From the sequence record OR620964.1: a stretch of DNA of 64,000 nucleotides; one strand, written 5' to 3'. A program made the translations under genes and the position numbers. This document shows, in pieces, positions 1-64,000 of the stretch. The notes beneath the pieces were generated by a model. The model saw only the letters and a program-made list of their open reading frames with translations, had not been told where the DNA came from and did not search any database. Positions within the stretch are counted from its first letter, which is position 1. Every line of letters begins with the position of its first letter.

Positions 1-42
1 AAGTTTAGAGGATCGCCATCGGGTAAGAAGTCTATTGCTGCA

Positions 43-624
43 TTGCGCACCTTTGCCACAGCGAAGACATTGATCACTGCCTTGACTGCAATTAAAAGCA
101 TTCGTGTTCCTGCACAATGGATTAATACACATGAGGCAACTGTGGTTGTTGCTGAAACTACAGCGATACGCGCAAGCAAAACATCAGGTAAGAAACCTGC
201 TAAGCCTGACGAGCAAGCTAATCCCCATGCACCTGATGCTGTTACAGTAGTTGAAGATACGCCTAACGCCAAGCCTAAGACCGATGTTGCTTTGGTAGAT
301 GAGATGGCTGATATCAATGTATCGAAGTTCGGTCGTATGGACGTCACCAAACGTTGTAATTACTTTGAAGCATTCGCCAGAGTCTTAGGCAAAGCGCTTG
401 TTACTTCCGTAAGTGATGGCATATATACAACTGCCGTCCTTGCACAAAAGCCTCTGATTCGTGCATCTGAAAATGGCCTGGCATTTGAGATTACCTACGA
501 AGGTAAAGCCTGGCAGTTACGCAAGATGCTTAGTAAGAAAGCTCTTGTTGTATTCGGCGAAACACTGGATGTATCTGTTGTCTTTGAAGAACTTGTAAAA
601 CGTTTCAACAAGGCTCGCAAATAA
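43..624 (+). CDS. hypothetical protein (true start may differ or lie upstream of the window)
   Basis: 193-aa ORF followed by an intrinsic terminator. Confidence 0.6.
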   Translation: MRTFATAKTLITALTAIKSIRVPAQWINTHEATVVVAETTAIRASKTSGKKPAKPDEQANPHAPDAVTVVEDTPNAKPKTDVALVDEMADINVSKFGRMDVTKRCNYFEAFARVLGKALVTSVSDGIYTTAVLAQKPLIRASENGLAFEITYEGKAWQLRKMLSKKALVVFGETLDVSVVFEELVKRFNKARK

Positions 625-635
625 ATATAGTACCT

Positions 636-661
636 AAGGGTGGCCTAATGGCTGCCCTTTT
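636..661 (+). terminator. intrinsic terminator
   Basis: AAGGGTGGCC-TAAT-GGCTGCCCTTTT stem (with G-U pairs) plus T-tract after a stop codon. Confidence 0.75.
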
Positions 662-702
662 CTGATCTTGTGGTGGAATTGCTACGGATGCCAGACCTAA
701 AC

Positions 703-720
703 AAAATAGCGGCTAAAATA
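703..720 (+). promoter_or_regulatory. upstream promoter box copy (AAAATAGCGGCTAAAATA)
   Basis: Matches the repeated CAAAT-N-YGGCTAAAAT box; this copy lacks a clear -10 at the usual 37-nt offset (TATGAT at 754). Confidence 0.55.
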
Positions 721-921
721 GATTGTCGAAATGCCTTGCATTATATCACTAGGTATGATATTCGCGCATACGTGCGTTTCTTTTCACACAACATATAAAA
801 ATAAATGAGAAAAACGTTGCATTGTATTTGATATCTGTTAAGCTGATTGTGTTGTCTAGCAACGCAGACAACAACGCTCTTTAAAAACTTAAATTCTAAA
901 CTCAATATAAGAGAGATCAAT

Positions 922-1179
922 ATGTCTAAATTTAATTCTGTAGCTGTAGAACTTGATATCGTCGCTGACAATGCAAAAACTGTGCCTAATGATATTGTAG
1001 AATATTGTGAAGCAAACAACATCGGCTTTTTCGTAGCAACGCGCCCTGATGTTGATAATCTGCCTGTGCTTTTCACAGCGGCAAAAGCAGAAGATCTGAA
1101 AGAAATGATCAACGCAGTTTACGAGACGCAAGATAAAGAACAGCAAGAATTCTATGCTAGTATGATCGCTGAAATCTAA
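922..1179 (+). CDS. small acidic hypothetical protein, probable paralog of 14431-14646
   Basis: ATG at 922 after GAGAG; shares a V.LD..A ... L.EMI..(F/Y)...D ... I.E pattern with 14431-14646. Confidence 0.7.
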   Translation: MSKFNSVAVELDIVADNAKTVPNDIVEYCEANNIGFFVATRPDVDNLPVLFTAAKAEDLKEMINAVYETQDKEQQEFYASMIAEI

Positions 1180-1187
1180 ATCACTCC

Positions 1188-1216
1188 AAGGGCCGCTCGC
1201 AAGAGTTGGCCCTTTT
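1188..1216 (+). terminator. intrinsic terminator
   Basis: AAGGGCC..CTC-GCAA-GAG..GGCCCTTTT; GNRA loop and T-tract. Confidence 0.75.
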
Positions 1217-1240
1217 CATTTGTGCTGTGGCATGTATCTC

Positions 1241-1294
1241 AGCAAATACGTGGTCAAAATAGCCGTGTGATCGTTAGTAGATATATGTTAATAT
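1241..1294 (+). promoter_or_regulatory. sigma70-like promoter with upstream box
   Basis: AGCAAATACGTGGTCAAAAT box; TAATAT at 1289, 37 nt after the GG. Confidence 0.5.
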
Positions 1295-1342
1295 GAAGAG
1301 GCAGCACTATCGCTGTTTTGACTACAACATTGAGAGTTCAAA

Positions 1343-1654
1343 ATGACTGCATCTACGCAAGAATCACAAGCACGCTTGAAAGCTGAATTAGAGGCATACG
1401 CAGCCCGTATCAATCCACTATTGCCCGATGATCGCCGTATCGTTGTGTATGACGATATAGAAAACGAATCAGCGTACATGATGATCATCGAGTTAAAGGA
1501 TGGCGAGTGTTCTGGTGAAATAGGTTATTTTATTTCGAATCTCCGTACAGGCACTTTTTGTTCGTATGCAGGCGCAGGCGATTATCCTAATATCGCACTG
1601 TTTGGCGAAACTGATGAAGAAGTTGCTTCCAAGATCGCAACGTTGGAGTTTTGA
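1343..1654 (+). CDS. hypothetical protein
   Basis: 103-aa ORF in a + strand gene run. Confidence 0.7.
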   Translation: MTASTQESQARLKAELEAYAARINPLLPDDRRIVVYDDIENESAYMMIIELKDGECSGEIGYFISNLRTGTFCSYAGAGDYPNIALFGETDEEVASKIATLEF

Positions 1655-1661
1655 GGACCAT

Positions 1662-1922
1662 ATGACAATTTTAAAACTTTCTACAGAAGATCGCCAAACA
1701 CTTAAATCTCTTTCTTCTGGCATGGTATCAGTCACTGAGGCTGTTATCAGTTTGGCAGAACGTGGCATTCATATTCGTGCTATCACAACGATGAACCTTC
1801 ACAATGAACCTATTGAAGTCTTATCGAAGAATGGTAAAATGTTTTATGACCTGACGTATGATGCAGGTGCTGTTGATGAGAGCAACTGGCCGATCTTAGA
1901 ATCAATCATCGTACAACTGTAA
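1662..1922 (+). CDS. hypothetical protein
   Basis: ATG at 1662 after GAGGA RBS. Confidence 0.7.
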   Translation: MTILKLSTEDRQTLKSLSSGMVSVTEAVISLAERGIHIRAITTMNLHNEPIEVLSKNGKMFYDLTYDAGAVDESNWPILESIIVQL

Positions 1923-1978
1923 ATCAAAACTAACCAACAGCCCTGCATGTGTGGGGTTTTTCTGATCTGGAGAATGCT

Positions 1979-2146
1979 ATGATCTATGAACGTGAAGATC
2001 TAGAACAAAAGGACTGTACTGAATTACACGCTATCGCTGAACAGCGTGGCTTACTCGACGACTTCGATGATGAAGATCCTATAGATGAGCACCTGCTTGT
2101 CGGCCTCATTCTTGACGCGCAGAAAGAAGATGATCAATCGTTGTGA
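1979..2146 (+). CDS. small acidic protein with a Rho-N/SAP-like helix-extended-helix pattern
   Basis: REDLEQKDCTELHAIAEQRGL...L.GLIL; GGAG RBS. Confidence 0.5.
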   Translation: MIYEREDLEQKDCTELHAIAEQRGLLDDFDDEDPIDEHLLVGLILDAQKEDDQSL

Positions 2147-2211
2147 TGGCCAAGACGATTATTGATAAACGAAGAGGCACCAAACGAGTGTCTCAATAAC
2201 TGGAGAACATC

Positions 2212-2553
2212 ATGGACCTCATGATAATCAAAGTAAGCCCTGACGAATTCAACGCCCGTCAGATTCTATTACCTCACGCTTTACCTTTCACTAAAGAAGA
2301 GGCTGTTGTATTTGTTGTAACGAGCACGAACGAGTTTGGTGGTTTGACGTATGAAGACGCATACATTATCACCAAACTCAAAGTGACAGACGGCACAACT
2401 CCTGGCGGGCCTGCTCAAGTGCTTGAGGCGCAAGAGTACGGTAAAATCACATTAGATGAAGCGTGGAAAATTCCACTCTTGCATAAAGTGTTTATCGTCG
2501 CGCCTGTACATGAGCATGATCAGAGTATCTACTCGAAAACTGAATTTATCTAA
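2212..2553 (+). CDS. hypothetical protein
   Basis: GGAGA RBS; followed by a terminator. Confidence 0.7.
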   Translation: MDLMIIKVSPDEFNARQILLPHALPFTKEEAVVFVVTSTNEFGGLTYEDAYIITKLKVTDGTTPGGPAQVLEAQEYGKITLDEAWKIPLLHKVFIVAPVHEHDQSIYSKTEFI

Positions 2554-2558
2554 CTATC

Positions 2559-2586
2559 AGGGGCTGCCATTGTGCGGCCCTTTTTC
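2559..2586 (+). terminator. intrinsic terminator
   Basis: GGGGCTGC-CATT-GTGCGGCCC followed by TTTTT. Confidence 0.65.
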
Positions 2587-2637
2587 GTTTTGGATCTGTA
2601 AATAGTCTATAGCACGTAATCAACTGGAGAACATATT

Positions 2638-3102
2638 ATGAAGAAAATCAAGGCCTGTATTATTGATGTCACACGTAGCCAGATGTTTTCAGAAAAAGTT
2701 ACTGGCCAGCTTCGCTTCAAATCCATATTGACTGCAAGTGATTTTGTATTTATTCGCGCAGTTGATTTAGGCGTTACCTTCCTTGCGTCTCACGTAAGTT
2801 TTCTGACACTGCCTAGGCAATCTGGCAAGCGTATCAAGGAATACGAGTTCACATTCGATTTAGACTTGGATATCGACCGTATTACTGCTGTAGACCTAGC
2901 ACGTATTGGTGCAGGTGAGCTTGACTCAAGCAAAGTAGTACATACGTTTGTTGTGGATGCGTCGAATCGAAAGTTATTGCCAGAATCTACAACGCATAAG
3001 CAATTCTTGCGACCACGAGATCCATTCAAATATAAAGGCGTCACAACACACCGCTTTTGCGCAGGCGCAACAAGTCCATCTAATATTCCTAAGTCTGTTT
3101 GA
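2638..3102 (+). CDS. hypothetical protein
   Basis: GGAGA RBS, 154 aa. Confidence 0.7.
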   Translation: MKKIKACIIDVTRSQMFSEKVTGQLRFKSILTASDFVFIRAVDLGVTFLASHVSFLTLPRQSGKRIKEYEFTFDLDLDIDRITAVDLARIGAGELDSSKVVHTFVVDASNRKLLPESTTHKQFLRPRDPFKYKGVTTHRFCAGATSPSNIPKSV

Positions 3103-3109
3103 GCGTACT

Positions 3110-3370
3110 ATGCATGATACACACCCAATATCTCTGCGGCTGCACCGAGTAAACTTTAAACCAGCAAAACAGCGTATGGCTAAAGGTAAGGCCGCTGTTA
3201 AGACATTGACCTTTGCTATTAGCGAAGATCACCATACGCAGATTACACGTATGGCAAATAAGCTCGATATGCACATAGGCGAATTTATGCGTCAGGTGCT
3301 TGGTCACTATTTGGAGGAAACAAATGGCGGGACTGATTCAAGTGTTGGGGATGAAGGACAAACTACCTGA
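3110..3370 (+). CDS. putative ribbon-helix-helix DNA-binding protein
   Basis: KTLTFAISEDHHTQITRMANKLDMHIGEFMRQVL fits the RHH beta-alpha-alpha pattern. Confidence 0.5.
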   Translation: MHDTHPISLRLHRVNFKPAKQRMAKGKAAVKTLTFAISEDHHTQITRMANKLDMHIGEFMRQVLGHYLEETNGGTDSSVGDEGQTT

Positions 3371-3953
3371 CTGGTGCGAGTTAGAGATCAGTCCTGTATC
3401 AAAAGATGAAGAGTGGGGCGTCCTCAGTCCTTTTAACTTAGGGCCATGTATGACTGCTGACGGTATTATGTTCCTAAACGTGGAGAATCTCTGGCAGTAC
3501 AGCAAGGTATATCCAGAGCATATCATGAATAGAACTGATGCGCATTCAGGAGATATAGCACCAGAATGGTTTTCTTGGCATATATCTGGATCTCTTTCAA
3601 AGAGAGCACATCGATATCCAATGGGGAAAGGTGCCGTTCCTCGCTTCTCTAAATGGGGAGCTATGCGTTTATCTTATGTGACTGCGCGTAAGGCAATATA
3701 TGTTCCTACTTATGCCCAGTTATTAGTGCAGCACCCAAAGTTTAAGAAGTTACTCAAGTTGCATAAGAGCGGAACTAATATCGTAATACGCGACTATGAT
3801 GCCTATGATATACATAAGGCATATCCTGATTCAAGCAATGCTTGGGTTGATGCGGTAAACAACCCGAATAGAAAGTTCGGACACGGATTCGTCATAGGCA
3901 TGGCGTTGATTCTCCACACTCGACCTCTATGGTACACACAATGGATTCTGTAA
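3324..3953 (+). CDS. NADAR-like / DUF6939-type protein
   Basis: GGAGG RBS; LSPF, VENLWQYSKVY and YVTARKAIYVPTY motifs recalled from this family. Confidence 0.5.
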   Translation: MAGLIQVLGMKDKLPDWCELEISPVSKDEEWGVLSPFNLGPCMTADGIMFLNVENLWQYSKVYPEHIMNRTDAHSGDIAPEWFSWHISGSLSKRAHRYPMGKGAVPRFSKWGAMRLSYVTARKAIYVPTYAQLLVQHPKFKKLLKLHKSGTNIVIRDYDAYDIHKAYPDSSNAWVDAVNNPNRKFGHGFVIGMALILHTRPLWYTQWIL

Positions 3954-4252
3954 CTTATAGGCTATTTGGCAAAACGTATGAACTTCCTATTATCCGTATC
4001 TCATTTAGAGATAATGAAATAGAGGTGGACGGGCCAGAGTTTATCAAACCTATACCTGGGTTCCAACTAGGTGCTGCGTATGGTACATATCCATTGTCTA
4101 TTGTTTTGCGTAAGGCCCATGCAGATATACACATACGTCTCATTGAAAGAATTGCAGATAAGACATGGCGATATACATTTGAGACAGATACAGGCTCAAT
4201 AGTATTCTTCAAGATGAGCCAGACTATTAATAAGAATATAAGGACGTGGTAG
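3941..4252 (+). CDS. hypothetical protein
   Basis: ORF overlapping the end of the upstream gene. Confidence 0.6.
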   Translation: MDSVTYRLFGKTYELPIIRISFRDNEIEVDGPEFIKPIPGFQLGAAYGTYPLSIVLRKAHADIHIRLIERIADKTWRYTFETDTGSIVFFKMSQTINKNIRTW

Positions 4253-4416
4253 TGAGAAAACGAATACTGGCTGTAGCCATAGCACTGACAATAGAGATTG
4301 AGACGGAGCCTTACGTTGCTAGCATATTCAAGCGTTATGTACCGTACGCGCAATATCGTAATAGTGATGCATTCAATCCTATCAATGGTGCAATCTTCGA
4401 CTTCAAAACAAGCTAA
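4246..4416 (+). CDS. small hypothetical protein (56 aa, not in the ORF track)
   Basis: GTG after AAGGA; VVRKRILAVAIALTIEIETEPYV...DFKTS*. Confidence 0.4.
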   Translation: MVVRKRILAVAIALTIEIETEPYVASIFKRYVPYAQYRNSDAFNPINGAIFDFKTS

Positions 4417-4490
4417 CAAACATGGCTGCCAGCTCTTAGGGTGGCCATTATTCGTTCTGCTGCTACTCTGCGACGTGACGAGGCATAGAA

Positions 4491-4547
4491 GTCTGCAAAT
4501 AGCCGTCTAAAATAGTGCTAGTATGCGCATGATATTTATGCTATACT
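4491..4547 (+). promoter_or_regulatory. sigma70-like promoter with upstream box
   Basis: GTCTGCAAATAGCCGTCTAAAATA box; TATACT at 4542 (37-nt offset). Confidence 0.75.
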
Positions 4548-4592
4548 AGCTGTGAGCAATATGCTCATTAACTAACGCTGAGGAGCGTAATT

Positions 4593-4919
4593 ATGTCATC
4601 TTCTACTGAAATCACTTTCTCATTCTCTTACTTGACTAGCTTAGAAGTTGTTATAGGCAATAGTATAGTCGCAGACTATATGACCGTTGATGCAAATCAA
4701 AAGGAAACGTATAGCGGTAAGAGGGCTATCGACCTGATGCAAAACAGCAACATAGTCGGCGCATTGTCTCGCTTTGATCAAGCTATTGTTAATCTGATGA
4801 TTGATAAGCAAGTAGCACATGAGGAAGAACGCCGATATCAAGCAATTCAGACAGGCAGACCAGATAGACCTGAAGATGTTTATGCAGGCACCTATCTAAC
4901 TATCAGACACTGCCGATAA
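4593..4919 (+). CDS. hypothetical protein
   Basis: GAGGAG RBS. Confidence 0.75.
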   Translation: MSSSTEITFSFSYLTSLEVVIGNSIVADYMTVDANQKETYSGKRAIDLMQNSNIVGALSRFDQAIVNLMIDKQVAHEEERRYQAIQTGRPDRPEDVYAGTYLTIRHCR

Positions 4920-4922
4920 GAT

Positions 4923-4956
4923 TTGTGAAGGGCATTCTAATGAGTGCTCTTTGAAA
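4923..4956 (+). repeat. conserved intergenic hairpin repeat, copy 1
   Basis: TTGTG-AAGGGCATTC-TAAT-GAGTGCTCTT-TGAAA. Confidence 0.8.
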
Positions 4957-4982
4957 ATCTAACATGTTCTGAGGAGAACATA

Positions 4983-5405
4983 ATGAAATATCCCCGTCCA
5001 AACAATCAATACACGCTGCTTGAGATTCTGACCGAGTTGGATCTGAAAGATACACCTTGCTTAAGTTTCAAGCATTCTGATGCGCGTGGTGAATTCGAAC
5101 CAGCTATTCAGGATAGCCACGTAACAGAAGAACAGCTCCTTTCGATAGAAGGTTTGGCGGATACGCACTGGAAGTATATTAGGACAACTGACGAATGGAT
5201 TCCTGTTTTCGTGTGGGCAAAAGATAATGAACGCCCAATCACTGACTTTATCGATATTGCGGAGGAAATTGATCCGTATGAGTCGAAAGACAAAAATGGA
5301 TTCTGGTGTACTCCTAAAGGATTTCCACGCGAACAGTATTACTATCGTGATGCGCACGGTGATTATCGCCGCACTCATGATAAGAAACTCCACAACGAAT
5401 ACTAA
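4983..5405 (+). CDS. hypothetical protein
   Basis: GAGGAG RBS; ATG at 4983. Confidence 0.75.
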   Translation: MKYPRPNNQYTLLEILTELDLKDTPCLSFKHSDARGEFEPAIQDSHVTEEQLLSIEGLADTHWKYIRTTDEWIPVFVWAKDNERPITDFIDIAEEIDPYESKDKNGFWCTPKGFPREQYYYRDAHGDYRRTHDKKLHNEY

Positions 5406-5410
5406 GTGAA

Positions 5411-5443
5411 TTGTGAAGGTCATTCAGTGAGTGACCTTTGAAA
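5411..5443 (+). repeat. conserved intergenic hairpin repeat, copy 2
   Basis: TTGTG-AAGGTCATTC-AGT-GAGTGACCTT-TGAAA. Confidence 0.85.
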
Positions 5444-5489
5444 TGACAGCGATACTTGCTTGATAACTCCATTACATAAAGGATATTGT

Positions 5490-6263
5490 ATGAAAAACGA
5501 AACTGCCGTACTGAATAAATTAACTTTGCCTACGTGGGTAAATGAAAGTGTGTATATCTTACTCACTACACTTAGTGATGTGATGGTCGATCGTATATAC
5601 TCTTGTTTAGTTGGTGATGTTACTCCGACTGACAGCACCACTCCTCTGGAATTGTCTTTAAATCAGAAAATGATTATTGTAGCGTCTATGACGCCTGTTG
5701 CTTTACTGGAGAGAATAGAAGAACAAGGTAATATTCTTTCTGACTGGCAACTGTTTGATGTTATGGCCTCTAACGCATTTAGAATCATGCAGATTGTATC
5801 AACTAACCTGATGTTATTTGAAGTTAGTGATTCATATCGCAAAGAACTATTTCCCGATGATGATGAAGAGGATGAAGACGACGGTTCTGACGAAGATGAT
5901 GACTTCGATGATTGCGTAGATGAGGAAGATGCTTATAAGGGCCCGTCTGCTTTTGCCTTAGTCTCATATGTTTTGCAAAATGCATTGGCTACTCCTGACG
6001 AAGCAATGGTGTTAACACTGCCTGAGCTGCACACACTGTACTGTGATAACCAACAGGAAGAAGATATCGCCGAAGAAGAGTCGCCTAATGCGCCTGTTGA
6101 TACTCCGTTTGATGCACAAGCACGTAAGTATGAGAATATGTCTGATACTTCACTTATTCGTGAAGCTAAGAAACGTGGCTACGGATGGAATAGTGCATTG
6201 AACACAATGACAACTGAGGAACTAATTGACTTTCTCGTTGTACATGACCTGAACAGCTTATAA
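5490..6263 (+). CDS. acidic hypothetical protein with a C-terminal Rho-N/SAP-like helical motif
   Basis: D/E-rich centre; C-terminal YENMSDTSLIREAKKRGY...MTTEELIDFL. Confidence 0.7.
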   Translation: MKNETAVLNKLTLPTWVNESVYILLTTLSDVMVDRIYSCLVGDVTPTDSTTPLELSLNQKMIIVASMTPVALLERIEEQGNILSDWQLFDVMASNAFRIMQIVSTNLMLFEVSDSYRKELFPDDDEEDEDDGSDEDDDFDDCVDEEDAYKGPSAFALVSYVLQNALATPDEAMVLTLPELHTLYCDNQQEEDIAEEESPNAPVDTPFDAQARKYENMSDTSLIREAKKRGYGWNSALNTMTTEELIDFLVVHDLNSL

Positions 6264-6281
6264 TCTAAATAGGAATTTTAT

Positions 6282-7001
6282 ATGAACACACTTATCTTTA
6301 ATGCGGAAGCGGAGCACGTTGTCGATAACATCGAGTCATTGCAGGCGTTGATTGATGACCGTACGTCACCAGTAACAATCTATGGCTATGATGTTCCTAA
6401 AGAACAGGGCATGCATGTTTGCCAAGATATCGCCAGCGGTAAAATCTATTATGGCGCTGTCGAATATAATGCCGCTGGATTTGCGATGTTCTCCACACAA
6501 ACAGAAGTAGGAACATATTACTGGTTCTATGATACAAATAGCCCTCTTTACCTAGGCTACCGTTCTGGCTGTGACCGCAAACTATCTGATCTTAACAACT
6601 GGGTTTTAATTTGTCCTAAACTTCTAAATAAGGACCAGAATAAAATCACAGTATATGCATCTGAGCATATTGTATATATCCAGGCGCTGGAAACACAAAT
6701 ACGTAACCTTGTTGCACAGGCAAATCTAGATCAGGTCGAACTGTGCATGGTTGATTTAGACCAACCTTTGTGTGATTGTGATGAAGATGGTGACGTAAAT
6801 GATAGCGATGTTTCACAGGAAACTTTGGCTGCCATCATACGTGATTTGCAATCTCAATTCGGTTCTGCGGTTCAGTACAGCGAGGCAGAACGTGCTTGGA
6901 AAGATTTGTGCAAGATCTTCGGAGAAGACTTGGCCCAGCCTGTATGGACTGCGTATAAAGAACTTTATGCTAAGATGAGTATAACCGAATGTACTGAATA
7001 G
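6282..7001 (+). CDS. hypothetical protein
   Basis: AGGA RBS, 239 aa. Confidence 0.75.
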   Translation: MNTLIFNAEAEHVVDNIESLQALIDDRTSPVTIYGYDVPKEQGMHVCQDIASGKIYYGAVEYNAAGFAMFSTQTEVGTYYWFYDTNSPLYLGYRSGCDRKLSDLNNWVLICPKLLNKDQNKITVYASEHIVYIQALETQIRNLVAQANLDQVELCMVDLDQPLCDCDEDGDVNDSDVSQETLAAIIRDLQSQFGSAVQYSEAERAWKDLCKIFGEDLAQPVWTAYKELYAKMSITECTE

Positions 7002-7005
7002 CTTC

Positions 7006-7038
7006 TTGTGAAGGTCATTCACTGAGTGGCCTTTGAAA
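7006..7038 (+). repeat. conserved intergenic hairpin repeat, copy 3
   Basis: TTGTG-AAGGTCATTC-ACT-GAGTGGCCTT-TGAAA. Confidence 0.85.
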
Positions 7039-7068
7039 GACACTAATAACAATGTAAAGGAGAGTATA

Positions 7069-7515
7069 ATGGTTAATGTGCTGTTTATCGCAGCATTACT
7101 TATTGCGAGTATGTGCTGTTTGTGTTATGTACGTCCGAGAATAATGCATGGTGTCGTGCGCCTAATCAAGCGAGAGAAGTGCCCGCTTACAAAATTGACA
7201 GTTGATCCAGAAATGCCGTTATCCATTGGATTCGGTCGCTGCGTATTCAGCACTAGCCAAACAGATAGATCAGAAATATATGCTATGCGTGTACGTAGTA
7301 GTCCTAATACAATAGTGTTTACCGTGGAGAACATTCAGCCGTGTACTGCGCTGCTTACTTCATGCCTAAAAGAAGATAGCCGATTGCTTAGGCTTCTTGG
7401 ATACACCGTGGATCACATTCGTATAGACAATACTTACTATAGAGTGTTATCTACTATGACTGATGAATCCAATACACCGCCTAAGTATATTCGTTTTCTT
7501 TTGGAGAAAAACTAA
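7069..7515 (+). CDS. hypothetical protein with an N-terminal transmembrane segment
   Basis: AAGGAG RBS; hydrophobic VLFIAALLIASMCCLCY. Confidence 0.65.
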   Translation: MVNVLFIAALLIASMCCLCYVRPRIMHGVVRLIKREKCPLTKLTVDPEMPLSIGFGRCVFSTSQTDRSEIYAMRVRSSPNTIVFTVENIQPCTALLTSCLKEDSRLLRLLGYTVDHIRIDNTYYRVLSTMTDESNTPPKYIRFLLEKN

Positions 7516-7958
7516 TGAAACAGACAGTTGAACAAGATATTGATTTGATAGTGGCTGAGTTTGACAAGGCCATGGTTAGTGCTGAGAAATCAGCGTTCGG
7601 ATCTGTCTCTTACTACGTAGAAGACTTAAAGCACACCTCATTGTACTTACGTATTTATACTGGTCGCCAGTGTCGTTGGACGCGCCCAGTAATAGTAATA
7701 TCAACTATAAATGTATACAAGACAGGCAAGGGTACATTCCATGCACTGCTTGCTAAACTCAAGGTGCTTGCGGCCGAGCGGCAGTGGATTATAAAAGTAG
7801 AGAATGTGCTAATGCCTGAGTTCAGATCCTATCTGCAACGTCAAGATTTTGTAATGCATGGTGAGAGACATTGTGGAATAGGTAATATGTTTTGGTTCTA
7901 CGATAAGGCCTTACTTCAAGAAGAAGAACTGCCGCCACGTAATCCTAATGGAATTTGA
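7515..7958 (+). CDS. GNAT-fold acetyltransferase-like protein
   Basis: ISTINVYKTGKGTFHALL...VENVL...YLQRQDF resembles GNAT motifs A and B. Confidence 0.45.
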   Translation: MKQTVEQDIDLIVAEFDKAMVSAEKSAFGSVSYYVEDLKHTSLYLRIYTGRQCRWTRPVIVISTINVYKTGKGTFHALLAKLKVLAAERQWIIKVENVLMPEFRSYLQRQDFVMHGERHCGIGNMFWFYDKALLQEEELPPRNPNGI

Positions 7959-7964
7959 TCTAAG

Positions 7965-8108
7965 ATGCATAGATTCATTATCGTTGCACTAGCGTGGCTT
8001 ATTTACTTTGAGTTAATGATTCAGGTATTCGATAGGGTGCCTGGTATACTAGAGGTTATACTCGCCTCAGCCGTCCTTGGCTATACAATGAGTGTAAAGG
8101 AGGAATAG
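7965..8108 (+). CDS. small membrane protein (47 aa, not in the ORF track)
   Basis: MHRFIIVALAWLIYFELMIQVFDRVPGILEVILASAVLGYTMSVKEE*; two hydrophobic stretches. Confidence 0.5.
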   Translation: MHRFIIVALAWLIYFELMIQVFDRVPGILEVILASAVLGYTMSVKEE

Positions 8109-8110
8109 AA

Positions 8111-8269
8111 GTGACACAGAATACTGCACCTGCAAAAGAAGTGGATGAGTTCAATCTCGATGATCTTGATATTGACGCAGCCGAACAAAAAGCAGAGCAA
8201 ATGGGTGCTGGTGGTGGAGAAGTATTAGAGCCGTCAAACGTATGCGAGTCAGGTGCTTGCTCAATCTAA
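8111..8269 (+). CDS. 52-aa acidic peptide ending CESGACSI (NrdA C-terminal tail-like)
   Basis: AGGAGG RBS then GTG; read by hand as VTQNTAPAKEVDEFNLDDLDIDAAEQKAEQMGAGGGEVLEPSNVCESGACSI*. Confidence 0.75.
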   Translation: MTQNTAPAKEVDEFNLDDLDIDAAEQKAEQMGAGGGEVLEPSNVCESGACSI

Positions 8270-8320
8270 CTATAACGGCTGGCCTTGTGCTGGCCGTACT
8301 TGTATCTAACGAGGTCAATT

Positions 8321-8836
8321 ATGACAGATGAAATCAAAATTCCTACACTGCCTGCACCAAACCTTATTTCAGGTGAAGGTAAATTCTGGTATAACAGTGA
8401 TCAGATGGTTGCTTTTGCTCGACAAGCGATACTGTTAGATCGCATTCCAGCCACGCTTGAGCAAGACGCCGATATTGAGAATGCGGCGCCCGTTGCTGAT
8501 CCTGATCCTATCATTGACGATACGCCTGATGCTGAGATTGCGGCATGGATACAGACTCAACCGAACGATCCTAATGCAGATAACACCGTACCTAAGTTAG
8601 TGCGGGCACTCCAGTTATTGTATAACCCTGAGATAAAGACAGTAGAAGATTTGACTGAATTACTTCTTCCTACGCTGCAACAGATACTGGTGCATTTTGA
8701 TCTTGATACTGAGCTGGCGCCTGAGTTGCATAACTCACGGATGTCTATTCTGCATTTCCTGATTACTCGAAGCTCTGCATTACTTGACTCTGCTACTGAT
8801 CAGATCGATGCTGTCTATGGACAAAAGGCCAACTGA
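8321..8836 (+). CDS. hypothetical protein
   Basis: GAGG RBS; ATG at 8321. Confidence 0.7.
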   Translation: MTDEIKIPTLPAPNLISGEGKFWYNSDQMVAFARQAILLDRIPATLEQDADIENAAPVADPDPIIDDTPDAEIAAWIQTQPNDPNADNTVPKLVRALQLLYNPEIKTVEDLTELLLPTLQQILVHFDLDTELAPELHNSRMSILHFLITRSSALLDSATDQIDAVYGQKAN

Positions 8837-9372
8837 TGGCTAAAAGTCTCGGCGTCTATTTAACATTTATCCTACGCCACAAGCCTGAGTCAATCGGGCT
8901 TGAAATGGATACTGAGGGTTGGGTTTCTATTCAATCTCTTATTGAGAAATCTCAACGACCAATCACATTTGATCGTCTTATGCATGAGGTTGCGCAGGAT
9001 GAGAAAGGTAGATTCCAAGTATCTACCGATCAGATTCAGATACGATGTGTCCAAGGTCACTCAACGCTTTGTGTAAAGCGCGAGTATCCTACGGCTATTC
9101 CTCCTGATGTATTGTATCACGGCACTAGCGCTGATAACCTAGACAGTATACTATCATCTGGGCTGAACGCTAGTCACCGTCATCACCTGCACCTATCTAA
9201 CAGCCTTGAGACTGCTATTCAGGTTGGCTCAAGACGTAAACAAGAGCTTGTTGTACTGGAGATTGATTCCGGTGCTATGCATAGAGAAGGTCATACGTTC
9301 TTTATCTCTGAGAATAATGTGTGGCTAATTGAATTCGTGCCCCAGAAATACTTAACTGTAATGGGTAAGTAA
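8836..9372 (+). CDS. kptA: RNA 2'-phosphotransferase (KptA/Tpt1 family)
   Basis: LRHKP, DEKGRF, IRCVQGHS, LYHGT, RHHLHLS and VWL motifs. Confidence 0.9.
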   Translation: MAKSLGVYLTFILRHKPESIGLEMDTEGWVSIQSLIEKSQRPITFDRLMHEVAQDEKGRFQVSTDQIQIRCVQGHSTLCVKREYPTAIPPDVLYHGTSADNLDSILSSGLNASHRHHLHLSNSLETAIQVGSRRKQELVVLEIDSGAMHREGHTFFISENNVWLIEFVPQKYLTVMGK

Positions 9373-9452
9373 TGGATAATCCTAAACCAAACACCATCAC
9401 CTGTTGTCTTTATTGGTGGTGAGAAGTATATACGCTCACAGTCAGGCCAACT

Positions 9453-9689
9453 ATGCACTACTCCGTATCCAAGGCTGAGTTTGTTCCGTCCGATGTATTG
9501 CCAGATCAAAATTCTCTTGGTCTATCCAAGATGAAGCTCCGCGCTCACTCTGACTACTATCATAATAATCGTGTTAATGATTGGGCAATGCGCTTCACTG
9601 AGTTTGATATAATGTGCGAGTCCAAGGCAAAGAATCAAGCTAGCACTGAGCTATATACAAAGTACCTGTCCTCTAACCGTGCAAAATAG
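9453..9689 (+). CDS. hypothetical protein (possibly the 3' part of an interrupted gene starting at 9372)
   Basis: 78-aa ORF without a clear RBS; the same frame opens at ATG 9372 with a single TGA at 9420. Confidence 0.35.
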   Translation: MHYSVSKAEFVPSDVLPDQNSLGLSKMKLRAHSDYYHNNRVNDWAMRFTEFDIMCESKAKNQASTELYTKYLSSNRAK

Positions 9690-9733
9690 CGGCTAAAATA
9701 TCACTATCACAGTGGCCTTAAATCTGATATAAT
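9681..9733 (+). promoter_or_regulatory. sigma70-like promoter with upstream box
   Basis: GCAAAATAGCGGCTAAAATA; TATAAT at 9728 (37-nt offset). Confidence 0.8.
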
Positions 9734-9783
9734 ATCAGCATGAGCTACTACGCTCCGGCTACTTTTAATTGAGGATTATTACT

Positions 9784-11178
9784 ATGAAAACGATTAAACA
9801 CACTTTCCGTCTGACTGACTTGGTCCGTATTAGTAAAACCGTTCCTACGAACATGGCCAAGTTTGCTGGCGCAGGCGAAGAAGCTATTATTGTTGGCCGT
9901 AGTTTTGATAGTGACCAGTATCAGTTACACATTAAAAATCTCGGATCAACTGAGTGGTATCCTGCCAGCATCCTTACTCTGATTTCCCATAATAATGGCG
10001 TATTGCTTGATCAGTGGGAAGCTGGTGATTACGGTCGTGCTGAGAAAAAGAAACGCAAGCTGCCTAAAGAGCTGCGTAACTTCACTGCTATCCTGCCTGT
10101 TACCTGCAACGCCGATTGTTCTTTTTGTCCTGAGAAAGAAATGGAACAGAAAGCAAATCAGAAAGAGTGGCAAGATGGTTTGATTGATCAGATCAAACGC
10201 ATGTATAAGAAAACGAAGTTCAACCACGTATCAATCTCTGGTGGCGAGCCTTCCTTGCGTTCGAAGTTCCTATTCGAGACAATCGACCGCATCCAGAAAG
10301 AAACTCCAATCAAGACAGTAGGCCTGACTTCTAATGGCCACTTCCTTGAGAAGCAAAACAGCACGTTCGACTTCTTGGATCGTAACACCACACCTGAAAT
10401 GACCAGCAAGTTGTCGCATCTGAATATCAGTATGCACTCATTCAATCGTGAACGTGCGAACAAGATCATGGGCGTGAACTACAAACAGTCTCTGGAAGAT
10501 TTAGTTCGCTTCCGTCGCCAACTAGGTCGTAATGTTAGCTTTCACATCAACTTCGTGATCAACGATCAGACAGGTCCGATTGCAGAAGAGTTCAAGGCTG
10601 CGGCTGACTTCATGCGCGCCAATCCATACATTGACGTTGTGTTCCGTATTGACTACAACAATGTTGAACTGTCTAAGGCGTTGCGTGACTACGCTATGGA
10701 ATATGAAGCGAACCTAATTGCTGTTGCCACGCGCAAGAAGTGCGCCATGAAAGAACCTAAAGCGCCGAACATCGTTCAGGAGTTTGATCGCTCTTTCGGC
10801 GGCCAGAACAATGAAGATGTTGAGAGCGCTTGGACTACAGGATGCCCATCCTGCTTCACTCATGCGTCGAACATTGTCAATAACAGTCGCGCATACCTGA
10901 AAGCGTCTTCATACGAACCGAACGACGACGAAGAAGAATACACTGAGCTGGTGTATCACATGGACGGCGTTCTGTATTGGGACTGGACTCGCAATGATCC
11001 TGTGACCGAACATTTCGGCCTCGGAAAGAAAGACGAAGACACGCAGCCTAAAGCTGTTAAAGCAAAAGCTGTTAAGCTCACTTTCTTAGTGAAGAAAGCA
11101 GAATGCCGTAGAGTTTCGACTACACAAGACGACGCAACTGGTAGTTGCGACTATGGTTATAGTCGTTGTGGCTACTAA
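9784..11178 (+). CDS. radical SAM protein with an N-terminal SH3-like domain and a Cys/Tyr/Gly C-terminal tail
   Basis: CNADCSFC (CxxxCxxC), SISGGEP, TSNG; GAGGA RBS. Confidence 0.9.
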   Translation: MKTIKHTFRLTDLVRISKTVPTNMAKFAGAGEEAIIVGRSFDSDQYQLHIKNLGSTEWYPASILTLISHNNGVLLDQWEAGDYGRAEKKKRKLPKELRNFTAILPVTCNADCSFCPEKEMEQKANQKEWQDGLIDQIKRMYKKTKFNHVSISGGEPSLRSKFLFETIDRIQKETPIKTVGLTSNGHFLEKQNSTFDFLDRNTTPEMTSKLSHLNISMHSFNRERANKIMGVNYKQSLEDLVRFRRQLGRNVSFHINFVINDQTGPIAEEFKAAADFMRANPYIDVVFRIDYNNVELSKALRDYAMEYEANLIAVATRKKCAMKEPKAPNIVQEFDRSFGGQNNEDVESAWTTGCPSCFTHASNIVNNSRAYLKASSYEPNDDEEEYTELVYHMDGVLYWDWTRNDPVTEHFGLGKKDEDTQPKAVKAKAVKLTFLVKKAECRRVSTTQDDATGSCDYGYSRCGY

Positions 11179-11235
11179 GAGAAAAAGATCATGGCTAGGC
11201 GTGTGAAGCTATAGATCTAATCTAGGAGAAATATA

Positions 11236-11652
11236 ATGCAAAAGTTGTATCAAGCAGAACTCGTCGGACCTAAGCAGTTTCAGGAGCTAAAGACCGAACA
11301 GCAAAAACTCCAACAAAAGTTTTTGAAAAAGTCTATTGAGGCTGCCAATGATATTCTTCTGAATATCGCAGCGGGGAAACCACTGGGCGCCTATCTGAAC
11401 TACCAACAAAAATCGATTATTGAGTATACGAAATGGTTACGCTCTGGTGATTCTGAACATCATGCTACTATCGATGAGGACTCCATCATCCTTATGGTCG
11501 GAGAGATTCGTTGTGTAGATGCAGATTCAGTCTACGCAGAACTGCGCCAGCTTTTCATAGATGCTGGTTGGGGAGAGAAAACTTCTGTACACCGCCGAGC
11601 ATGCCATGACGAATTTTGGGTAATACTGGAGCCTGTGGAGGAACTCGAATGA
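11236..11652 (+). CDS. hypothetical protein
   Basis: AGGAG RBS. Confidence 0.7.
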   Translation: MQKLYQAELVGPKQFQELKTEQQKLQQKFLKKSIEAANDILLNIAAGKPLGAYLNYQQKSIIEYTKWLRSGDSEHHATIDEDSIILMVGEIRCVDADSVYAELRQLFIDAGWGEKTSVHRRACHDEFWVILEPVEELE

Positions 11653-11966
11653 ATAGCGTTTACTACTTCGCTTATCTCACTTGGCGCAAACGTTTAATCG
11701 GACTTGTACTGATATTAGTCGTAGTATTAATTGCTACTGGCTATCTTGGTCTGATTACTGGCCAGTCCTCCATGTGGATAGGTTTTATCTTCTTACTGCC
11801 GTTTGCTATTTGTTGGCACGGCGTCGTGTTCTATGAGCAGTGTGTTGCTTCTGAGTTAAGTGATGCAACCGTTAGCACAGCTTGCTATGATAAGTGGAAA
11901 GCTAGACACGCTGCTTGGTATAAGAAAACCTTTGGTCGCACACCTGTTGATAGAGACCTGCGCTAG
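11649..11966 (+). CDS. membrane protein (two transmembrane segments)
   Basis: GGAGG RBS, ATGA overlap, hydrophobic stretches. Confidence 0.7.
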   Translation: MNSVYYFAYLTWRKRLIGLVLILVVVLIATGYLGLITGQSSMWIGFIFLLPFAICWHGVVFYEQCVASELSDATVSTACYDKWKARHAAWYKKTFGRTPVDRDLR

Positions 11967-11999
11967 TCGCTATTATCGATAACTAAATTGGAGATTAAC

Positions 12000-12272
12000 A
12001 TGGCTACTGAACATAAATTTCGTTTGAACGATATGGTGCGTACAACCTCAAGTAAACCGGGCATTCCTGTGGGTACTGTCGGCATTATCAGTGTACGTGA
12101 CATTTGCAGTGACTACGGTCTCCGCCATGAAGACGGTAGCCAGAGCGCGTGGTTTCATGACAATCAGCTTGAGTTGATTGCTCACGACCAGTGGGAATTG
12201 TTAGACAAGTGGGAAGACTTGGACGAATCTTTCGTTGATGACGAAGAAGGCGAAGATGAGGAGGACGAATAA
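12000..12272 (+). CDS. stand-alone SH3/KOW-like small protein with an acidic tail
   Basis: HKFRLNDMVR...W...LELIAH...LLDKWE, similar to the N-terminus of the radical SAM protein. Confidence 0.7.
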   Translation: MATEHKFRLNDMVRTTSSKPGIPVGTVGIISVRDICSDYGLRHEDGSQSAWFHDNQLELIAHDQWELLDKWEDLDESFVDDEEGEDEEDE

Positions 12273-12529
12273 TGGCAGTTGGATTTGGTGCAGTTGATGG
12301 AGTGCAGGACACAATAGAAAGCACAACTCTAAATGAAATAGATAGAGCAAGAGCTTCATTGCGTGGTATAGGATGTTCACATTGTAAAGAGTGTGGTGAC
12401 ACAATACCTATTGCTCGTCGTCAGGCAATGCCTAGTGCTGTGTATTGCATTGACTGTCAAGGTGACCATGATGGATCTACTATAAGCTATTATAATCGAC
12501 GTGGCTCCAAAGATTCCCAGCTGAGGTAA
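12272..12529 (+). CDS. TraR/DksA C4 zinc-finger protein
   Basis: CKECGDTIPIARRQAMPSAVYCIDCQ signature; acidic DGVQD coiled-coil tip. Confidence 0.9.
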   Translation: MAVGFGAVDGVQDTIESTTLNEIDRARASLRGIGCSHCKECGDTIPIARRQAMPSAVYCIDCQGDHDGSTISYYNRRGSKDSQLR

Positions 12530-12531
12530 CT

Positions 12532-12972
12532 ATGTATAAATTGAATACAATAGGCTGCGATACAATCAAGCCTATTATTCTGCGTGAACTCCGGCACCTG
12601 ATGACAACTGGACGTGTTGACCTAGCAGAAGCATACACACTGCTTGATATAACACCTGCACTCTATCTCTCTAGGGCAGAAGGTAATAATACATCTACCT
12701 ACTACAATACTTCCGCATACTACGCGGAAATTGAGCCTAAGATTCTGACACTACTTGCTAAATATAATATAAGTTGGGTTCTAGATAGAACATCTTTGCG
12801 GGAATATGTGATTAAGTTTCTTACTGGCCTTGGCTTTAAGCAGGTAGCAGACGATTTGTTTTATATAACATCCGAGCTTATCTCACCAAGCACCTATGAC
12901 GTGATCTTGCTGAAAGCTGTGATATCTCACACATCAAAGCATATCACCACACTGGATATAGTGGAGGAGTAA
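12532..12972 (+). CDS. hypothetical protein
   Basis: GAGG RBS. Confidence 0.7.
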   Translation: MYKLNTIGCDTIKPIILRELRHLMTTGRVDLAEAYTLLDITPALYLSRAEGNNTSTYYNTSAYYAEIEPKILTLLAKYNISWVLDRTSLREYVIKFLTGLGFKQVADDLFYITSELISPSTYDVILLKAVISHTSKHITTLDIVEE

Positions 12973-12973
12973 T

Positions 12974-13336
12974 ATGACTATGCAAAACACAGGTGATGTA
13001 GATTTAGATCGGCTTATGCAATACGATGGTATCGAAGATGCCTTATCAAGCTACTGTACTGATCCAACTCCCGAGCGCAAGCTACGGCTGTTAAATATCA
13101 TTTCTAGTGAGGTGTGTGAAATGATTGGTCTTGACGTCGATATAATCCAGCCGGAATCAGAAGATGATGACCAGCATGAGGATGAGTGGTGTTCTCAGTG
13201 CGGAGGTATGATCGGGGACGATTGTGACTGCCAGCATGATGGCTGCGAAGACGAAGAAGATGGCGAAGAGGAACAATGTGAACACTGCATGTCACCTCAT
13301 AGACTCTGTGATTGCGCACAAGAAGAGGACGAATAA
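12974..13336 (+). CDS. acidic Cys-rich protein with two CxxC...CDC motifs
   Basis: CSQCGGMIGDDCDC and CEHCMSPHRLCDC; GGAGG RBS. Confidence 0.7.
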   Translation: MTMQNTGDVDLDRLMQYDGIEDALSSYCTDPTPERKLRLLNIISSEVCEMIGLDVDIIQPESEDDDQHEDEWCSQCGGMIGDDCDCQHDGCEDEEDGEEEQCEHCMSPHRLCDCAQEEDE

Positions 13337-13338
13337 CG

Positions 13339-13551
13339 ATGGACCAGAGAGTTTTGATGAATGCTATTCTGTGTGAGAATGACGCACTATCACCCGTACA
13401 GCTATCTATGACTTCTGCTGCATTTGAAATGATCATTTGCCTGAAAAGACGAACACAGGCAAAGGCTAAGATTAAATCTGATATGGAACGCAAGGCGAAA
13501 CACAAAGCAAATAAGAAGCGTCGCCAGCACACTAAACATAATCGTAAGTGA
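13339..13551 (+). CDS. small basic hypothetical protein
   Basis: GAGGA RBS; K/R/H-rich C-terminus. Confidence 0.6.
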   Translation: MDQRVLMNAILCENDALSPVQLSMTSAAFEMIICLKRRTQAKAKIKSDMERKAKHKANKKRRQHTKHNRK

Positions 13552-13555
13552 GACA

Positions 13556-14194
13556 ATGATGAGAAAAGAAATCGTTTTGACCGAAGAACAGCTCGCTCAA
13601 GGTACTGCAACAATTCAGAGTGCCTTAGACGCAGCATACTTCTCCGCAGTTTCTATTAGCTATACGCCTTTGTACTTTGATGAGTTTGGAGAATCTCAAG
13701 GAGGCTGGTTTGTCGATCTTGATAAAAAGACACGCAATAAACTAAAAGACGCAACGCAGTCTTGGCATTCCATTGTAGCAATCTCTGGTGATTGTGTAGA
13801 AGATACGGTTGGCGCCATTCGTGAGACACGACGAAATATGAAGAAGAATAAATCTATTCATCATATTCGCCATAAGCCTTGGGCAGAAAAGACGGTGCAA
13901 GTTAAGTTGTCACCTAGTGAGTATGATAGTCTGAAAACTCAGGCAATAGATATGTCTGTATCTAGCTATATACAGGCACTAATTAGAAATGACCCTACAA
14001 CAACGCAGTTTGCTACCAGCCTGCATAAGGCACAATACGCATTTGCTAATGGTTCGGATTTAACAGACGCCGACCTTGATATATTAATTCTGGCCTATGA
14101 TGTTTATCATCATCTGCATGGTGCACTGGATCGCGATAACGTTGTTAATACGAAGCAACGCCTGAACACGATGAAAGAAGCAAGAAAGCAGTAA
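13556..14194 (+). CDS. hypothetical protein with an internal RHH-like segment
   Basis: KTVQVKLSPSEYDSLKTQAIDMSVSSYIQALI. Confidence 0.6.
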   Translation: MMRKEIVLTEEQLAQGTATIQSALDAAYFSAVSISYTPLYFDEFGESQGGWFVDLDKKTRNKLKDATQSWHSIVAISGDCVEDTVGAIRETRRNMKKNKSIHHIRHKPWAEKTVQVKLSPSEYDSLKTQAIDMSVSSYIQALIRNDPTTTQFATSLHKAQYAFANGSDLTDADLDILILAYDVYHHLHGALDRDNVVNTKQRLNTMKEARKQ

Positions 14195-14210
14195 CTAAGA
14201 CATTCCTCAG

Positions 14211-14236
14211 AGGGAGCCACTTGTTGGCTCCTTTTT
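14211..14236 (+). terminator. intrinsic terminator
   Basis: AGGGAGCCA-CTTGT-TGGCTCCTTTTT. Confidence 0.8.
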
Positions 14237-14318
14237 GCGTTTCTGGAGCAAATTTAGACTATCCTTGATTTTGACTTATTTTCGACTCCTTTTCTGGAGG
14301 CGCATGAACGCTGGATCT

Positions 14319-14373
14319 CTGCAAATTACCGTCCAAAATAGCGCTTGATCTGCAAGGTAGAGTTTGATAAACT
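14319..14373 (+). promoter_or_regulatory. sigma70-like promoter with upstream box
   Basis: CTGCAAATTACCGTCCAAAATA; TTGATC-17-TAAACT (-10 at 14368). Confidence 0.75.
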
Positions 14374-14430
14374 TACTCCACGGACTCTGTATCGAGTTTA
14401 TCTCAATTCTAAATCTTAGGAGTATATAAC

Positions 14431-14646
14431 ATGCGTAAATATCAAGTAGCTTTAGACGTGCTGGCTGTAGAAGGCGAACTGAAAAACTTCATTAAGGCCA
14501 AGGACATTAAAACCGTTCCTGATTTTTCTATGAAAACTTCTTTCGTAGGAACACGAGAAGTTCTGGAAGAAATGATTCTGGTGTTCTTTGCTAAGAATGA
14601 TGCAGATCGCGCCCGTTCACTTAACGCATATATCATGGAGGCATGA
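14431..14646 (+). CDS. small hypothetical protein, probable paralog of 922-1179
   Basis: AGGAG RBS. Confidence 0.75.
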   Translation: MRKYQVALDVLAVEGELKNFIKAKDIKTVPDFSMKTSFVGTREVLEEMILVFFAKNDADRARSLNAYIMEA

Positions 14647-14647
14647 A

Positions 14648-14971
14648 ATGGCAATACTACCAATCGTAGGTAGCCAACAGGCTAAGTTGGATCTCACAAG
14701 CAAGCGACCAGTGCTTGAAAAATCATCCGCCAGTAAAGAACTGGATGAGACTTTTGCTGATCATATGAAACGTGCTCAGTTGAAGATAACGGAAGCTGAC
14801 TATCGAACACTAAAGGCGCTTGAGGAAAATGTCAAGCGCCTTGCTACGCAACCAACGCTAGTTGTTATTGGTTACGACAATCTAGGCAGAGTACAGTATG
14901 CGAAAAGCCCAAGTCACCTGATCGTGCCTGATAGCTTTACACAACAAACAAAGAAAGATTCATCTAAGTAG
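14648..14971 (+). CDS. hypothetical protein
   Basis: GGAGG RBS. Confidence 0.65.
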   Translation: MAILPIVGSQQAKLDLTSKRPVLEKSSASKELDETFADHMKRAQLKITEADYRTLKALEENVKRLATQPTLVVIGYDNLGRVQYAKSPSHLIVPDSFTQQTKKDSSK

Positions 14972-15029
14972 TATTAATCGAAGCATCTTGCTTCTACGAT
15001 TTGATAATAATCGAAGTTTGGAGAATAAA

Positions 15030-15404
15030 ATGATTGTAATCTGTAACAGTGCTAAGGATATTGCAGCGCACCGAGTTCGTCAAGGCGACGCTTTTGTTTT
15101 CGGTAAGTCTGGCATATTGTTGAATGCTGACTATATTATCCTCACTGACTTAGCAGGTTGCTACGTTCTACGGAAACAGGATATCGTCTGGCCTGAAATC
15201 ATGGAAGGTGCAACGCATGTAATCAAGACTCATGCGATGAGTACGCTAAGGCGCTCAGAGTTAGAGCAAGCCTGTCCTAAATTTAATGCAGCCGTGCATG
15301 GCACTCTCGCGTTTCGAAACACTGCTTTTGAGCGAAAGCTGTCGGCACTAAGCTACATGCCTACAGAATACGGAGTTAATAATGGCCCGCTATCATGTGC
15401 ATAA
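15030..15404 (+). CDS. hypothetical protein
   Basis: GGAG RBS. Confidence 0.65.
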   Translation: MIVICNSAKDIAAHRVRQGDAFVFGKSGILLNADYIILTDLAGCYVLRKQDIVWPEIMEGATHVIKTHAMSTLRRSELEQACPKFNAAVHGTLAFRNTAFERKLSALSYMPTEYGVNNGPLSCA

Positions 15405-15612
15405 TGCTACTGTACCATACGTTGGTCTTGCCTATTATGGTCCTCATATGCAAGACATTGGATTTGAAGAAGGATCAACTGCTGACTTTGGAACAAGAAA
15501 AGAGGCAATAGAGTGCGCGGACAAGTTGCAAGCTGTCTGCGAAACTGGCTGGCTAGTTGTCCACTCATTTTACGAACGTGTGGAATATGATTCACGCCCA
15601 CGTATCGAATAG
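15382..15612 (+). CDS. hypothetical protein
   Basis: GGAG RBS. Confidence 0.65.
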   Translation: MARYHVHNATVPYVGLAYYGPHMQDIGFEEGSTADFGTRKEAIECADKLQAVCETGWLVVHSFYERVEYDSRPRIE

Positions 15613-15700
15613 AAGTTTAAATAGCGGTACCCCGTGCGTAGTAATAGTGCTGCGCACGGTTTGATCATAATCGAAGCATCGAAAATTAATAGGAATATAA

Positions 15701-16186
15701 ATGAAAACTCGTATCGCCCTACTCGCCTTAGCTCTATCTATCTCCGTAGCACACGCCTCGATTACCCCTCTGTTGAACAATGGTGATGCATTGCCTATCA
15801 CACAGAAGATGGATTCTACCTGCCTGAAACAACTCCACAACGTACCAGAACTTCGCTCTGCCGTAATTGACTACGCCTTGGACAATAACACAATTGAATC
15901 TTGGCCTCTCTGGCCAGTAGTGTGTCCTCTTGTATCTGCTTCATCTAGTGCTTCTGCCGTACGTATCGGTCAGGACATTGAGATAACCTTTACGTCTAAG
16001 ACGCCTTCAAAAACGAAAAGCCGATTCACTTTCCAGCGCGTCATATCTGATGATCTGACCGTTGAGACATATCAGATCGCTGCTGTTGATAGCACAAGCA
16101 TGATGAGCTATGAAATGCAAACAGACCTGCGTAACATGATGTTGCATATGAATGAGCAATCAATCAACGATCCACGTAATCAATAA
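15701..16186 (+). CDS. secreted/periplasmic protein
   Basis: Signal peptide MKTRIALLALALSISVAHA. Confidence 0.75.
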   Translation: MKTRIALLALALSISVAHASITPLLNNGDALPITQKMDSTCLKQLHNVPELRSAVIDYALDNNTIESWPLWPVVCPLVSASSSASAVRIGQDIEITFTSKTPSKTKSRFTFQRVISDDLTVETYQIAAVDSTSMMSYEMQTDLRNMMLHMNEQSINDPRNQ

Positions 16187-16195
16187 GGCCGTGTC

Positions 16196-16615
16196 ATGAT
16201 TAATGCAATCAAGAAGCAATATGCAGCATGGCAGAAACGTAGATCTGCATTTCACGCAGAGCGCCGTGAACAGCATGTGGCAGAGTTAATCAATCGCCCG
16301 AACATGATAGCGATTACATGTAAGCTCATTACCGTGCGCATATTTTATTTAGACACGACCACGTACATCTTCACCGAGGCTAAACGTGAAGATGGCCTTG
16401 TTTACCGTAACCGTGTTTGCCTTAGAGTACAGTTAGGATTGTTTGATAAGTCTCTGGAGTCTACGCAAAGAGCGGCAGAAATCCAAAGCATAGCCCAGTA
16501 TATTTCCAAGAACAAACATCGAAACGTTAAGCTAACTATGAATGGGCATAAGTATCTGGTCAATCACATTGAAAGGACACCAGGGGATATATGCATAACT
16601 CTACAGGTGTTATAG
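16196..16615 (+). CDS. hypothetical protein
   Basis: ORF in gene run. Confidence 0.6.
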   Translation: MINAIKKQYAAWQKRRSAFHAERREQHVAELINRPNMIAITCKLITVRIFYLDTTTYIFTEAKREDGLVYRNRVCLRVQLGLFDKSLESTQRAAEIQSIAQYISKNKHRNVKLTMNGHKYLVNHIERTPGDICITLQVL

Positions 16616-16899
16616 CAGGATACGAAGATGAGGCTACTGTAGTTCTGGATGATGCAGGTAACCCTATACTCAACCTAAGTCAGTTATCAAAACTATCAGT
16701 GGATATCGCACTTCTACTGCGAGAGAGTCCAAAAATGAATAAGCGCCGACTGGCTCGCGCTGCTCAGAATTTGTTGAACACAGGTGACTATACTGATAGG
16801 ACAGTAGTTAGTCTACTGACCAAGATAGCTCGATCTGTAAATCCAATAGAGGCCCTTCACGAAATAGCCACCATGTTTGACTGGATAACCGAGGATTAA
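16591..16899 (+). CDS. hypothetical protein
   Basis: ORF in gene run; start uncertain. Confidence 0.55.
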   Translation: MHNSTGVIAGYEDEATVVLDDAGNPILNLSQLSKLSVDIALLLRESPKMNKRRLARAAQNLLNTGDYTDRTVVSLLTKIARSVNPIEALHEIATMFDWITED

Positions 16900-16903
16900 T
16901 AAA

Positions 16904-17845
16904 ATGGTATTTGGCAATTTGATTATTGATAATAAAAAAGTACTGGCGGCCTTGATTGAAGACGCCTCCAGCTCTAAGAAGAAATCTAGAGATAAGGCAC
17001 GTACGGCCCTGCGTAACCTTCTCTCAATACTACCGTATACGAACTGTATTAGAGTACCGGATTACCTACTGCTGCCTTCTTCTGGTGAAGAACTTATGAA
17101 TCAGGATAGGCCAGTAGCACTACAGGCACTTGCTGATGCAGGGTTCAAATTTAACGGATCTAGTATTACTGTGCATCGTCCAGCAAAAGTAGTGCCCGTG
17201 TTCTCTGGCGAAAATAAAAGTCTGATAGCACCAGTCTTAAATATGTCGATCAGTCTCATGGATGCATGTGCTGATATGGATCTTGGCATATGGACAGATG
17301 TAGGGCACGCACCTATGTCTAAGGATGTTGATGAAGCTACGGCAGAGACTATAGCACAATCTATCCGTACTTTGTGTATTGAGCGAGGTCTGCCCGTCGT
17401 ACTGCCAGAAATCGTAGAGCACCTGAATAACTGCCACGGTACTGCTCTTGTTATCTTGCACATAGAGAAGCCGAAAGATGAAATTGAATGTGATTGTGAA
17501 TATATCACAAGTTATTTAACGCCTCTCACTGGAACGCCTTTCTCTGACAAATATCTTAGCCGCATACTAGATATGGAAGTAGCTGCCCGCGTGTCAAGAG
17601 TGACGGATGATAAAAATGGTTTCGTAGTTAGAATACACACTACTACGCTAGGCAATGATGTAGAGCTTGAACTAAACGGTTATCAATATCCAACATCGAA
17701 CAACGAAGAATATGATGATATATTCTGTGCCTATGCCGTTAGCTGTGGCTTTAGTACGCAGGTTAAGGAACTGTCTGACGTAGAGCAAATCGTATTAACG
17801 GCACAACTGATCGAAGCATACAACCCAATCATAGGAATAGCATAA
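16904..17845 (+). CDS. hypothetical protein
   Basis: 313 aa; GAGGA RBS. Confidence 0.75.
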   Translation: MVFGNLIIDNKKVLAALIEDASSSKKKSRDKARTALRNLLSILPYTNCIRVPDYLLLPSSGEELMNQDRPVALQALADAGFKFNGSSITVHRPAKVVPVFSGENKSLIAPVLNMSISLMDACADMDLGIWTDVGHAPMSKDVDEATAETIAQSIRTLCIERGLPVVLPEIVEHLNNCHGTALVILHIEKPKDEIECDCEYITSYLTPLTGTPFSDKYLSRILDMEVAARVSRVTDDKNGFVVRIHTTTLGNDVELELNGYQYPTSNNEEYDDIFCAYAVSCGFSTQVKELSDVEQIVLTAQLIEAYNPIIGIA

Positions 17846-17924
17846 TGCAACTACAGAAACTGGTGAGCGCATTCGTGCCTTAGTTCGTAAGGCAGCGCAG
17901 GACATGGCGATAGACATAGAACTA

Positions 17925-17979
17925 GACAAATAGTCGGCTAAAATCGTATCTTGTATAACCACCTGATTTATGATATAAT
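17925..17979 (+). promoter_or_regulatory. sigma70-like promoter with upstream box
   Basis: GACAAATAGTCGGCTAAAAT; TTGTAT-17-TATAAT (-10 at 17974). Confidence 0.8.
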
Positions 17980-18082
17980 GAGTGTGAGGCATATGCCTTG
18001 CACTTATCGCACAATCCTGTGCTTACACAACTTGACTCTAACGAGTTACGCGCTAACAAGCGTTTATTAGGAATCGATTATA

Positions 18083-18382
18083 ATGGCAATTTCTCGCAAG
18101 AAAGCAATTCAGATTATGGTAGACACGTATTCAGCAAAGCATAATGAAATTCAAATCCGCCTGATGGCCGAGTATATGGATGCAAAAGATTTGTTTCCAT
18201 TACGTGAAAGTTTGATTGAGGCTATCATGCGTGGCGTGAATCCATCTGATGCTGTTGAAGATGTTATTGATACTGCAATCCGTTTGCGTGACATCGAGCG
18301 CCGGACTTCTAATTCCTATGTACCACAACTGCGTGATGTGATCAGTCCTGAACTACGTGCGGAACTGAATCGCCTCAACTAA
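18083..18382 (+). CDS. hypothetical protein
   Basis: AGGA RBS. Confidence 0.75.
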   Translation: MAISRKKAIQIMVDTYSAKHNEIQIRLMAEYMDAKDLFPLRESLIEAIMRGVNPSDAVEDVIDTAIRLRDIERRTSNSYVPQLRDVISPELRAELNRLN

Positions 18383-18410
18383 ACTGACTGAGGGCGTGCG
18401 TCGCCCTCTT

Positions 18411-18749
18411 ATGGAAAACAAAATGCCAATTATTACTGATGTTGAATATGATGCAATGTCCGTACAGGAGCGTGAGCATATTCGTAAGAAACTCGCTGAG
18501 TCTGTAGGTCTACCTGACTGCACTTATGAGATCTCGAACGAAGGTGCGTTTCGCATTCACTTTACTCAAGGTACAACTGTAGGCCGTATTGCGTTTCCGT
18601 CTAAGCTGGGTGAAAAGCCAACTGATGGCTACGCAGTTCTCATTCTGGATGATTTGTTCCAAGCTGTTAGTCTTATTCCCAACAAAGACGATGCACTAGC
18701 CAATGTTACAATCTTCATAAAAGAAACGATGTTAAGAGGAATTCTGTGA
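18411..18749 (+). CDS. hypothetical protein
   Basis: ORF in gene run; start may be 18423. Confidence 0.65.
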   Translation: MENKMPIITDVEYDAMSVQEREHIRKKLAESVGLPDCTYEISNEGAFRIHFTQGTTVGRIAFPSKLGEKPTDGYAVLILDDLFQAVSLIPNKDDALANVTIFIKETMLRGIL

Positions 18750-19243
18750 TGAAGAAGTCTACAAAGAAAACTCTGGCACGTATCGCGGTTGGTGTTGCCG
18801 CTGTTGCATCTGCTGTCGGCATTGTAATGATGATCGGCAAAGCATCTAACAGCAAGACGCATGACGCTAGTGCTTTTACTCATGGACTAAAAGTTATTGG
18901 CGATACTGTGTGTAGTCTGGCAGGTAAAGATGGTAGCATGTACGCTGGTGCTACTGTCGTTGCTGCCGTTCCGTTCACTGCTGCTGAGGCCGCAGGATGT
19001 GTTGTTGAGGCATATTGTTCGGAGGATAATCCAATTCTGTTTGTTGAAGTGCCTACTCCGGGCGGTACTCCACCCTCAGGTACAACTGTAGATGTTGAGT
19101 CTGCTACTGAGACTGTATGTGAGAGTACGCCCATCTACGAGCCTACGAACAACGGTGAAGTGACTAAGGCAACCAATGATCCAGCCAAAATCCTCTTTAT
19201 CGAGTTACGAAAATACATAGATGCCGCTAATAGCGCCGCATAA
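18746..19243 (+). CDS. membrane-anchored or secreted protein
   Basis: Basic N-terminus followed by hydrophobic IAVGVAAVASAVGIVMMIG. Confidence 0.7.
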   Translation: MMKKSTKKTLARIAVGVAAVASAVGIVMMIGKASNSKTHDASAFTHGLKVIGDTVCSLAGKDGSMYAGATVVAAVPFTAAEAAGCVVEAYCSEDNPILFVEVPTPGGTPPSGTTVDVESATETVCESTPIYEPTNNGEVTKATNDPAKILFIELRKYIDAANSAA

Positions 19244-19886
19244 ACTTAATCAAGCGCTAGGAAGTTCTGGCGCTTTTATTCTGACTCTGCGTGGGTCAGT
19301 CCCCAATAACATGCGAGGCTATATCGTGGATAATGTAGAGTTAAGTTTACTTACTGCCTTGGCTTCATCTAGGATGAATGCGGCATATCAAGGAGAGGAA
19401 CAAAGAATAAGGTCGATAGTAGAACTGACCACGTACATACGAATGGAAATCGGTGGGCCTTTGCCTATGACTGAGGAGTCTGCTAGTCTACTGAATGGCA
19501 TCTATGACGATCTATTTTGCCAGAGTGCTGATATCGTTATGACACTAAATCACCGACTCATGTTATTGGATGGACTATTTGAGCAACGTGTCCGTGATAA
19601 GATTGGACAAGGTTACTTACGGCCACATCTATTGGCTTTTGATCAGCTGGAGGAACTGGGTTTCTATCGGATGCTCAACGTAAATTCACCAGGTCTGTAC
19701 GCCATTCCCTACTACCTGAAATCCTTTATTCATGACTCCTATCCTCTGATGTCTGAGACTGGAGAAGTGTCTAGTCTTACAATGACAGATATTGTTACTA
19801 CAAAAATTGAGTCACATATGCCTGTGTACGTATATGCTCGTGGCGAAATGCCACTTACAATTAAAATCAATTATATAGGAAATTAA
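19221..19886 (+). CDS. hypothetical protein
   Basis: 221-aa ORF. Confidence 0.65.
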   Translation: MPLIAPHKLNQALGSSGAFILTLRGSVPNNMRGYIVDNVELSLLTALASSRMNAAYQGEEQRIRSIVELTTYIRMEIGGPLPMTEESASLLNGIYDDLFCQSADIVMTLNHRLMLLDGLFEQRVRDKIGQGYLRPHLLAFDQLEELGFYRMLNVNSPGLYAIPYYLKSFIHDSYPLMSETGEVSSLTMTDIVTTKIESHMPVYVYARGEMPLTIKINYIGN

Positions 19887-19887
19887 A

Positions 19888-20313
19888 ATGGGCTGCTATA
19901 AAGAAATTTCATATACTGAATTCCCTGCACAATCTCGTAACATCGGAGAGAAAGTAGTTGTACTGGACTCTCATGGCAATGTCCTTCTTGCTTCTGTGTT
20001 ACGCCGCGATATGACGTTTCCTTTCCGTACTATCTGGCAAGCAAAGCGGCCGGACGGACGTAGCGTTATCTTCGATAACCGTAGCCTGAAAGCACATCCT
20101 GAGGTGAACGTTATGGAATTGGAGATAGGCACCAGCGGTACCTATGAGGGTCGAAAGATCGAAGTAATATTCCAATACGATACGAACAACATCACACCCG
20201 CAGTATGTATATTCGATCGCGGCCCAATAACGCTATTCAAGTTACTGGAAGGTCCTAATGCTGGAATGATAGTTCATGCTAATGAGTGTCAGTATTCACC
20301 TGTACGTGCTTAA
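19888..20313 (+). CDS. hypothetical protein
   Basis: AGGA RBS. Confidence 0.7.
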   Translation: MGCYKEISYTEFPAQSRNIGEKVVVLDSHGNVLLASVLRRDMTFPFRTIWQAKRPDGRSVIFDNRSLKAHPEVNVMELEIGTSGTYEGRKIEVIFQYDTNNITPAVCIFDRGPITLFKLLEGPNAGMIVHANECQYSPVRA

Positions 20314-20358
20314 TTCTGTAAATATAAAACAAGACAACAATTGACAAGGAAATAAAAC

Positions 20359-20919
20359 ATGAGCTTTAAAATTGTTCCAGACCTGGCAATGTATCCTGAC
20401 TTCATTACACCTAAACGCGGATCTGCATATTCTGCTGGTATCGATGTATTTGCCCAGCAAGATGTACGCGTGACCAAGAACAGCACTATGATTAACCTTG
20501 GCTTCAAGGCTTCTATTCCTGCTGGATACGGCGCGTTCCTGCTTCCTCGGTCTGGCTATGGATCTAAGTACGGCTTAGCACTGTCCAATACAATTGGACT
20601 ATTAGATCCAGACTATCGCGGATACTGGATGGCCAGTGTTTGGCTGAATGGTGCAGGTTCTAAAATCGATAGTCTTACTCAAGACCAATTGAAGTTTAAG
20701 CAATGTCTAAAACTGCGTATGGATAACGGTGAGACACTGACGCAGGAAGACTATGAAACTTACCTGCGTGATACATTCCTGTTGATTCCACGCGGCGAAG
20801 CTATTGGCCAGTTGGTATTTATGCGCACTGAGCAATGGGAAGCAGAGATCGTTACGGAGCTTGATGCTACAGTACGTGGCGAGGGTGGATTTGGTTCTAC
20901 TAACAAAGTGAAGCACTAA
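20359..20919 (+). CDS. dut: trimeric dUTPase with an insertion between motifs III and IV
   Basis: SAGIDV (I), PRSG (II), GLLDPDYRG (III), GEAIGQL (IV), RGEGGFGST (V). Confidence 0.95.
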   Translation: MSFKIVPDLAMYPDFITPKRGSAYSAGIDVFAQQDVRVTKNSTMINLGFKASIPAGYGAFLLPRSGYGSKYGLALSNTIGLLDPDYRGYWMASVWLNGAGSKIDSLTQDQLKFKQCLKLRMDNGETLTQEDYETYLRDTFLLIPRGEAIGQLVFMRTEQWEAEIVTELDATVRGEGGFGSTNKVKH

Positions 20920-21140
20920 TGATTCTAGCCACGCTGATCGCCTACTACATCGTAGGCATTGTTTCTTTCATCCGTCGGGGATTTATTCTGCCTGAAGATC
21001 CAACCAAAATGGATAAGATGATTCAAGAGGCGCGTAGAATGAAAGTCTGGCAGCATGTTATCGCAGCAACGGCACTATTAGTATATGTTCTTCTGTGGCT
21101 AATACCGAGTTGGCCACTACAGGACAGCAGGAAGGCGTAA
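20919..21140 (+). CDS. small membrane protein
   Basis: Two hydrophobic segments; TAATG overlap. Confidence 0.65.
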   Translation: MILATLIAYYIVGIVSFIRRGFILPEDPTKMDKMIQEARRMKVWQHVIAATALLVYVLLWLIPSWPLQDSRKA

Positions 21141-21199
21141 CGTCTGCGTGACGTTATTTGACGCAATGCTTCATCTATTCTAATTTTAAGGAACACACT

Positions 21200-21775
21200 A
21201 TGTTTATCGTCAATTCTATTGATACGATGCACGAACTGATTCTGATGCAAACTGCTTTATTAAAATCTAGTCCGATGGATGCGTTGCGCCAGCCTGATTC
21301 CTATACGGTGTTTCATGTACCTGCAAATATTCCTCGTGGCACATGCACTGTAACTGGCGATTCTGCTAAGGCCATGCTTCGCGCATACGTCAATGCAAGT
21401 TTCTTTAAAACGTTGCGTCGTGTAGTCTCATTGCCCGACGGGAATTACATGCCACTTATTATTCCCGTCTGCTATCACTTTAGTGACATCTTCTATATAA
21501 ACCCCAGCCCGAATCTAGGAGGTGTAGCCTGTGCTGAACTACAGGTTCCTTATGAGGAATACTTCAATAGAAAGCTAGGCGCAGAGAAGACACTCGACCT
21601 AAATGAAATCCTCCAAGGTGTGTCCTATACGTTTCTTGTGTCTCGCATGGCGCTTGATGCCTATGAGGTGCATGGTGCTGTATTAGGCAATACACCGATC
21701 AACCGGATTGTTAGATGGCGTAATACACATAGCTGGAATGGAATAACCAACGCAGTCCAGACCAAGTATGAGTAG
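21200..21775 (+). CDS. hypothetical protein
   Basis: AAGGA RBS; ATG at 21200. Confidence 0.7.
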   Translation: MFIVNSIDTMHELILMQTALLKSSPMDALRQPDSYTVFHVPANIPRGTCTVTGDSAKAMLRAYVNASFFKTLRRVVSLPDGNYMPLIIPVCYHFSDIFYINPSPNLGGVACAELQVPYEEYFNRKLGAEKTLDLNEILQGVSYTFLVSRMALDAYEVHGAVLGNTPINRIVRWRNTHSWNGITNAVQTKYE

Positions 21776-22049
21776 CCTGCGCAAAGAAAGCCCTTTGAAG
21801 AATCTTAGGGCTGTTCTGTTCTACTACGCAAATAAGAATCCAAAAGAATACAAGGAGGTATTCAGCCACTACATGGAACTGAGTCTCGCAAAGATGAGAA
21901 AAGAAAGATTCTTTGTAGGAAGACTCTTTGGCTACCGAGCAGGCAAGTACCAAGTCATATGGATTGACCCGTACAATTATGATTGCCTTGTATTAGATAA
22001 AAAGAAGAGGAAAGCACTATACGTTAACTTTTATGGCCTGATTAGTTGA
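21768..22049 (+). CDS. small basic hypothetical protein
   Basis: Overlapping ORF. Confidence 0.55.
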   Translation: MSSLRKESPLKNLRAVLFYYANKNPKEYKEVFSHYMELSLAKMRKERFFVGRLFGYRAGKYQVIWIDPYNYDCLVLDKKKRKALYVNFYGLIS

Positions 22050-22089
22050 TTAGGTACTAGCGCCGATACACACTAGGAGAGTTACTCAC

Positions 22090-22758
22090 ATGATTTTAAC
22101 CCTAAACAATTACCAAGATGAGGTATTACGCCGCATAGCGCTTACCATATGGACACTTGTTGCCGTAGCGTTTATGTTCCTGCTCGTTATCTACAGTCAA
22201 AAGGCTTGGTCGAGTTATTCAACTGAATCTAATCGTATTCAGTTGGAGCAACATTCTCTCAATCCAGAGGGAAAGGTTGCTCTGCAATATCTCATTGACG
22301 AAGAGAAGAAGCGAGAAAGATCATATGCGTTAAAGGTAAGCCCGATACACAAACGATTAACCACCGTATACGCACACCTGCCCAAGCCTGACGGCCTTGC
22401 GCTGGAATTTGATAGAGCTGCCAAGAAGTGGGGTGTAGATGCCAAACTACTTGTATCAATGTGCGTTGCTGAATCTCACTTCCGCACCAAGGTTAGATCT
22501 GGTGCTGGCGCAGTAGGAATGTGTCAAGTCATCCCGCGGTATCATGGTACTACAGCGAAAGCGATGTTGGACTATCGACTAAACATCGACAAGGCTGGAC
22601 AGATACTTGCGGATTATACGAAACAATGCAAAGGCAATACACGTTGCGCAATACAGGCATACAATGTTGGAATAACAGCGTATAAGAAAGGAAAGCGTGC
22701 CCCAGCTTACTTAGCGAATGTCAAACGCGAATATGGGAAACGTACTGGCCCCTCATGA
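22090..22758 (+). CDS. lytic transglycosylase (SLT domain) with an N-terminal membrane anchor
   Basis: AESHF (catalytic Glu), SGAGAVGMCQVIP, AIQAYNVG; N-terminal TM segment. Confidence 0.9.
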   Translation: MILTLNNYQDEVLRRIALTIWTLVAVAFMFLLVIYSQKAWSSYSTESNRIQLEQHSLNPEGKVALQYLIDEEKKRERSYALKVSPIHKRLTTVYAHLPKPDGLALEFDRAAKKWGVDAKLLVSMCVAESHFRTKVRSGAGAVGMCQVIPRYHGTTAKAMLDYRLNIDKAGQILADYTKQCKGNTRCAIQAYNVGITAYKKGKRAPAYLANVKREYGKRTGPS

Positions 22759-23348
22759 GGAATAATGAAATGACAATTAACTTTGAAGAACTGTTTACCG
22801 TACAGGTTGAGATCTTGAAATCGTTTAGCCCTAAGCAAGAATATGCGATGCTCAATCTCAAACTGGATTCTGATGTGTCGCAAGACGTTGTGTTCTTGGC
22901 ACAAAACGTTTTGCATAGCTTCCCGACATTCGCCAAGATGTATGATGGTTTCGCCGCACATAACCATGACGATTCTGTCTGCCCATTTATTGTGCCTGTG
23001 TCTGATAGTGATAGCGTCATGGCAGATATCCTTGATACGCAGAACGGTCAGTTAGTTGTTAGTTCCGCACTCATGTTGGTATTGAACTACGCGTATGAAC
23101 GTATACCAAAGCGTGAATATACTCTCGACGAGATCGACCAACTTAAGCATATGTCTCTCGAAGAACTCGCATCACCTGTTAATCATGGATCTAATGTCAC
23201 AGGCCAGATAGTGAATGCGATTGTTGCAGGATTGCGCTTCGGTAATGAACCAATAGTTATTCGTCCTACGCCTAAACAACGTGCTGCTCGATGGAATAGA
23301 GTGATTAGCAATTCTACCCTTGCTAAACTATTCTTCGTTGCTGCTTAA
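22755..23348 (+). CDS. hypothetical protein
   Basis: 197-aa ORF followed by a terminator. Confidence 0.7.
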   Translation: MRNNEMTINFEELFTVQVEILKSFSPKQEYAMLNLKLDSDVSQDVVFLAQNVLHSFPTFAKMYDGFAAHNHDDSVCPFIVPVSDSDSVMADILDTQNGQLVVSSALMLVLNYAYERIPKREYTLDEIDQLKHMSLEELASPVNHGSNVTGQIVNAIVAGLRFGNEPIVIRPTPKQRAARWNRVISNSTLAKLFFVAA

Positions 23349-23355
23349 CATTAAC

Positions 23356-23385
23356 GGGGAGCCTCAGGGTTCCCCATTTTTATTT
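23356..23385 (+). terminator. intrinsic terminator
   Basis: GGGGAGCC-TCAG-GGTTCCCC followed by ATTTTT. Confidence 0.8.
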
Positions 23386-23405
23386 CTACACGCAAGGTAT
23401 AAACC

Positions 23406-24092
23406 ATGTTTCATCCTACTGCAAAAATGCGTTCTGTACATTTTCAGCATATGATCAACTCATTAGAGTTACAGGCTATGTGGGATTATATTCAGGAAAA
23501 TAATATCTCAGGTAGTAGCGACAATTACCACAGCACTGAGCACATGGCGCAAGTAGCATTGATTGCTCATGAGATTCTTCGCTATGAACCACACGTAGGA
23601 AAAGAGTCACCTGAAGAGACGTTATTCATCACGGTAGTTGCCTGTCTGTTTCATGATATGGGTCATTCGTTGGGCGACCAGACAGATGAATATAATATCA
23701 TGGAAGCTATCATTTCTTTCCGCATCTGGTGCAGACAGCCTAGCATCGGTACAAGATTCTTCCTGCATGCCGCAGCAATAGAGAGCGCTATCCGTATAAC
23801 GGAGTTTCCATACAGCGATAAACGTAAGCCTATAACGCTTTCTCATAAAGTTATCCGCGATGCAGATATTCTGTACGGCCTTCAATTTGATTCTCGCTCT
23901 ACTGTACTGCACAAGCTGCGTAAAGAAATGGCGCGGTCCAAACCTGTATATACAGATATGTCTCACACTGACTATGTGAATAGCCGTATAGACTTCTTAC
24001 GTACAGTTGAGCTATTCACGCAATACGGTACAGAGCTATTCAATGCACAGATCGCGCCGCATACCGCAGCGATTATCTCGGAGCGCATCTAA
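23406..24092 (+). CDS. HD-domain phosphohydrolase
   Basis: YHSTEH, CLFHDMGH, IRDADI. Confidence 0.85.
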   Translation: MFHPTAKMRSVHFQHMINSLELQAMWDYIQENNISGSSDNYHSTEHMAQVALIAHEILRYEPHVGKESPEETLFITVVACLFHDMGHSLGDQTDEYNIMEAIISFRIWCRQPSIGTRFFLHAAAIESAIRITEFPYSDKRKPITLSHKVIRDADILYGLQFDSRSTVLHKLRKEMARSKPVYTDMSHTDYVNSRIDFLRTVELFTQYGTELFNAQIAPHTAAIISERI

Positions 24093-24186
24093 GTAAATCT
24101 TCGGCTATGTTCAAGGTAGCATGATACGACACCGTATGCTATAATAACTGCACAGCATATTATGTTGCATGTAAGAGGTATGATGT

Positions 24187-24660
24187 ATGGTATTTAACGA
24201 ATGTGATAATCTACTCGTCACACGCCCCTCCGATTCTTCTATAGTAACTTCTGCATTACGTGTCAGGGCTATATTGTACCCTACCAAGATGTGGGAGAAT
24301 ACCGAAGAGCTGATGACCAGACATAAAGAGGAACTGCCTGAGCATATGAAAAGTGCTCGATATCTTTATGCGCTGTCACCAGCTGGGCATAGAATGACAA
24401 CACCAGATTTGCTGCATCTGATCTCGGATAGCACTATATCTGGATCTGTTTATGACACCTTTCGTAGTGCTAACAAAGATCAATGTGTCGCACTTACTAG
24501 ATCCATTATTGTGTCTTATCTAGAAGGTCACGGTGATACGCAGACAGATGTAACCGTGACTGTTTACGACTTTCCAGTAGAGGACAGCCCGTTCACTAAG
24601 GTAACTGTTATGACACTGCATGACTGCGGAGAAACTAACTGTTTGGTGAGTTTAGGTTAA
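24187..24660 (+). CDS. hypothetical protein
   Basis: GAGG RBS. Confidence 0.65.
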   Translation: MVFNECDNLLVTRPSDSSIVTSALRVRAILYPTKMWENTEELMTRHKEELPEHMKSARYLYALSPAGHRMTTPDLLHLISDSTISGSVYDTFRSANKDQCVALTRSIIVSYLEGHGDTQTDVTVTVYDFPVEDSPFTKVTVMTLHDCGETNCLVSLG

Positions 24661-24669
24661 GGGAAGAAT

Positions 24670-24969
24670 ATGATACCAAGTGTTGTCTGCACCAAAGCAG
24701 ACCTAGAGAAGTATCCAGATATGCGCCACTTTATGGCAGTTCGATGTATGGACGATCATACTGCACTTATTGTCGACCGAGAGCAATTTGCTTTTGCTGA
24801 ACATAAGTTGAGCGGTAAATCGGATAAGGAAATTTACCTTATGTTCTCAGGCAGACGTATGTCAATCGATTATACAGCACTGATGTGGCGTAGAATCAAT
24901 AACTGGCGGTTCTATCCATTCATCTATGCGGGTGATTTATTTGTCTTAGGTCTGGAGGACATCGAATGA
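24670..24969 (+). CDS. hypothetical protein
   Basis: ORF in gene run. Confidence 0.65.
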   Translation: MIPSVVCTKADLEKYPDMRHFMAVRCMDDHTALIVDREQFAFAEHKLSGKSDKEIYLMFSGRRMSIDYTALMWRRINNWRFYPFIYAGDLFVLGLEDIE

Positions 24970-25319
24970 CGTATAAACATGTAGTGGCCTGCCTAACAGA
25001 AGTAACACTGACGACAGACCTAAATAAACGAAAGTTGAATCCTATTCATGGCAAATCTTATTTCTGGGGATCAGTTCAACTGGCGCTAGCCAATAACAGT
25101 AGTGATATACAAACTATAGTATATGTAACTAGCTTAACAGAAGGGTCCATGACAGTTCACGTTAGAACGGCTTTGGACGATAAGATTATGACACCCGCTA
25201 TGTTGATGGAGGAACATGCAGGTACGCTGGCTTTCGTCCGACGCATAGCAGTTAAAATGAAACTAAACTTTTCTAGTTTTTTGATTGCGCAACGATACTC
25301 AGGTTATGAGGACATGTAA
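24966..25319 (+). CDS. hypothetical protein
   Basis: GGAGG RBS, ATGA overlap. Confidence 0.65.
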   Translation: MTYKHVVACLTEVTLTTDLNKRKLNPIHGKSYFWGSVQLALANNSSDIQTIVYVTSLTEGSMTVHVRTALDDKIMTPAMLMEEHAGTLAFVRRIAVKMKLNFSSFLIAQRYSGYEDM

Positions 25320-25486
25320 TGAAGTACGCCATGTGTACATGGATCTTAGGTAGCAGTATCTTCTTCCTACTCCGTATAACAAAAGTTATCACTGGCCAAG
25401 TTGCATCGGTATACGCACTGATTGTTCTAGTGATTATTACCATCATAGTTATCCTGTGGCATACGTTCGGCCACGTTAAAGATTAA
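25319..25486 (+). CDS. small membrane protein (55 aa, not in the ORF track)
   Basis: GAGGA RBS, TAATG overlap; MKYAMCTWILGSSIFFLL...YALIVLVIITIIVILWHTFGHVKD*. Confidence 0.6.
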   Translation: MKYAMCTWILGSSIFFLLRITKVITGQVASVYALIVLVIITIIVILWHTFGHVKD

Positions 25487-25541
25487 TAAAATAACCTGTC
25501 AGCGTCTATATCAGTACGCTGCATGAAAGAGGAAATTCATA

Positions 25542-26009
25542 ATGAGTAAACAAGAAAAGCGTTCCAAGAAACAAAAGAAACTTACCAAGCTGCTTAACGC
25601 CCAGTCTATTTTGATTAGCACTGCAATTCGCTTAATGATGCAGGGCACGGAAGAAGCAACTACAGAGCTTGCTATCAACTACAGAGATCAAGAGTATCTC
25701 ATTCCTATGAAGCGCCCTCATGATATGTTGATTGTTACGCGTGAGATTACAAAAGAAGGTAAGATTAAAATCTCGGCGAAACTCCAAGACACTCTTAAAA
25801 AGCGCATTCGTGCTGTATTGAAGCAAAGTAAGGAAATGCTACTGACTGCCCACGATGGAACCTCGGATTTTGCAGCAATAGAATTAGGGCAGTGGAAGAA
25901 ACTAATCAAAGCCGCAGAACTTGAAATGCGTGTGCTGTTTGTTGAAACACTTTTTGCCGAACGTATGGCAGATACTACATCTATTAAATACGACATTAAC
26001 TTAAAGTAA
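25542..26009 (+). CDS. hypothetical basic protein
   Basis: GAGGA RBS. Confidence 0.75.
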   Translation: MSKQEKRSKKQKKLTKLLNAQSILISTAIRLMMQGTEEATTELAINYRDQEYLIPMKRPHDMLIVTREITKEGKIKISAKLQDTLKKRIRAVLKQSKEMLLTAHDGTSDFAAIELGQWKKLIKAAELEMRVLFVETLFAERMADTTSIKYDINLK

Positions 26010-26019
26010 GGTGCTTATA

Positions 26020-26256
26020 ATGAAATTCCAAGAACTACCTCACAATCTGCAAATACGCTGCCTGATAACGATGCTGGCAGGAGCTATTGACTCTCTGACC
26101 GAAGGTGTGCCGGAAGATATTCAAAAAGAAGTATTGGTTCAAATCCTCGCTACTGCTGGTATTACTATCGAGGAATTCCAGAGCATGATTAATGACTACA
26201 CAAAGGAAGAGGATATAGCATTCTCGACATTCATGTTAATCCACTATAAAGAGTAG
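26020..26256 (+). CDS. hypothetical protein
   Basis: AAGG RBS. Confidence 0.65.
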   Translation: MKFQELPHNLQIRCLITMLAGAIDSLTEGVPEDIQKEVLVQILATAGITIEEFQSMINDYTKEEDIAFSTFMLIHYKE

Positions 26257-26264
26257 GCGTCTAG

Positions 26265-26321
26265 GTCTGCAAATGTGTGGCTAAAACAGCGCTTGAGTCT
26301 AGGCGCTGTTTGCTGTATAAT
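26265..26321 (+). promoter_or_regulatory. sigma70-like promoter with upstream box and overlapping inverted repeat
   Basis: GTCTGCAAATGTGTGGCTAAAAC; TTGAGT-17-TATAAT (26316); AAACAGCGC...GCGCTGTTT. Confidence 0.85.
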
Positions 26322-26359
26322 AATGAGACACACTACACTATCTTATTTTGGAGTAACTT

Positions 26360-26833
26360 ATGCCTGTAACAAATACATTTGATGAAGTCAGTGTCAAAGT
26401 ACAGAACGCACTGTATGAAGCAATTAAATCTGCGAGTGAACGCCGATCAGTACAACCGATAGACGTTGCTATTGCTGGCCTGAGAATGTTCCTCGTTTCT
26501 TGTGCGGAGCTAGAAACAGAAGTTCTTGCATTGAACTTTGCTCACAACGGAAAACCAGTAAAGCTGTCTCTATCATCTACTATCACGCCTGATAGCGATA
26601 GCGCCGAGTTTGTCTCCAATGAGATTAATCGTGAACACCAGATCAACATCATGGACGATATGCTTGATTATGCCGAAAGTCCTGACTTCGAGTTAGAGTG
26701 GGACTGGGCCGATATCTTGGTTGTGTCTGGCCGTGTATTCATGCTTGGCTACGAGAACATCGAAAATGCCACAGAGCTTCGCTTCCGTTGTAATAAAAAG
26801 AATTATACTTTCAATATTCGTGTAGAAAAATAA
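26360..26833 (+). CDS. hypothetical protein
   Basis: GGAG RBS. Confidence 0.75.
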   Translation: MPVTNTFDEVSVKVQNALYEAIKSASERRSVQPIDVAIAGLRMFLVSCAELETEVLALNFAHNGKPVKLSLSSTITPDSDSAEFVSNEINREHQINIMDDMLDYAESPDFELEWDWADILVVSGRVFMLGYENIENATELRFRCNKKNYTFNIRVEK

Positions 26834-26835
26834 AC

Positions 26836-27018
26836 ATGACCGTTAACGAACATATCCAGAAGTTAAAGCAGAGTGGCAAAATTCATATTGATGCTGCGCA
26901 AAAAGAATTAATTGCTGACCTTGATTTTGCATTACTGATTGCAGGTCTGACTGTCAATAAGAAAACAGTAGATGCTTTATCAGGAGGAACAAAAGTTAAA
27001 TATAGGATAGGACAATAG
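26836..27018 (+). CDS. small hypothetical protein
   Basis: 60-aa ORF. Confidence 0.55.
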   Translation: MTVNEHIQKLKQSGKIHIDAAQKELIADLDFALLIAGLTVNKKTVDALSGGTKVKYRIGQ

Positions 27019-27043
27019 GAAGCACCACTAGGGCATTTGCCCG

Positions 27044-27080
27044 GCGGCACATTTGGATTTCCCGTGTGCCGCTTCTTTTT
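27044..27080 (+). terminator. intrinsic terminator
   Basis: GCGGCACA...TGTGCCGC followed by TTCTTTTT. Confidence 0.7.
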
Positions 27081-27148
27081 AATGCATCTTTACTAGGGTT
27101 CATTAAAAAGAACACTACGATGAACTATCATGACTAGGAGCCGAGCTA

Positions 27149-27499
27149 ATGGCTAAACTTGAATTACGTACACCAGATGTTGTCGCACGTCTGATACTAC
27201 TGAATCAGCTGGCCTATGAGGCCGAGACAAAGAAACGTCTGCCTCGTGTAAGTTATACTTATGATAACCTGTTACTTATTACTGGCTTTGTGTCGAAGAT
27301 TCCTGAGCGCTATATCGCACTCCTCGACGAAGAACTCCGTGCATTCGGTTTTACTATTGTTGAAATTGATCGTACACACTATGGTGTAATGCGCACAGAC
27401 CAGTTCAATCAATGGCCCCGTGTTGGTCTGTCAAATGCTCTATGTAGAAAGCACCTGACAGTCGAAGAAATGGATAAAGTTTTGGAGAACATGCTATGA
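27149..27499 (+). CDS. hypothetical protein
   Basis: AGGAG RBS. Confidence 0.75.
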   Translation: MAKLELRTPDVVARLILLNQLAYEAETKKRLPRVSYTYDNLLLITGFVSKIPERYIALLDEELRAFGFTIVEIDRTHYGVMRTDQFNQWPRVGLSNALCRKHLTVEEMDKVLENML

Positions 27500-28254
27500 C
27501 CGTCTTACGTAATAAACAACTTTCCCCAAAGAAAGTTTCACGCGGACCTAAAGCTGCAAAGAAAAGCATCATCGAAGAGGTGCCCCTGTCTTTATATAGA
27601 GAGCAACGTGTAACGCAACGTGTAACAGATATGGAGCGCCTGTATGATGTTGTTGCTTCACTGTTGAAGCCGGAGCGTGTTCGTGGTATCAATTGTTTAA
27701 AAGTCGATAAGGCTGCTCTTGAGCGGAGACTAGACCTGCGCAATACTGCATACAGAAGAATACCGCTGCTTATTCAAGATCTCTTGGCAAAAGATGATTT
27801 TCGTGCGTTTCATGAACTTTGGATCTTATCTGATTTTGATAGTCAAACATTGTTATTCATTCGATTAAATCCAGACGAGGTTGTCATTCGTGCCCATCTG
27901 GATGGAATTGATATTACTCAAACCAAGGAACGCCTAGTTCAACCGCAGGAGTTTGTTCGGCCTGAGTTTAGCACCAATGTTAGTGCGCACAAGACTACGC
28001 CAGTTAGTAACGACTATGCTATTGTGTGCCAAGACGTCGCCGCACGTAAACTTAAAGGTGGTGATGTTGTTCTGACTGCTATAGAAGGTGATGACATCAT
28101 CCGTCAGCGTAAGATTAGAAATATTAGCAATGAAAGCGCACCTGATATCAACGTGTATTTTATTGATGGTAGCTCAATCAGCTATCGCTCCGGCGAGACA
28201 GCAACGCTAGTCGTTAGTAACGCCCGACCGTATACTGGAGTAGACCATGACTAA
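27496..28254 (+). CDS. hypothetical protein
   Basis: GGAG RBS, ATGA overlap. Confidence 0.75.
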   Translation: MTVLRNKQLSPKKVSRGPKAAKKSIIEEVPLSLYREQRVTQRVTDMERLYDVVASLLKPERVRGINCLKVDKAALERRLDLRNTAYRRIPLLIQDLLAKDDFRAFHELWILSDFDSQTLLFIRLNPDEVVIRAHLDGIDITQTKERLVQPQEFVRPEFSTNVSAHKTTPVSNDYAIVCQDVAARKLKGGDVVLTAIEGDDIIRQRKIRNISNESAPDINVYFIDGSSISYRSGETATLVVSNARPYTGVDHD

Positions 28255-28603
28255 TGACTACAATCATATTGCGATTACAGAAATCACAATAACGGCTAAA
28301 GAAGTGTTACCTATTGTCACCAACGATCACACGGCTGCCTCATGGCAGACACACTGGTGCGCCATACAACAAGAGATACTAGAATTCCACGCGGAGTTCA
28401 CCGTAGTCTGTATAGTTAAAGTCGAACCTAATGAAATGGTAGTGCAAGTGCGCACCGCTGCCTACGCAAAAACGCGTGATATGTACTTTGACCTAATTCT
28501 AGCTGAACACGAAGAAATTGTTGAGCACTGTTTACGTCAAGGCAGTGCTGGAGGTAGAACTGAAAGTAAAGTCCTACATAAACAAAGTCCTATCGTAGAC
28601 TAA
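28247..28603 (+). CDS. hypothetical protein
   Basis: GGAG RBS. Confidence 0.7.
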   Translation: MTNDYNHIAITEITITAKEVLPIVTNDHTAASWQTHWCAIQQEILEFHAEFTVVCIVKVEPNEMVVQVRTAAYAKTRDMYFDLILAEHEEIVEHCLRQGSAGGRTESKVLHKQSPIVD

Positions 28604-28646
28604 ATATAGCAGCCTGTTGATTTAGGATTTGAGTATAGGCAGCGAA

Positions 28647-28703
28647 GTCTGCAAATGAGCGGCTAAAATAGAGCTAGCTTCTGATCGCTGTTTCATGTAT
28701 AAT
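28647..28703 (+). promoter_or_regulatory. sigma70-like promoter with upstream box
   Basis: GTCTGCAAATGAGCGGCTAAAATA; TATAAT at 28698 (37-nt offset). Confidence 0.8.
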
Positions 28704-28797
28704 AGTTACATGGAGCGAGTGCTTCAACCAAGCGCATATAGAGTTTATCAGACTTCTCTATATGCGCTTTCATCGACAAGTCTGTGAGTCAAATATC

Positions 28798-29274
28798 ATG
28801 CCTGCTATTAATCCACGTAATGTTAAAACAGCAAAACCTGCTCCGCGCTCATCTGGCGAAGGCAAAGCAAGACAACGAGCAAAGGATCTTGGACTCAATC
28901 CTAATACTGGCGAGTTTCAGGCGTATGTACAGCAAAACAAAATGCCGCGTCCTCGTACACCATCTGCTAGTAAGATTCGTGTGTCCTCTGGCGCCAAGAC
29001 TAAAGAGGCCGACGTCATGTGGACTTGGAACAACTCGGACCAAGAAATGCAGCAGGTGCCTAATACGAATATGCAGGTCATCAAAGCGCGTGGCGATGAC
29101 GAACATTATACTGATGATTATGCGACGTGGGGCCACGATCGCTTACGTGCGGAAACAACTCGTCGTAAACTTTGCTGGACGAAAGCAGATTACACAGAGA
29201 AGCAGATGATTGATGCGCTACTGAATGATGATGCTTGCATAGGGCGCCGCAGTAGCTCTGCACCAAGCGCATAA
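28798..29274 (+). CDS. basic protein with a C-terminal Rho-N/SAP-like helical motif
   Basis: YATWGHDRLRAETTRRKL...TEKQMIDALL. Confidence 0.65.
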   Translation: MPAINPRNVKTAKPAPRSSGEGKARQRAKDLGLNPNTGEFQAYVQQNKMPRPRTPSASKIRVSSGAKTKEADVMWTWNNSDQEMQQVPNTNMQVIKARGDDEHYTDDYATWGHDRLRAETTRRKLCWTKADYTEKQMIDALLNDDACIGRRSSSAPSA

Positions 29275-29330
29275 GTAAGCAAGCGAGGGCCGAGCGCTCT
29301 CGCTTATTAAAAGCAATGGTCGTTTAACTA

Positions 29331-29384
29331 TACAAATAAGCGGCTAAAATGACCATTGCTTTTAAGCACTAAAATAGATACACT
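29331..29384 (+). promoter_or_regulatory. sigma70-like promoter with upstream box, enclosed by a 15-bp inverted repeat
   Basis: TACAAATAAGCGGCTAAAAT; TTGCTT-17-TACACT (29379). Confidence 0.8.
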
Positions 29385-29458
29385 ATATCCAGTGTTGAGC
29401 ATGTAGCCAACACACAATAACGCAATCATGCAACTACTAATTCTGAGGAGAATTACTC

Positions 29459-30991
<1,533 letters not shown>

Positions 30992-31059
30992 TCCTGTAGC
31001 GCAATGCGCCTCTTATGCTGGGGGCGCTAGATTTTCAAAACAAACTGGAGATATTACTC

Positions 31060-32307
31060 ATGGCGAAGGCTACGAACTCTACTCAAGCAAATAAAACTCT
31101 GTTGAATGCGCGTGTACGCCGTTCAGATGGAACTCTGACTTACATTAATAAGATTAACGCTAACGGTTATAGCACTGATGCGAAAGGCCCGCAGATTCCT
31201 GTTAAGCGCATTGTTCTGGCAGGCAAGATGCTCAAAGAAATCGATGCACCTTATGCAAAAGATGAATGCATCTATGCACAGGGAATTACTGTGAAGCTCA
31301 ATAAGCGCCAGCAGCGTGAACTGCGTGAGGGAAATCTTGATAAAGAACTATACTCACCTGACTTCGGCCCACTCGTTTACTTTGATCCTGTAACAGGTCG
31401 CGCTACCGATGCTAAGAAAGTAGCAGTAAAGGAGAAGAAAGTAGCGAAGAGTAAGAAGGCGCGTTCTGGAAAAGAAGAAGAGGTCATTGAGCGTGACGCG
31501 CAACATGACATGCTCCGTGATGATGTGCCCGCTCTTGCAGGCAATACAAAATCGATCTGGATTGACCAGCTGGACATGGAATTGAAATCAGCGCCGCCTC
31601 AGTTAATTCAAATACTAACTAAAGCAACTGGACTGTACGCCACCGATATCAAGAAAGGTGCAGCGCATATTGTTTCTAAGCTAGGGCTTAAGAAAGCAAG
31701 ACTGGCAGTTAAGGCAGCGCAGACCGAATGGTTTAATGCGAATGCGATTAAGCAAATGCCCGCACCTGTTAAAAAGCTAATGCGTGATCGCGAACTTGTA
31801 TTGAACAAGGCGCAGATGACTGATGTATTGATTGCTCTGGGCGTAGACACTGATTTTTACTCTCAGGCGCTTGAGTCACAGTTACCGCGTCTGCGTATTG
31901 TTGTAGGAGAAGATGAAGCACCTGTACAGAGCGAAGGCAAACGCCGCAAGCCTGTGTGCGTGTACGCCAATAAGAAACTGCAAAAGACTTTAATTAGAAA
32001 GTTGAAGGGTGTGTTGAGTCCACCTAAGAATAACAAGTTACCTAAAGACGCAGTTAAGGTGCGTGTAGCATTGACCAAGCATCTTGGTCTGACAGATCCG
32101 AAAGATATTCGTACAGGACTGAAACTCACGGATAAGAAAAATCGTGACCTGACACTCATTGCACTAGATGCAATAGCAATAGTTCTTGCATTGCCTGATG
32201 GTCAGCCTGTTACGTACTTGTACGAAGTAATATCCGAACATCCTGATTTATTTGTTCGCGATGGAATTCGTCTGTCTGGTCAAAATGAATTGGATGTGTC
32301 AGCATGA
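31060..32307 (+). CDS. basic protein, partial paralog of 29459-30991
   Basis: GGAG RBS; shared N-terminal DGT..I..GY..D...IP...G.M..EI pattern. Confidence 0.8.
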   Translation: MAKATNSTQANKTLLNARVRRSDGTLTYINKINANGYSTDAKGPQIPVKRIVLAGKMLKEIDAPYAKDECIYAQGITVKLNKRQQRELREGNLDKELYSPDFGPLVYFDPVTGRATDAKKVAVKEKKVAKSKKARSGKEEEVIERDAQHDMLRDDVPALAGNTKSIWIDQLDMELKSAPPQLIQILTKATGLYATDIKKGAAHIVSKLGLKKARLAVKAAQTEWFNANAIKQMPAPVKKLMRDRELVLNKAQMTDVLIALGVDTDFYSQALESQLPRLRIVVGEDEAPVQSEGKRRKPVCVYANKKLQKTLIRKLKGVLSPPKNNKLPKDAVKVRVALTKHLGLTDPKDIRTGLKLTDKKNRDLTLIALDAIAIVLALPDGQPVTYLYEVISEHPDLFVRDGIRLSGQNELDVSA

Positions 32308-32705
32308 AACAGAAACCGTTAAACTGTAATATTGTTGTCCAGTCTGCGGTTGCACAAGTATACACACGCCTGCAACTAGCTGCCATGCATGGAGTATATG
32401 CATTCTATGCAGACTTAAGCCCGGCGTTATTTGGGATATCACTTACAAGAGTATCGACTGAGCAAGCTGATACTCTTTGGGAACTGATTCGCCTGACAAT
32501 GGAAATGGATTCCAAGGCGAATCGACTACCGTTAGCCGCATTGTACATAAGCCGAGTGGGGAATGAGAAGAAACCACGTGCACCTTTCTTTATAGAGTAC
32601 AAACGTCTTTACGGAAAGGATTTGGATAACGAGGGCTGGGATGTTCTTGTGCGTCAAGTATGGGAACAAAACAGTATCATCCAACATATACACTCGGAGC
32701 AATAA
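32304..32705 (+). CDS. hypothetical protein
   Basis: ATGA overlap. Confidence 0.7.
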   Translation: MKQKPLNCNIVVQSAVAQVYTRLQLAAMHGVYAFYADLSPALFGISLTRVSTEQADTLWELIRLTMEMDSKANRLPLAALYISRVGNEKKPRAPFFIEYKRLYGKDLDNEGWDVLVRQVWEQNSIIQHIHSEQ

Positions 32706-32708
32706 CAA

Positions 32709-33152
32709 ATGCCAGCAAGCAAAGTAATTCCTAAATACGCTCCAAAGCCAGTGGCTCGTGAGCAAAGCCTGAATATGGTGTGCCAAGTATTCATTGCATC
32801 TTGTGGCAAGGACGCCACACTTATCAGTCAGTTGTTCTTCTTGAACACAACGAACTACTACTGGTTATCTGATATCGATCCAAAGGATAACAGGCAAGTA
32901 GCGAATGAGACTATGATCCGTCTTGTTCGTGAGGTAAATAAATACTGTCGTCAGTCTAAGATCCCCCTGGGATTACTAATTATCCCTCACACGTCAGCAA
33001 GTGGTTTTGACGGTGATGAGATTGTTGTAATTCCATGGCGCGCAATATCCAATAACGCAATCGCAATGGAATCTGTAAAGAGCTTAATGGAACGTGTAAA
33101 AGCAGAGGGCTACGAAGAATATGTAGTCGATGCAATGACTGAGGACAAGTAA
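32709..33152 (+). CDS. hypothetical protein
   Basis: GGAG RBS. Confidence 0.75.
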   Translation: MPASKVIPKYAPKPVAREQSLNMVCQVFIASCGKDATLISQLFFLNTTNYYWLSDIDPKDNRQVANETMIRLVREVNKYCRQSKIPLGLLIIPHTSASGFDGDEIVVIPWRAISNNAIAMESVKSLMERVKAEGYEEYVVDAMTEDK

Positions 33153-34402
33153 TGTTTTATGATGATATTCTGTCACCGGATGATAAACAGAAGATATTAC
33201 AACTCATGGAATGGCGTATTGTAGAAAAGACAGCGCAGTTTCTACAGGCATCGAAACACGCCTGTTCTATCCGCCATACAAGGACTAAGTTTGGCCGTGC
33301 CGAAAACATTCTGGATAAAGTTGTGCCTCGTGTCAGAGCAAGCACAATCAATCGACTGATCCGAAACATTCAACATGGGCAGCGTGGCGTTGCACTGCAA
33401 CAACTGTCAATGTTATTTGAGCTTGGACTTGGCGTGCCGTTGCAGCGCGAAGTTGCAGAGTACATTCGTACTTACGAAGACCAGTATGATAAGAACGGTA
33501 CTGGATTGAAGTATATTCGAAAACTGGTTCGCAATCATCTTACTGTTTACCGACGCGCAATGGGCGGATGGGATTTCCTGATGCCCGCAAAGTATACTGT
33601 AAACATGCTTGCGCTACAATCTTTCATTACTCTGAAAGAAGGAGGCTTCAATAAGAAGATTAAAGTACCTGATGGTATTCCTGTGTTACTTGTATATTCC
33701 AATGCCAGTTATGGTGATGGGACGTTTGGATTAGTTGATGCATTCTCGATTAGCCCGATGGGACACGCGGTTCCTTTTGCGCAGATTGCAATGCGTAAGG
33801 AATTCACCGCAGCACCGAAAGAGTTCACTTCAAATTCTCTTCGGGGCCATGGTTCTTACGCTATGGTATTCGGTATACTACATTGGGATAGCAAGCCTTT
33901 AAGTATGGCTCGTCAGTTGCAGTCCTTAGACTCGGATGATTATTCCGTGTTGCTCGATGATTACCGCGAACAATACACCACGCCTGAACTGGAAACATTA
34001 CGTGCAGGCTTAGAATCATTATCCGATGAGTACGTGCAACATAAGGCGATTCTTGAACGTCTAGAGAGCAAGAGCAATCTGTCTGATAAACAGAAACTGG
34101 CTAAGAAAGAAAGCAGCAAGTTTATCCGACGTAGAAGCAACCAGATCCTCAAGATTGATGAACTGGAGAAGAAACTGATTCAGTCTATGGCTAAGACTGG
34201 TCCAGTAGCTTCTGCTAAATTCTGTGCTCTGGATATCGGAACGATTGCCGACAAGGATCACTTTGTGCCTGTACGCAATCCACTAGACAAGATACAAAAA
34301 GTATTGTCTAAGTGGGGATTCGCTACAACGAAAACTGTTAATACTAATTGTAGTACACACCTGACTTATAGCGAATCCAAAGGACGCTGTTGGTCGCTAT
34401 AG
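33152..34402 (+). CDS. hypothetical protein (416 aa)
   Basis: TAATG overlap; no recognisable catalytic motif. Confidence 0.8.
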   Translation: MFYDDILSPDDKQKILQLMEWRIVEKTAQFLQASKHACSIRHTRTKFGRAENILDKVVPRVRASTINRLIRNIQHGQRGVALQQLSMLFELGLGVPLQREVAEYIRTYEDQYDKNGTGLKYIRKLVRNHLTVYRRAMGGWDFLMPAKYTVNMLALQSFITLKEGGFNKKIKVPDGIPVLLVYSNASYGDGTFGLVDAFSISPMGHAVPFAQIAMRKEFTAAPKEFTSNSLRGHGSYAMVFGILHWDSKPLSMARQLQSLDSDDYSVLLDDYREQYTTPELETLRAGLESLSDEYVQHKAILERLESKSNLSDKQKLAKKESSKFIRRRSNQILKIDELEKKLIQSMAKTGPVASAKFCALDIGTIADKDHFVPVRNPLDKIQKVLSKWGFATTKTVNTNCSTHLTYSESKGRCWSL

Positions 34403-34420
34403 ATCTTTAGGAGAGATAAG

Positions 34421-37400
34421 ATGAACGAACAAATTTCTGGTGCAGGTCGTTTCGGTCGTGCCGCCCAAGAGCAAGCAGTAACCTCACAACGTGTCGCTGC
34501 AGGTAGCAATCAAGAGAGCTGTGCTGTAATTGTTATTACTTCACCTGTATTAGGCACCGACCATACTATCTCAATCAGTGGTGAGGAAATCCCGGTTGAG
34601 CATAAAGTAAATGACAAGGCAGTTCAACGCCTGACTGATATGCTGTATAGCGAAACGTCTGCGGCCAATCCAGCTTCTGCCTATAGCATTCTTATGAGCG
34701 ATGATGTTCAGGTGGCTATTGATGAGCGCTTTGTTCCCCATACACAAGGCTCATCTTCTGTTATTTTGCACTTTACTGTAAATATGAGTGTGAGAGAAAT
34801 GTACAGTCGCCTTTCGCTGGAAATGTTCGCGAAAGCAGATGGTGATTCTGACCTGAATGATACTGCTGCCAACTACGGCATTCATGCAGTTGCTATTACT
34901 ACTGCCTCTGATGCAGTTCGGGTTACTTCACTGCTGAAAGCGCAGTTGCAGCATATGTTAACTGATAATCGTATCGTGCCATTCACCTCTGTTGAAGGTG
35001 AACTGCCTGATAGCGTTATTGATTGGTCAGTTGTCTCAGGCGAACGTCAATTGATGCTTGTTCTAGAAGGCGTTGCGTCTAACTTTATTTTCGTTAATCC
35101 AAACGGCGAGTTGTTCGCTGTTGTATCAAAGGAGTCCACTGTGGGCGCTATTAAAGAAAAAGCTGTTCTGTCCGAAGGCGTTGAGATCGATGCAGAAGAA
35201 TTCGATGATGCTGATGAAGTTGATTCTGATGTACAAGTAACTGGCGCTGACCTGTTCTCCTATAAGGCAGAATCGTTAAGCACCGAAAAGCAAATCGAAG
35301 CGTTGTCCAGCCTGGGCTATGATTGTTCTGAAATGGAACCTAGTGAGGTTCTGGCCTCGTTCCAAGTTGAACAAACGCAGTATCTTGAAACCGTCGAAGA
35401 AGAAGACGAAGAAGAATCTGATCTGGAAAGTGAAGAAGAAGACGAGTCTGATTCTGCCGAAGAAGACGACGAAGATGATCCAGCGCAGGAAGATGCGGCC
35501 GAAGATGAAGAAGAAGAAAGTTTCAGCTTCATTGGTCAGGTGCAAGATATCTTGATTGATGCCGAGCTGGATCGCGACGATATCAAACGCGTTGCCCGTT
35601 TGCTGGAACTGAAAGTTGTTGTCTCTGATACTGCTGAAACCCTGCTGGCTAAAGTTAATGCCGCGCTTGAAGAAGCTAACGACCTTGAACTGGCTCACAA
35701 TGTTCTGGTATTTGCTGCGGAAGAACTTGAGTTAGACGATGCAGTCGACCTGCTGTCTGATGCTGGCGAAGAAGAAGAAGCGGAAGAAGAAGAGAGTGAA
35801 GACGATAGTGCTCTTTCCTACTTTGACCATGAAGCTGGTGAGTTAACACCAGAGCAACGTGTTGAAGCACTGCAAGCTGCTGGCTTCGATGCTACTGGCA
35901 ATCTTATTGTTGTTATGCGTAAGTTCCGCGCTGCGCAAGAGCAATATCGTGCAGACCAACGCAACGGCCAAGAAGCTGAATCCGATGATGAAGAGGAAGA
36001 TGATGACTTCCTGGCCCGTGTGTGCATCGAAGAAAATAATCCTACGCCAGAAGATAAGGTTACTGCAATTCATCTTATCATCGGCGAACAGGTTCAGGTA
36101 ACTGATCCAGATCTGGATGAATACTTCCAGATGGCTCTGACGCAGTACAGTGCAATGCAGGCAGACCCTGAGCAAGAAGAAGCCGATTCGGAAGAAGAGG
36201 AAGAAGATGAAGCGGAGGGTGAAGAAGTATCTAACTCTGACCTATTACGTGATATCTTCGGCGAAGAAGAACTTTCTCGCCAAGAATTAAAGCGTCTGGT
36301 AATTGCAAGTGCCATCCGTGTTGTAGTATCTGATACGCCCGAATCTCTTACCAATAAGTTATATGACCATGTAGACGGTCTTGATAAAGCAGAGTTCTTC
36401 CGTCTGTGTGATGTCTTCGCTAAAGCATTATCTGATCTTAATCCTAATCTGGCAGAAACTTTTGAATCATACAATTTCAACTTCTCTTATGCATATAGTA
36501 AAGAAGCCGAAGAATTTGATGATCGTGCAGGCTACGAAGAAGACGCAGGTAAGCCTTACGAAGACGCCGCAGATGAAGATGGCGAAGTTGAGGATGAAGA
36601 CGACGCAGATGAAGTTGAAGAGGATAGCGCCTTCTTGACTGATGTTGAGCATACGCCTGCTGGCACTCTGGCTTCTGTTGTGTTCGACCAGAAGTTGATT
36701 ATCAACTTTGTTCTTTCGGACCGCGCTTCATTCGAAGATATTGCAGCCGAGCTGGCTGATATTAATGGCGTAGACTATCGTTATCCGTTTAACCCAGGCA
36801 CTCGTCCTGATGCAGCACAGGGTTCAATGTACCTGCCGCTATCTAACATTGTTGAGACTATGGAAGATGCTTCTATCAGTCGCTTCATGGCAGATCCTGC
36901 AACGTTCGACGTAAACGAGTTTGGTGAGCAACTGGCAACTACTCTGCGTAAGCAAGTTGCAGACCGCCTGTACGAAGACCGCCTGCCTGATGGTGCTAAT
37001 CCAGAAGTTGAAGGTGTTATTGTTGGCGATTTTGTTGATGATGAAGATATGGAAGACTTCCACATCGAAGACGATGGCTATACATCTGCGCTGAATGATG
37101 CACTGCCTATTGCACAACTGTACAATGCTGATATCCACGTTCGCCCTGTATCGCTGGATGATGCAAACGTTCTGGTGAATGTCGCTGTTGTTAACTTCAT
37201 GGTGCCTGGGTTCTGGGCAAACGATGTTAACAAGATTGAGAAACTGCTGCAATCTGCCTGCAATCAAGTTCGCTCACGTATCGCCGACGCAACTGACATT
37301 GAAGTGTACGCGGCATTTACGATCGATTCTTCAACCATTATGTCTGATGACAATGTGTTTGAAGCTGTAGCAGCACTGCGTCAGGTTGAACACGCACAGG

Positions 37401-37609
37401 TATATAGTGCGAATGATGTTGCTCAACTTGAAGATAACGATGATATGATCGCGGCCGCTTCAACTCTGGCTGACCGTGACCTGCCACTGACAATCCTGTG
37501 TAGTCATGTTGCTGGCCATACGTTCTCTCTCGGCGGTGACTTAACTGTTCTTATTCCGTGCTTTGATATTGAAGAGGAAGAAGAGGAAGATCTGGACGAC
37601 GAAGAATAA
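34421..37609 (+). CDS. 1062-aa highly acidic protein with internal helical repeats
   Basis: AGGAG RBS; several D/E tracts; repeats LDRDDIKRVARLLELKVVVSDT / LSRQELKRLVIASAIRVVVSDT. Confidence 0.85.
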   Translation: MNEQISGAGRFGRAAQEQAVTSQRVAAGSNQESCAVIVITSPVLGTDHTISISGEEIPVEHKVNDKAVQRLTDMLYSETSAANPASAYSILMSDDVQVAIDERFVPHTQGSSSVILHFTVNMSVREMYSRLSLEMFAKADGDSDLNDTAANYGIHAVAITTASDAVRVTSLLKAQLQHMLTDNRIVPFTSVEGELPDSVIDWSVVSGERQLMLVLEGVASNFIFVNPNGELFAVVSKESTVGAIKEKAVLSEGVEIDAEEFDDADEVDSDVQVTGADLFSYKAESLSTEKQIEALSSLGYDCSEMEPSEVLASFQVEQTQYLETVEEEDEEESDLESEEEDESDSAEEDDEDDPAQEDAAEDEEEESFSFIGQVQDILIDAELDRDDIKRVARLLELKVVVSDTAETLLAKVNAALEEANDLELAHNVLVFAAEELELDDAVDLLSDAGEEEEAEEEESEDDSALSYFDHEAGELTPEQRVEALQAAGFDATGNLIVVMRKFRAAQEQYRADQRNGQEAESDDEEEDDDFLARVCIEENNPTPEDKVTAIHLIIGEQVQVTDPDLDEYFQMALTQYSAMQADPEQEEADSEEEEEDEAEGEEVSNSDLLRDIFGEEELSRQELKRLVIASAIRVVVSDTPESLTNKLYDHVDGLDKAEFFRLCDVFAKALSDLNPNLAETFESYNFNFSYAYSKEAEEFDDRAGYEEDAGKPYEDAADEDGEVEDEDDADEVEEDSAFLTDVEHTPAGTLASVVFDQKLIINFVLSDRASFEDIAAELADINGVDYRYPFNPGTRPDAAQGSMYLPLSNIVETMEDASISRFMADPATFDVNEFGEQLATTLRKQVADRLYEDRLPDGANPEVEGVIVGDFVDDEDMEDFHIEDDGYTSALNDALPIAQLYNADIHVRPVSLDDANVLVNVAVVNFMVPGFWANDVNKIEKLLQSACNQVRSRIADATDIEVYAAFTIDSSTIMSDDNVFEAVAALRQVEHAQVYSANDVAQLEDNDDMIAAASTLADRDLPLTILCSHVAGHTFSLGGDLTVLIPCFDIEEEEEEDLDDEE

Positions 37610-37638
37610 TATTCGATAGTCGGATCAATACTGTTAAT

Positions 37639-37666
37639 AAAGGGTGTGCAGGACAGGCACCCTTTA
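37639..37666 (+). terminator. intrinsic terminator (possibly bidirectional)
   Basis: AAAGGGTG..CACCCTTT stem. Confidence 0.65.
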
Positions 37667-37686
37667 TCCTTTCAGGAGAATTCAGT

Positions 37687-38589
37687 ATGTCACAGCAAGA
37701 AGAATCACCTGACGTTGCGATAGTCAGTATCATTGAACGTAATAAAAGCCTAGCTGCTACGGTAGTTAATCAGGCGAATCGAATTGAAGACCTGACGATT
37801 GAGTTTAATTCGTCAGTTGTTGAAAGCGCTCATAAGTCAGTTGAGTTGCGTGGACTACAGCGCACCATTTCCAGTCAGTCCAATCTGATTGCGGAAAAGA
37901 CTGCAAGTATTGATACGTATGAAAAAGAGGCCCAGCAGATGGGTCAAATACTTGCAAAGAGCAAGGCACTTCTAACCAACAAGTTAGAACAGGCTACGCT
38001 GGATATCCAATCGCTGCGAGATAATACCGAGAGTCTTGTCCAGCATATTTACTGTAAAGCAGTAGTAGATAGTGCAATAGCACAACTCTTCATGCGTATT
38101 GAAGATCATTTACTGCGTACATTAACTTCATCAAATAATCGTTCGCGTAATATAATATACCAGACGATTACTGATGCAACGCACGACCTGATTTCCGAAA
38201 GAAAGGCAGAGTTTAACGAATATATTTATTCCTTGGAAAGTACATACGGCCAGATATTGCAAATCGATGATTTAACTCGAACAATGTTGGACCAGTATAT
38301 CCAGGGTAATATCGAATTGCTGTATTCGAGTGTTGATTCTAAGCGCCTGTGTAATTACTTATATGCGATGCATCAAGCTATACGCACACGGACGCATAGT
38401 GACTCAGGCGCCCAGATAGAGAAGGAGTTTGGACACGCTACTGCGGTACTTGTTGAGGTACTGCATGACCACGCTTGCACTGATGTTGACTATGAGGATA
38501 ACGATAAATCAGATCTGTTTGAAGCATTTGAAAAACTGTTAATTGAGATTGCACACCAAGTAAAATACGAACGACCAAACGACGCTTGA
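37687..38589 (+). CDS. coiled-coil protein
   Basis: AGGAG RBS; heptad-like N-terminal half. Confidence 0.75.
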   Translation: MSQQEESPDVAIVSIIERNKSLAATVVNQANRIEDLTIEFNSSVVESAHKSVELRGLQRTISSQSNLIAEKTASIDTYEKEAQQMGQILAKSKALLTNKLEQATLDIQSLRDNTESLVQHIYCKAVVDSAIAQLFMRIEDHLLRTLTSSNNRSRNIIYQTITDATHDLISERKAEFNEYIYSLESTYGQILQIDDLTRTMLDQYIQGNIELLYSSVDSKRLCNYLYAMHQAIRTRTHSDSGAQIEKEFGHATAVLVEVLHDHACTDVDYEDNDKSDLFEAFEKLLIEIAHQVKYERPNDA

Positions 38590-38685
38590 AATAACTGATA
38601 ATACTAATTCAAGTTATCAGTTAAATCTGTAAACAAACCTTGCAAAGTGGTGAATGTGTTCACCGATTATTAATCTGGAGTTACA

Positions 38686-39234
38686 ATGTCTAAAGTATCA
38701 TCTAAGTCAATCGTACCAACGCGTCTTGACCGTATCAGCAAGAAGTCTGCATCTATCGCTACTGGTAAGGCAAAAGCATCTGAGCTGCCACACGATATTT
38801 CAATCTCCGCAACGCAAGCGCACGAAGTGCAGGGCTTCATTCTATCTATCACTGATAACTCTGTGACTCTGCGCCACAAACGTGGATTCGGTAGCTCTAA
38901 GCAAATCGTTTCAACGTTTACTAGCAACCAGATTATTGAGCGTGTCGGTGACGAAGGTGGTGTTGGCCAGTTGCTGGTAGTTGCTAATATGCCAGTGCGT
39001 GAATTGAAAGGCCAGAAAGTTTCAGTCAAAGGTAACACAATCACTGCGACTGATATTCTGAGCGGCGAAGTAACTACTATCAACCAAAACGTCCCTGGGT
39101 TCTCTGTCTCAATGTCTGTAGACGAATCTGCCGCTGCCAAGAAGTACGGCATTGCTGATTCATCTGCTAAGTCTGCAAAGAAATCTGATAAAGGCGACAA
39201 GTCTGCTAAGTCAGGCAAGAAAGCAAAAAAGTAA
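38686..39234 (+). CDS. basic protein with a possible Sm/Hfq-like core and a K-rich tail
   Basis: GGAG RBS; EVQGFILSITDNSVTLRH resembles an Sm1 motif; tail SAKSAKKSDKGDKSAKSGKKAKK. Confidence 0.6.
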   Translation: MSKVSSKSIVPTRLDRISKKSASIATGKAKASELPHDISISATQAHEVQGFILSITDNSVTLRHKRGFGSSKQIVSTFTSNQIIERVGDEGGVGQLLVVANMPVRELKGQKVSVKGNTITATDILSGEVTTINQNVPGFSVSMSVDESAAAKKYGIADSSAKSAKKSDKGDKSAKSGKKAKK

Positions 39235-39394
39235 CTCCGCCCGACGAACAGTTCTAATAAAACTGTAAAGTAAACTTGTACCAAACAAGCTCAATGAAAC
39301 TTGTTGAGCTTGTTTTGAAAATAAACTGTAAACTTATAATGAAGCGAGTCGATATCCGAATCGCACCATACCAAACAATAGGATAAAAGTTATC

Positions 39395-40177
39395 ATGGCT
39401 AAAGCTAAACAAAACACCGCTGCAATCGTTCTGGCTAAAATGTTGAACGTTGTTGTTGAGAATATTTCTGATGCTGACATTGCATCGATTCTCAAAGAAG
39501 CCGGTCTGACTGTTGTTGGCGGTAAAGTTGTTAAAGCTAAAGGTGGCAAGGCTGAGAAAGCAGAACCTGCCAAGAAAGTTAAGAAAGTAAAAGCACCTAC
39601 TGTTGCGCAGATTATCAAGGCTGTCAAGGATGAAGAAGAACTTGATATCAGCGCTGTTTCGGAAGATGATTTGCGTGAAGCTGTTGTTAAGGCTAAGCTG
39701 TCTACTGCCAAGAAGGCAAAGGCTCTGGAAGAAGATGATCTGCGTGATTTGTTGAACGAAGCCATGGGCGTTGATGCTGACGACGAAGATGGCGACGACG
39801 AAGATGGCGACGACGAAGACGACGATTCTGATGAAGATGATTCTGATGAAGACGAAGACGACGATTCGGACGACGAAGACGAAGACGAAGATGATGAAGA
39901 CGAAGACGACGAAGACGAGGATGAAGATGAAGATGAAACCGATCTTTCAAACCTCGACGAAGACGAACTTCTCGCACTGGTCTTAGAGCATAAGCTGGCA
40001 TCTAAGAAGAAAGCAAAAGACATGGATGAAGACGAACTCCGTGAACTGCTGGAAGCCCACTTCGCCGATGATGAAGACGACGAAGAAGATGATGAAGATG
40101 AAGACGAAGACGAAGACGACGAAGACGAAGACTTCGATGATGAAGATGAAGACGAAGACGACGAAGACGACGAATAA
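39395..40177 (+). CDS. bipartite K/A-rich plus poly-D/E protein
   Basis: AGGA RBS; long D/E tracts; two copies of the helical repeat shared with 29459-30991. Confidence 0.85.
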   Translation: MAKAKQNTAAIVLAKMLNVVVENISDADIASILKEAGLTVVGGKVVKAKGGKAEKAEPAKKVKKVKAPTVAQIIKAVKDEEELDISAVSEDDLREAVVKAKLSTAKKAKALEEDDLRDLLNEAMGVDADDEDGDDEDGDDEDDDSDEDDSDEDEDDDSDDEDEDEDDEDEDDEDEDEDEDETDLSNLDEDELLALVLEHKLASKKKAKDMDEDELRELLEAHFADDEDDEEDDEDEDEDEDDEDEDFDDEDEDEDDEDDE

Positions 40178-40342
40178 GCCTTGATCTTCTGTCTGCCTAC
40201 CTACAAAGACATGTTCTTGCTGTAGGGATTTATTTTTAAATAATTATTGAAAAATCTTGTAGATGTATGTTGGTAATGCTAATGTACGTCTACAGGAAAC
40301 AAACATCCTGATTCACTCAAAACAAATTCACGGAGCATTATC

Positions 40343-40864
40343 ATGACTAAGAAAATCGTATCTGGCCTGAACAAAGAAGCACGGGCATTAGGCAAAAGCG
40401 AAGCAGCACTGGTTAAAACCGCAGAAGCACTGACCAAGCAAGCAGCAGACCTGGCCGCTCGTCGCGAAGGCATCGAAGCGCAAGCAGCACAGTTAAGTGG
40501 CGAAGCTGCTCCAGCAAAAGCTAAAGGCGGCAAAGCTGCTAAAGCTGAAAAAGTAGCTAAGCCTGCTAAAGCTGAGAAGAAAGCTAAAGCTGAGAAAGTT
40601 GAAAAGTCTGGCAAGAAAGCTAAAGCTGAAAAACCTGCTAAGGCAGAAAAGTCTGGCAAGAAAGCTAAAGCTGAAAAACCTGCTAAGGCAGAAAAGTCTG
40701 GCAAGAAAGCTAAAGCTGAAAAAGCTGCCAAGCCGTCTAAAGCAGACAAAGCCGAGAAAGCTGGTAAAAAGTCAAAGAAAGATAAACCTGCTAAAGCTGA
40801 CAAAGCAGCCAAAGGCAGCAAGAAAAATAAATCTTCCGATGACGAATTCGAATTTGACGTATAA
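40343..40864 (+). CDS. histone H1 / AlgP-like K/A/P-rich DNA-binding protein
   Basis: GGAG RBS; N-terminal coiled coil, KAEKPAK repeats, acidic tip SDDEFEFDV. Confidence 0.75.
   Translation: MTKKIVSGLNKEARALGKSEAALVKTAEALTKQAADLAARREGIEAQAAQLSGEAAPAKAKGGKAAKAEKVAKPAKAEKKAKAEKVEKSGKKAKAEKPAKAEKSGKKAKAEKPAKAEKSGKKAKAEKAAKPSKADKAEKAGKKSKKDKPAKADKAAKGSKKNKSSDDEFEFDV
40601..40723 (+). repeat. 45-bp perfect coding tandem repeat (about 2.7 copies)
   Basis: Unit GAAAAGTCTGGCAAGAAAGCTAAAGCTGAAAAACCTGCTAAGGCA starts at 40601, 40646 and 40691. Confidence 0.9.
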
Positions 40865-40906
40865 CAACTGATCTGCGCTGGACTTGTCCTAGCGACTTAT
40901 AAAACG

Positions 40907-40939
40907 AAAAGGGCTGGCCATCATGTGCTAGCCCTTTTT
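40907..40939 (+). terminator. intrinsic terminator
   Basis: AAAAGGGCTGGC...GCTAGCCCTTTTT. Confidence 0.85.
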
Positions 40940-40970
40940 GCATTCTACTGCGCAATTTTAAGGTCATTGT

Positions 40971-41381
40971 ATGAAGCAAGAATTAGCTACCGAGAATCCT
41001 AGTATATATCAACTTACATCTATCGCGGCACAGATGTCCGAACGCATTGCCCGTGCAATCTATACGCTTCACTGCGCTGGTGTTATTTCTTCTGCTACTC
41101 TGGTATCTGCAAACCAGTACATAAAAGAGTATGGATACGAAGCTCTGATAGAAGGCACCGTTATCATAAATGATGTTGTCGCTTATGATAAGCCCGCATG
41201 TGTTGCTGCAATATTTACTATTGCCACAGAGCAGGTAACACGCAAGCATATCACCTCTACTATTTGGCAAGAGATAGGCACTGAGAAACTTATTGATGTT
41301 CTCGCCGCAGGAATAGTAAGTGATATTGGTAGAGGCGTGGCGATATCTCATAAAGATGGAGGTAAGTGTGACCATTGCTGA
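40971..41381 (+). CDS. hypothetical protein
   Basis: AAGG RBS. Confidence 0.65.
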   Translation: MKQELATENPSIYQLTSIAAQMSERIARAIYTLHCAGVISSATLVSANQYIKEYGYEALIEGTVIINDVVAYDKPACVAAIFTIATEQVTRKHITSTIWQEIGTEKLIDVLAAGIVSDIGRGVAISHKDGGKCDHC

Positions 41382-41688
41382 GACTTATAAAATATATACC
41401 GATGCACTAGATACTTTGTGTAATGCTGTGTTCTGTGTTACTCGTCTATCTGATCGCTATCTGACAATGACCTACTTTGATAAAGCAATGCAGTCACTTG
41501 AGATCAAGGTATTGGACTTCAACTCTGCACCTGTTGATATCATATCAAGGCTAACAGCCGATGAATTGATAGCATTCGGTACGATGCAGAAAGCACTCAA
41601 CCAATGGCTTGATGATGATATGCGTGATCCTTTCCCTATAGAAATGGATGAGGATGCATACGCTATACATAGGGCTAACATCGGATAG
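41368..41688 (+). CDS. hypothetical protein
   Basis: GGAGG RBS before GTG at 41368. Confidence 0.65.
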   Translation: MTIAETYKIYTDALDTLCNAVFCVTRLSDRYLTMTYFDKAMQSLEIKVLDFNSAPVDIISRLTADELIAFGTMQKALNQWLDDDMRDPFPIEMDEDAYAIHRANIG

Positions 41689-41730
41689 GCTGCCCACAGA
41701 TGATAATATCAGGATAGACCAGAGTCCAAC

Positions 41731-41786
41731 TCTGCAAATAAGCGGCTGAACTAGAGCTTCTATTTAGCCTCAATTTCTGATATAAT
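41731..41786 (+). promoter_or_regulatory. sigma70-like promoter with upstream box (topoisomerase operon)
   Basis: TCTGCAAATAAGCGGCTGAA; TTCTAT-17-TATAAT (41781). Confidence 0.8.
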
Positions 41787-41838
41787 AACGACTGAGGGAT
41801 AGCAGGTTACGCTGTCTAGAGTATAACGGAGAACAATA

Positions 41839-43905
41839 ATGGCTGTAGATAAGAAGGTCAAAGTGAAGCCGGAGAAGTCATCGGCGACTAAATCGAAGAA
41901 GCAGAAAGTCGAGAGTCAGGAAGGATTTGAAGTCCTGCTTGGACTCGATGGCCTGAGGGCGAACCCAGGAATGTACCTTGGCCAGCGCGGCGAAGACATG
42001 GCCTATCGGGCAATCAAAGAAGCTGTTGATAACGCATACGACGAACATGTTGCAGGTCGATGTAAAGTAATCGAAGTGATTGTTGATCTGGACACAAGCC
42101 TGAACATAGTGGCGGATAAGGCAGGAGGCATTCCGACTGACATTAAGAAACTGAAAGATGGTACAAAAGAAAGTATCATGACTTCGGCATTCAGCCGTGT
42201 ACACGCCGGCGGTAAGTTTAACAATACTGCATATAAAACATCTGCTGGTACGCACGGTGTTGGTGTTGCTGCATTGAATGCTGTATCAGAACACTTACGC
42301 GTCTGGTCGAACTATAAAGGCAGTTGCGCATTCCAGTCATGGTCACGCGGCGAATTCAAGTCAGGCAAAGATCCTAAGAAGGTTAAAGCAGTAGATAAAG
42401 ATGTTGTTGATTTGCTGACGGAGAAGTCAAGCAAATATGGTACTGTTGTTGCTTGGACACTAGACCAGACTGTTGTTAGTGCTGATGTGATGCGAGGCAA
42501 GAAGCTAGCTAAAGGATTCCGAGTAGCTCGTCCTGAGCCAAAGGCGCTAGCATCATGGCTTAGAAATATGGCGATGCTTAACCCTGGTCTGGAAATACGC
42601 CTGTCATTCATCGCTAAAGGCAAGCGTAAGGACTTCAACTTCCATAACAAGAAAGACTTGGCGTATCTCGTTAAGAAGATGGTTGAAGATCGTGAGCTTG
42701 AGACTAAAGGCAAGCCGTTCGTATTCAAGAACGATAACATTACTTGCGCAATCATCTGGACTAACCATCCAGACATTGATAACTTCCTAACGTTTGTGAA
42801 CACAAGCCCAACAATCGACGGCGGCTTCCATGTCACAGGTTTCCGTGACGCGTTGATGGCTGCGATCAAGCCCTTCCTGAAAGAAAAGAAAGCTGGTAAA
42901 GGCAAGAAGAAAGCGAAGCAAGGATTCACTGCAAACGATTTGCTTATCGGCCTGACAGGTATGTTCGACTGGCGTATGCACGGCGCGCAATACACGTCAC
43001 AGGTTAAAGACAAGCTGGCGTCTCGCGTTGAGAAAGAAGTCTATGACATGATCTTCCCGCAGTTGGAGAAGTATTTCAAAGATAACAAGTCCGTTGCAAC
43101 GATGATCATCAAACGTGCCGAAGCAATGACTAAGGGGCGTGAAGAACTATCTGCTGTTGTTAAGTCTATGGCGGATACGAAGAAGAAAGTGAAAGGTAAC
43201 TCACTGCCTGACTTCTTGGCAGCAAGTCCTGATTGCAAACCTCATGAACGCGAACTTATGGTGGTTGAGGGCGATAGTGCGGGTGGAACCGCTGGAGCTG
43301 CGCGTGATACTGATTATCAGGAAGTAATGAAAGCAGGTGGTAAGCCGCTTAACTGCCTGAAAGCAAGTCTTGCTGATGTGCTCAAGCATAAAGAAGTTCA
43401 AGGCCTTCTGGTAAGTATCGGCGCTGACCTGAAATCACTTGATCCGAAAGCTGAGAATCCTACGCTGAGTACGAAGAATCTCCGTGTGGGCAACGTGTTG
43501 TTCCTAGCAGATGCTGATGCGGATGGCTCGCATATCAACGTGTTGTTCCTTTCTGTTATCTATCGCTTGCTGCCTGACTTGATGAAAGAAGGTCGTGTGT
43601 GGGTAGTTAACGCAACGTTGTTCAACGTCATGCACAACGGACAGCACTACGGCGGAATGACTTATGAAGAGTGCAGAGCAATAGCACCGAAGACAGTCAG
43701 AGATAACGAGATCGTTCGTGCGAAAGGTTGGGGAGAGATTAACAGCGACATGATGGAAGCTATCGCGTTCAATCCAAACACAAGACGCCTGATTCGTATC
43801 AATCCATTTGCTAATAGTGAGCAGGAGCGTTTCTTCCGCGGTGTTGTCGCAGATGATGCCGTTCACCGTCGTCGTTTACTTGGACTCGAAGAGGCAGAGG
43901 CATAA
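41839..43905 (+). CDS. gyrB: type IIA topoisomerase ATPase/TOPRIM subunit (GyrB/ParE-like)
   Basis: PGMYLG, EAVDNAYDE, HAGGKF, GTHGVG, VEGDSAGG, DADADGSHI. Confidence 0.95.
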   Translation: MAVDKKVKVKPEKSSATKSKKQKVESQEGFEVLLGLDGLRANPGMYLGQRGEDMAYRAIKEAVDNAYDEHVAGRCKVIEVIVDLDTSLNIVADKAGGIPTDIKKLKDGTKESIMTSAFSRVHAGGKFNNTAYKTSAGTHGVGVAALNAVSEHLRVWSNYKGSCAFQSWSRGEFKSGKDPKKVKAVDKDVVDLLTEKSSKYGTVVAWTLDQTVVSADVMRGKKLAKGFRVARPEPKALASWLRNMAMLNPGLEIRLSFIAKGKRKDFNFHNKKDLAYLVKKMVEDRELETKGKPFVFKNDNITCAIIWTNHPDIDNFLTFVNTSPTIDGGFHVTGFRDALMAAIKPFLKEKKAGKGKKKAKQGFTANDLLIGLTGMFDWRMHGAQYTSQVKDKLASRVEKEVYDMIFPQLEKYFKDNKSVATMIIKRAEAMTKGREELSAVVKSMADTKKKVKGNSLPDFLAASPDCKPHERELMVVEGDSAGGTAGAARDTDYQEVMKAGGKPLNCLKASLADVLKHKEVQGLLVSIGADLKSLDPKAENPTLSTKNLRVGNVLFLADADADGSHINVLFLSVIYRLLPDLMKEGRVWVVNATLFNVMHNGQHYGGMTYEECRAIAPKTVRDNEIVRAKGWGEINSDMMEAIAFNPNTRRLIRINPFANSEQERFFRGVVADDAVHRRRLLGLEEAEA

Positions 43906-43907
43906 TC

Positions 43908-45602
43908 ATGGCCGTTGAAAAGAAAGTAAAGGCAAAAGCTAAGCCTGAGAAAGTGAAAGCAGTTAAAGCAAAAGCTAAGCCTGAGAAAGTTAAGTCAGGT
44001 ACGCAAGTAATTGCTCTGTCTGATATGCAAAAGGTTGCCAACAAGAAGAACAAGAGCGCTGCCTCTGCTGGTGTTATAACTGAGCATGTTACTTCGATGT
44101 ATCCGTTGCGTGGTCAGAACGAGAAGAACATTGAAGACCTAGGATTATCTACTTACACTGAGACGGCACTCCAGACGTATGGATCTTACGTCGTTGAAGA
44201 ACGTGCTATTGCCGACTTCCGTGATGGACTCAAGCCTGTGCATCGAGCCATCCTATGGTCAATGGATGGTCTGAGCTTACGTAGCGGTGCAGCGTTTAAG
44301 AAGTCTGCGCGTACAGTAGGTGACACGATTGGTCAGTATCATCCACACGGCGATACCGCTGCGTATGGTGCAATGGTAACGATTGCGAACACGATGCCTC
44401 CTGCTGTTGCTGGTCAAGGGAACTGGGGAACGCCAGTTGATATGGCAGCGGCATATCGTTATACAGAAAGTCGTATGAGTAAGTTTACTGACTTGTTCCT
44501 GCTTGATAGTCAGTATCTAGATGTTGTTGATTACGTCTCTAACTTCTCGAACGACAAGAAGATTCCGATTCATCTTCCAGCACTACTGCCGTTCATGCTG
44601 TTCAATGGATCAGTACCTGCACCTGCGTACGGCGTGAAGTGTGGTAACCCTACATTCAGCTTCCGCTCTGTCAGTAAGATAGTTATTGATATGCTTAACG
44701 GCGCTGAGTACGGTGCTAAGAAGCTGGCTAAGACACTTAAGATTCTGCATGAGTATGGATGCGAAACTCTTATGTCTGAATCTGACATGGTTGATTTCAT
44801 GGCTACTGGCCGTGGCAAAGTTGCGTATCAACCTTTGATGGATATCGATCTCAAGAAGAAGACGATTCACATCAAGTCATATGTGCCTAATGGATTCGCC
44901 AATACGCTTGCTGTATCGAAGACTCTCGAAAAGCTGAGTCAGATATCTGGCGTAGGATCGACTGCATCTAAGTCAGGTAAGCGTAATCCGAATGCTGGAG
45001 AATATGGCGCTGCATATGAAGTGCGCTGTAAGGGAGCAGGTGAAGATAGATTCTATGATATAGCACAGCAGGTGCAGAAAGAAGTTACCAAGAGCGTGAA
45101 CTATACGCTGGGTATTTCTATTCGTCACCCGGAGAAGAAGAATGCGTTCCGTTACTTGTCCTATGTTCAATTCTTCAAAGGCTGGATTGCTTACCGCATC
45201 AAGCTCGAACTGAAATTAATTCACAGCCTGATAGTTAAAGCTGAGAAAGAACTTCACTTAAATGAGGTATATCTGTTCGCAGTTGATAATATGAAACAAC
45301 TGCTTGCTGTATTGCCTAAAGTTCTCGTATCAGATGACCCTGATAAAACTCTTGCTAAGGCGCTCAAGATGCCGCAAGAAGATGCGAAGATTATTCTCGA
45401 TAGACAAGTTCGTAAGTTGGCTAAGTTGGAACGTGCATTACTTGTGGAGAAGATCAACAAGTTGAAAGCTGAGATTAAGAGTCTGAATAAAGACCTGAAA
45501 GCACCTGGCGCCAGAGCTGCGGCTGATACAGAACAACGTGTCAAGAAGTACCTGAAATCACCAGATAAGCATAGCTATTCGCAGAAGCCGATTGTAATAT
45601 AA
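43908..45602 (+). CDS. gyrA: type IIA topoisomerase breakage-reunion subunit (GyrA/ParC-like) without a beta-pinwheel CTD
   Basis: DGLKPVHR, YHPHGD, GQGNWG, AAYRYTE (catalytic Tyr); 564 aa. Confidence 0.95.
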   Translation: MAVEKKVKAKAKPEKVKAVKAKAKPEKVKSGTQVIALSDMQKVANKKNKSAASAGVITEHVTSMYPLRGQNEKNIEDLGLSTYTETALQTYGSYVVEERAIADFRDGLKPVHRAILWSMDGLSLRSGAAFKKSARTVGDTIGQYHPHGDTAAYGAMVTIANTMPPAVAGQGNWGTPVDMAAAYRYTESRMSKFTDLFLLDSQYLDVVDYVSNFSNDKKIPIHLPALLPFMLFNGSVPAPAYGVKCGNPTFSFRSVSKIVIDMLNGAEYGAKKLAKTLKILHEYGCETLMSESDMVDFMATGRGKVAYQPLMDIDLKKKTIHIKSYVPNGFANTLAVSKTLEKLSQISGVGSTASKSGKRNPNAGEYGAAYEVRCKGAGEDRFYDIAQQVQKEVTKSVNYTLGISIRHPEKKNAFRYLSYVQFFKGWIAYRIKLELKLIHSLIVKAEKELHLNEVYLFAVDNMKQLLAVLPKVLVSDDPDKTLAKALKMPQEDAKIILDRQVRKLAKLERALLVEKINKLKAEIKSLNKDLKAPGARAAADTEQRVKKYLKSPDKHSYSQKPIVI

Positions 45603-45620
45603 ATCTGTAAATACTGTATG

Positions 45621-45675
45621 TCAGCAAATATGTGGCTGAATGACGGTTGCTAATAATCGTCATTTTTGCTATAAT
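45621..45675 (+). promoter_or_regulatory. sigma70-like promoter with upstream box
   Basis: TCAGCAAATATGTGGCTGAAT; TTGCTA-17-TATAAT (45670); inverted repeat AATGACG...CGTCATT. Confidence 0.8.
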
Positions 45676-45853
45676 GATCATGTGATATTCCTCACAGGGA
45701 GATATGCCTATAGCTGAATTACAACTACATATCCAATTGAGTAACTAGCATTTACTATATGCGTTATTTGTTAATCCTAATTTTGGATTGTAACAAGACG
45801 CTTAGGGCTAAGAAAGGCCCTCACTCGTATAGAGATAAGTTTGGGAATAATTA

Positions 45854-47068
45854 ATGAACAATATTATAATCAATCTGAAAGCCAGTGTACTGCCTGTTCA
45901 GTCCGGCCTCGAAATGTTGCGTCAAGGAAAGACATTAAACCGAAAGGCTGTTGTAGAAGCGCTAACTAGACCAAGCATAGAGCTTGACCCAATCTTGATC
46001 GGAATTAAAACAAACGTCTATAAATCTTATCCAGAAATTCTTGAGTTGAAGTCTAATCTCAAGGCTCTGGCAAAGACCTGCCTATCGTTATCAATTGCCG
46101 TGACTGAAAAGAAAATCAAGCCACAGCAATTGATGATCCAACTCGATACCGTATGTGCTGAGTTTGAGTCTGAGGTCAAACGTGTAGATAGCATCCTCAA
46201 CTATCTGCAACCTGATAAAGTGATTGCCACTAACTCTACTGATCTTGTGGAAGAAGTGGACTCGAAGCAATCACGCAAAGACCAACGCGAAGATGCCGCA
46301 ACTGCCAAGACTGGTAAAGTTTTGGAGCAGATGCGATCTCGTTATGCGCATAAGGTGCCTAAGAAGCTATCGGCCTTGGTACAGTTCGTCGAACTGCCCA
46401 TCATGGCGCGCTTCAAAACTTTCTCTATGAATGCTGAATCTCTTAGCAAGATGGGCTTCAAGGTACATGCCGCTGGCTTACATTCAACGCCTAGCTCTGA
46501 CCTTGGGATTATCATCGAGCACCAGTTGTTGTTATTCTTCCGCAAGTCTGATGCACGTAACTGTGCTGAGGAAGCAGCGAAGATTGCTAAGGAATCCGAT
46601 GGCGTTCTGATGCATAGAAAGCAATTGCAGAAAGACCGCAATGCTCATCGTCGTGAAATCAAAGCGCTACAGCTTTTGCTTGATTCCACAAAGTCAGAAA
46701 AGAGAAAGGCGTTGCTACAGGAGCAAATAGCATCTGAGCAGGCACGAATTGATACGATCACTACGACGCTGGATAATCGTATTGACTCGTTTAAGCAGGC
46801 AACATCTGTAGGCAGAGTACGTCGCCAGATGAAAGTATCGAATGATCATGCAATCCTAGATTACATAAATCCAATCCTCGATTCAATTAATTCAAAGTCC
46901 AGTTCTGACTACGGTCTGTTCACGACAATGCCACTTAATGGTGTTATGTCCGACTCCGATGTGTGTGCAGTATGGCTAATGCCTACATCTGCAATTCGTC
47001 TGTTGATGAATCACACAGGGGGCGACCAGAAACTCCAAACATGGTTCTTACCTTGGACTAATGGCTAA
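45854..47068 (+). CDS. hypothetical coiled-coil protein
   Basis: 404-aa ORF. Confidence 0.8.
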   Translation: MNNIIINLKASVLPVQSGLEMLRQGKTLNRKAVVEALTRPSIELDPILIGIKTNVYKSYPEILELKSNLKALAKTCLSLSIAVTEKKIKPQQLMIQLDTVCAEFESEVKRVDSILNYLQPDKVIATNSTDLVEEVDSKQSRKDQREDAATAKTGKVLEQMRSRYAHKVPKKLSALVQFVELPIMARFKTFSMNAESLSKMGFKVHAAGLHSTPSSDLGIIIEHQLLLFFRKSDARNCAEEAAKIAKESDGVLMHRKQLQKDRNAHRREIKALQLLLDSTKSEKRKALLQEQIASEQARIDTITTTLDNRIDSFKQATSVGRVRRQMKVSNDHAILDYINPILDSINSKSSSDYGLFTTMPLNGVMSDSDVCAVWLMPTSAIRLLMNHTGGDQKLQTWFLPWTNG

Positions 47069-47603
47069 CGAGAACAGGTTACCAGCAGAGACACAGGGTG
47101 ATTTAGTCCGGTGCTGCATTTGTAAGAAACTTACACGTAGCATTCACTGGCATCATACTGTTCCTCGCTCCTTGGGTGGAGAGCACAGCCTCCAAATCCC
47201 AATAGATGGTGACTGCCACACGACTCTACATGCGAAGTCCGAAGCAGTTGTAGGGCGTTTGAATGGCAAACGTAAGAAGCCTGTTGGTGAGTTTTGGGCA
47301 GATGTATACTCCGAACAAGCAGCAGAGCCCTGGCTGCGTATCCTTGTGGACGCGATGTTAAACCCACCCGTAGATGCTTCACAGAAGACAATACTTCTGC
47401 CCTCGATTAGTGTGGACGTGACTACAAGGCATGCGCTCGAATTATTGAAACGCGATACACCTGGCATAACATCTATGTCACAGGTGCTTCGATATTGCGT
47501 TGATACAGTATTAAAACAACGAGGATTAAAAGATGACCGTACGCAAACAACTCCGAACACTGGACGTAAAAGCACTGGTAAAAAGCGAACTAGCCTGTGG
47601 TGA
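47061..47603 (+). CDS. HNH endonuclease-like protein with a C-terminal RHH-like segment
   Basis: CCIC...HWHHTVPRSLGG...DCHTTLH; ISVDVTTRHALELLK...SMSQVLRYCV. Confidence 0.7.
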   Translation: MANENRLPAETQGDLVRCCICKKLTRSIHWHHTVPRSLGGEHSLQIPIDGDCHTTLHAKSEAVVGRLNGKRKKPVGEFWADVYSEQAAEPWLRILVDAMLNPPVDASQKTILLPSISVDVTTRHALELLKRDTPGITSMSQVLRYCVDTVLKQRGLKDDRTQTTPNTGRKSTGKKRTSLW

Positions 47604-48399
47604 TTGCCGTGGACTTACCCGTGATGCCTTGCTTCCCAGTGCTGAGAAACCTTGCAATACTCAAGGAGTTTTAGATAGTTCTAAAATCTGCAACCACTTT
47701 CGTGCGGATAGTTTTTCGCTGAAAGAAGTGATGCAGGAGCACGGTAATGAACTTGTTGGTCTGTTCAAAACATTTGCTTCCTTTAGTGATAAAGATTTGC
47801 GTGTCATTGCCAGTATGCTGTTATCTGAGTCACGTACTCGTCGTCAAGGTGCTAAGATGGGCGATCCTATCTTTGTTCGCTACCGTGGGCGTGAGACGCG
47901 TAACTACATTAACAACTTCATGGCCTGTCGTATTCTGGATGTTACTGAACAAGAGATTCGTTGTGTCTCTGAGGATGGTCAGATTGTACTGACTTATCCG
48001 AATAATGGTTTTACTGGCCCGTCTGTGTATAGCAAGGCAGACTTCCGTAAACTTCATAAAAAGATGAAAGCTGAAAACAAGCTCATCGACCCTGAAAAAG
48101 AAATCAAAACTGCCCGTCGTAATCTGCCTGATGAAGCTAATATTAGTTTCAGCGCACCGAGTTCTCTTGATGGCTTCTCTGTTCCTCGCATGGGCGATGT
48201 CGTCCGCGGGAAAGGAGCGAAGCGCAAGAAGACAAAGACTCACACTCTGATGGATATCGTATCGATGATTGATGCTGGTCATGATATGGGTAGCAACATG
48301 GATGAAGCTGGCGTTACTGAACTTAGCTCTGATAAATATCATTCTAGGATCAAACGTAGCAAGAGTGGCGCAATCGAATTGTCTGACTTGGCGGATTAA
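47533..48399 (+). CDS. hypothetical protein with an N-terminal Cys cluster
   Basis: CGDC...C...CNHF pattern. Confidence 0.75.
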   Translation: MTVRKQLRTLDVKALVKSELACGDCRGLTRDALLPSAEKPCNTQGVLDSSKICNHFRADSFSLKEVMQEHGNELVGLFKTFASFSDKDLRVIASMLLSESRTRRQGAKMGDPIFVRYRGRETRNYINNFMACRILDVTEQEIRCVSEDGQIVLTYPNNGFTGPSVYSKADFRKLHKKMKAENKLIDPEKEIKTARRNLPDEANISFSAPSSLDGFSVPRMGDVVRGKGAKRKKTKTHTLMDIVSMIDAGHDMGSNMDEAGVTELSSDKYHSRIKRSKSGAIELSDLAD

Positions 48400-48405
48400 T
48401 ATTAA

Positions 48406-49545
48406 ATGACTAACGTAGATAACGACCTACCTCTGGATATTTTTATTGCACGTAAACTAAATCTTAAACCAAAGACGGAGCAATTTATTAAAGCGTATGC
48501 AGCAACGGTGAAATACTTAGCGAGTGGCTATAAGTCCTTTCCTAAGTATCATACAGACCTGCAATCATGCGTGGACTTTTCTCAATTGGAATTTAGCGCT
48601 GCTGATTTTCGTTTGCAGTTAGGCAGCATATGTCGTTACACACTCAAAATGCGTTTCTTCGCCCTTGCAGTATCAATGCACAAGGATACAACAAATATTA
48701 TTGGGAAGTATGCAGCATACGGCCTTTCTAAGCAGGAGGCTGTTCTTGCATGGAACCATTTGTTAAAGATTGAAGCAAACAGAAAGACAATTCGTAACTC
48801 TGCTAAGATAAAACACAAGAGTTTAAAGCTCTCAATGGTTAGTCCAAAGGAAATGCACTTACGCCTTGAGCAGACCAATGTGTTGTTTGCAGAACTATAT
48901 AATAATGCTCGTCGCCGTGTTCGTAAACTAATGCGTTGGGTATGTACAGCGCATAACACAACGATTGAAGACCTTACGTGTGACTTGATGTGTAAGGTAC
49001 TACAATCTTATTATCAATCGCTTCCTAATCTGTTTTCGCTAGAGCACCAGCTCAACTACTTACGTGCGACTGTGGAGAATCGCATCCGTAATATGAACAA
49101 CTACTATGCGGCAGGTAAGAGACGTCGTATGGAGAAAGTTGGCGAAGACCGATATGAGATTATCGTTATGTCCGATAACCAATTGCAGAAAGCATTTGGT
49201 ACTGATGATAACGAAGTAAACTATGAGTCAATGCTTGGCGAAGATGCCCGTGTGCATACCGAGCAGATGGAAAATAATCTGACAATAAGTAAGCTCCTCG
49301 AAGAAACAGCAGGCTCGAAACGGTACAAGCTATATGCAACTGTGCTAGGTCGAGATTGTGCAGACTTTACCGAATGGCTAAGATCAAATGATATGATGAA
49401 AGACACAATGACGTGCGGCACTGAGTGGCTCATGGCTAAGTCACCTTCTCATATACGTCGTGCTCTTGCCAAGTGGTTAAATGTCAGTGTCAGTTCTGTA
49501 AATTCAGGATTAGACAGTCTTCAAAGCGCTCTACAAACTGCGTGA
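48406..49545 (+). CDS. hypothetical protein, possibly sigma-factor-like
   Basis: DLTCDLMCKVLQSY...NYLRATVENRIRN loosely resembles sigma region 2; weak. Confidence 0.35.
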   Translation: MTNVDNDLPLDIFIARKLNLKPKTEQFIKAYAATVKYLASGYKSFPKYHTDLQSCVDFSQLEFSAADFRLQLGSICRYTLKMRFFALAVSMHKDTTNIIGKYAAYGLSKQEAVLAWNHLLKIEANRKTIRNSAKIKHKSLKLSMVSPKEMHLRLEQTNVLFAELYNNARRRVRKLMRWVCTAHNTTIEDLTCDLMCKVLQSYYQSLPNLFSLEHQLNYLRATVENRIRNMNNYYAAGKRRRMEKVGEDRYEIIVMSDNQLQKAFGTDDNEVNYESMLGEDARVHTEQMENNLTISKLLEETAGSKRYKLYATVLGRDCADFTEWLRSNDMMKDTMTCGTEWLMAKSPSHIRRALAKWLNVSVSSVNSGLDSLQSALQTA

Positions 49546-49557
49546 GGAATAATTAAA

Positions 49558-49914
49558 GTGATTGACTCCGAATTAGAAAAATCTGCCCTTGTCTTATTTG
49601 CTCGATCTAGTGCCGACGTAGATTATAAACGTGCCGTATGCTACGTGATGTACAAGACGCTGGAGAAGTCCAAATCAGCAAGACAAACGCGCAGCATCAT
49701 TAATGATGTTGCTATTCACTACTCGTTGAATCGTGAAGACCTACGATCAGCAATCAGTGTATTGAAGTCACCATACGCGTTCAATGCATTGCGTTTGTGG
49801 TTAGCACCTGATAAAGAAAACCAACTATGCCAGTTGCAGCCGACGCCTGAATCATCGGCTTGGATTAGCGAACTTGAAACGGCGTATCCTCACCTCAGTC
49901 TTATGATCCAGTGA
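49558..49914 (+). CDS. hypothetical protein
   Basis: GAGGA RBS, GTG start. Confidence 0.65.
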   Translation: MIDSELEKSALVLFARSSADVDYKRAVCYVMYKTLEKSKSARQTRSIINDVAIHYSLNREDLRSAISVLKSPYAFNALRLWLAPDKENQLCQLQPTPESSAWISELETAYPHLSLMIQ

Positions 49915-49921
49915 GGAAATA

Positions 49922-51409
49922 ATGGAAATGTTCTCACTTGGCCTTGAGATTAAGGCCATACGAACGGTCACTAGCAATGAGATAAAAGAAGGATATCGAA
50001 CTGCTATGCTTGGCCGTCTAACCCTAGACCACTTTTCATCTGAGATTACGCGCAAGGCAATTCGTCGCTTAAAGAAATTGCTCGAAGTTAAAGGAGAAGT
50101 TCTCGATTGGGATGATCTTCTGGAAGACCCAAACTTGACCGAAGAGTTTCGGGATAGCTTGGCTGAGGCTGAGGAACGCCCAGCAAAAGGAATGAAAGGA
50201 TTCGATAAAATCTTTACCAATCTTGAGCGCTATCGTAAGCGACGTGCGTTGATGAAACTAGGTAAAGAGATTGCCAAGACACTTGATAAAGAGTCCGACG
50301 AGGATTTTGATGAGGATGACTATCTGAGGACTACCGCAGATTCACTCAATCAGGCTACAGGCGGTTCAGCACAAACGGAGAAAGTATATTCCTTTGGTGA
50401 TAAGAAACTAAGTGCGCTTAAACTCGTTAATAAGGTAATCGACTGCCCTACAGAGATGATGTACAAGACAGGCTATAACTCTTACGATAGTAAGAATGGT
50501 GGCTTCCCGCAGACTGGTGTTGTGCTGCTTGCTGGTTCTACGTCAGGTGGTAAGTCTGTTCTGGCAACAAACCTGCAAGACAAGATGGCGTATATCAATG
50601 CCATTAAGACGCTTAAAGTAACACTTGAAATGACGGCTGAGCAAGAGACGAAGCGTTATATCTCTATGATTACTGGCATTCCTATGTGGAAGATCAAGCA
50701 AGGCAAGATGACTGAGCGTGAAAAGTCTAATGCCAAAAAGCTGATGAAAGAATACCATAAGAAAATGCGTAAGGCGAAAGGACAATCTAGTTATATAAGT
50801 CCTGAGCGTGGGATGTCAATCGATGACATCCTATATATGACCATTCCTTATGGTGTGCAAATAACATTCATCGACTATGTAGGTCTTCTTGAAGGTGTTG
50901 ATGGCGATAACCAGTGGCAGCAACTATCTGGCATAGTTCGTAAAGCGAAAGTACACACACAGCGAACTGGCCAGTTAGTTGTTATCCTATGTCAGTCGGA
51001 TGACTCGACTGGTAAGATTCGTTACTCCGGTGGTATGAGAGAGCATGCCGACGTAGTATGGGCATGGAACTATTCAGACCCAGAGACGCGTGAGACACAC
51101 ATCTTACCTGTGCAGGTCATGAAAGCTCGCGATGGCGAACTGTTTGAAATGCCTTTGGAAGAGAAGTTCGATGTTATGCGTATTCTTGATGCGGCAGAGG
51201 GTACTCAAATTCCTGAATCCGCCAAGGGTGCAATATCTAACGATAAAGGAAACAAGAATTTCAAGAAGGGTGGTAAGTTTAAGAAGAGAGATAACAGCGT
51301 AGATATTAAAAAGAATAAACGTGCCTCCTTGTTATCATCAAGTGACGATGGTGATGAGGACGATGCACCTAGAAAGAAAAAGAAAAAGAATGCCTACCTA
51401 GTTAGCTGA
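49922..51409 (+). CDS. dnaB: DnaB-like replicative helicase
   Basis: Walker A AGSTSGGKS, LEM, FIDYVGLL, LCQ, EHADVV, KARDG. Confidence 0.9.
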   Translation: MEMFSLGLEIKAIRTVTSNEIKEGYRTAMLGRLTLDHFSSEITRKAIRRLKKLLEVKGEVLDWDDLLEDPNLTEEFRDSLAEAEERPAKGMKGFDKIFTNLERYRKRRALMKLGKEIAKTLDKESDEDFDEDDYLRTTADSLNQATGGSAQTEKVYSFGDKKLSALKLVNKVIDCPTEMMYKTGYNSYDSKNGGFPQTGVVLLAGSTSGGKSVLATNLQDKMAYINAIKTLKVTLEMTAEQETKRYISMITGIPMWKIKQGKMTEREKSNAKKLMKEYHKKMRKAKGQSSYISPERGMSIDDILYMTIPYGVQITFIDYVGLLEGVDGDNQWQQLSGIVRKAKVHTQRTGQLVVILCQSDDSTGKIRYSGGMREHADVVWAWNYSDPETRETHILPVQVMKARDGELFEMPLEEKFDVMRILDAAEGTQIPESAKGAISNDKGNKNFKKGGKFKKRDNSVDIKKNKRASLLSSSDDGDEDDAPRKKKKKNAYLVS

Positions 51410-51420
51410 GGAATCTAACC

Positions 51421-51714
51421 ATGTCGAATGTCGATAAGGAAAGTCCACACGCTTGGGAAGAATTGCCGGCCTATGATGACCTGCAAAGTGAGTTATACAA
51501 TATCCGCACCAAGGACGGTGTGGAGTATAGCTTCATGTACCCAAACGGAGCGGCCTTTCATAAGCACTATCATCCAGAGAAGCTACCGCCATATCCAGCG
51601 CGTATCCCTCTGACAGAAGTAACGCATTGTCAGTTGATGACACTCAATATGGATGACTTCTATTCCATATACTGCGTTAGGGATTCTACTCATATGCCTG
51701 GGTGGGAACGATAA
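51421..51714 (+). CDS. hypothetical protein
   Basis: GAGGA RBS. Confidence 0.65.
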   Translation: MSNVDKESPHAWEELPAYDDLQSELYNIRTKDGVEYSFMYPNGAAFHKHYHPEKLPPYPARIPLTEVTHCQLMTLNMDDFYSIYCVRDSTHMPGWER

Positions 51715-52508
51715 TGATAAATGAAGGCCCGTACGGTATCATTGAAACTGATGTTCTTGTTCCGCGCTGGACTTTTCCTATAAATAAGAATCAGCGCGTT
51801 AAGCGTGTCGAACATTGGGAACTTGGGCGCCTATCCGGCACAGTATCCAGAGTGCGTATGGTAAATGACATTCATACCATACACAAAGAAACGGAAGAAC
51901 AGATACATGCAAGAGAATCGGAATCCGAAACAGAGATTGACCTCGGAACAGAAGCTACTGCCTTCGCGAAAACAGGTACTCGACTTCTTATCAAGCCTAA
52001 ACTTCGAGCCTTACGCGACCGTTCCAAAACAGATGAGATTGGCCCGGAGAACATAATCAACGTTACTGACGATGAGATCAATAAGGACATTGACCGCATT
52101 GAGCGTGTAAGTAAAACTATTCGCAAGCATTTCATGCGTACAACTATTCCTCGTCTTATTGGTTTTGATATAGCGGCTGGTGAGACTGAGGCAATAGTCC
52201 GTGACTGTCTGAAAACTCCGCTTGAGATTGATGATGAGCTTGTCGAATACATAGCACTGATAGGAGACGCAGACCTGTTAGGATCTTTCTTAGGAGAGAG
52301 TAAAAACGTACCTGAGCTAGTGCTTACGGATGTTCTGAAAGATTTCTTGATTAAAGGATTCGATGAAATTCGCGCACTTAATAAACTTAAGCACTCTAAG
52401 AATATGTTCCGTAGATTACAATCTGATTATGAAGGTATGACAGCGCGCCAGCTTGGGTCAGCAAAAGGATTATCAACAATGAAGAAGCAGCAGAGTGGCG
52501 AAGCCTAA
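51714..52508 (+). CDS. hypothetical protein immediately upstream of terminase (small-subunit candidate by position only)
   Basis: TAATG overlap; overlaps the terminase start. Confidence 0.6.
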   Translation: MINEGPYGIIETDVLVPRWTFPINKNQRVKRVEHWELGRLSGTVSRVRMVNDIHTIHKETEEQIHARESESETEIDLGTEATAFAKTGTRLLIKPKLRALRDRSKTDEIGPENIINVTDDEINKDIDRIERVSKTIRKHFMRTTIPRLIGFDIAAGETEAIVRDCLKTPLEIDDELVEYIALIGDADLLGSFLGESKNVPELVLTDVLKDFLIKGFDEIRALNKLKHSKNMFRRLQSDYEGMTARQLGSAKGLSTMKKQQSGEA

Positions 52509-55311
52509 AAAGGGCCCTGCATTCACTATAGTACCAAAGAGGATATTGGCGTTCGATGCGCTTCTATCTGATGGTGGTATGGATAGTGGTGATGATCAGT
52601 TAGACTTCTTGGCTGAGAATACTGTAGACCTTTCGTTCCTAGAGAAAGGCGAAGTAAACATCGTGGACTTGGTTGAGCAGGCAGTAGAAGAACGCTCACT
52701 TGTTCCACGAGATTTAAAATTCGATGATAGCTCAATGCCTATAGCAAAGAACTTCCTCGATTGGTTAACAAACCCAAATTTCCTCAAAGCAACTCCATAT
52801 TTAGAGCAGGCACTCATTGGGATTCGTCTCTTCTCTGAGTTCTGCCCACGGTGCTCGAACACCAAATGGATTGATATTGAGAACCATGAGCCGCAAGAAG
52901 GCATTGCTGGAATCAAGAAGAATCTTGTCTTACTTGAACACAACAAATGCCCGAAATGCGGCGTTCGGCGTTCGGAACTGCTCCGAACGAAAGAACTCAA
53001 TTTTTACAATGAACTTGCGGTGAACGCAGGACAGCGATGCGTAGCACCTTCAACGCCTGTCATCACTGGCCAGGGTATTATGCCTATTGGTCATATGATG
53101 ATTGGCCATGATGTTCCTGGCTTCCATAAAGCACGGTTGAATCTAACTGCGCATAATGGAAAGTCTATCGCACCTGTTAAGCAAGTTTATATTTCAGACA
53201 AGGCAAAGACACACTGCATCGTACTTGCGAACGGTATCTTTATCGAGGCAACTGCGGAGCATCCAATCCGAACTGAGACAGGGTTCCGTCATGCATCTAA
53301 AATAGATGTAGGAGAGAAGTGTCCTGTCTATGTAGGAACTAACGTGTGGGGTAAACTCAAGCAGCCTACAACGCTGTACGAGGCTGGCTTATCTACGCGT
53401 GATGCTGCATTGAAGTATATCATAGACGCTAGCACAGGAGGATACGGACAACCGTCTCAGGTATATTCTGGAACTGGTGATGATGCACAGATGGTATGGA
53501 CCATTCTGCTTAATGCAGGATATCTACCAGAGGTACATAGATTCGAGGATACGTTCTACGTTGTATTCGATCTAGAGGATATTCAGCCCGCAGGTACAGT
53601 GCTGCTTGATGTTATTGATGTGATGCAGACAGGTAGCCAGATAACTTATGATTTGGTTATGGACGGCATGCCTCAGTTCTTGGCTGCCGGGTTGATGAAC
53701 CACAATAGTGGTAAGTCTATCGTGACTGCAATGATCAGCACCTACCTGACGCATAAAGTTTTGATGTGCCAGAGTCCGACAGGCATATTAGATATCGATA
53801 GTACCACGGTGCTGCATGGTACATTCGTAGCACTTACGCAAAAGCAGGCGTCTGATACATTATGGACTCCTTACTATAACTACATATTAGGTAGTCCTTG
53901 GTTCCAGCGCTATCATGCCTTGATCCGAACTATGGAGCGTAAGTTTGGCATAGAGGTTATGAAGATAAGGGATACGTTTGTTTTATATGGGCATCGTAAC
54001 CTAGTTGTATATCCAGCAGGGCCAGATGGTCGTATTCTACGTGGACGAACACGTCTGTTTGCAGCAATAGATGAGGTCGCTTACTTTGATAATGATGCTG
54101 ATAGCAAAAAAGTTAAAGCAAGCGCCTCGATGGTATATGGAGCACTTGACCGCTCACTTGCTACAGTGAGGTCATCACAAGACAGGCAGATTGCCGCAGG
54201 GTATGACGCGGCGTTTACTGGATACTTCTTTAACATTAGTAGTCCAGTACATGCGCGGGATAAGATAAACGAGTTGCTTCGCCTGAGCTATAACTCAAGG
54301 TCTATCTTAGGTATTCATGCTCCTACGTGGAAGATGAACCCTACGATGCCACGGAATTCAGAATTCCTAGTTGAAGCATTTCGTCGTGACCCAATAGGTG
54401 CTGCCCGTGACTATGGTGCAGAAGCTCCTATGTCTGCAAGCCCATTCATCACGCAGCCTACGTTTATTGAAGCGGCTATACGGGCTAAAGGCCGTAACCT
54501 GTGTGTATATACGCATAACGTTATCAAGCACCGTGATGGTAAGAAGCAGCGATATGGCACGTTAGTTAAATGTGCTACTACAGGCCAGCCAAGTATTATG
54601 GCTATCGATGCTGGGTATACCAATAACAGTTTTGCACTGACTGTTGGTACTCGAACTGAGGCTGGCATTATTAATGTTGATTGTCTTGTTGAGATCATAC
54701 CCCAGCCTGGTATTCCTTTAAACTATACGCTGATATTTGATGAGCTTATTGTTCCTCTTGCGAAAGCGCGTAATGTGCAGGTTCTACTTGCTGACCAGTG
54801 GCAGTCTATCAAGTTGCTACAGGATGGTAAGTTGAAAGCTGGTATTGAAGACTGTGATAAATACAGTTTGAAGTACGTAGACCTTTGGGCAGTTAAGTCA
54901 ATGCTCGAAACAGAAGTGCCTATGATTAGTTTGCCTAGGATGGTACATGCCAAGACCATACAAGAAACTCTTGAGTATGATGGTGATGACTATCCGCGAT
55001 GCTTTGAAGGCAAGCCCGCAGAACATCTTATCATGCAGATGCAGACTGTCCAAGACACAGGCCATTCTGTTATCAAGAACACAGGCGCAACGGATGATAT
55101 ATGGCGCGCCTTAGCTCTAATGGTATATGGATTTAACTGCGGTGATTATGACGAGACACTTACTGTAAAAGTAGATACAGCTATCAATCGCGATCCAAGT
55201 CGATTGGGTACTATGGGACATAGACGTAATTCTGGTAGTGCGCAGATAACCAAGTCAGCGCCTGCTCAAGCAATTGGTGCTTCCAGAACACGTCTGCTAG
55301 TACGCAAGTAA
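52495..55311 (+). CDS. terL: terminase large subunit with an intein in Walker A
   Basis: After intein removal Walker A reads NAGQR/SGKS; Walker B AAIDEVAYF; nuclease IMAIDAG and DDIWRALA. Confidence 0.9.
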   Translation: MAKPKKGPAFTIVPKRILAFDALLSDGGMDSGDDQLDFLAENTVDLSFLEKGEVNIVDLVEQAVEERSLVPRDLKFDDSSMPIAKNFLDWLTNPNFLKATPYLEQALIGIRLFSEFCPRCSNTKWIDIENHEPQEGIAGIKKNLVLLEHNKCPKCGVRRSELLRTKELNFYNELAVNAGQRCVAPSTPVITGQGIMPIGHMMIGHDVPGFHKARLNLTAHNGKSIAPVKQVYISDKAKTHCIVLANGIFIEATAEHPIRTETGFRHASKIDVGEKCPVYVGTNVWGKLKQPTTLYEAGLSTRDAALKYIIDASTGGYGQPSQVYSGTGDDAQMVWTILLNAGYLPEVHRFEDTFYVVFDLEDIQPAGTVLLDVIDVMQTGSQITYDLVMDGMPQFLAAGLMNHNSGKSIVTAMISTYLTHKVLMCQSPTGILDIDSTTVLHGTFVALTQKQASDTLWTPYYNYILGSPWFQRYHALIRTMERKFGIEVMKIRDTFVLYGHRNLVVYPAGPDGRILRGRTRLFAAIDEVAYFDNDADSKKVKASASMVYGALDRSLATVRSSQDRQIAAGYDAAFTGYFFNISSPVHARDKINELLRLSYNSRSILGIHAPTWKMNPTMPRNSEFLVEAFRRDPIGAARDYGAEAPMSASPFITQPTFIEAAIRAKGRNLCVYTHNVIKHRDGKKQRYGTLVKCATTGQPSIMAIDAGYTNNSFALTVGTRTEAGIINVDCLVEIIPQPGIPLNYTLIFDELIVPLAKARNVQVLLADQWQSIKLLQDGKLKAGIEDCDKYSLKYVDLWAVKSMLETEVPMISLPRMVHAKTIQETLEYDGDDYPRCFEGKPAEHLIMQMQTVQDTGHSVIKNTGATDDIWRALALMVYGFNCGDYDETLTVKVDTAINRDPSRLGTMGHRRNSGSAQITKSAPAQAIGASRTRLLVRK
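53038..53706 (+). mobile_element. intein (223 aa), homing endonuclease absent or degenerate
   Basis: Starts CVAPSTPV; block B ATAEHP; ends MNHN before +1 Ser. Confidence 0.9.
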
Positions 55312-55365
55312 TGTGCTTGGGTTATGCTAATTTTAGATAACCCAACCAATAGGAGTACGTGAGAA

Positions 55366-55581
55366 ATGACATTTTATAACCCTCTCTTTGATTCAAAAGA
55401 GGTTGCATCCGTATCCGCGACTGATAAGCCTGTACAATCAGAATCTGGTGCGTTTCATATTGATAATCCTGATGTGTGTCCGAAGTGTAGTTCCGCTACG
55501 TGCTCTACTCAGTTGTTATCAGGTGAAGCAGTTAAGTTCTGCACCAATTGCCGTGTGAGCATGGCTATTCCTTTAAAGTGA
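55366..55581 (+). CDS. small zinc-ribbon protein
   Basis: CPKC...CTNC; AGGAG RBS. Confidence 0.75.
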   Translation: MTFYNPLFDSKEVASVSATDKPVQSESGAFHIDNPDVCPKCSSATCSTQLLSGEAVKFCTNCRVSMAIPLK

Positions 55582-55588
55582 GGCAATA

Positions 55589-57514
55589 ATGGGCATTCGC
55601 GTAGGACGAATGACGGACGTAGGTTTGACTAAGAAAGAAGATGCAAAGAAGCCAGTTGTTGGTAAAGCGACTGGCTCTGCCTCGTTACCTAGTGATATAG
55701 GTACAGCTATCCGTAGCCATAGTGCTCGTAGTCAAACACAAGTTCGTTCACAATCCAGCGGTCAGGCAATGAGTGGAGGTAACACGCAAATTGGTTCAAT
55801 CCCTCTTGATATCGACTTAGAGCCGATGATGGAAGGTATGGACTATGACGCAGACGACCGACAACTCTTCAACGTCTACCGTGACATCTATTTCTTTGAT
55901 CCTATTTGTGGTAGCTATGTCGATCTATTCTCAACGCTTCCATTCTCGGACGTAAGTTTCAGTGGAGCTAAAGATAGCATTCTGGAACCTTACTATGAAG
56001 TGAATGAGCGTCTTGGTCTGACAAGCTCGATGCCTAACATCACAACCGATATTCAGGTTACTGGTGCTTTCTGCGGCTCGATGCTATACAACAAAGATCG
56101 TAAGAAGTTCATCGACCTGATGACACACCGATATGATAACCTTGAAGTTACTCCGCTACCGTTTGTGTCACAAGATCCAGTATTTGAACTGCGAATCCCG
56201 CGTGAGATTAAGCAGGCATTTGCAAAAGATTCAAAACGTATCACAGCACTTAAGCAGGAGCTTGGGCCCGCATTTGTCGATAAGTTGATGAATGATACTA
56301 CGATGGAACTTGACCCAATAGGTACCATCTATATCCCACGTAAGACATTCAGCTTTGGTGAAGGTGTTTCTGTATTCCGCCGTGTACTTCCAATCTGGCT
56401 GATTGAGAAGAACCTGTATCGTGGTACATTGATAGAGTCTGGCCGTAGACAGCGTGGTATTCTTCATGCACAGCTCGGTGACGGTGATCAGTGGGAGCCT
56501 TCTCAAGAAGAAATGGACTTCATCACTGACCTGTTGTTATCTGCGGATAGTGACCCAATTGGTTCTATTATTACAACACGTCTGGGCGTTAATATCAGTG
56601 AGTTCCGTCAAGGCGGTGACTTCTGGAAGATAACAGATATCTGGGATCAGACAGCGCAATTTAAAATGCGAGCCATGGGTATTAGTGAAGCGTTCCTGAG
56701 TGGTGAAGCTAACTATGACTCTGGTGCTGCTGGACTGACTATCTTTGTCGAATCCATGAAAGCGTTCCGTGACCATCTGACACGTAAGGTATACTACGAG
56801 AAAGTATTCCCTGTTATTAGTCTGATGAATGGCTATGCCGTAGGGCGTAACGGTAAGATATCGAAACGTAGCGGCATGATGGATGGCGGCTTGAACGAAA
56901 TCATGCATAGACTGAACGATGGAAGTAAATTGTTTATTCCTAACGTGCATTGGTCTAAACAACTGCGTCCTGATGTTGATCAGTCTATGATGGAAAACTT
57001 GCGCGCCATGACAGAGCTAGGTGTTCCTGTTCCTTTACGGGCAATCGCCGCAGCAGGTGGATTTAACTTCGACCAATTGCTGATGGATCAGGATGAAGAT
57101 ATTGCTATGAAGCGTAAGCTGATGGCATATCGTAAGCGCCAGTTGGAAATGGAAAAAGAGTATGCTGTTTCTGAACCGGGTGCGGATGGCGAAGGTGATA
57201 GCTTTAGTTCTGTAAGCTCTATGTCTGGTCATAGCTCTCATGGTATTGGACAAGGGAGTTCTGTTCTTGGTAATATGAAACGACCTGGCTTGATTGGACG
57301 TGACTACGGTGAGCGCATGGAAGTCACCGGCATTACTAAGACTGGTAAGAAGAAATGGATTTACGACCAGAAGAATGCAAACGATAAAGCTAACGTAGAG
57401 ATATACAAAGCTGCCGCGAATTATGAGCGCAATCGCACACTACCTTTAGATACAGGCGTTGTGTCTAAGAAAGCGACTATGGCAGAACTGAGTGCTATGC
57501 GGAAAATGCGATAA
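55589..57514 (+). CDS. probable portal protein
   Basis: 641 aa, two genes after terL, helical/beta content consistent with a portal; call mainly positional. Confidence 0.55.
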   Translation: MGIRVGRMTDVGLTKKEDAKKPVVGKATGSASLPSDIGTAIRSHSARSQTQVRSQSSGQAMSGGNTQIGSIPLDIDLEPMMEGMDYDADDRQLFNVYRDIYFFDPICGSYVDLFSTLPFSDVSFSGAKDSILEPYYEVNERLGLTSSMPNITTDIQVTGAFCGSMLYNKDRKKFIDLMTHRYDNLEVTPLPFVSQDPVFELRIPREIKQAFAKDSKRITALKQELGPAFVDKLMNDTTMELDPIGTIYIPRKTFSFGEGVSVFRRVLPIWLIEKNLYRGTLIESGRRQRGILHAQLGDGDQWEPSQEEMDFITDLLLSADSDPIGSIITTRLGVNISEFRQGGDFWKITDIWDQTAQFKMRAMGISEAFLSGEANYDSGAAGLTIFVESMKAFRDHLTRKVYYEKVFPVISLMNGYAVGRNGKISKRSGMMDGGLNEIMHRLNDGSKLFIPNVHWSKQLRPDVDQSMMENLRAMTELGVPVPLRAIAAAGGFNFDQLLMDQDEDIAMKRKLMAYRKRQLEMEKEYAVSEPGADGEGDSFSSVSSMSGHSSHGIGQGSSVLGNMKRPGLIGRDYGERMEVTGITKTGKKKWIYDQKNANDKANVEIYKAAANYERNRTLPLDTGVVSKKATMAELSAMRKMR

Positions 57515-57846
57515 TGTTTACATACCGTCGTAAAATAGAGGGCGACGCCACGCGCGTCGTTTACTCTCATCCTGTTCACAAGGACTATGGTGTTGCTTTT
57601 TCCATAGCTGAATCTCGTGACCAGATAACCTGCCTGATAGTCAATGGGAGCATTGACGGCCATACACCACTTATTCCGGTGACTGACTTATCAGCACCAC
57701 TTGTGGTACTGGCTTGGGCAGCACAAGTGATATTAGTTATTGAGAATAATACTGTAAATGAAGAGAGTATAGACATAGAGAATCTTATCACACATCATGG
57801 TGGTAAGTTCGTATATGCTCGTTCTTTACCTAACGTGGGAGAGTAA
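57514..57846 (+). CDS. hypothetical protein
   Basis: TAATG overlap. Confidence 0.7.
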   Translation: MFTYRRKIEGDATRVVYSHPVHKDYGVAFSIAESRDQITCLIVNGSIDGHTPLIPVTDLSAPLVVLAWAAQVILVIENNTVNEESIDIENLITHHGGKFVYARSLPNVGE

Positions 57847-57848
57847 CT

Positions 57849-58223
57849 GTGAGTGGACTGTTTCAGCATAGCACTATTGAGTATAAGCCTGGTTTCGTAT
57901 TTATTGTAGCACCTTCTGATTTTACGTCAGAAGACGCTATCGCCGCTGCGGCGTCTGTATCTGACTTGCTTGCTGAGTCTTGGCCGTCAGCACCTTCACA
58001 GCTCACTGTTGAAGAATGCCGGGATGAAGAATCCGCAGAACTAATCCTGTTTGACGCAAATCAAATTCTGGAAGAAGCCGAAGATCCAATGGCAGACTGC
58101 TTGGTTATCTCAAGCGTTACAGTCATCGGCGATATGTGTTTGGTGCAGTGTTCCCTGAATGAAGAAGGTGACGACGCAGACACCGAAGACGAAGAAGAAG
58201 ACGAAGATGCCGACTGGGAGTAA
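57849..58223 (+). CDS. acidic hypothetical protein
   Basis: GGAG RBS, GTG start. Confidence 0.7.
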   Translation: MSGLFQHSTIEYKPGFVFIVAPSDFTSEDAIAAAASVSDLLAESWPSAPSQLTVEECRDEESAELILFDANQILEEAEDPMADCLVISSVTVIGDMCLVQCSLNEEGDDADTEDEEEDEDADWE

Positions 58224-58294
58224 TCCTAGTCTAGACTCGGGGTGCGCTACGTGCCCCGGTCATTCCTGATTCTTATGCCATCAAAGGTGCTACG

Positions 58295-58762
58295 ATGGAA
58301 GAAACTGATAATGTAAGGCGACACCGTATATTCTATGGTAGAGTGCCGAAAAGCGTGCCTCCTTTCGATAGTGCTTTTGTCTGCTCTGGAAACAAAGCTG
58401 GCCTAAAGTTACTTCTCGCTGCTGCTCCAGAAAACTGCTCCATTGCAGTATTCTCGGATGGCACTCGCGCCGCTTACGCACTCAGCCTTCTCTATAAGCG
58501 AAAATTCAAACTACATGCTTTATCAATAGAAGTTATTTGTTCTGACCTGTCATACACTGGTCGTGTTATTTGGCTGTTCACTCGTGGCACATCTGAATTC
58601 AGGCTTAGTCCTTTATTCATCCGTGGTGATAGCATGTTGCATGAGCTATCAATCACTAAGGGCGATGTGATCGATATGTTCTGTCTTGGCCCGAATTTTC
58701 ATAAGATAATGGTTGAGCGCAATAAGACAGAAAACAGATCACTTGTATTTGCAGAGGAATAG
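58295..58762 (+). CDS. hypothetical protein
   Basis: AAGG RBS. Confidence 0.65.
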   Translation: MEETDNVRRHRIFYGRVPKSVPPFDSAFVCSGNKAGLKLLLAAAPENCSIAVFSDGTRAAYALSLLYKRKFKLHALSIEVICSDLSYTGRVIWLFTRGTSEFRLSPLFIRGDSMLHELSITKGDVIDMFCLGPNFHKIMVERNKTENRSLVFAEE

Positions 58763-59764
58763 ATGCGCTCGTTTGATACCAAGCCAAAGAAAAAGAAGAA
58801 AGGTGATGATACGCCTACTCTTCATATTGTTGATGGTTCTAACTGGATGTGTCGTGCTTATTTTGCAACACAACATGCAGTACCCTATCTAACCGCTCCT
58901 GATGGAACACCAACAGGAGGCATAAAGCAATTTCTTAATATGGTTGAAACTCTCTACGCGCAGACGATAAGAGAAGAGACAGGTAGCTTCATTGCTATTT
59001 GTTTTGACCCAAGCTCGTCTGATACGTGGCGGTACAGAGCCATACAACAATGGGTAGGAGAGAACAGTAAGAAGTTTGTACGTGCTGTGTACGTTAAGTC
59101 GGCTGACTATAAAGGCAATCGTGACCGCACAAAGACCTCAGACCTTCCAATTCAAATGGAATTATCCAGAAAGATTTTGGATAAAGCAGGGTTCTGGATC
59201 TGCGTAAAAGCTCCATACGAAGCCGATGATGTAGTTGGAACCTTGAGCCATAGATTCAGCAATATGGGATACAAGGTTAAGCTGTACTCCCGTGATAAGG
59301 ACTATGTACAGCTTGTTGATAATCCCAACGTTGAGCTGATTATGCAGAAGCAGGCGAATGCTCCTGAGCGACGCTTCACGCACAAGAATGTCGAAGAGTT
59401 TGTTGGAGTACCTGCTAACAGAATCACTCATTATCTGGCACTTGCTGGTGATAATGCGGATAACGTTCCCGGCGTACCTGGCATTGCTGATGGATACGCA
59501 GCCAAGTTTATTCGTGAGTATGGATCGATAAAGAAATTCTGTTTGGCAGCAAAGACAATTAAGTCTACCGCTAAGTGGAAGAAAGCACTCACAGGAGAAT
59601 TGCCTATGATGGACTTGGCACTTCAATTGGAGTTGGTTACTATTGATAGAAATGTACCTGGTCTGCCAAAAGAACTAGAGGCATTTCGTGTAAAAGAATC
59701 TGACGATAAGTATCTCAAGAAGATGAAAAAACGTCTGGCTCTTCGTTCTATATTTCATATCTAG
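58763..59764 (+). CDS. 5'-3' exonuclease / flap endonuclease (Pol I N-terminal / RNase H T4-like family)
   Basis: IVDGSNW..RAYFA, YKGNR, YEADDVVGTL, SRDKDYVQL, LAGDNADNVPGVPGI. Confidence 0.95.
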   Translation: MRSFDTKPKKKKKGDDTPTLHIVDGSNWMCRAYFATQHAVPYLTAPDGTPTGGIKQFLNMVETLYAQTIREETGSFIAICFDPSSSDTWRYRAIQQWVGENSKKFVRAVYVKSADYKGNRDRTKTSDLPIQMELSRKILDKAGFWICVKAPYEADDVVGTLSHRFSNMGYKVKLYSRDKDYVQLVDNPNVELIMQKQANAPERRFTHKNVEEFVGVPANRITHYLALAGDNADNVPGVPGIADGYAAKFIREYGSIKKFCLAAKTIKSTAKWKKALTGELPMMDLALQLELVTIDRNVPGLPKELEAFRVKESDDKYLKKMKKRLALRSIFHI

Positions 59765-59773
59765 GAGTTAGTT

Positions 59774-60322
59774 GTGACAGAATCTAATGCGGATACTGCA
59801 TGGGAACAGAAGTACCAACACGATGTGGAGCACGGGAATATTAATCCACAGTTAGTTAAGCATCTGATTGCTTGGAAAGATGCTGCCAGAGTTGCACTGC
59901 GCTTAGGTAAAGAACCTTTCTCTCCCATTGGGTTTCGTCTTGCTTTAACTTATGCGGGCTGCCCACAGCCAGTGAGAGCACAGATGTTTGAGGACATTAA
60001 GCAGACGATGCCTTCAATTGATATGTTCTACAAACGGTTCAACACAGATATCTATCCTAACTCTAAGATTGATAACACGTTGATGATTGTCCTAGGCTGC
60101 AACTACTTGGTGCCTGGCGATTTGATTATGATGGGATCATTCTGCATAATGAATGGCATTGGTACTCTTGACCAGTTCATTTCATATGCGGGTGAGGGTA
60201 TGCCATCGCGTGAGTCTCTGTCTACCTTATGGGACCTACAGAAGTATAATGGTAATGCTCTGGATGATATCAAAACTGTAAATTCAATATATGAATACAA
60301 TCAATTTGACAGGAGAGTATAA
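59774..60322 (+). CDS. hypothetical protein
   Basis: AGGAG RBS, GTG start. Confidence 0.7.
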   Translation: MTESNADTAWEQKYQHDVEHGNINPQLVKHLIAWKDAARVALRLGKEPFSPIGFRLALTYAGCPQPVRAQMFEDIKQTMPSIDMFYKRFNTDIYPNSKIDNTLMIVLGCNYLVPGDLIMMGSFCIMNGIGTLDQFISYAGEGMPSRESLSTLWDLQKYNGNALDDIKTVNSIYEYNQFDRRV

Positions 60323-60906
60323 TGGAATTTCCTGCTAGCATTCAAATCAAGGAACACAAGGTACTCCTTGTGCATAAAGGGAATTTGATTAATGATTTTA
60401 TGCGCGGCAAATTCTCAGTTGTTGGTATTGAATGTAACTCCCGTGGTGCATATGGCAGCCCGTTACAAAAGCACATCGCTGCTATCTTCCCACAGATGTT
60501 GACACAGCTTGCAGAGCTTACGTATGATCGTAAGCTACTAGGTACTGCGAATATATTCCGTGTACCTTCTCGTGGTAATGCAAGGCAGTATGTTGCAAAC
60601 ATGTTCTTGGCTTCCGGTTATGGACTCGGCCGTGATTCCAAGAATAGAGGCACCAAGCCTGTTAACCGATTCAGTGAGCGCTTCCTGCGTAACGCAATGG
60701 AGCAAGTTCTAGAGTCGTGTGATAAATATAAACTACCTGTAGATCGCCAGATAGCAATTCAGCGAGTATACGGTGGACTCGGGGGAGTGTCGTGGGCAGA
60801 AGTACAGACAGTGCTTGATGATATTTGTGATAAGCATAAGTTTAGTCTTTACGCCTACCTCCCAACTACGTATGATACTCAATTTGTACGCGGGACAACT
60901 CGCTAA
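60322..60906 (+). CDS. macrodomain-like protein (Poa1p/DarG type), divergent
   Basis: CNSRGAYGSPLQKHIAAIFP and IQRVYGGLGGVSWAEVQTVL match macrodomain motifs. Confidence 0.65.
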   Translation: MEFPASIQIKEHKVLLVHKGNLINDFMRGKFSVVGIECNSRGAYGSPLQKHIAAIFPQMLTQLAELTYDRKLLGTANIFRVPSRGNARQYVANMFLASGYGLGRDSKNRGTKPVNRFSERFLRNAMEQVLESCDKYKLPVDRQIAIQRVYGGLGGVSWAEVQTVLDDICDKHKFSLYAYLPTTYDTQFVRGTTR

Positions 60907-60923
60907 GTACACGGGATGAAGTT

Positions 60924-61247
60924 ATGAGAGCGATTCGTGGCTTTGATTTTATATATTATGGGGATGGCACTAACGACGGTCAGCAATTAATTGACGTACT
61001 TGACTTAGACCAAGATGCGAAGACCATCCGGCTAACGTTCTTTGCCGGAAATACTTCTACTGTTATTCGTGCGTTGCAGCAGAATTCGGTAATATATACA
61101 CAAGCAGAAAGTGGCCTGTATGAAATGAAGTACAAATGCGGGTTCAAAAATCTGGATGCAACGGCTGTACCAGAACTTTCTTCGGTGACATTACGATTGG
61201 TAGAAGCTAAGTTCTATCAAGGTGTCACAAACATAGATTATCAATAG
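60924..61247 (+). CDS. hypothetical protein
   Basis: 107-aa ORF. Confidence 0.65.
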   Translation: MRAIRGFDFIYYGDGTNDGQQLIDVLDLDQDAKTIRLTFFAGNTSTVIRALQQNSVIYTQAESGLYEMKYKCGFKNLDATAVPELSSVTLRLVEAKFYQGVTNIDYQ

Positions 61248-61258
61248 GACAATTAATT

Positions 61259-61942
61259 ATGTATTCCGCAAAAGAGATAGAGAGTAAGCTGGCAAAGATA
61301 GACTATAACTTCTATTCACGGCCTAGCGAAGCATTGCTTGATGAAGTATTCCGTGATGGTAAGAGTCGTGTTCTTGCCTCAGGTAACACGACACGCTTGT
61401 GTAAGTTATCTGATACCTATTTCGATTTCTGTTGGGCACAGGTAGCACAGTTCTGTGTCAGTTCGTACAACGCTGTTGAGATCGCGTTTATGGTAGGCAT
61501 TCAACCTATCTATGTTGCTGCATACATCAATCGCTATGGGTCTGACTGGTCAGTTAAGTTATTCCAGCGTAAAGGCATTTCAGAAATTTGCCGTGACGAA
61601 TATTCGGTTGTGCAGACCAAAGACTTGTTCTGGTCTGTCTATGCAATCCAGCAACGTCTTGTTCCACGCACTGCGCTTGTTACTGAGGCACAGAAACGAA
61701 TGCATGGACTGCTTTGCCAAAAACGTTACAGTGAATTCCAAGCTGCGGCATCACATACGCATACCATGCTTATTTCACTTGTCACAAATGATCGCCAGGC
61801 TATCTTTAATGACCCTCGTGTGAATAAGAAGACAAAGGCCGAAGAAAAACAATCAGACCCAGATCTGGTTCGTATTCGTCCTGTTGTCATTCCAGCACAA
61901 TCGGATCGCCCTGCATTCAATGCGCATCTAAGACAATATTGA
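61259..61942 (+). CDS. hypothetical protein
   Basis: AGGA RBS. Confidence 0.75.
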   Translation: MYSAKEIESKLAKIDYNFYSRPSEALLDEVFRDGKSRVLASGNTTRLCKLSDTYFDFCWAQVAQFCVSSYNAVEIAFMVGIQPIYVAAYINRYGSDWSVKLFQRKGISEICRDEYSVVQTKDLFWSVYAIQQRLVPRTALVTEAQKRMHGLLCQKRYSEFQAAASHTHTMLISLVTNDRQAIFNDPRVNKKTKAEEKQSDPDLVRIRPVVIPAQSDRPAFNAHLRQY

Positions 61943-61957
61943 TAAATAAGGTAATCA

Positions 61958-62725
61958 ATGAACGTAGATAAAACAATGCCTTCAGGCAAGTGGGAATTTG
62001 ATGAACCAGTAGCTGCCGTATTCGATAACATGCTGGCCAACTCGATTCCATCGTATGACCGTATGCGTGACCTGACGTTTCGCTTGGGTAAACGTTTCGT
62101 AACACCTGGTTCAACTATTGTTGATCTTGGTGCATCACTAGGCCGTGCTATTGAACCGTTCTGTGAGTATTTCGGTCCGTACATGTATATTCATGCGGCA
62201 GATAGACCTGAGCCAGACCGAGAGATAGGCAATCATTACAGCCTGTATGAAACAGCACCTGCAATGCGTGAGCGTCTTGCGAAGAATGACGTGTTGAATG
62301 CGGCAGATGCAAAACTTGAATCCGAATCTCTTGTGGACGTTGATACGTTTCGTTTTAGTGAGCAGGTTGAATGCTCACTGATCCTGTCCGTGCTAACACT
62401 ACAGTTTACGCCTATCGAACATCGCCAACATATTCTGGAAAAGGTCTATGACTCTCTCCAGACAGGTGGTGCATTCATTCTTGTTGAAAAGGTTCTTGGC
62501 GACGATAACTATCTGGACAAGCTGTTGGTAGATACTTACTATCAGATGAAAGGTGGTAACGGGTACTCGCAAGAATCCATTGCTACCAAGCGTAAGTCGC
62601 TAGAAGGTGTTCTGGTTCCTGTTAAGGCAGCGTGGAATGAAGAACTATTACGCAAGGCAGGATTTAGCCGCGTTGAATGCTTCTACCGAGATCTTAACTT
62701 CGCTGGATGGATCGCGATCAAGTAA
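61958..62725 (+). CDS. cmoA: CmoA-like carboxy-S-adenosylmethionine synthase / SAM-dependent methyltransferase
   Basis: WEFDEPVAAVFDNML..SIPSY, VDLGASLG, LTLQF, GGAFILVEK, IATKRKSLEGV, LRKAGF...LNF; collinear with recalled E. coli CmoA. Confidence 0.8.
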   Translation: MNVDKTMPSGKWEFDEPVAAVFDNMLANSIPSYDRMRDLTFRLGKRFVTPGSTIVDLGASLGRAIEPFCEYFGPYMYIHAADRPEPDREIGNHYSLYETAPAMRERLAKNDVLNAADAKLESESLVDVDTFRFSEQVECSLILSVLTLQFTPIEHRQHILEKVYDSLQTGGAFILVEKVLGDDNYLDKLLVDTYYQMKGGNGYSQESIATKRKSLEGVLVPVKAAWNEELLRKAGFSRVECFYRDLNFAGWIAIK

Positions 62726-62777
62726 TGCATGTGGGCTGCCTTCGGGTTGCCCTATCTACTATATAAGGAGTATTATT

Positions 62778-63632
62778 GTGTCTAAGGCACTGGCGATTTC
62801 TAAAGTAATCAGACGCACATTGGTGAGCACGTTTAAGAACGCGAAAACAGAACGTCCGTTCGTGTTCCTGTCCAGCGGCGCTGATAGTAACTGTCTTTTG
62901 TTCGCTGCGCTTGAGGCAGGCAAGCAACCAGTTACACTATCATTTCATATGGAAGGTACTATTAGTCGTGACTTCCGTCAGGCGCAAGCAACTGCCAAAC
63001 TGTTTAACGTACCGTTCATTGAAGTTGTATTACCTACCAACGTCGAGACACTCAAGAAAGAGTGCATACTATTAGCCAAGAAATACGGATGTCGTAGTAA
63101 GTCTGACTTCGAATGTGTCTGGCCTATGTACCACGCGTTCCGTGCTGTTGCGAAATATGCAAAGAAACACAAGATTGCTTCACCTACAATCTACACAGGT
63201 CATGCGGCTGATATATACTACGTTCTTTCCAAGAAAGGTAACATGCATTATAAAGATCGCCCAGACGATTATCGCAATGAGCGCTTTGTAGATCCTAAAC
63301 TATCACAGAGACACATACTGCCTTCGATTGCTTCTGACCTTGAAATTTCTAATGAAATACCATGGGTCGATAAGAAAATCTTGAAATCATTCCAAGGTGC
63401 TTCTATCGCTGACGTCAATAAGCCTCGTCAGAAAGAGCCGTCACGTCTAGCCTTTGATAGTTATTTCTCCCAAACGAAAGTCTATCAACATACGAATTTC
63501 CAACTCGGTGATAGCGGCATTTCGAAACATTTTGAAGTATTGTTGTCAGATCCTGAATGGAATCCCGACAACAAGTTTCGTGCTGTCATCGGTGTGTACA
63601 ACGAACTCTGCCGAAGACTCGGAGTGGCGTAA
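62778..63632 (+). CDS. asparagine-synthetase C-terminal-like ATP pyrophosphatase / amide ligase (no glutaminase domain)
   Basis: PP-loop FLSSGADSN, TGHAAD (cf. SGEGAD), PWVD; AAGGAG RBS before GTG at 62778. Confidence 0.7.
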   Translation: MSKALAISKVIRRTLVSTFKNAKTERPFVFLSSGADSNCLLFAALEAGKQPVTLSFHMEGTISRDFRQAQATAKLFNVPFIEVVLPTNVETLKKECILLAKKYGCRSKSDFECVWPMYHAFRAVAKYAKKHKIASPTIYTGHAADIYYVLSKKGNMHYKDRPDDYRNERFVDPKLSQRHILPSIASDLEISNEIPWVDKKILKSFQGASIADVNKPRQKEPSRLAFDSYFSQTKVYQHTNFQLGDSGISKHFEVLLSDPEWNPDNKFRAVIGVYNELCRRLGVA

Positions 63633-64000
63633 TGATTCGCGTATTTGATTCCGGCGCAGGAGGAGCATACGTATCGGAGTTGCTTACTGCGCACGGAGTA
63701 CATAACAAACTAAGCATGTTCCCTAACATGTTCCCGTTTGGTACTAAGACAGCCGACCAGTTACTTAGCTTATTTCATGATTATCGGAATAGTGTTACTG
63801 GTACTGTTTTCTGTGCTTGTAACACTATGAGTCTTGTGCTTAACTCCAATGGGTACGACTTTACCTCATGTGATGTTATTCCTACATTTCCTAATCTGTC
63901 TCCTGATGCGCCAGTTTGCTACGGCACAAAGAATACAGTTTGTCTGGCTCAGATACTGTCACCTAACCTTAGAGTTCGTGCCGTGCCTAATCTTGTTTCT
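63632..64000 (+). CDS. glutamate racemase (MurI)-like protein, truncated by the window end
   Basis: TAATG overlap; MIRVFDSGAGG, FPFGTKT, CACNT read by hand; not in the ORF track. Confidence 0.75.
   Translation, partial: MIRVFDSGAGGAYVSELLTAHGVHNKLSMFPNMFPFGTKTADQLLSLFHDYRNSVTGTVFCACNTMSLVLNSNGYDFTSCDVIPTFPNLSPDAPVCYGTKNTVCLAQILSPNLRVRAVPNLVS

Follow-up and report, generated by a model that had tools for sequence, protein, structure and literature searches.

Three copies of a conserved hairpin in an operon of Yersinia phage fHe-Yen9-02, a jumbo myovirus with a genome of 248,678 bp (~249 kb), are probably processing signals at which host RNase III would cut the polycistronic phage mRNA. The analyzed window comprises 64,000 nucleotides of sequence record OR620964.1, with position x of the window corresponding to position x + 124000 of the record. 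An initial annotation of this DNA had considered an RNA processing or stabilizing element among several possible roles. This general proposal was supported, and it can be specified as an RNase III-type signal based on the recognition boxes, the 11-bp helix geometry and the resemblance to sites of phage T7. The hairpins thus most likely represent a known kind of RNA signal that is newly seen in this group of jumbo phages.

The three motif copies described initially were recovered as exact matches of a 33–34-nt pattern at positions 4923–4956, 5411–5443 and 7006–7038 of the window, all on the plus strand, against none expected according to 100 shuffles. A looser pattern returned the same three copies from the window. 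The genome-wide check for further copies found only these three in 248,678 bp (loose pattern, search with 3 + 3 mismatches, and covariance model). All of them are located within one same-strand operon of small genes, each shortly 3′ of a stop codon. The stop codons end at 4919, 5405 and 7001, as had been stated, leaving gaps of 3, 5 and 4 nt to copies 1, 2 and 3, respectively, and the ribosome binding site reported after each copy was also found, with a Shine-Dalgarno sequence followed by an ATG at 4983, 5490 and 7069. A suspected looser relative around 2170–2196 turned out to be a generic imperfect hairpin of 7–8 bp (−9.9 kcal/mol, z −2.1), which is not a member of the family because the covariance model misses this site even at E ≤ 10. 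The phage and the related jumbo phages possess one to three hairpins per genome, always at a single locus, and related jumbo phages of Erwinia and Dickeya provided 21 distinct copies. The jumbo-type motif was absent from the bacterial genomes searched (one genome per species, 185,579 species), and no Rfam family matched the hairpins, not even at E ≤ 10. A first loose scan of viral contigs returned mostly chance matches, among which folding singled out seven real ones.

As an RNA structure, the motif belongs to the sense strand. The plus strand, which carries every gene in the region, folds at −14.9 to −20.5 kcal/mol, whereas the minus strand folds more weakly (−8.3 to −9.3 kcal/mol) because several of the pairs are G·U. 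The 10-bp stem that had been reported consists of genuine pairs but is only part of a larger structure: the inner helix comprises 11 bp (a G·U pair plus those 10 bp), beneath which follow an invariant junction of U·G and G·A and then a lower stem in which two U-A pairs are invariant and up to three further pairs covary. The helix of each copy spans ~16–19 bp in total and is fully paired except for the one G·A. Copy 1 extends from 4919 to 4960 around its core and has the 11-bp upper helix, a UAAU loop, the U·G/G·A junction and a 6-bp lower stem (−20.5 kcal/mol, z −5.9; 71.3 bits and E 7e-14 with the covariance model). Copy 2 (5410–5444; −14.9 kcal/mol, 58.6 bits) has an AGU loop and a 3-bp lower stem, and copy 3 (7004–7040; −18.4 kcal/mol) has an ACU loop and a 4-bp lower stem. 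The compensatory pattern described for the stem was confirmed, with position 4 being G-U, G-C and G-C and position 5 being G-C, U-A and U-G in copies 1, 2 and 3, respectively.

The stem also covaries across a larger set of sequences. In 10 copies, 93.9% of the cells were paired, five pairs showed double changes, and none of 500 shuffles matched the score. The 21 distinct copies, which come from phages whose proteins are just 40–70% identical, contained four kinds of pair at lower-stem position 10:45 (UA 14, AU 5, CG 1, GC 1) and three at position 22:33 (AU 15, CG 5, GC 1). The UUGU/GAAA junction was fixed or nearly so in the same set.

These structures were compared with the published determinants of RNase III cleavage. 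The E. coli enzyme targets a helix of 11 bp. Its distal box is UA followed by UG, and its proximal box has GC, AU/UA, AU and AU/UA at positions 1–4 and no G-C at position 2; 11 bp is also the shortest reactive helix between the cut and the loop (Pertzev & Nicholson 2006, PMC1540722). An upper helix of this length was present in all three window copies and in 21/21 distinct copies. The distal box was found directly beneath the loop, where pairs 24:31 (U-A) and 23:32 (U·G) were invariant in all 21 copies. In the proximal box, at the base of the upper helix, the first three positions fit the published rule: position 1 (pair 18:37) was always G-C, position 2 (17:38) was A-U in 20 copies and U-A in one, and position 3 (16:39) was A-U in 19 and U-A in two. 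At position 4 (15:40), where A-U or U-A is preferred, one copy had U-A and the other 20 had G·U, a pair that is not reported there in the accessible part of PMC1540722. The published RNase III determinants also leave the invariant UUGU/GAAA junction unexplained. A search of the whole record for a phage-encoded RNase III with the Pfam models PF14622 and PF00636 yielded no match, while the controls matched. In a phage without an RNase III gene, the enzyme acting on the hairpins would be that of the host.

RNase III processing of the messages of T7-like phages is textbook knowledge. When the T7 genome was scanned with a covariance model built from the jumbo-phage copies alone and with filters switched off, the best plus-strand matches were at 5861–5884 (22.3 bits, E 0.007), 6419–6447 and 1441–1465, the second and third being individually non-significant (E 3.6 and 5.8). 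We take these three places to be the stems adjoining the processing sites R1.1, R1.3 and R0.5. The T7 site coordinates follow Dunn & Studier 1983; the identity of R1.1 is further backed by details in PMC1540722 (GCAA loop, numbering A9:U30) and by a reporter primer from a study whose Methods mention an ‘RNase III splice site’ vector (PMC6615863). The 10 + 10-nt arms of copy 3 are identical, base for base, to the upper stem of R1.1. Like the three T7 sites, the hairpins of fHe-Yen9-02 are intercistronic, lie soon after a stop codon and ahead of the next ribosome binding site, and share a 10–11-bp upper helix with an AAGG.C...G.CCUU base and UUC/GAG (U-A, U·G) or CUC/GAG beneath the loop. In both cases a non-canonical region, in which the scissile bonds of the T7 sites fall, is followed by a lower stem. 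Counterparts of the T7 sites are found in T7-like Yersinia, Aeromonas and Escherichia phages, and Rambo, a T7-like phage that shares the host species, carries the same kind of hairpin 8 nt 3′ of the ocr stop codon. The junctions differ, however: T7 has an asymmetric internal loop (ACUC/UAUGAU) and a longer lower stem, whereas the fHe-Yen9-02 hairpins have a symmetric 2 × 2 U·G/G·A step (UUGU/GAAA) above a short lower stem of 3–6 bp. Moreover, the carrier is a PaBG/Y3-like jumbo myovirus and not an autographivirus, and in contrast to T7 it has just three sites, all within one accessory operon, at which cleavage is predicted.

The genes flanking the hairpins, all on the plus strand, offered few functional leads. 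Upstream of copy 1 lies fHeYen902_160 (4593–4919; 108 aa, phrog_33843, function unknown), a conserved gene that is followed by the hairpin in most related jumbo phages. Between copies 1 and 2 lies fHeYen902_161 (4983–5405; 140 aa, unknown), which is conserved in relatives (family F2). The two genes between copies 2 and 3, fHeYen902_162 (5490–6263) and fHeYen902_163 (6282–7001), are orphans, as is fHeYen902_164 (7069–7515; 148 aa), the first cistron 3′ of copy 3; genes 162, 163 and 164 had no homologue among the related jumbo phages compared. For the flanking proteins, Pfam returned nothing but one sub-threshold DUF match on gene 160, the PHROGs matches (phrog_33843 and two others, the latter for the gene at 7515–7958) were all to families without a known function, and the ESM Atlas provided no lead. 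The AF2 model of gp160 was confident (pLDDT 87.6) and had no fold match in the PDB with Foldseek; the missing match thus lends no support to an RNA-binding partner and is not evidence against one either.

Two further elements were recognized in this operon. A small plus-strand hairpin (4964–4981; −7.0 kcal/mol, z −4.0), located 3′ of copy 1 and ahead of the start codon (ATG) of gene 161, presents the Shine-Dalgarno sequence GAGG in its loop. It is part of an intercistronic module that is conserved in relatives, and its stem covaries (GUUC..GAAC versus AGC..GCU). Separately, the type-B hairpin had no match in the pattern search and was characterized by folding. Upstream of gene 160, an extended −10-like promoter element (TGn + TATACT; 4539–4547, plus strand) was identified from the sequence, and Dickeya phage AD1 carries TGATATAAT at the equivalent place. 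The consensus promoter scan, which requires a −35 hexamer, did not list this element. The transcript bearing all three hairpins likely begins here. A sigma-70 promoter inside the hairpin motif itself was considered and rejected, as TTGTGA is poor as a −35 element and no −10 element lies at the proper distance.

We infer cleavage, its position and its effect on expression as follows. Transcription would probably begin near 4540, at the extended −10 element, and continue through genes 160–165. Each intercistronic copy would fold, and RNase III would bind the 11-bp upper helix via the distal and proximal boxes and cut at the non-canonical U·G/G·A junction, either on the 3′ side alone, the mode of T7 R1.1, or on both strands of the stem. 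Taken from the R1.1 geometry (PMC1540722), the predicted scissile bonds are 4926^4927 (5′ side) and 4954^4955 (3′ side) in copy 1, 5414^5415 and 5441^5442 in copy 2, and 7009^7010 and 7036^7037 in copy 3. Cleavage would part the cistrons: either a hairpin would protect the 3′ end of the upstream message, or a new 5′ end would arise on the downstream message before its ribosome binding site. For RNase III substrates, mismatches at the target site have been described that lead to a single-strand cut and a stabilizing 3′ hairpin (PMC3867540). Since the ends of the messages would be altered in this way, neighboring genes could differ in stability and translation. Counting against this reading are the G·U pair at position 4 of the proximal box, the UUGU/GAAA junction that differs from the T7 internal loop, and the small number of sites, as more than three in 249 kb would be expected of a phage that generally relied on such processing.

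Alternatively, the hairpin might act without endonucleolytic cleavage, be it as a leaky intrinsic terminator, as an attenuator or as a passive stabilizer of 3′ ends; its stable G+C-containing stem is indeed followed by UUU. The upper stem alone is not diagnostic, because the same sequence precedes terminator-like U-tracts in some unrelated phage contigs. The Rho-independent terminators of this phage (the AAAGGGUGGCC...GGCUGCCCUUU family) share with the hairpins the AAGGG...CCCUU stem base and the intergenic location; they differ in having G+C-rich tops, UUCG-type loops and a U-tail, whereas the hairpins have a top containing A/U and G·U pairs, no U-tail and a paired 3′ flank. The earlier remark that the lack of a T-tract sets the hairpins apart from ordinary terminators was correct. 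Just three U residues separate the G+C part of the stem from GAAA, the tail UUUGAAA pairs with the 5′ flank and covaries with it, which is needless for a terminator, and the terminator scan listed none of the hairpins. Nor does termination involve a U·G wobble such as the invariant one close to the loop, and we consider this explanation improbable. About equally doubtful is an operator for an RNA-binding protein other than RNase III, of phage or host origin, for instance a nearby repressor or autoregulator such as the product of gene 160. Such a role would be in keeping with a UUGU/GAAA junction and stem top that stay constant over 21 copies despite protein identities of 40–70%, with the tight linkage of the hairpin to gene families F1 and F2, and with the next start codon lying 25–45 nt downstream of the hairpin. 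However, the conserved positions already match the RNase III boxes, the hairpin does not overlap the downstream ribosome binding site, gene 160 has no Pfam family or recognizable RNA-binding fold, and one genome (G003) contains the hairpin without an adjoining gene-160 homologue.

The initial annotation had also raised an attC-like single-stranded DNA site, with the intervening genes exchanged as cassettes. Gene content between and around the copies does vary across genera: genes 162–164 were found in fHe-Yen9-02 only, Y3, AD1 and the SNUABM phages have a gene between F1 and F2 that is absent in fHe-Yen9-02, and in JA29 the genes are arranged as F2-F1-F2, all three successive genes being followed by a hairpin. 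Close relatives (98–99.7% identity), in contrast, retain both the gene order and the hairpins; for this comparison the public runs are assembled contigs, and one labelled RNA-Seq is probably DNA. The cassette description has some basis in the differences between genera. As changes in gene content are seen in any hyperplastic phage region, the hairpin need not be a recombination site. With integron attC sites the hairpins have in common an imperfect palindrome 3′ of a gene and a single-strand fold, but they lack the R″/L″/L′/R′ boxes and conserved extrahelical bases, no integrase or tyrosine recombinase appears in the whole-genome annotation, and the conservation fits RNA pairing including G·U. 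On these defining features the attC-like reading fails. Another parallel is provided by the PeSLs of T4-like phages (PMC2839356, PMC4122927), which are likewise short, conserved stem-loops. In a large myovirus they flank the small, variable genes of a hyperplastic region, with the gene content between modules varying among relatives. The repeated hairpin-plus-leader modules would provide short homologies for recombination, a role that PeSLs have in T4-like phages (PMC4122927). A PeSL combines a terminator-like stem-loop with an early sigma-70 promoter and occurs in many copies in hyperplastic regions (PMC4122927). The hairpins, by contrast, have RNase III boxes and neither a promoter-like hexamer pair nor a U-tract, and are restricted to three copies here and to one locus in each genome. 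Furthermore, the strand asymmetry caused by G·U pairs and the covariation favor a folded RNA over duplex homology. We thus regard it as highly improbable that the main role of the hairpin is that of an attC-like or PeSL-like joint for the gain, loss or swap of single genes. Somewhat less remote, but still unlikely, is a combined function, in which the hairpin and its leader (spacer and Shine-Dalgarno mini-hairpin) would form a portable intercistronic module that serves both as an RNase III site and as a joint shuffling F1/F2-type genes. Instead of arising by convergence, such a module may have passed between PaBG/Y3-like jumbo myoviruses and T7-like podoviruses with enterobacterial hosts in common, and the UUGU/GAAA junction would then perhaps reflect an additional phage-specific reader.

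A paper on this phage clade mentions neither RNase III sites nor hairpins, stem-loops or terminators, and the same holds for the titles and abstracts returned by a literature search on these phages. If processing of the hairpins by host RNase III is confirmed, a jumbo myovirus with no more than a sigma factor of its own would also use host RNase III, and the enzyme would tune a few early or accessory genes of this virus. The natural set of 21 covarying hairpins would then have independently recovered the biochemically defined boxes of E. coli RNase III, and the U·G/G·A step would add a junction variant that may bear on single- versus double-strand cleavage. In practical terms, the hairpins mark cistron boundaries and likely mRNA ends, which can be used to annotate a poorly understood region of these phage genomes.

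The three hairpins lie in the 248,678-bp genome of Yersinia phage fHe-Yen9-02 (host Y. enterocolitica O:9), within a long series of small plus-strand genes annotated nearly all as hypothetical; window 4500–7600 is 100% identical to OR620964.1 (megablast), and adding 124,000 to a window position gives the record position. The three-copy pattern described in the initial annotation was recovered exactly three times in the window (4923–4956, 5411–5443, and 7006–7038, all on the plus strand) and not once in shuffled sequence, and the stop codons, spacings, and downstream Shine-Dalgarno and ATG reported with it were all confirmed. In the whole genome, assembled from fetched pieces, no fourth copy was found by pattern, with ≤3+3 substitutions, or by covariance model (E ≤ 10). 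The "looser relative" suggested near 2170–2196 is a weak hairpin unrelated to the motif and has no covariance model match. A genome census counted ~157 hairpins with stems ≥10 bp. Many of these belong to the phage's own U-tailed terminator family, from which the three copies are distinct. This repeated rho-independent family (AAAGGGUGGCC, a UUCG-like loop, GGCUGCCCUUU, and a U-tail) has ~20 copies on both strands, for example at record positions 124636–124659 (window 636–659), 190450–190475, and 207934–207957, and many are on the minus strand.

As plus-strand RNA, copies 1, 2, and 3 fold with −20.5, −14.9, and −18.4 kcal/mol (z = −5.9, −3.4, and −3.9), compared with merely −8.3 to −9.3 kcal/mol for the complementary strand, where G.U pairs turn into A-C mismatches. 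The working form of the hairpin is therefore the single-stranded sense strand of the genes, which points to the mRNA. The fold exceeds the reported size: a 3–4-nt loop tops an 11-bp upper helix, beneath which follow a junction with U.G beside G.A, two U-A pairs, and up to four further pairs extending into the stop codon.

fHe-Yen9-02 groups with the Erwinia phages Y3, Alexandra, Yoloswag, and the pEa_SNUABM series and the Dickeya phages AD1 and JA29, which have been placed together with PaBG and Lu11 (PMC7412058). After a loose scan of IMG/VR and folding, genuine relatives of the hairpin were confined to contigs of 253–267 kb, and a tighter pattern added only two metagenomic fragments to this clade. 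The motif occurred on two contigs in metagenomes, and a pattern search of bacterial genomes, one for each of 185,579 species, gave no match to the jumbo-phage type. A covariance model built from ten copies (R1) detected one to three copies in each whole relative genome, always at the same locus. In the ten-copy alignment 93.9% of cells were paired, with double compensatory changes at five pairs, and shuffles and slid registers all fell far short of this covariation. A larger set of 21 distinct copies showed compensated variation in the mid-helix and lower stem (alignment columns 22:33, AU 15, CG 5, GC 1; 10:45, UA 14, AU 5, CG 1, GC 1). Pairs 25:30 (C-G), 24:31 (U-A), 23:32 (U.G), and 18:37 (G-C) as well as the UUGU and GAAA flanks were constant in all 21; pairs 17:38 and 16:39 were A-U, seldom U-A, and 15:40 was G.U 20 times and U-A once. 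Because proteins of the same phages are merely 40–70% identical, the alignment argues that the hairpin is conserved by selection and not by default inheritance. In one sample (public run X2), two 21–23-kb contigs (depth ~38) carried the 34-nt copy-1 hairpin with 3–4 differences; they start or stop at the hairpin and have flanks unlike fHe-Yen9-02, and thus another genome shares the element. At hairpin 2, another public run has a 43-nt "goes back" joint, probably an assembly artefact caused by the palindrome.

By analogy with phage T7, the three hairpins are probably RNase III processing signals, at which cleavage is predicted. Pertzev and Nicholson dissected a minimal substrate derived from the T7 site R1.1, in which the shortest reactive helix from cut to loop has 11 bp, the distal box reads U-A then U.G, with every substitution weakening binding, and the proximal box reads G-C, A-U/U-A, A-U, A-U/U-A (PMC1540722). 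Judged from the alignment, the invariant positions coincide with those read by E. coli RNase III: the distal box is exact, proximal positions 1–3 fit, and the 11-bp geometry is present, while proximal position 4 is G.U. In a blind test on the T7 genome with filters off, R1, built from jumbo-phage copies, gave its best plus-strand matches at 5861–5884 (E = 0.007), 6419–6447, and 1441–1465. With the site positions attributed to Dunn & Studier (1983), we take these to be the upper stems adjoining the processing sites R1.1, R1.3, and R0.5. T7 R1.1 has 10+10-nt arms identical to those of copy 3, and the T7 sites share the intercistronic placement and, in folds, the upper stem, internal loop at the cut, and lower stem. 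Rambo, a T7-like phage of Y. enterocolitica, has a similar hairpin with the ACU loop of copy 3, 8 nt past the ocr stop. RNase III is present in Enterobacterales. A whole-record Pfam search found no RNase III gene in fHe-Yen9-02, and the host enzyme is therefore the likely reader. The assignment of 5861–5884 to R1.1 is backed by its GCAA loop and the base numbering of PMC1540722, and also by a reporter primer in PMC6615863, where an "RNase III splice site" vector is described in the Methods.

A dedicated RNA-binding protein could instead account for the invariant junction, but no candidate was found: family searches with gp160 and the neighbouring proteins were uninformative, and the fold of gp160 matches none known. 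That the hairpins are leaky terminators is unlikely, since the U-run is just three long and the 3′ flank is base-paired and covarying; certain other phages do have a U-tract after this stem, which by itself is therefore no proof. An exact match to the upper stem AAGGNCAUUC...GAGUGNCCUU is present at 76 viral loci (IMG/VR, L163–L230), mostly on 38–40-kb T7-like contigs with ACUC/UAUGAUU flanks, and a few contigs of 55–366 kb have a terminator-like U-tract after it; one stem thus serves different elements across phages.

The probable start of the transcript, which would carry genes 160 to ~165, is an extended −10 element (TGn TATACT, 4539–4547) immediately 5′ of gene 160, itself preceded by a terminator-like hairpin (4421–4447). 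AD1 has TGATATAAT at the position equivalent to 4539–4547; in Y3, Alexandra, and SNUABM_17, another RNase III-type hairpin copy takes this place upstream of the gene-160 equivalent. Cleavage of the R1.1-derived substrate R1.1[WC] frees a 28-nt stem-loop (PMC1540722). By this analogy the predicted scissile bonds lie directly before the 11-bp helix on its 5′ side and 2 nt after it on its 3′ side, at 4926^4927 and 4954^4955, 5414^5415 and 5441^5442, and 7009^7010 and 7036^7037 for copies 1–3; the non-canonical U.G/G.A step coincides with them. Loops or mismatches in target sites restrict cutting to one strand, leaving a 3′ hairpin as a stability determinant (PMC3867540). With one or both strands cut, the cistrons would become separate RNAs, each with its own stability, and the downstream 5′ end would lie 25–45 nt upstream of the start codon, directly before a small hairpin displaying the Shine-Dalgarno.

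This small hairpin has GAGG in its loop (4964–4981; also ~4575–4590), lies 10–15 nt 3′ of the big hairpin, and has equivalents in relatives (Y3 locus L139, 9026–9040 and 9417–9432; locus L137, 9131–9146). Its stem covaries across genes and phages (GUUC..GAAC versus AGC..GCU), and it resembles a conserved module for translation initiation in the operon. After the gene-160-like gene or a neighbour, some relatives replace the main hairpin by a "type B" (Y3, L139 9795–9832; AD1, L141 ~4737–4775; Yoloswag, L143 ~4320–4357; SNUABM_5, L144 ~4316–4352). It starts with GAUUG and has a 9–11-bp stem, a 4-nt loop inside a central UUAC/UUUGC stretch, a 1×1 or bigger mismatch, and a 4–5-bp lower stem. The U-A/U.G step near the loop is present; the proximal box fits E. 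coli rules more poorly.

The proposal of an attC-like site exchanging cassettes was not borne out, as the hairpins do not have the defining features of attC. Gene content around the copies does differ between genera: genes 162–164 were found in fHe-Yen9-02 only among the phages compared, Y3 and AD1 have a gene between the hairpin-flanking families F1 and F2 that is absent from fHe-Yen9-02, and the order in JA29 is F2-F1-F2. Gene order is unchanged in relatives of 98–99.7% identity. The hairpin-plus-leader modules, being repeated, may therefore now and then promote illegitimate or short-homology recombination as a side effect, to which we give little weight as the hairpin's function. In gene 162, an acidic GAT/GAA-rich repeat (5855–5925) varies by 6–9-nt insertions among close relatives in public runs and yields spurious weak snoRNA-like Rfam matches.

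T7-type RNase III signals are a known kind of element, and the mechanism is not new. We found no description of such signals for this phage group (PMC7412058 and the titles and abstracts of a literature search), for which the hairpins add a natural covariation set of good quality, along with a variant of the junction.

Follow-up and report, generated by a model that had tools for sequence, protein, structure and literature searches.

A conserved small protein of enterobacterial jumbo phages ends like the redox tail of the ribonucleotide reductase NrdA

Introduction

Ribonucleotide reductase (RNR) is the gate to all DNA precursors, and of the mobile parts of the class I enzyme, the dithiol tail at the C-terminus is understood least. 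Regeneration through the C-terminal cysteines of the R1 subunit is also the step at which the inhibitor Sml1 acts on yeast RNR.

The cysteine pair of the RNR tail is reduced by thioredoxin or glutaredoxin (PMC4078304, PMC5704485). When tail-acting and active-site-acting reductants were combined in mouse RNR, the activity was up to 3-fold higher (PMC4078304), from which it follows that a second reducing route can add activity, and a passage of the same paper cites Sml1 (its reference 16) as an inhibitor of regeneration via the R1 C-terminus. The redox C-terminal domain is encoded separately in class II RNR, where it is known as NrdJb and forms part of the split enzyme NrdJa+b (PMC5704485). NrdJb is a folded, Cys-rich domain of 150-220 aa that is modelled as zinc-binding and resides in the same genome as its catalytic partner (PMC5704485), and it has no sequence similarity to class I tails. 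As for phages, over half of jumbo-phage genomes share a conserved RNR beta-subunit gene cluster according to a review (PMC13282480).

Here we describe a 52-aa phage product whose C-terminal end resembles the tail of class Ia NrdA and which occurs in a genome where no RNR gene was found. The gene lies in a stretch of 64,000 nucleotides of sequence record OR620964.1 that is referred to as the window. A record position minus 124,000 gives the window position, and the coordinates below are window positions unless a record or contig is named.

Results

The peptide gene and its surroundings

The gene belongs to Yersinia phage fHe-Yen9-02 (OR620964.1), a jumbo phage of 248,678 bp that infects Y. enterocolitica O:9 and whose closest relatives are the Erwinia Alexandravirus-like phages, Erwinia phage Y3 and Dickeya phage AD1 (megablast with window 7000-12000). 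A sequence-only reading of the window had described an unannotated ORF with an AGGAGG ribosome-binding site and a GTG start which annotation pipelines would miss. The observation was confirmed in part: the ORF (52 aa, with a spacing of 7 nt between AGGAGG and GTG), the ribosome-binding site, the tail and the absence of RNR were all found as described, whereas the gene is already carried in GenBank as fHeYen902_167 / WOL24513.1 with the label hypothetical protein. Nor would pipelines overlook it, as the product matches PHROG phrog_10239 and homologues are annotated in related phages. This PHROG is a 47-position profile with no assigned function and no RNR link, and it was matched both by the window protein (E=3.2e-4) and by its relative P0013 (E=6.6e-9). 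The features of the locus are as follows:

8098..8103, plus strand: Shine-Dalgarno sequence AGGAGG with a 7-nt spacing to the GTG at 8111, read from the sequence
8111..8269, plus strand: peptide gene fHeYen902_167 / WOL24513.1, GTG start, TAA stop at 8267-8269, 52 aa
8171..8206, plus strand: the sole predicted helix, residues 21-32, the block of highest pLDDT in the AlphaFold2 model, inside the acidic N-terminal half (residues 1-33)
8210..8221, plus strand: Gly-Gly-Gly-Glu hinge, residues 34-37, invariant or nearly so in the alignments, which opens the tail module
8243..8266, plus strand: NrdA-like dithiol tail, the last 8 residues with Cys45-x4-Cys50-Ser-Ile, assigned by identity with the end of E. 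coli NrdA
8275..8297, plus strand: G+C-rich hairpin of 9 bp directly 3' of the stop codon, -19 kcal/mol, z = -2.9

The N-terminus of the peptide matches the start of the homologue from Serratia phage PCH45 in the alignment. The AGGAGG at 8098-8103 overlaps the last codons of an upstream ORF of 47 aa (fHeYen902_166, window 7965-8108, plus strand, stop codon at 8106-8108) whose product is strongly hydrophobic. This ORF possibly encodes a small membrane protein, and because the AGGAGG sits within its end, it may be translationally coupled to the peptide gene. On the other side, the hairpin at 8275-8297 looks like a terminator, though its U-tract is weak, and in Klebsiella phage Miami an annotated terminator is found immediately 3' of the peptide homologue. 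Two genes downstream of the peptide gene there is an RNA 2'-phosphotransferase of the Tpt1/KptA family (window 8836-9372, plus strand; Pfam E=1e-42). A radical-SAM protein of 469 aa is encoded at window 9769-11178 (plus strand; Pfam E=3e-13); it is annotated as hypothetical in fHe-Yen9-02 and as GTP 3',8-cyclase in Erwinia phage Y3, and its gene, with 75-85% DNA identity across about 35 Erwinia and Dickeya jumbo phages, is the best-conserved part of the 5-kb region.

The product contains 12 Asp and Glu against 2 Lys and Arg residues, with a pI of about 4.05. Its AlphaFold2 model (59-sequence alignment) is mostly disordered with a mean pLDDT of 63 and a single helix at residues 21-32, so that the description of an acidic flexible peptide ending in VCESGACSI is borne out. 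Nothing is confidently predicted after residue 32 (pLDDT 57-62), which leaves a flexible linker ahead of the tail. The module itself begins with the triple glycine and has a simple layout: three Gly, 8 residues, Cys, 4 residues, Cys and 2 residues to the end. A Pfam scan of the 52-aa product gave no family at E<=0.1, including any that would place it with Sml1-like proteins. The acidic N-terminal half was also considered as a mimic of the NrdB C-terminal tail or of the NrdA linker, and this idea was dropped as the likeness (z = 0.65 and 0.32, respectively) is not above shuffled controls and amounts to composition.

Likeness to the NrdA tail

The NrdA of E. coli K-12 (from NC_000913.3) ends in CESGACKI, with the two cysteines at positions 754 and 759. 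With this E. coli protein as the reference tail, BLASTP aligned the last 8 residues of the peptide at 7/8 identity with both sequences at their extreme C-termini (E=0.005 for a single comparison), which upholds the match of 7 of 8 residues that had been described in the sequence-only reading. The homologue of Erwinia phage pEa_SNUABM_39 (P0065) gave a stronger match, with 35 columns reaching to both C-termini, the last 10 residues identical and a BLASTP E-value of 7e-6. The likeness to E. coli NrdA is confined to the last 8-35 residues in these pairwise alignments. From residue frequencies, the chance that any among about 4,300 E. coli proteins has such a tail is ~1e-7.

The comparison with NrdA is by pairwise BLASTP only, against the E. 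coli protein fetched by accession. HMMER searches of the PDB sequences with the family profile, the 20-aa tail, the Miami homologue and P0065 as queries did not return NrdA, and NrdA was absent as a named match from an exhaustive search of 1.84 billion proteins. The common stretch is too short for the HMMER filters, which accounts for the miss.

Among the NrdA tails of phages, that of the T5-like phage S113 has exactly the layout of the peptide family (triple Gly, 8, Cys, 4, Cys, 2). The phiKZ-like phage PA7 has a Cys-x4-Cys pair followed by two residues, the last being Leu, and a T4-like phage has a Cys-x2-Cys pair also followed by two residues with Leu at the end. The rule of two residues after the second Cys, with Ile or Leu as the last, holds for all four NrdA tails examined and for 69/69 members of the peptide family, and the final residues of the family are nearest to the enterobacterial host type among these tails. 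Since the layout is the same as in a phage NrdA tail, it is plausible that the module descends from the 3' end of an nrdA gene and was then selected for a host-type end. The gene used as a DNA query gave no match in E. coli genomes, which excludes a recent DNA-level capture from E. coli.

Conservation of the peptide family

Homologues were found by tblastn in 44 phage records of 212-307 kb. The carriers include the Erwinia pEa_SNUABM phages, Dickeya JA11/13/29/33, Serratia PCH45, Salmonella SA002, Klebsiella Miami and its relatives, and Proteus phage 10. The exhaustive protein search (1.84 billion) gave 15 representatives at E<1e-3, and a profile search gave 64 protein clusters, mostly on contigs of up to 295 kb. 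The family comprises 69 sequences, most of which come from Enterobacterales jumbo phages, with a median of 54 aa and a net charge of -10 for the short members. This is a real, conserved gene family.

All 69 sequences contain exactly two Cys within the last 25 residues and exactly two residues following the second Cys. The spacing between the cysteines is four residues in 63 of the 69, three in five and two in one, so the terminal CxxxxC, which had been put forward as something to look for in related phages, is kept in most and the cysteine pair itself in every one. The final residue is Ile in 68/69 and Leu in 1/69, with a Lys-Ile end in 49/69. Ten of the 69 share all of their last 8 residues with E. 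coli NrdA, and another 25 share 7 of the 8. Nine columns were invariant in the first alignment of 8 sequences, namely G34, G35, G36, E37, E40, C45, G48, C50 and I52 in window peptide numbering.

The carriers of the family are essentially all phages. Of 185,579 bacterial and archaeal genomes scanned, just one gave a match, on contig JAVWLC010000393.1 (L019), a piece of 2.4 kb in a 'Raoultibacter' sp. bin, and as its family member is also found on contigs of about 268 kb, this is probably mis-binned phage DNA; a bacterial origin of the family was dropped on this account. IMG/VR contained four loci only, all isolate-like. The isolated carriers all infect Enterobacterales save for one Stenotrophomonas label on a near-copy of Klebsiella phage Miami. 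The locus in question, of 'Stenotrophomonas phage BUCTxx100', has the gene layout of Miami and a peptide that differs at one residue, and Stenotrophomonas as its host looks doubtful.

Two further contexts stand apart from the others. The homologue P0062 is located directly after an MYG1-family gene (L016:9097-10144) on a 325-kb contig of 29% G+C with RND efflux pump genes; the contig may be bacterial, may come from a very large phage or may be a chimera of the assembly, and the P0062 protein is present on at least 45 contigs. The homologue P0008 is found on a phage contig of roughly 105 kb (L037:1-10141) right after a family A DNA polymerase that shares about 70% DNA identity with phiEco32-like podoviruses, and its gene is 5-7 kb from ThyX and from the class III RNR genes NrdD and NrdG.

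RNR content and links to dNTP genes

No RNR was found among the 342 annotated features of fHe-Yen9-02, and tblastn of the genome with E. coli NrdA and NrdB, with T4-like, T5-like and phiKZ-like NrdA and with PCH45 NrdB gave nothing at E<0.01. The absence of class I RNR was established from tblastn and annotation together, and that of class II and class III from the annotation. The earlier statement that no RNR gene is present in the window can therefore be extended to the whole 248,678-bp phage, and the question whether the nrdA of this genome lacks its tail falls away as there is no nrdA. Because the beta-subunit cluster occurs in over half of jumbo phages (PMC13282480), the absence is a feature of fHe-Yen9-02 and not the rule. 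One gene near the dNTP genes, fHeYen902_275 (record 199503-201581, outside the window; 692 aa, annotated as hypothetical), was tried as a hidden NrdA and rejected, as it is a C5 cytosine DNA methylase split by an intein with Hint and intein-splicing domains. The same intein-in-C5-methylase arrangement is seen on contig L036.

The full RNR content was examined in two carriers, fHe-Yen9-02 and Serratia phage PCH45 (MN334766.1). The PCH45 genome contains, in addition to the peptide, an NrdB with a host-like C-terminal tail:

24783-25889 of L027 (MN334766.1): PCH45 NrdB, 80% identity with E. coli NrdB

No NrdA was found in PCH45 with four NrdA queries, so its NrdB can work only with host NrdA and the phage already supplies one part to the host enzyme. 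At E<1e-120, a host-like NrdB gene is present in 170 phage records, among them many jumbo phages and the 52-kb phiEcoM-GJ1-like phages.

The peptide gene is located between the genes for dCMP deaminase and thymidylate synthase in three related lineages, represented by Alexandravirus pEa_SNUABM_23 and pEa_SNUABM_25, Dickeya JA29 and a 219-kb metagenomic contig. Homologues of these two flanking genes are found at record 193-197 kb in fHe-Yen9-02 with no peptide gene left between them. The sole copy in this phage is found at record 132 kb, which puts about 60 kb between it and the dNTP gene cluster, and is most similar (63%) to the PCH45 type; it looks like a gene that was replaced at a new site. 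No NrdA or NrdB was found within 5-10 kb of the peptide gene in 20 related loci.

Fusions and neighbouring genes

In some phages, the whole module of roughly 45 residues is found at the C-terminal end of larger proteins, behind one of two unrelated N-terminal domains. Five of these fusions are of type A (P0005, P0013, P0014, P0071 and gene 095 of Salmonella phage SA002) and two are of type B (P0007 and P0011). In the free forms of 59-61 aa, the sequence starts with the linker seen in the type A fusions. The type A domain contains no cysteine and has a fair AlphaFold2 model (pLDDT about 80, residues 1-104). A Foldseek search with this model gave nothing in the PDB at E<0.05, and a word-indexed search with the domain gave one further homologue only. 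When a conserved neighbour was sought upstream of the unfused peptides, these genes showed no relationship either among themselves or with the fused domains.

Comparison with described systems

The peptide is like the tail of class Ia NrdA from Enterobacterales and phages in having a flexible acidic or Gly-rich stretch, a Cys-x4-Cys pair and two last residues ending in Ile or Leu, all at the very C-terminus. The sequence hallmarks of a redox tail are all present, with the Cys pair inside the last ten residues (Cys45 and Cys50 of 52), the two-residue Ile end and the flexible linker. Unlike an NrdA tail it is free of the catalytic domain, being a stand-alone product of 52 aa in a genome without RNR, and no catalytic ten-stranded barrel or ATP-cone domain was found by the Pfam scan, which places it outside class Ia NrdA itself. 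The stretch from the glycines to the first Cys is also shorter in the peptide than in E. coli NrdA.

The nearest precedent for a separately encoded redox part of RNR is the class II NrdJb, where the electron-transfer C-terminal part of the enzyme is likewise a gene of its own. The two differ in that the peptide has 52 aa and two Cys and is predicted to be disordered, and in that its catalytic partner, if any, would be that of the host; by its size, its disordered model and the lack of an RNR gene in the genome it does not belong to the NrdJb type of split redox domains. Like Sml1, the peptide is small and disordered and is proposed to act where the C-terminal cysteines of the large subunit regenerate the active site, whereas Sml1 is a cellular inhibitor without a Cys-pair tail. 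The host-like NrdB of PCH45, encoded without NrdA, offers a further parallel, as there the class Ia enzyme of the host receives one of its parts from a phage, which is what we propose for the peptide; NrdB however is a full subunit with a recognised annotation, and the peptide is an isolated motif of 20 residues on a disordered carrier.

Discussion

The reading that we tentatively prefer is that the peptide is a free-standing NrdA tail which would enter the host electron relay from thioredoxin or glutaredoxin to NrdA and re-reduce host NrdA in trans. A phage without RNR has to draw its deoxynucleotides from host NrdA; host thioredoxin 1 or glutaredoxin 1 would reduce the Cys pair of the peptide as is the case with the tail of NrdA itself, and the peptide, once reduced, would in trans pass its electrons on to the active-site disulfide of host NrdA, thereby adding shuttle capacity at a step that can limit turnover. 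The reductases and the active-site channel that recognise the tail of NrdA would also recognise a free tail matched to the host. We infer these steps, as well as their direction (support, not inhibition), from the presence and conservation of the gene, the identity of its tail, the lack of a phage RNR and the links to dNTP genes. Host-directed roles in general, whether as a booster or as a decoy of host NrdA, thioredoxin or glutaredoxin, have indirect support from the gene neighbourhood and from the orphan NrdB of PCH45. The results neither favour nor disfavour the further suggestion of the sequence-only reading, a redox effector directed at thioredoxin-dependent defences.

Several observations weaken the proposal of an auxiliary shuttle. 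A free peptide does not have the high local concentration that tethering gives to a tail, and an element for docking to NrdA was not found. The gene in fHe-Yen9-02 is remote from the dNTP cluster, at the distance of about 60 kb given above, and the lineage of roughly 105 kb combines the peptide with class III NrdD and NrdG, which need no such tail. HMMER gave no named match to NrdA where pairwise BLASTP did. The fusions to two N-terminal domains hint at another partner, and they are the main reason for keeping a partner other than RNR in play.

The alternatives were weighed against these same observations. A free tail might instead compete with the tail of NrdA for thioredoxin, glutaredoxin or the active-site channel of NrdA, and would then lower the regeneration of host RNR or drain the thiol reductases in a logic similar to that of Sml1. 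The identity and conservation of the tail apply equally to such a decoy, and competitors are classically designed as soluble, abundant mimics; we nevertheless consider it unlikely, as to block host NrdA looks self-defeating for a phage that has no RNR and a genome of 249 kb to copy, as the NrdB which PCH45 adds to the host enzyme points to support instead of inhibition, and as no thioredoxin-dependent target is known for these phages. The auxiliary shuttle is therefore favoured over the decoy, given that the phage depends on host NrdA, that its relative PCH45 even adds NrdB and that parallel reductants raise the activity of mouse RNR. The existence of type A and type B fusions, together with the free forms of 59-61 aa that begin with the type A linker, would also fit a general tail, reducible by thioredoxin or glutaredoxin, which serves other phage proteins and whose true partners are the fused N-terminal domains or their unfused equivalents. 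This is quite unlikely in our view, since the type A domains have no cysteine and so are not thiol enzymes in need of a shuttle, the genes upstream of the unfused peptides share nothing with one another or with the fused domains, and the exact match is to host NrdA and not to a generic dithiol motif. We regard as similarly improbable a peptide with no redox role at all, that is a remnant which the 3' end of an ancestral phage nrdA has left behind and which is kept for metal binding, as an acidic virion-internal peptide cut by the head protease, or as a structural tag. Descent from an nrdA 3' end is plausible from the layout shared with a phage NrdA tail, the Glu-containing motifs by the triple glycine presumably resemble head-protease sites, and in SA002 and L034 the gene is positioned ahead of a block of paralogous structural-protein genes; against this, both Cys and the two-residue end are retained by every member across several phage lineages, as is the four-residue spacing by most, no virion proteome evidence came to light, and the terminator-like hairpin and early-gene-like surroundings in fHe-Yen9-02 speak against a structural operon.

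Two other readings are very hard to sustain. The peptide had been suggested to act in trans as the tail of a phage-encoded RNR that lacks one, for which the separately encoded redox part of the class II NrdJa+b is a model (PMC5704485). This fails for fHe-Yen9-02, which encodes no RNR catalytic subunit, and it is highly improbable for the family, as PCH45 has none either, as none was found within 5-10 kb in the 20 loci and as the phage NrdAs examined keep their own tails. From the interpretation in the sequence-only reading, the likeness to the NrdA tail has thus stood, being conserved across the family and exact in some members, and the shuttle for a tailless phage RNR has not. A RiPP precursor with an acidic leader, a glycine cleavage site and a Cys-containing core, matured by the radical-SAM protein encoded 1.5 kb downstream, is brought to mind by that enzyme and by the leader, Gly-Gly and Cys-core look of the peptide. 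We give it next to no weight and dropped it on synteny, as there is no conserved adjoining maturase: the radical-SAM and peptide genes are about 70 kb or more apart in the Alexandravirus relatives, the PCH45 and Miami loci have the peptide without a radical-SAM neighbour, and there is no transporter or protease nearby.

No paper on the tail strings or on a phage mimic of the NrdA tail came up in full-text literature searches. The copy of an NrdA tail in a phage without RNR suggests a so far undescribed way to act on the DNA-precursor synthesis of the host. A wider generalisation, which we hold with more doubt than the preferred reading for the peptide itself, is that large enterobacterial phages lacking the RNR catalytic subunit carry a detached, host-matched NrdA tail which would plug into host NrdA in trans, joined in some lineages by a phage NrdB, so that the phage would run the host enzyme with accessory parts of its own.

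Should the link to RNR prove wrong, what would be left is a conserved small phage protein of an ordinary kind, notable for the striking convergence of its tail. If a detached tail does plug into host NrdA in this way, it would be the first stand-alone RNR redox tail encoded by a virus and the first natural class I tail that works as a separate molecule, and the tail would thereby be shown able to act or compete in that form. It would provide RNR biochemists with a natural probe of the re-reduction step. A PHROG with no assigned function that is present in several jumbo-phage lineages would gain a role, and these phages would possess a minimal viral route to the dNTP supply of the host, at a cost of about 150 bases compared with about 3.4 kb for nrdAB.

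Follow-up and report, generated by a model that had tools for sequence, protein, structure and literature searches.

Genes at the end of the window

The window, by which we mean the whole stretch of 64,000 nucleotides of record OR620964.1 that was analysed, derives from the Yersinia jumbo phage fHe-Yen9-02. Its last 2 kb contain three genes, cmoA, cmoY and rac. An earlier note on this DNA had described them as adjacent and co-oriented, with translational coupling of the last two. Both descriptions are correct: all three genes lie on the plus strand, and the rac start at 63632 overlaps the stop codon of the ligase gene (TAATG). The following features were assigned:

61958..62725, plus strand: CmoA-type Cx-SAM synthase by homology, 255 aa, fHeYen902_252, annotated as 'tRNA methyltransferase'
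62733..62752, plus strand: GC-rich stem-loop GGGCTGCC-TTCG-GGTTGCCC within the 52-nt spacer between CmoA and CmoY, upstream of AGGAG and a GTG start
62778..63632, plus strand: CmoY-type ATP-dependent amide ligase by homology and AF2 fold, 284 aa, fHeYen902_253
63632..64000, plus strand: 'Rac', compact MurI-fold protein by fold and motifs, fHeYen902_254, codons 1-123 of 190

The rac reading frame continues to window-equivalent position 64204, and the window thus holds 123 of its 190 codons. The ligase gene, 52 nt downstream of cmoA, most likely starts at the GTG at 62778, which has AGGAG just upstream; the starts at 62607 (mechanical list of reading frames) and 62637 (GenBank) are disfavoured, since all homologues begin at the equivalent of 62778.

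A stem-loop occupies the same spacer position in four relatives with differing sequence, and its folding is no better than that of shuffled sequences (z = -0.18, single-sequence fold). As it lacks a T-run, we rejected its reading as a classical terminator. No sigma-70 promoter or terminator signals were found above shuffled background.

A predicted Cx-SAM synthase

The CmoA homologue is predicted to synthesise carboxy-SAM (Cx-SAM) from SAM and prephenate. Profile searches matched it to TIGR00740 (E 3e-42, 144.9 bits, cut-off 193.3) and NF011995 (107.7, cut-off 285). These scores remain under the curated cut-offs because of an insertion of ~16-20 aa after strand 2, which splits the match at residues ~84-100. 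The protein also matched the CmoA structures of E. coli (PDB 4GEK, E 5e-30) and H. influenzae (1IM8, E 1.5e-28) as well as phrog_4752 (E 3e-80). It is 42% identical to its homologue in phage PaBG and 29% identical, in a full-length alignment (E 1e-21), to the experimentally active SpCmoA.

Much of the cofactor site is retained. In the alignment with 4GEK and 1IM8, residues Y33, D56, G58, S60, D129, F150 and E177 correspond to Tyr39, Asp62, Gly64, Ser66, Asp117, Phe137 and Glu164 of the published contact-residue list (PMC3663124), in which Arg199 forms a salt bridge with the Cx-SAM carboxylate. The K-R of 'IATKRKSLE', already singled out in the earlier note as a CmoA motif, aligns with the E. 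coli stretch 'SQKRSMLE' that contains Arg199, and the arginine of KRK falls on Arg199 itself. The equivalents of Asn90 and Asn132 are not kept; by our reading of two alignments, Asn132 is missing from the active SpCmoA as well.

A predicted AsnB-type ligase lacking the glutaminase domain

The second gene product is predicted to be an AsnB-type amide ligase that adenylates a carboxylate. As first noticed from its motifs SSGADS and TGHAAD, it possesses the PP-loop of AsnB synthetases (SxGxDS, conserved as S32-x-G34-x-D36-S37) and consists of the synthetase domain only, with no N-terminal glutaminase domain. Pfam did not detect PF00733 (Asn_synthase) in the protein alone and returned merely a weak QueC/PP-loop match, and a PDB sequence search matched no solved structure; the fold was therefore established through an AF2 model (pLDDT 91.3) and Foldseek. 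The top 19 Foldseek matches are beta-lactam synthetase, AsnB, human ASNS and carbapenam synthetase (TMq 0.62-0.72), and the model matches only the synthetase halves of these ~500-aa AsnB-family enzymes. Sequence relationships point the same way: the ligase matches phrog_26038 (E 5e-68), shares 31% identity with CmoY of Synechococcus phage S-B43 (E 6e-23 / 3e-27, the alignment covering 87% of its length), and has homologues at 43-54% identity in which PF00733 is found.

Four ligase positions (A143, I146, G154 and T239), whose location in the pocket is putative, separate Rac-linked from Rac-less ligases. The glycine-pocket residues of the SpCmoY cluster are given in a figure of PMC12783734; the supplements of that paper yielded no usable pocket residues and no usable accession numbers of these phages.

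A predicted carboxymethyltransferase beyond the window

No DNA methyltransferase is annotated in positions 1-49000 and 56000-64000 of the window, in line with the earlier note, which had suggested that a partner transferase might lie past 64000. Such a gene, cmoX, is indeed present 11.5 kb beyond the window end. It is preceded by a parB-like gene, a neighbour that has been described for CmoX loci (PMC12783734), and the cmoA-cmoY and parB-cmoX pairs are separated by ~13 kb.

CmoX matches PF00145 (E 4e-36), and its best PDB match is the Cx-SAM-bound carboxymethyltransferase SpCmoX (8YF3, E 7e-52), to which it is up to 56% identical in its N-terminal part; the best match to an ordinary C5-methyltransferase is HaeIII methylase (E 3e-16). 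In SpCmoX, Arg350, which corresponds to Asn304 of M.HhaI, binds the carboxymethyl group (PMC12783734). The CmoX segment 'ERLGRVCVP' aligns with 'ERVGRMVPP' of 8YF3, in which the aligned arginine is, by counting, residue 350.

The SPPC motif is interrupted (GSPP/C) by an insert of 349 aa, a predicted intein that sits directly before the catalytic cysteine. Direct reading of the insert revealed an initial Cys1 (CFTEE...), TPEH as the block B TxxH and a terminal ...VVHN/C junction, and it matched the Pfam families Intein_splicing (E 5e-6) and Hint_2 (E 8e-5), both below their gathering scores. The element is conserved in position across 48 Erwinia and 2 Dickeya phage records. The spliced protein would read GSPPCKGFS. 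We thus predict CmoX to be a Cx-SAM-dependent C5-cytosine carboxymethyltransferase, whose activity would be contingent on splicing of the predicted intein.

Conservation of the core genes

The joint occurrence of the three genes at the window end across related phages had been proposed as a check on the pathway. For the core genes, we found cmoA, cmoX and cmoY together in every relative inspected. Ligase homologues occur in 58 records and transferase homologues in 59, distributed over the same phage groups, and CmoX and CmoA share a genome in more than 50 relatives.

These observations bear on the question of whether the CmoA homologue might instead cooperate with a host CmoB in tRNA wobble modification (cmo5U), with the ligase and the MurI-like genes as unrelated neighbours. 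The GenBank label of the protein would fit this reading, as would the only long-known role of CmoA, the supply of Cx-SAM to CmoB. The host of fHe-Yen9-02 is a gamma-proteobacterium and presumably has CmoB, and tRNA genes are present in the phage group, for example in PaBG. The genomic context argues strongly against it: the annotation of the 124.7 kb read from the fHe-Yen9-02 genome lists no CmoB-like gene, CmoA adjoins a CmoY homologue in every relative, the same genomes encode a transferase of the CmoX type that has the arginine for Cx-SAM binding, and cmoA, cmoX and cmoY are contiguous in PaBG and S-B43. For S-B43, the role in DNA has been demonstrated experimentally (PMC12783734). We consequently regard a tRNA function of this CmoA as highly improbable and favour a function in DNA modification.

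Rac, a compact MurI-like protein

The MurI-like character of the third gene product, previously proposed from two motifs, holds for the fold and for the N-terminal half of the active site, and fails at the second catalytic motif, which lies past the window end and reads GSTH (Ser154) instead of GCTH. The AF2 model of Rac (pLDDT 95.3) has glutamate racemases as all of its top 36 Foldseek matches (probability 1.0, TMq ~0.66), and the family profile detects E. coli MurI 2JFN (E 2.6e-7). Pfam returned no match to the 190-aa protein, and the 123 residues encoded within the window scored 18.2 bits against TIGR00067 (cut-off 146.65). With 190 aa against 255-290 aa in MurI, Rac lacks the C-terminal ~70 residues.

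Rac carries DSGAGG and CACNT. Among 13 close family members, D6, S7, PFG, C63, N64, T65, T99, T102, E126, T155 and H156 are invariant. The catalytic residues of H. pylori MurI are D7, S8, C70 and T72 together with E150, C181, T182 and H183; the N-terminal set is hence complete in Rac (D6, S7, C63, T65), and the C-terminal set is incomplete, with E126, T155 and H156 kept and the cysteine replaced by Ser154. This replacement is found in 13 of 13 close members. In the canonical MurI of Lactobacillus, the same Cys-to-Ser exchange costs ~1000-fold activity, as reported in a citing paper. Rac can therefore be described as a MurI-fold protein and at most a putative racemase.

These features raise the possibility that the pathway operates, and that Rac is something other than a racemase of free amino acids. 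With Cys63 as its single thiol base, Rac could be a non-catalytic subunit of the ligase that binds the amino acid or confers specificity, a one-base enzyme for stereoselective protonation or decarboxylation of the kind carried out by arylmalonate decarboxylase of the same superfamily, or an epimerase that acts on the DNA-attached amide. The tight translational coupling of the two genes, which suggests a stoichiometric complex, is in agreement with this. So is the downstream paralogue RacL, which all Erwinia-type relatives inspected retain despite its loss of nearly all catalytic motifs, indicating that non-catalytic roles of the MurI fold exist in these phages. For a pseudo-enzyme, however, the invariance of all other catalytic and substrate-contact positions of MurI would be unexpected. 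Moreover, of four distant compact relatives that were read, three (P0032, P0038 and P0073) retain both cysteines within the same compact clade and with the same ligase pairing, and only one has the serine. An unrelated, bona fide racemase family fills the equivalent slot in Alexandravirus relatives. On balance, we consider a role of this kind rather unlikely, and prefer the reading in which Rac supplies the amine of the modification or sets its stereochemistry.

The ligase-Rac pair and its genomic slot

Rac family members were collected from protein databases. The family is very rare, with 13 clusters among 5.8 billion proteins; tblastn against 50,697 phage records retrieved only Rac itself and nothing in the other 50,696, a pattern-based scan of IMG/VR detected no relative, and a metagenome scan gave one weak partial match (L008). 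Twelve loci were available for comparison, namely those of the close family (L001, L005-L007 and L009-L012) and of four distant members with ~25% identity. In 12 of 12, Rac immediately follows a CmoY homologue, overlapping or abutting it, and the stop and start codons of the two genes usually overlap. At loci with close Rac homologues, full-length identity of CmoY is 81-83%, whereas CmoA is 68-80% and Rac only 47-56% identical.

Some bacterial MurI proteins have been reported to inhibit DNA gyrase, and auxiliary metabolic genes occur in phages. Together with its MurI fold, this could suggest that Rac is a host-takeover factor apart from DNA modification, which would act on the D-Glu pool for peptidoglycan or on gyrase. 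The invariable physical coupling to the ligase across very divergent sequences, and the extreme rarity of the family elsewhere, make this explanation very unlikely.

In three lineages (L005/L006, L011 and L016), CmoA and CmoX were not found in the retrieved flanks, which reached 10 kb to either side in L005 and 2.7-4.2 kb upstream in the others, so that the use of the ligase-Rac pair may extend beyond Cx-SAM chemistry. The genes upstream of these pairs had no Pfam match above the gathering cut-off except PF00291 (PLP-dependent enzyme) in L016; weak sub-threshold matches were N6_N4 MTase-like and TS-like.

Other genes can occupy the position of Rac. Alexandravirus relatives encode an alanine-racemase-like protein with a PLP-lysine motif, non-homologous to Rac, and a DUF1611 protein beside a CmoY-like ligase. 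Phage Y3, an Erwinia relative, has a 2OG-Fe(II) oxygenase in the slot, and here the core genes are uncoupled in their divergence (CmoA 93.7%, CmoY only 32.6% identical). The PaBG proteins encoded after the ligase or between cmoA and cmoY were considered as kin of Rac and RacL and showed no detectable relation. The alternative slot genes in related Erwinia phages support the view that a swappable amino-acid cassette, made up of the ligase plus an accessory enzyme, lies between the conserved cmoA and the likewise conserved, degenerate MurI paralogue RacL. Such an arrangement would enable related jumbo phages to carry different decorations.

A proposed cytosine hypermodification pathway

We propose that cmoA, cmoY and rac constitute one half, donor supply and decoration, of a CmoA/CmoX/CmoY-type hypermodification of cytosine, in which the amine is glutamate and Rac supplies it or sets its stereochemistry. 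We assign this reading a probability of roughly 55%. Intein splicing would come first and restore the PPC active site of CmoX. By homology, CmoA would convert SAM and prephenate into carboxy-SAM, CmoX would carboxymethylate cytosines of the phage DNA at C5, yielding 5-carboxymethylcytosine, and CmoY would adenylate the carboxylate of this base and attach an amine as an amide. Gene linkage and active-site conservation suggest an alpha-amino dicarboxylic acid as this amine, most probably glutamate, supplied or stereochemically set by Rac, with D-Glu as leading candidate. The product would be 5-(glutamyl-carboxymethyl)cytosine, which may shield the DNA from host nucleases.

The first part of this scheme, Cx-SAM feeding the carboxymethylation of a DNA base and the ligase amidating it, was anticipated in the earlier note and is supported, as far as computation shows, by the homologues of SpCmoA and SpCmoY and by the discovery of CmoX with its SPPC motif and Arg350 equivalent. 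The second part, the hypothesis of a racemase-made D-amino acid, gains support from the constant ligase-MurI pairing and the alanine-racemase-like gene of the Alexandravirus relatives, and is weakened by the serine at the second catalytic position. Glutamate, possibly in its D-form, is the likely amine. A broader generalisation can be advanced tentatively, and we hold it for possible at best: a hitherto undescribed compact MurI-derived family with a mostly Cys/Ser active site would act as obligate partner of CmoY-type ligases, the two together attaching D-glutamate, or a different D-amino acid, to 5-carboxymethylcytosine. The slot between cmoA and RacL would then be a hot-swappable cassette, filled by MurI-like genes, by alanine-racemase-like genes with DUF1611 or by 2OG oxygenase genes, and related jumbo phages would obtain chemically distinct cytosine modifications from it.

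One natural 5-carboxymethylcytosine system has been characterised so far, with a glycine adduct, and its authors stated that unknown amines are probably the substrates of other ligase clusters (PMC12783734). The locus described here predicts a glutamate amine, possibly in the D-form, and hence a nucleoside with an [M+H]+ of ~415.15; for the Alexandravirus relatives, the second predicted amine is alanine (~357.14). If the D-amino-acid reading is true, this would be the first DNA base bearing a D-amino acid, extending DNA chemistry to D-amino-acid conjugates and adding a functionally new branch to the MurI superfamily. Phages would then diversify their DNA camouflage by swapping a cassette of ligase and substrate supply. 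A pair of DNA ligase and donor enzyme specific for one amino acid would also serve the site-specific functionalisation of DNA.

Comparison with known systems

The earlier note had mentioned a phage precedent for Cx-SAM-dependent carboxymethylation of cytosine with subsequent amidation, and this precedent exists: CmoA/CmoX/CmoY of Synechococcus phage S-B43 produce 5-glycyl-carboxymethylcytosine (Yang et al., Nat Commun 2025, PMC12783734). The two phages share a Cx-SAM synthase, a CmoX of the C5-MTase fold with SPPC and the Arg350 equivalent, an AsnB-type ligase devoid of a glutaminase domain, and the ParB-like gene beside CmoX that is noted in the same paper. All three fHe-Yen9-02 proteins are detectable homologues of those of S-B43 (29-31% identity, reaching 56% for the N-terminal part of CmoX), so that the fHe-Yen9-02 core represents a new member of this published system. 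It differs in the splitting of its genes into two distant pairs, in the predicted intein at the catalytic cysteine of CmoX, and in its ligase, which belongs to another subgroup and is coupled to the compact MurI-like Rac and a degenerate paralogue. The amine of fHe-Yen9-02 is for this reason probably not glycine. The word 'racemase' occurs 0 times in PMC12783734, and both the compact MurI-like protein and the degenerate paralogue are absent from it; a search of one literature library found no paper on DNA modification in fHe-Yen9-02. The core was thus published in 2025, and the ligase/compact-MurI pair is what is new here.

With the bacterial CmoA/CmoB pathway for cmo5U34 in tRNA, the locus has in common the CmoA fold, the SAM-contact residues and the carboxylate-binding Arg199. 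It differs in that no CmoB partner is seen, in that its CmoA stays under the equivalog cut-off owing to the insertion, and in that its partners are predicted DNA-modification enzymes.

Compared with MurI, Rac retains the two-domain fold and the aligned motifs DSGxGG, P(Y/F)G-K, ACNT, TxxT, E and (C/S)TH, but it is shorter, carries a serine for the second catalytic cysteine and reaches 18 instead of 147 bits with TIGR00067. The placement of rac beside a ligase that would use its product resembles the logic of MurI and MurD, in which D-Glu is provided for an ATP-dependent amide ligase; the partner of Rac, in contrast, is of the AsnB type and not of the Mur-ligase type. Arylmalonate decarboxylase is a one-cysteine member of the Asp/Glu racemase superfamily, which has kept the C-terminal cysteine and lacks the N-terminal one. 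Rac likewise retains one of the two superfamily cysteines, but in its case the N-terminal one, along with MurI-specific substrate motifs.

Phages also decorate thymidine with amino acids, as in N-alpha-glycinylthymidine and alpha-glutamylthymine, which start from kinase-activated 5-hydroxymethyl-dU (Lee et al. 2021, as cited in PMC12783734). They share with the proposed pathway the post-replicative attachment of an amino acid to a pyrimidine C5 substituent and a cassette-like diversity among related phages. The fHe-Yen9-02 system, in contrast, would start from a Cx-SAM-derived carboxylate on cytosine that is activated by adenylation.

Gene layout and the CmoA homologue

Over its last 3 kb, the window matches Yersinia phage fHe-Yen9-02 (OR620964.1) at 100% identity. 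This jumbo phage of 248,678 bp infects Y. enterocolitica O:9, and we examined the annotation and sequence of this record on either side of cmoA-cmoY-rac (window coordinate = record coordinate - 124,000). The three co-oriented genes that an earlier note had read at the window end are all present, as is the TAATG overlap at 63632 from which it had deduced translational coupling of the ligase and the MurI-like gene.

Candidate pathway genes and their neighbour RacL in fHe-Yen9-02 (L001, the retrieved region)
61958-62725, + strand: ORF1 (fHeYen902_252), CmoA homologue, 255 aa
from GTG 62778 (most likely start), + strand: ORF2 (fHeYen902_253), CmoY-type ligase, 284 aa
from 63632 past the window end, + strand: ORF3 (fHeYen902_254), the MurI-like protein Rac, 123 codons inside the window, full protein 190 aa
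record 188220-188855 (window-equivalent 64220-64855; L001 8221-8856): fHeYen902_255, the Rac paralogue RacL, 211 aa
record 199503-201581 (window-equivalent 75503-77581; L001 19504-21582): fHeYen902_275, CmoX homologue, 692 aa

The reading of the first gene as a CmoA homologue is borne out by TIGR00740 (E 3e-42), phrog_4752 (E 3e-80) and the CmoA structures of E. coli (E 5e-30) and H. influenzae (E 1.5e-28); an insertion breaks the TIGR00740 match in two, which brings the score below the equivalog threshold of NCBIfam. ORF1 has aligned equivalents of the cofactor-contacting residues Tyr39, Asp62, Gly64, Ser66, Asp117, Phe137 and Glu164 listed by Byrne et al. (PMC3663124), and of the carboxylate-binding Arg199. 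It is 29% identical to SpCmoA of Synechococcus phage S-B43, a proven, highly active Cx-SAM synthase (Yang et al. 2025, PMC12783734). The GenBank label of fHeYen902_252, 'tRNA methyltransferase', looks outdated.

A GC-rich hairpin capped by a TTCG loop sits between cmoA and cmoY (62733-62752). It lacks a T-run, and single-sequence folding shows no significance for it. The spacer of relatives carries a stem-loop at the equivalent site, with arms that differ yet are mutually complementary.

A ligase of the AsnB family

The true start of ORF2 is most likely GTG 62778, which is preceded by AGGAG and coincides with the N-termini of all homologues; the GenBank start at 62637 lies 141 nt upstream and creates an 89-nt overlap with cmoA. 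The PP-loop of the product reads SSGADS, and TGHAAD is present too. Pfam returned just a weak QueC-like PP-loop match for ORF2 alone, and a sequence search against solved structures found no match. We place ORF2 in the AsnB family because it shares 31% identity over 87% of its length with the S-B43 'asparagine synthase' (SpCmoY), because homologues at 43-54% identity carry PF00733, and because the best 19 Foldseek matches of its AF2 model (pLDDT 91.3) are the synthetase halves of beta-lactam synthetase, AsnB, human ASNS and carbapenam synthetase. These targets span about 500 aa versus 284 aa for the query, so that the glutaminase domain is absent, as had been proposed.

A probable CmoX transferase with a putative intein

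The annotation of window positions 1-49000 and 56000-64000 lists no DNA methyltransferase. The probable partner transferase, suspected to lie past 64000, is encoded there by fHeYen902_275, whose C5-cytosine methylase domain (PF00145, E 4e-36) is broken by sub-threshold Hint/intein matches. Of the solved structures, SpCmoX crystallised with Cx-SAM (8YF3) is by far its best relative, at E 7e-52 versus 3e-16 for M.HaeIII. Candidate CmoX enzymes are defined by an SPPC motif and Arg350 (Yang et al. 2025, PMC12783734), and both features are found here: 'LLDGSPPC' aligns with 'ILDGSPPC', and 'ERLGRVCVP' with 'ERVGRMVPP' of 8YF3, the Arg being residue 350 by count on the alignment. A ParB-like gene directly precedes fHeYen902_275, an association reported for many CmoX contigs in the same study. 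The GenBank label 'hypothetical protein' looks outdated.

The putative intein, an insert of 349 aa, starts with Cys right after GSPP and ends with VVHN ahead of 'CKGFSS' (GSPP|C...VVHN|CKGFS); predicted splicing would therefore restore GSPPCKGFS. Since the catalytic Cys is the +1 residue of the intein, unspliced CmoX would be inactive. The 48 Erwinia and 2 Dickeya records of jumbo phages all have the putative intein at the identical position; there it is more diverged (35-53% identity) than the extein (68-75%). Neither PaBG nor S-B43 has it.

We found CmoY homologues in 58 phage records and CmoX homologues in 59, in essentially identical sets (48 Erwinia, 2 Dickeya, 2 PaBG, 3 Synechococcus and fHe-Yen9-02). 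Two outcomes that the earlier note would have counted against its proposal, the lack of any partner transferase and a failure of the genes to co-occur, are thus not observed. The gene order is parB-cmoX-cmoA-x-cmoY in PaBG and cmoA-cmoY-cmoX in S-B43; in the Erwinia/Yersinia group, 13-18 kb separate cmoA-cmoY from parB-cmoX. In fHe-Yen9-02, genes for a dCMP deaminase and for a Dam-like N6-adenine methylase are located between the two halves of the proposed pathway. Its thymidylate synthase homologue (record 195529-196626; L001 15530-16627) is unusually long at 365 aa, the Pfam match to a model of 266 positions stretching from residue 24 to 363. In a metagenomic relative (L017 5833-7896) the homologue reaches 687 aa and is matched in two pieces; it may contain insertions or another intein.

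The compact MurI-like partner

Rac belongs to a small family: a set of 5.8 billion proteins yielded 13 of its clusters (90% identity), and one of 1.84 billion only three representatives below E 1e-30; 50,697 phage records gave no further match, and a pattern-based IMG/VR scan none. Its AF2 model, computed from 13 aligned sequences, has very high confidence (pLDDT 95.3, pTM 0.90), and its best 36 Foldseek matches are glutamate racemases only, followed by aspartate racemases. The family profile also matches E. coli MurI by sequence (E 2.6e-7). PMC6927343 gives the H. pylori MurI catalytic sets as D7, S8, C70, T72 and E150, C181, T182, H183; the invariant Rac residues D6, S7, C63 and T65 align with the first set, and E126, S154, T155 and H156 with the second. 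The substrate-loop motifs P(Y/F)G-K and TxxT are retained.

Rac differs from MurI in lacking about 70 C-terminal residues, in the change of the PYG Tyr to Phe and, most importantly, in the replacement of the second catalytic Cys by Ser in 13/13 members. Because Lactobacillus MurI becomes about 1000-fold less active through the same change (Glavas and Tanner 1999, cited by PMC6927343), we refrain from calling ORF3 a glutamate racemase and assign it to a compact, MurI-derived family of putative enzymes.

In all six close relatives viewed in context, the MurI-like gene lies directly 3' of cmoY, and its start codon usually overlaps the cmoY stop codon. An exhaustive profile search added four short distant relatives at about 25% identity, and all four directly follow a CmoY homologue. 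Both cysteines are retained in P0032, P0038 and P0073; P0033 carries Ser. As close and distant relatives alike sit directly behind CmoY, the pair is kept in 12/12 loci, a range over which ligase identity drops to 31-54%. Within the close family, the full-length ligase is better conserved (81-83%) than CmoA (68-80%) and Rac (47-56%). Ligase residues A143, I146, G154 and T239 are invariant when Rac is linked, the same residue never being seen in Rac-less ligases, and are candidate specificity determinants.

Loci L005/L006, L011 and L016 carry the pair without CmoA or CmoX in the flanks scanned (L005: 10 kb to either side; the other three: only 2.7-4.2 kb upstream); these genes may lie elsewhere in the genome, or the role of the pair may extend to other carboxylated bases. 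In L016 (305-4731, Logan SRR29340318 contig), a distant pair retaining both cysteines follows a PLP-dependent enzyme (PF00291), with two proteins upstream that show only weak N6/N4-methylase-like and thymidylate-synthase-like matches; this may be a separate base-modification route sharing the ligase module.

A variable slot between cmoA and RacL

RacL, directly after Rac, is a full-length yet degenerate Rac paralogue (hhalign probability 97.4%, E 1e-11) and probably a pseudo-enzyme: CACNT has become SSTSA, GSTH has become GSSN, and the GG of DSGxGG is gone. It is present in every Erwinia-type relative inspected, with or without Rac.

Slot contents, with CmoY identity to fHe-Yen9-02
fHe-Yen9-02, with four relatives from metagenomes: CmoY and Rac (81-93% in those four)
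pEa_SNUABM_5: CmoY alone (53%)
Y3: CmoY + 2OG-Fe(II) oxygenase (33%)
pEa_SNUABM_23 (Alexandravirus; MZ443772.1 13033-17130, L015 2034-6131): 420-aa protein, DUF1611 protein, alanine-racemase-like protein, CmoY-like ligase (25%)

CmoA identity to fHe-Yen9-02 is uncoupled from ligase identity (93.7% versus 32.6% in Y3; 84.6% versus 24.7% in pEa_SNUABM_23), which indicates that ligase and accessory genes are exchanged as a cassette. The Y3 oxygenase (KY984068.1 14594-15232, L014 3595-4233; PF13640, E 1.6e-15) follows CmoY and may further oxidize the adduct. In pEa_SNUABM_23, the 420-aa protein has no detectable family, and its DUF1611 neighbour is a P-loop protein. The alanine-racemase-like PLP enzyme (PF01168, E 4e-14) carries the PLP-lysine motif 'VKGNFYGHG', and all its best PDB matches are alanine racemases. 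The ligase (PF00733, E 7e-16) is closer to SpCmoY (34%) than to that of fHe-Yen9-02 (25%). This slot content suggests a different adduct, possibly including D-Ala. With a second, non-homologous racemase family adjoining the ligase, the D-amino-acid theme gains independent support.

Proposed pathway and comparison with known systems

We propose that CmoA would make Cx-SAM, with which spliced CmoX would carboxymethylate cytosine C5 in phage DNA; CmoY would then adenylate the new carboxylate and form an amide with an amino acid. Homology to the biochemically characterised system gives these three steps a probability of about 0.8. In a fourth step, to which gene linkage and active-site conservation point, Rac would supply or fix the amino acid used by CmoY. 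Our best guess for this amino acid is glutamate, because Rac retains MurI substrate motifs, and for the Rac product D-Glu, since many modified cytosines per genome would presumably need far more than the host peptidoglycan pool supplies. Given the Cys to Ser change, Rac may instead act as a subunit that sets specificity, as a one-base enzyme or as an epimerase working after ligation.

The literature searched contained no experimental data on fHe-Yen9-02 DNA. The obligate ligase/compact-MurI module and the degenerate RacL appear neither in Yang et al. 2025 nor in the other literature searched, and the same holds for the cassettes with an alanine-racemase-like or oxygenase gene instead and for the putative CmoX intein. 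Yang et al. 2025 (PMC12783734) describe CmoA as widespread in phages and regard different amines as the probable substrates of further ligase clusters; the CmoA/CmoX/CmoY core of fHe-Yen9-02 adds a member to the class of systems that they describe.
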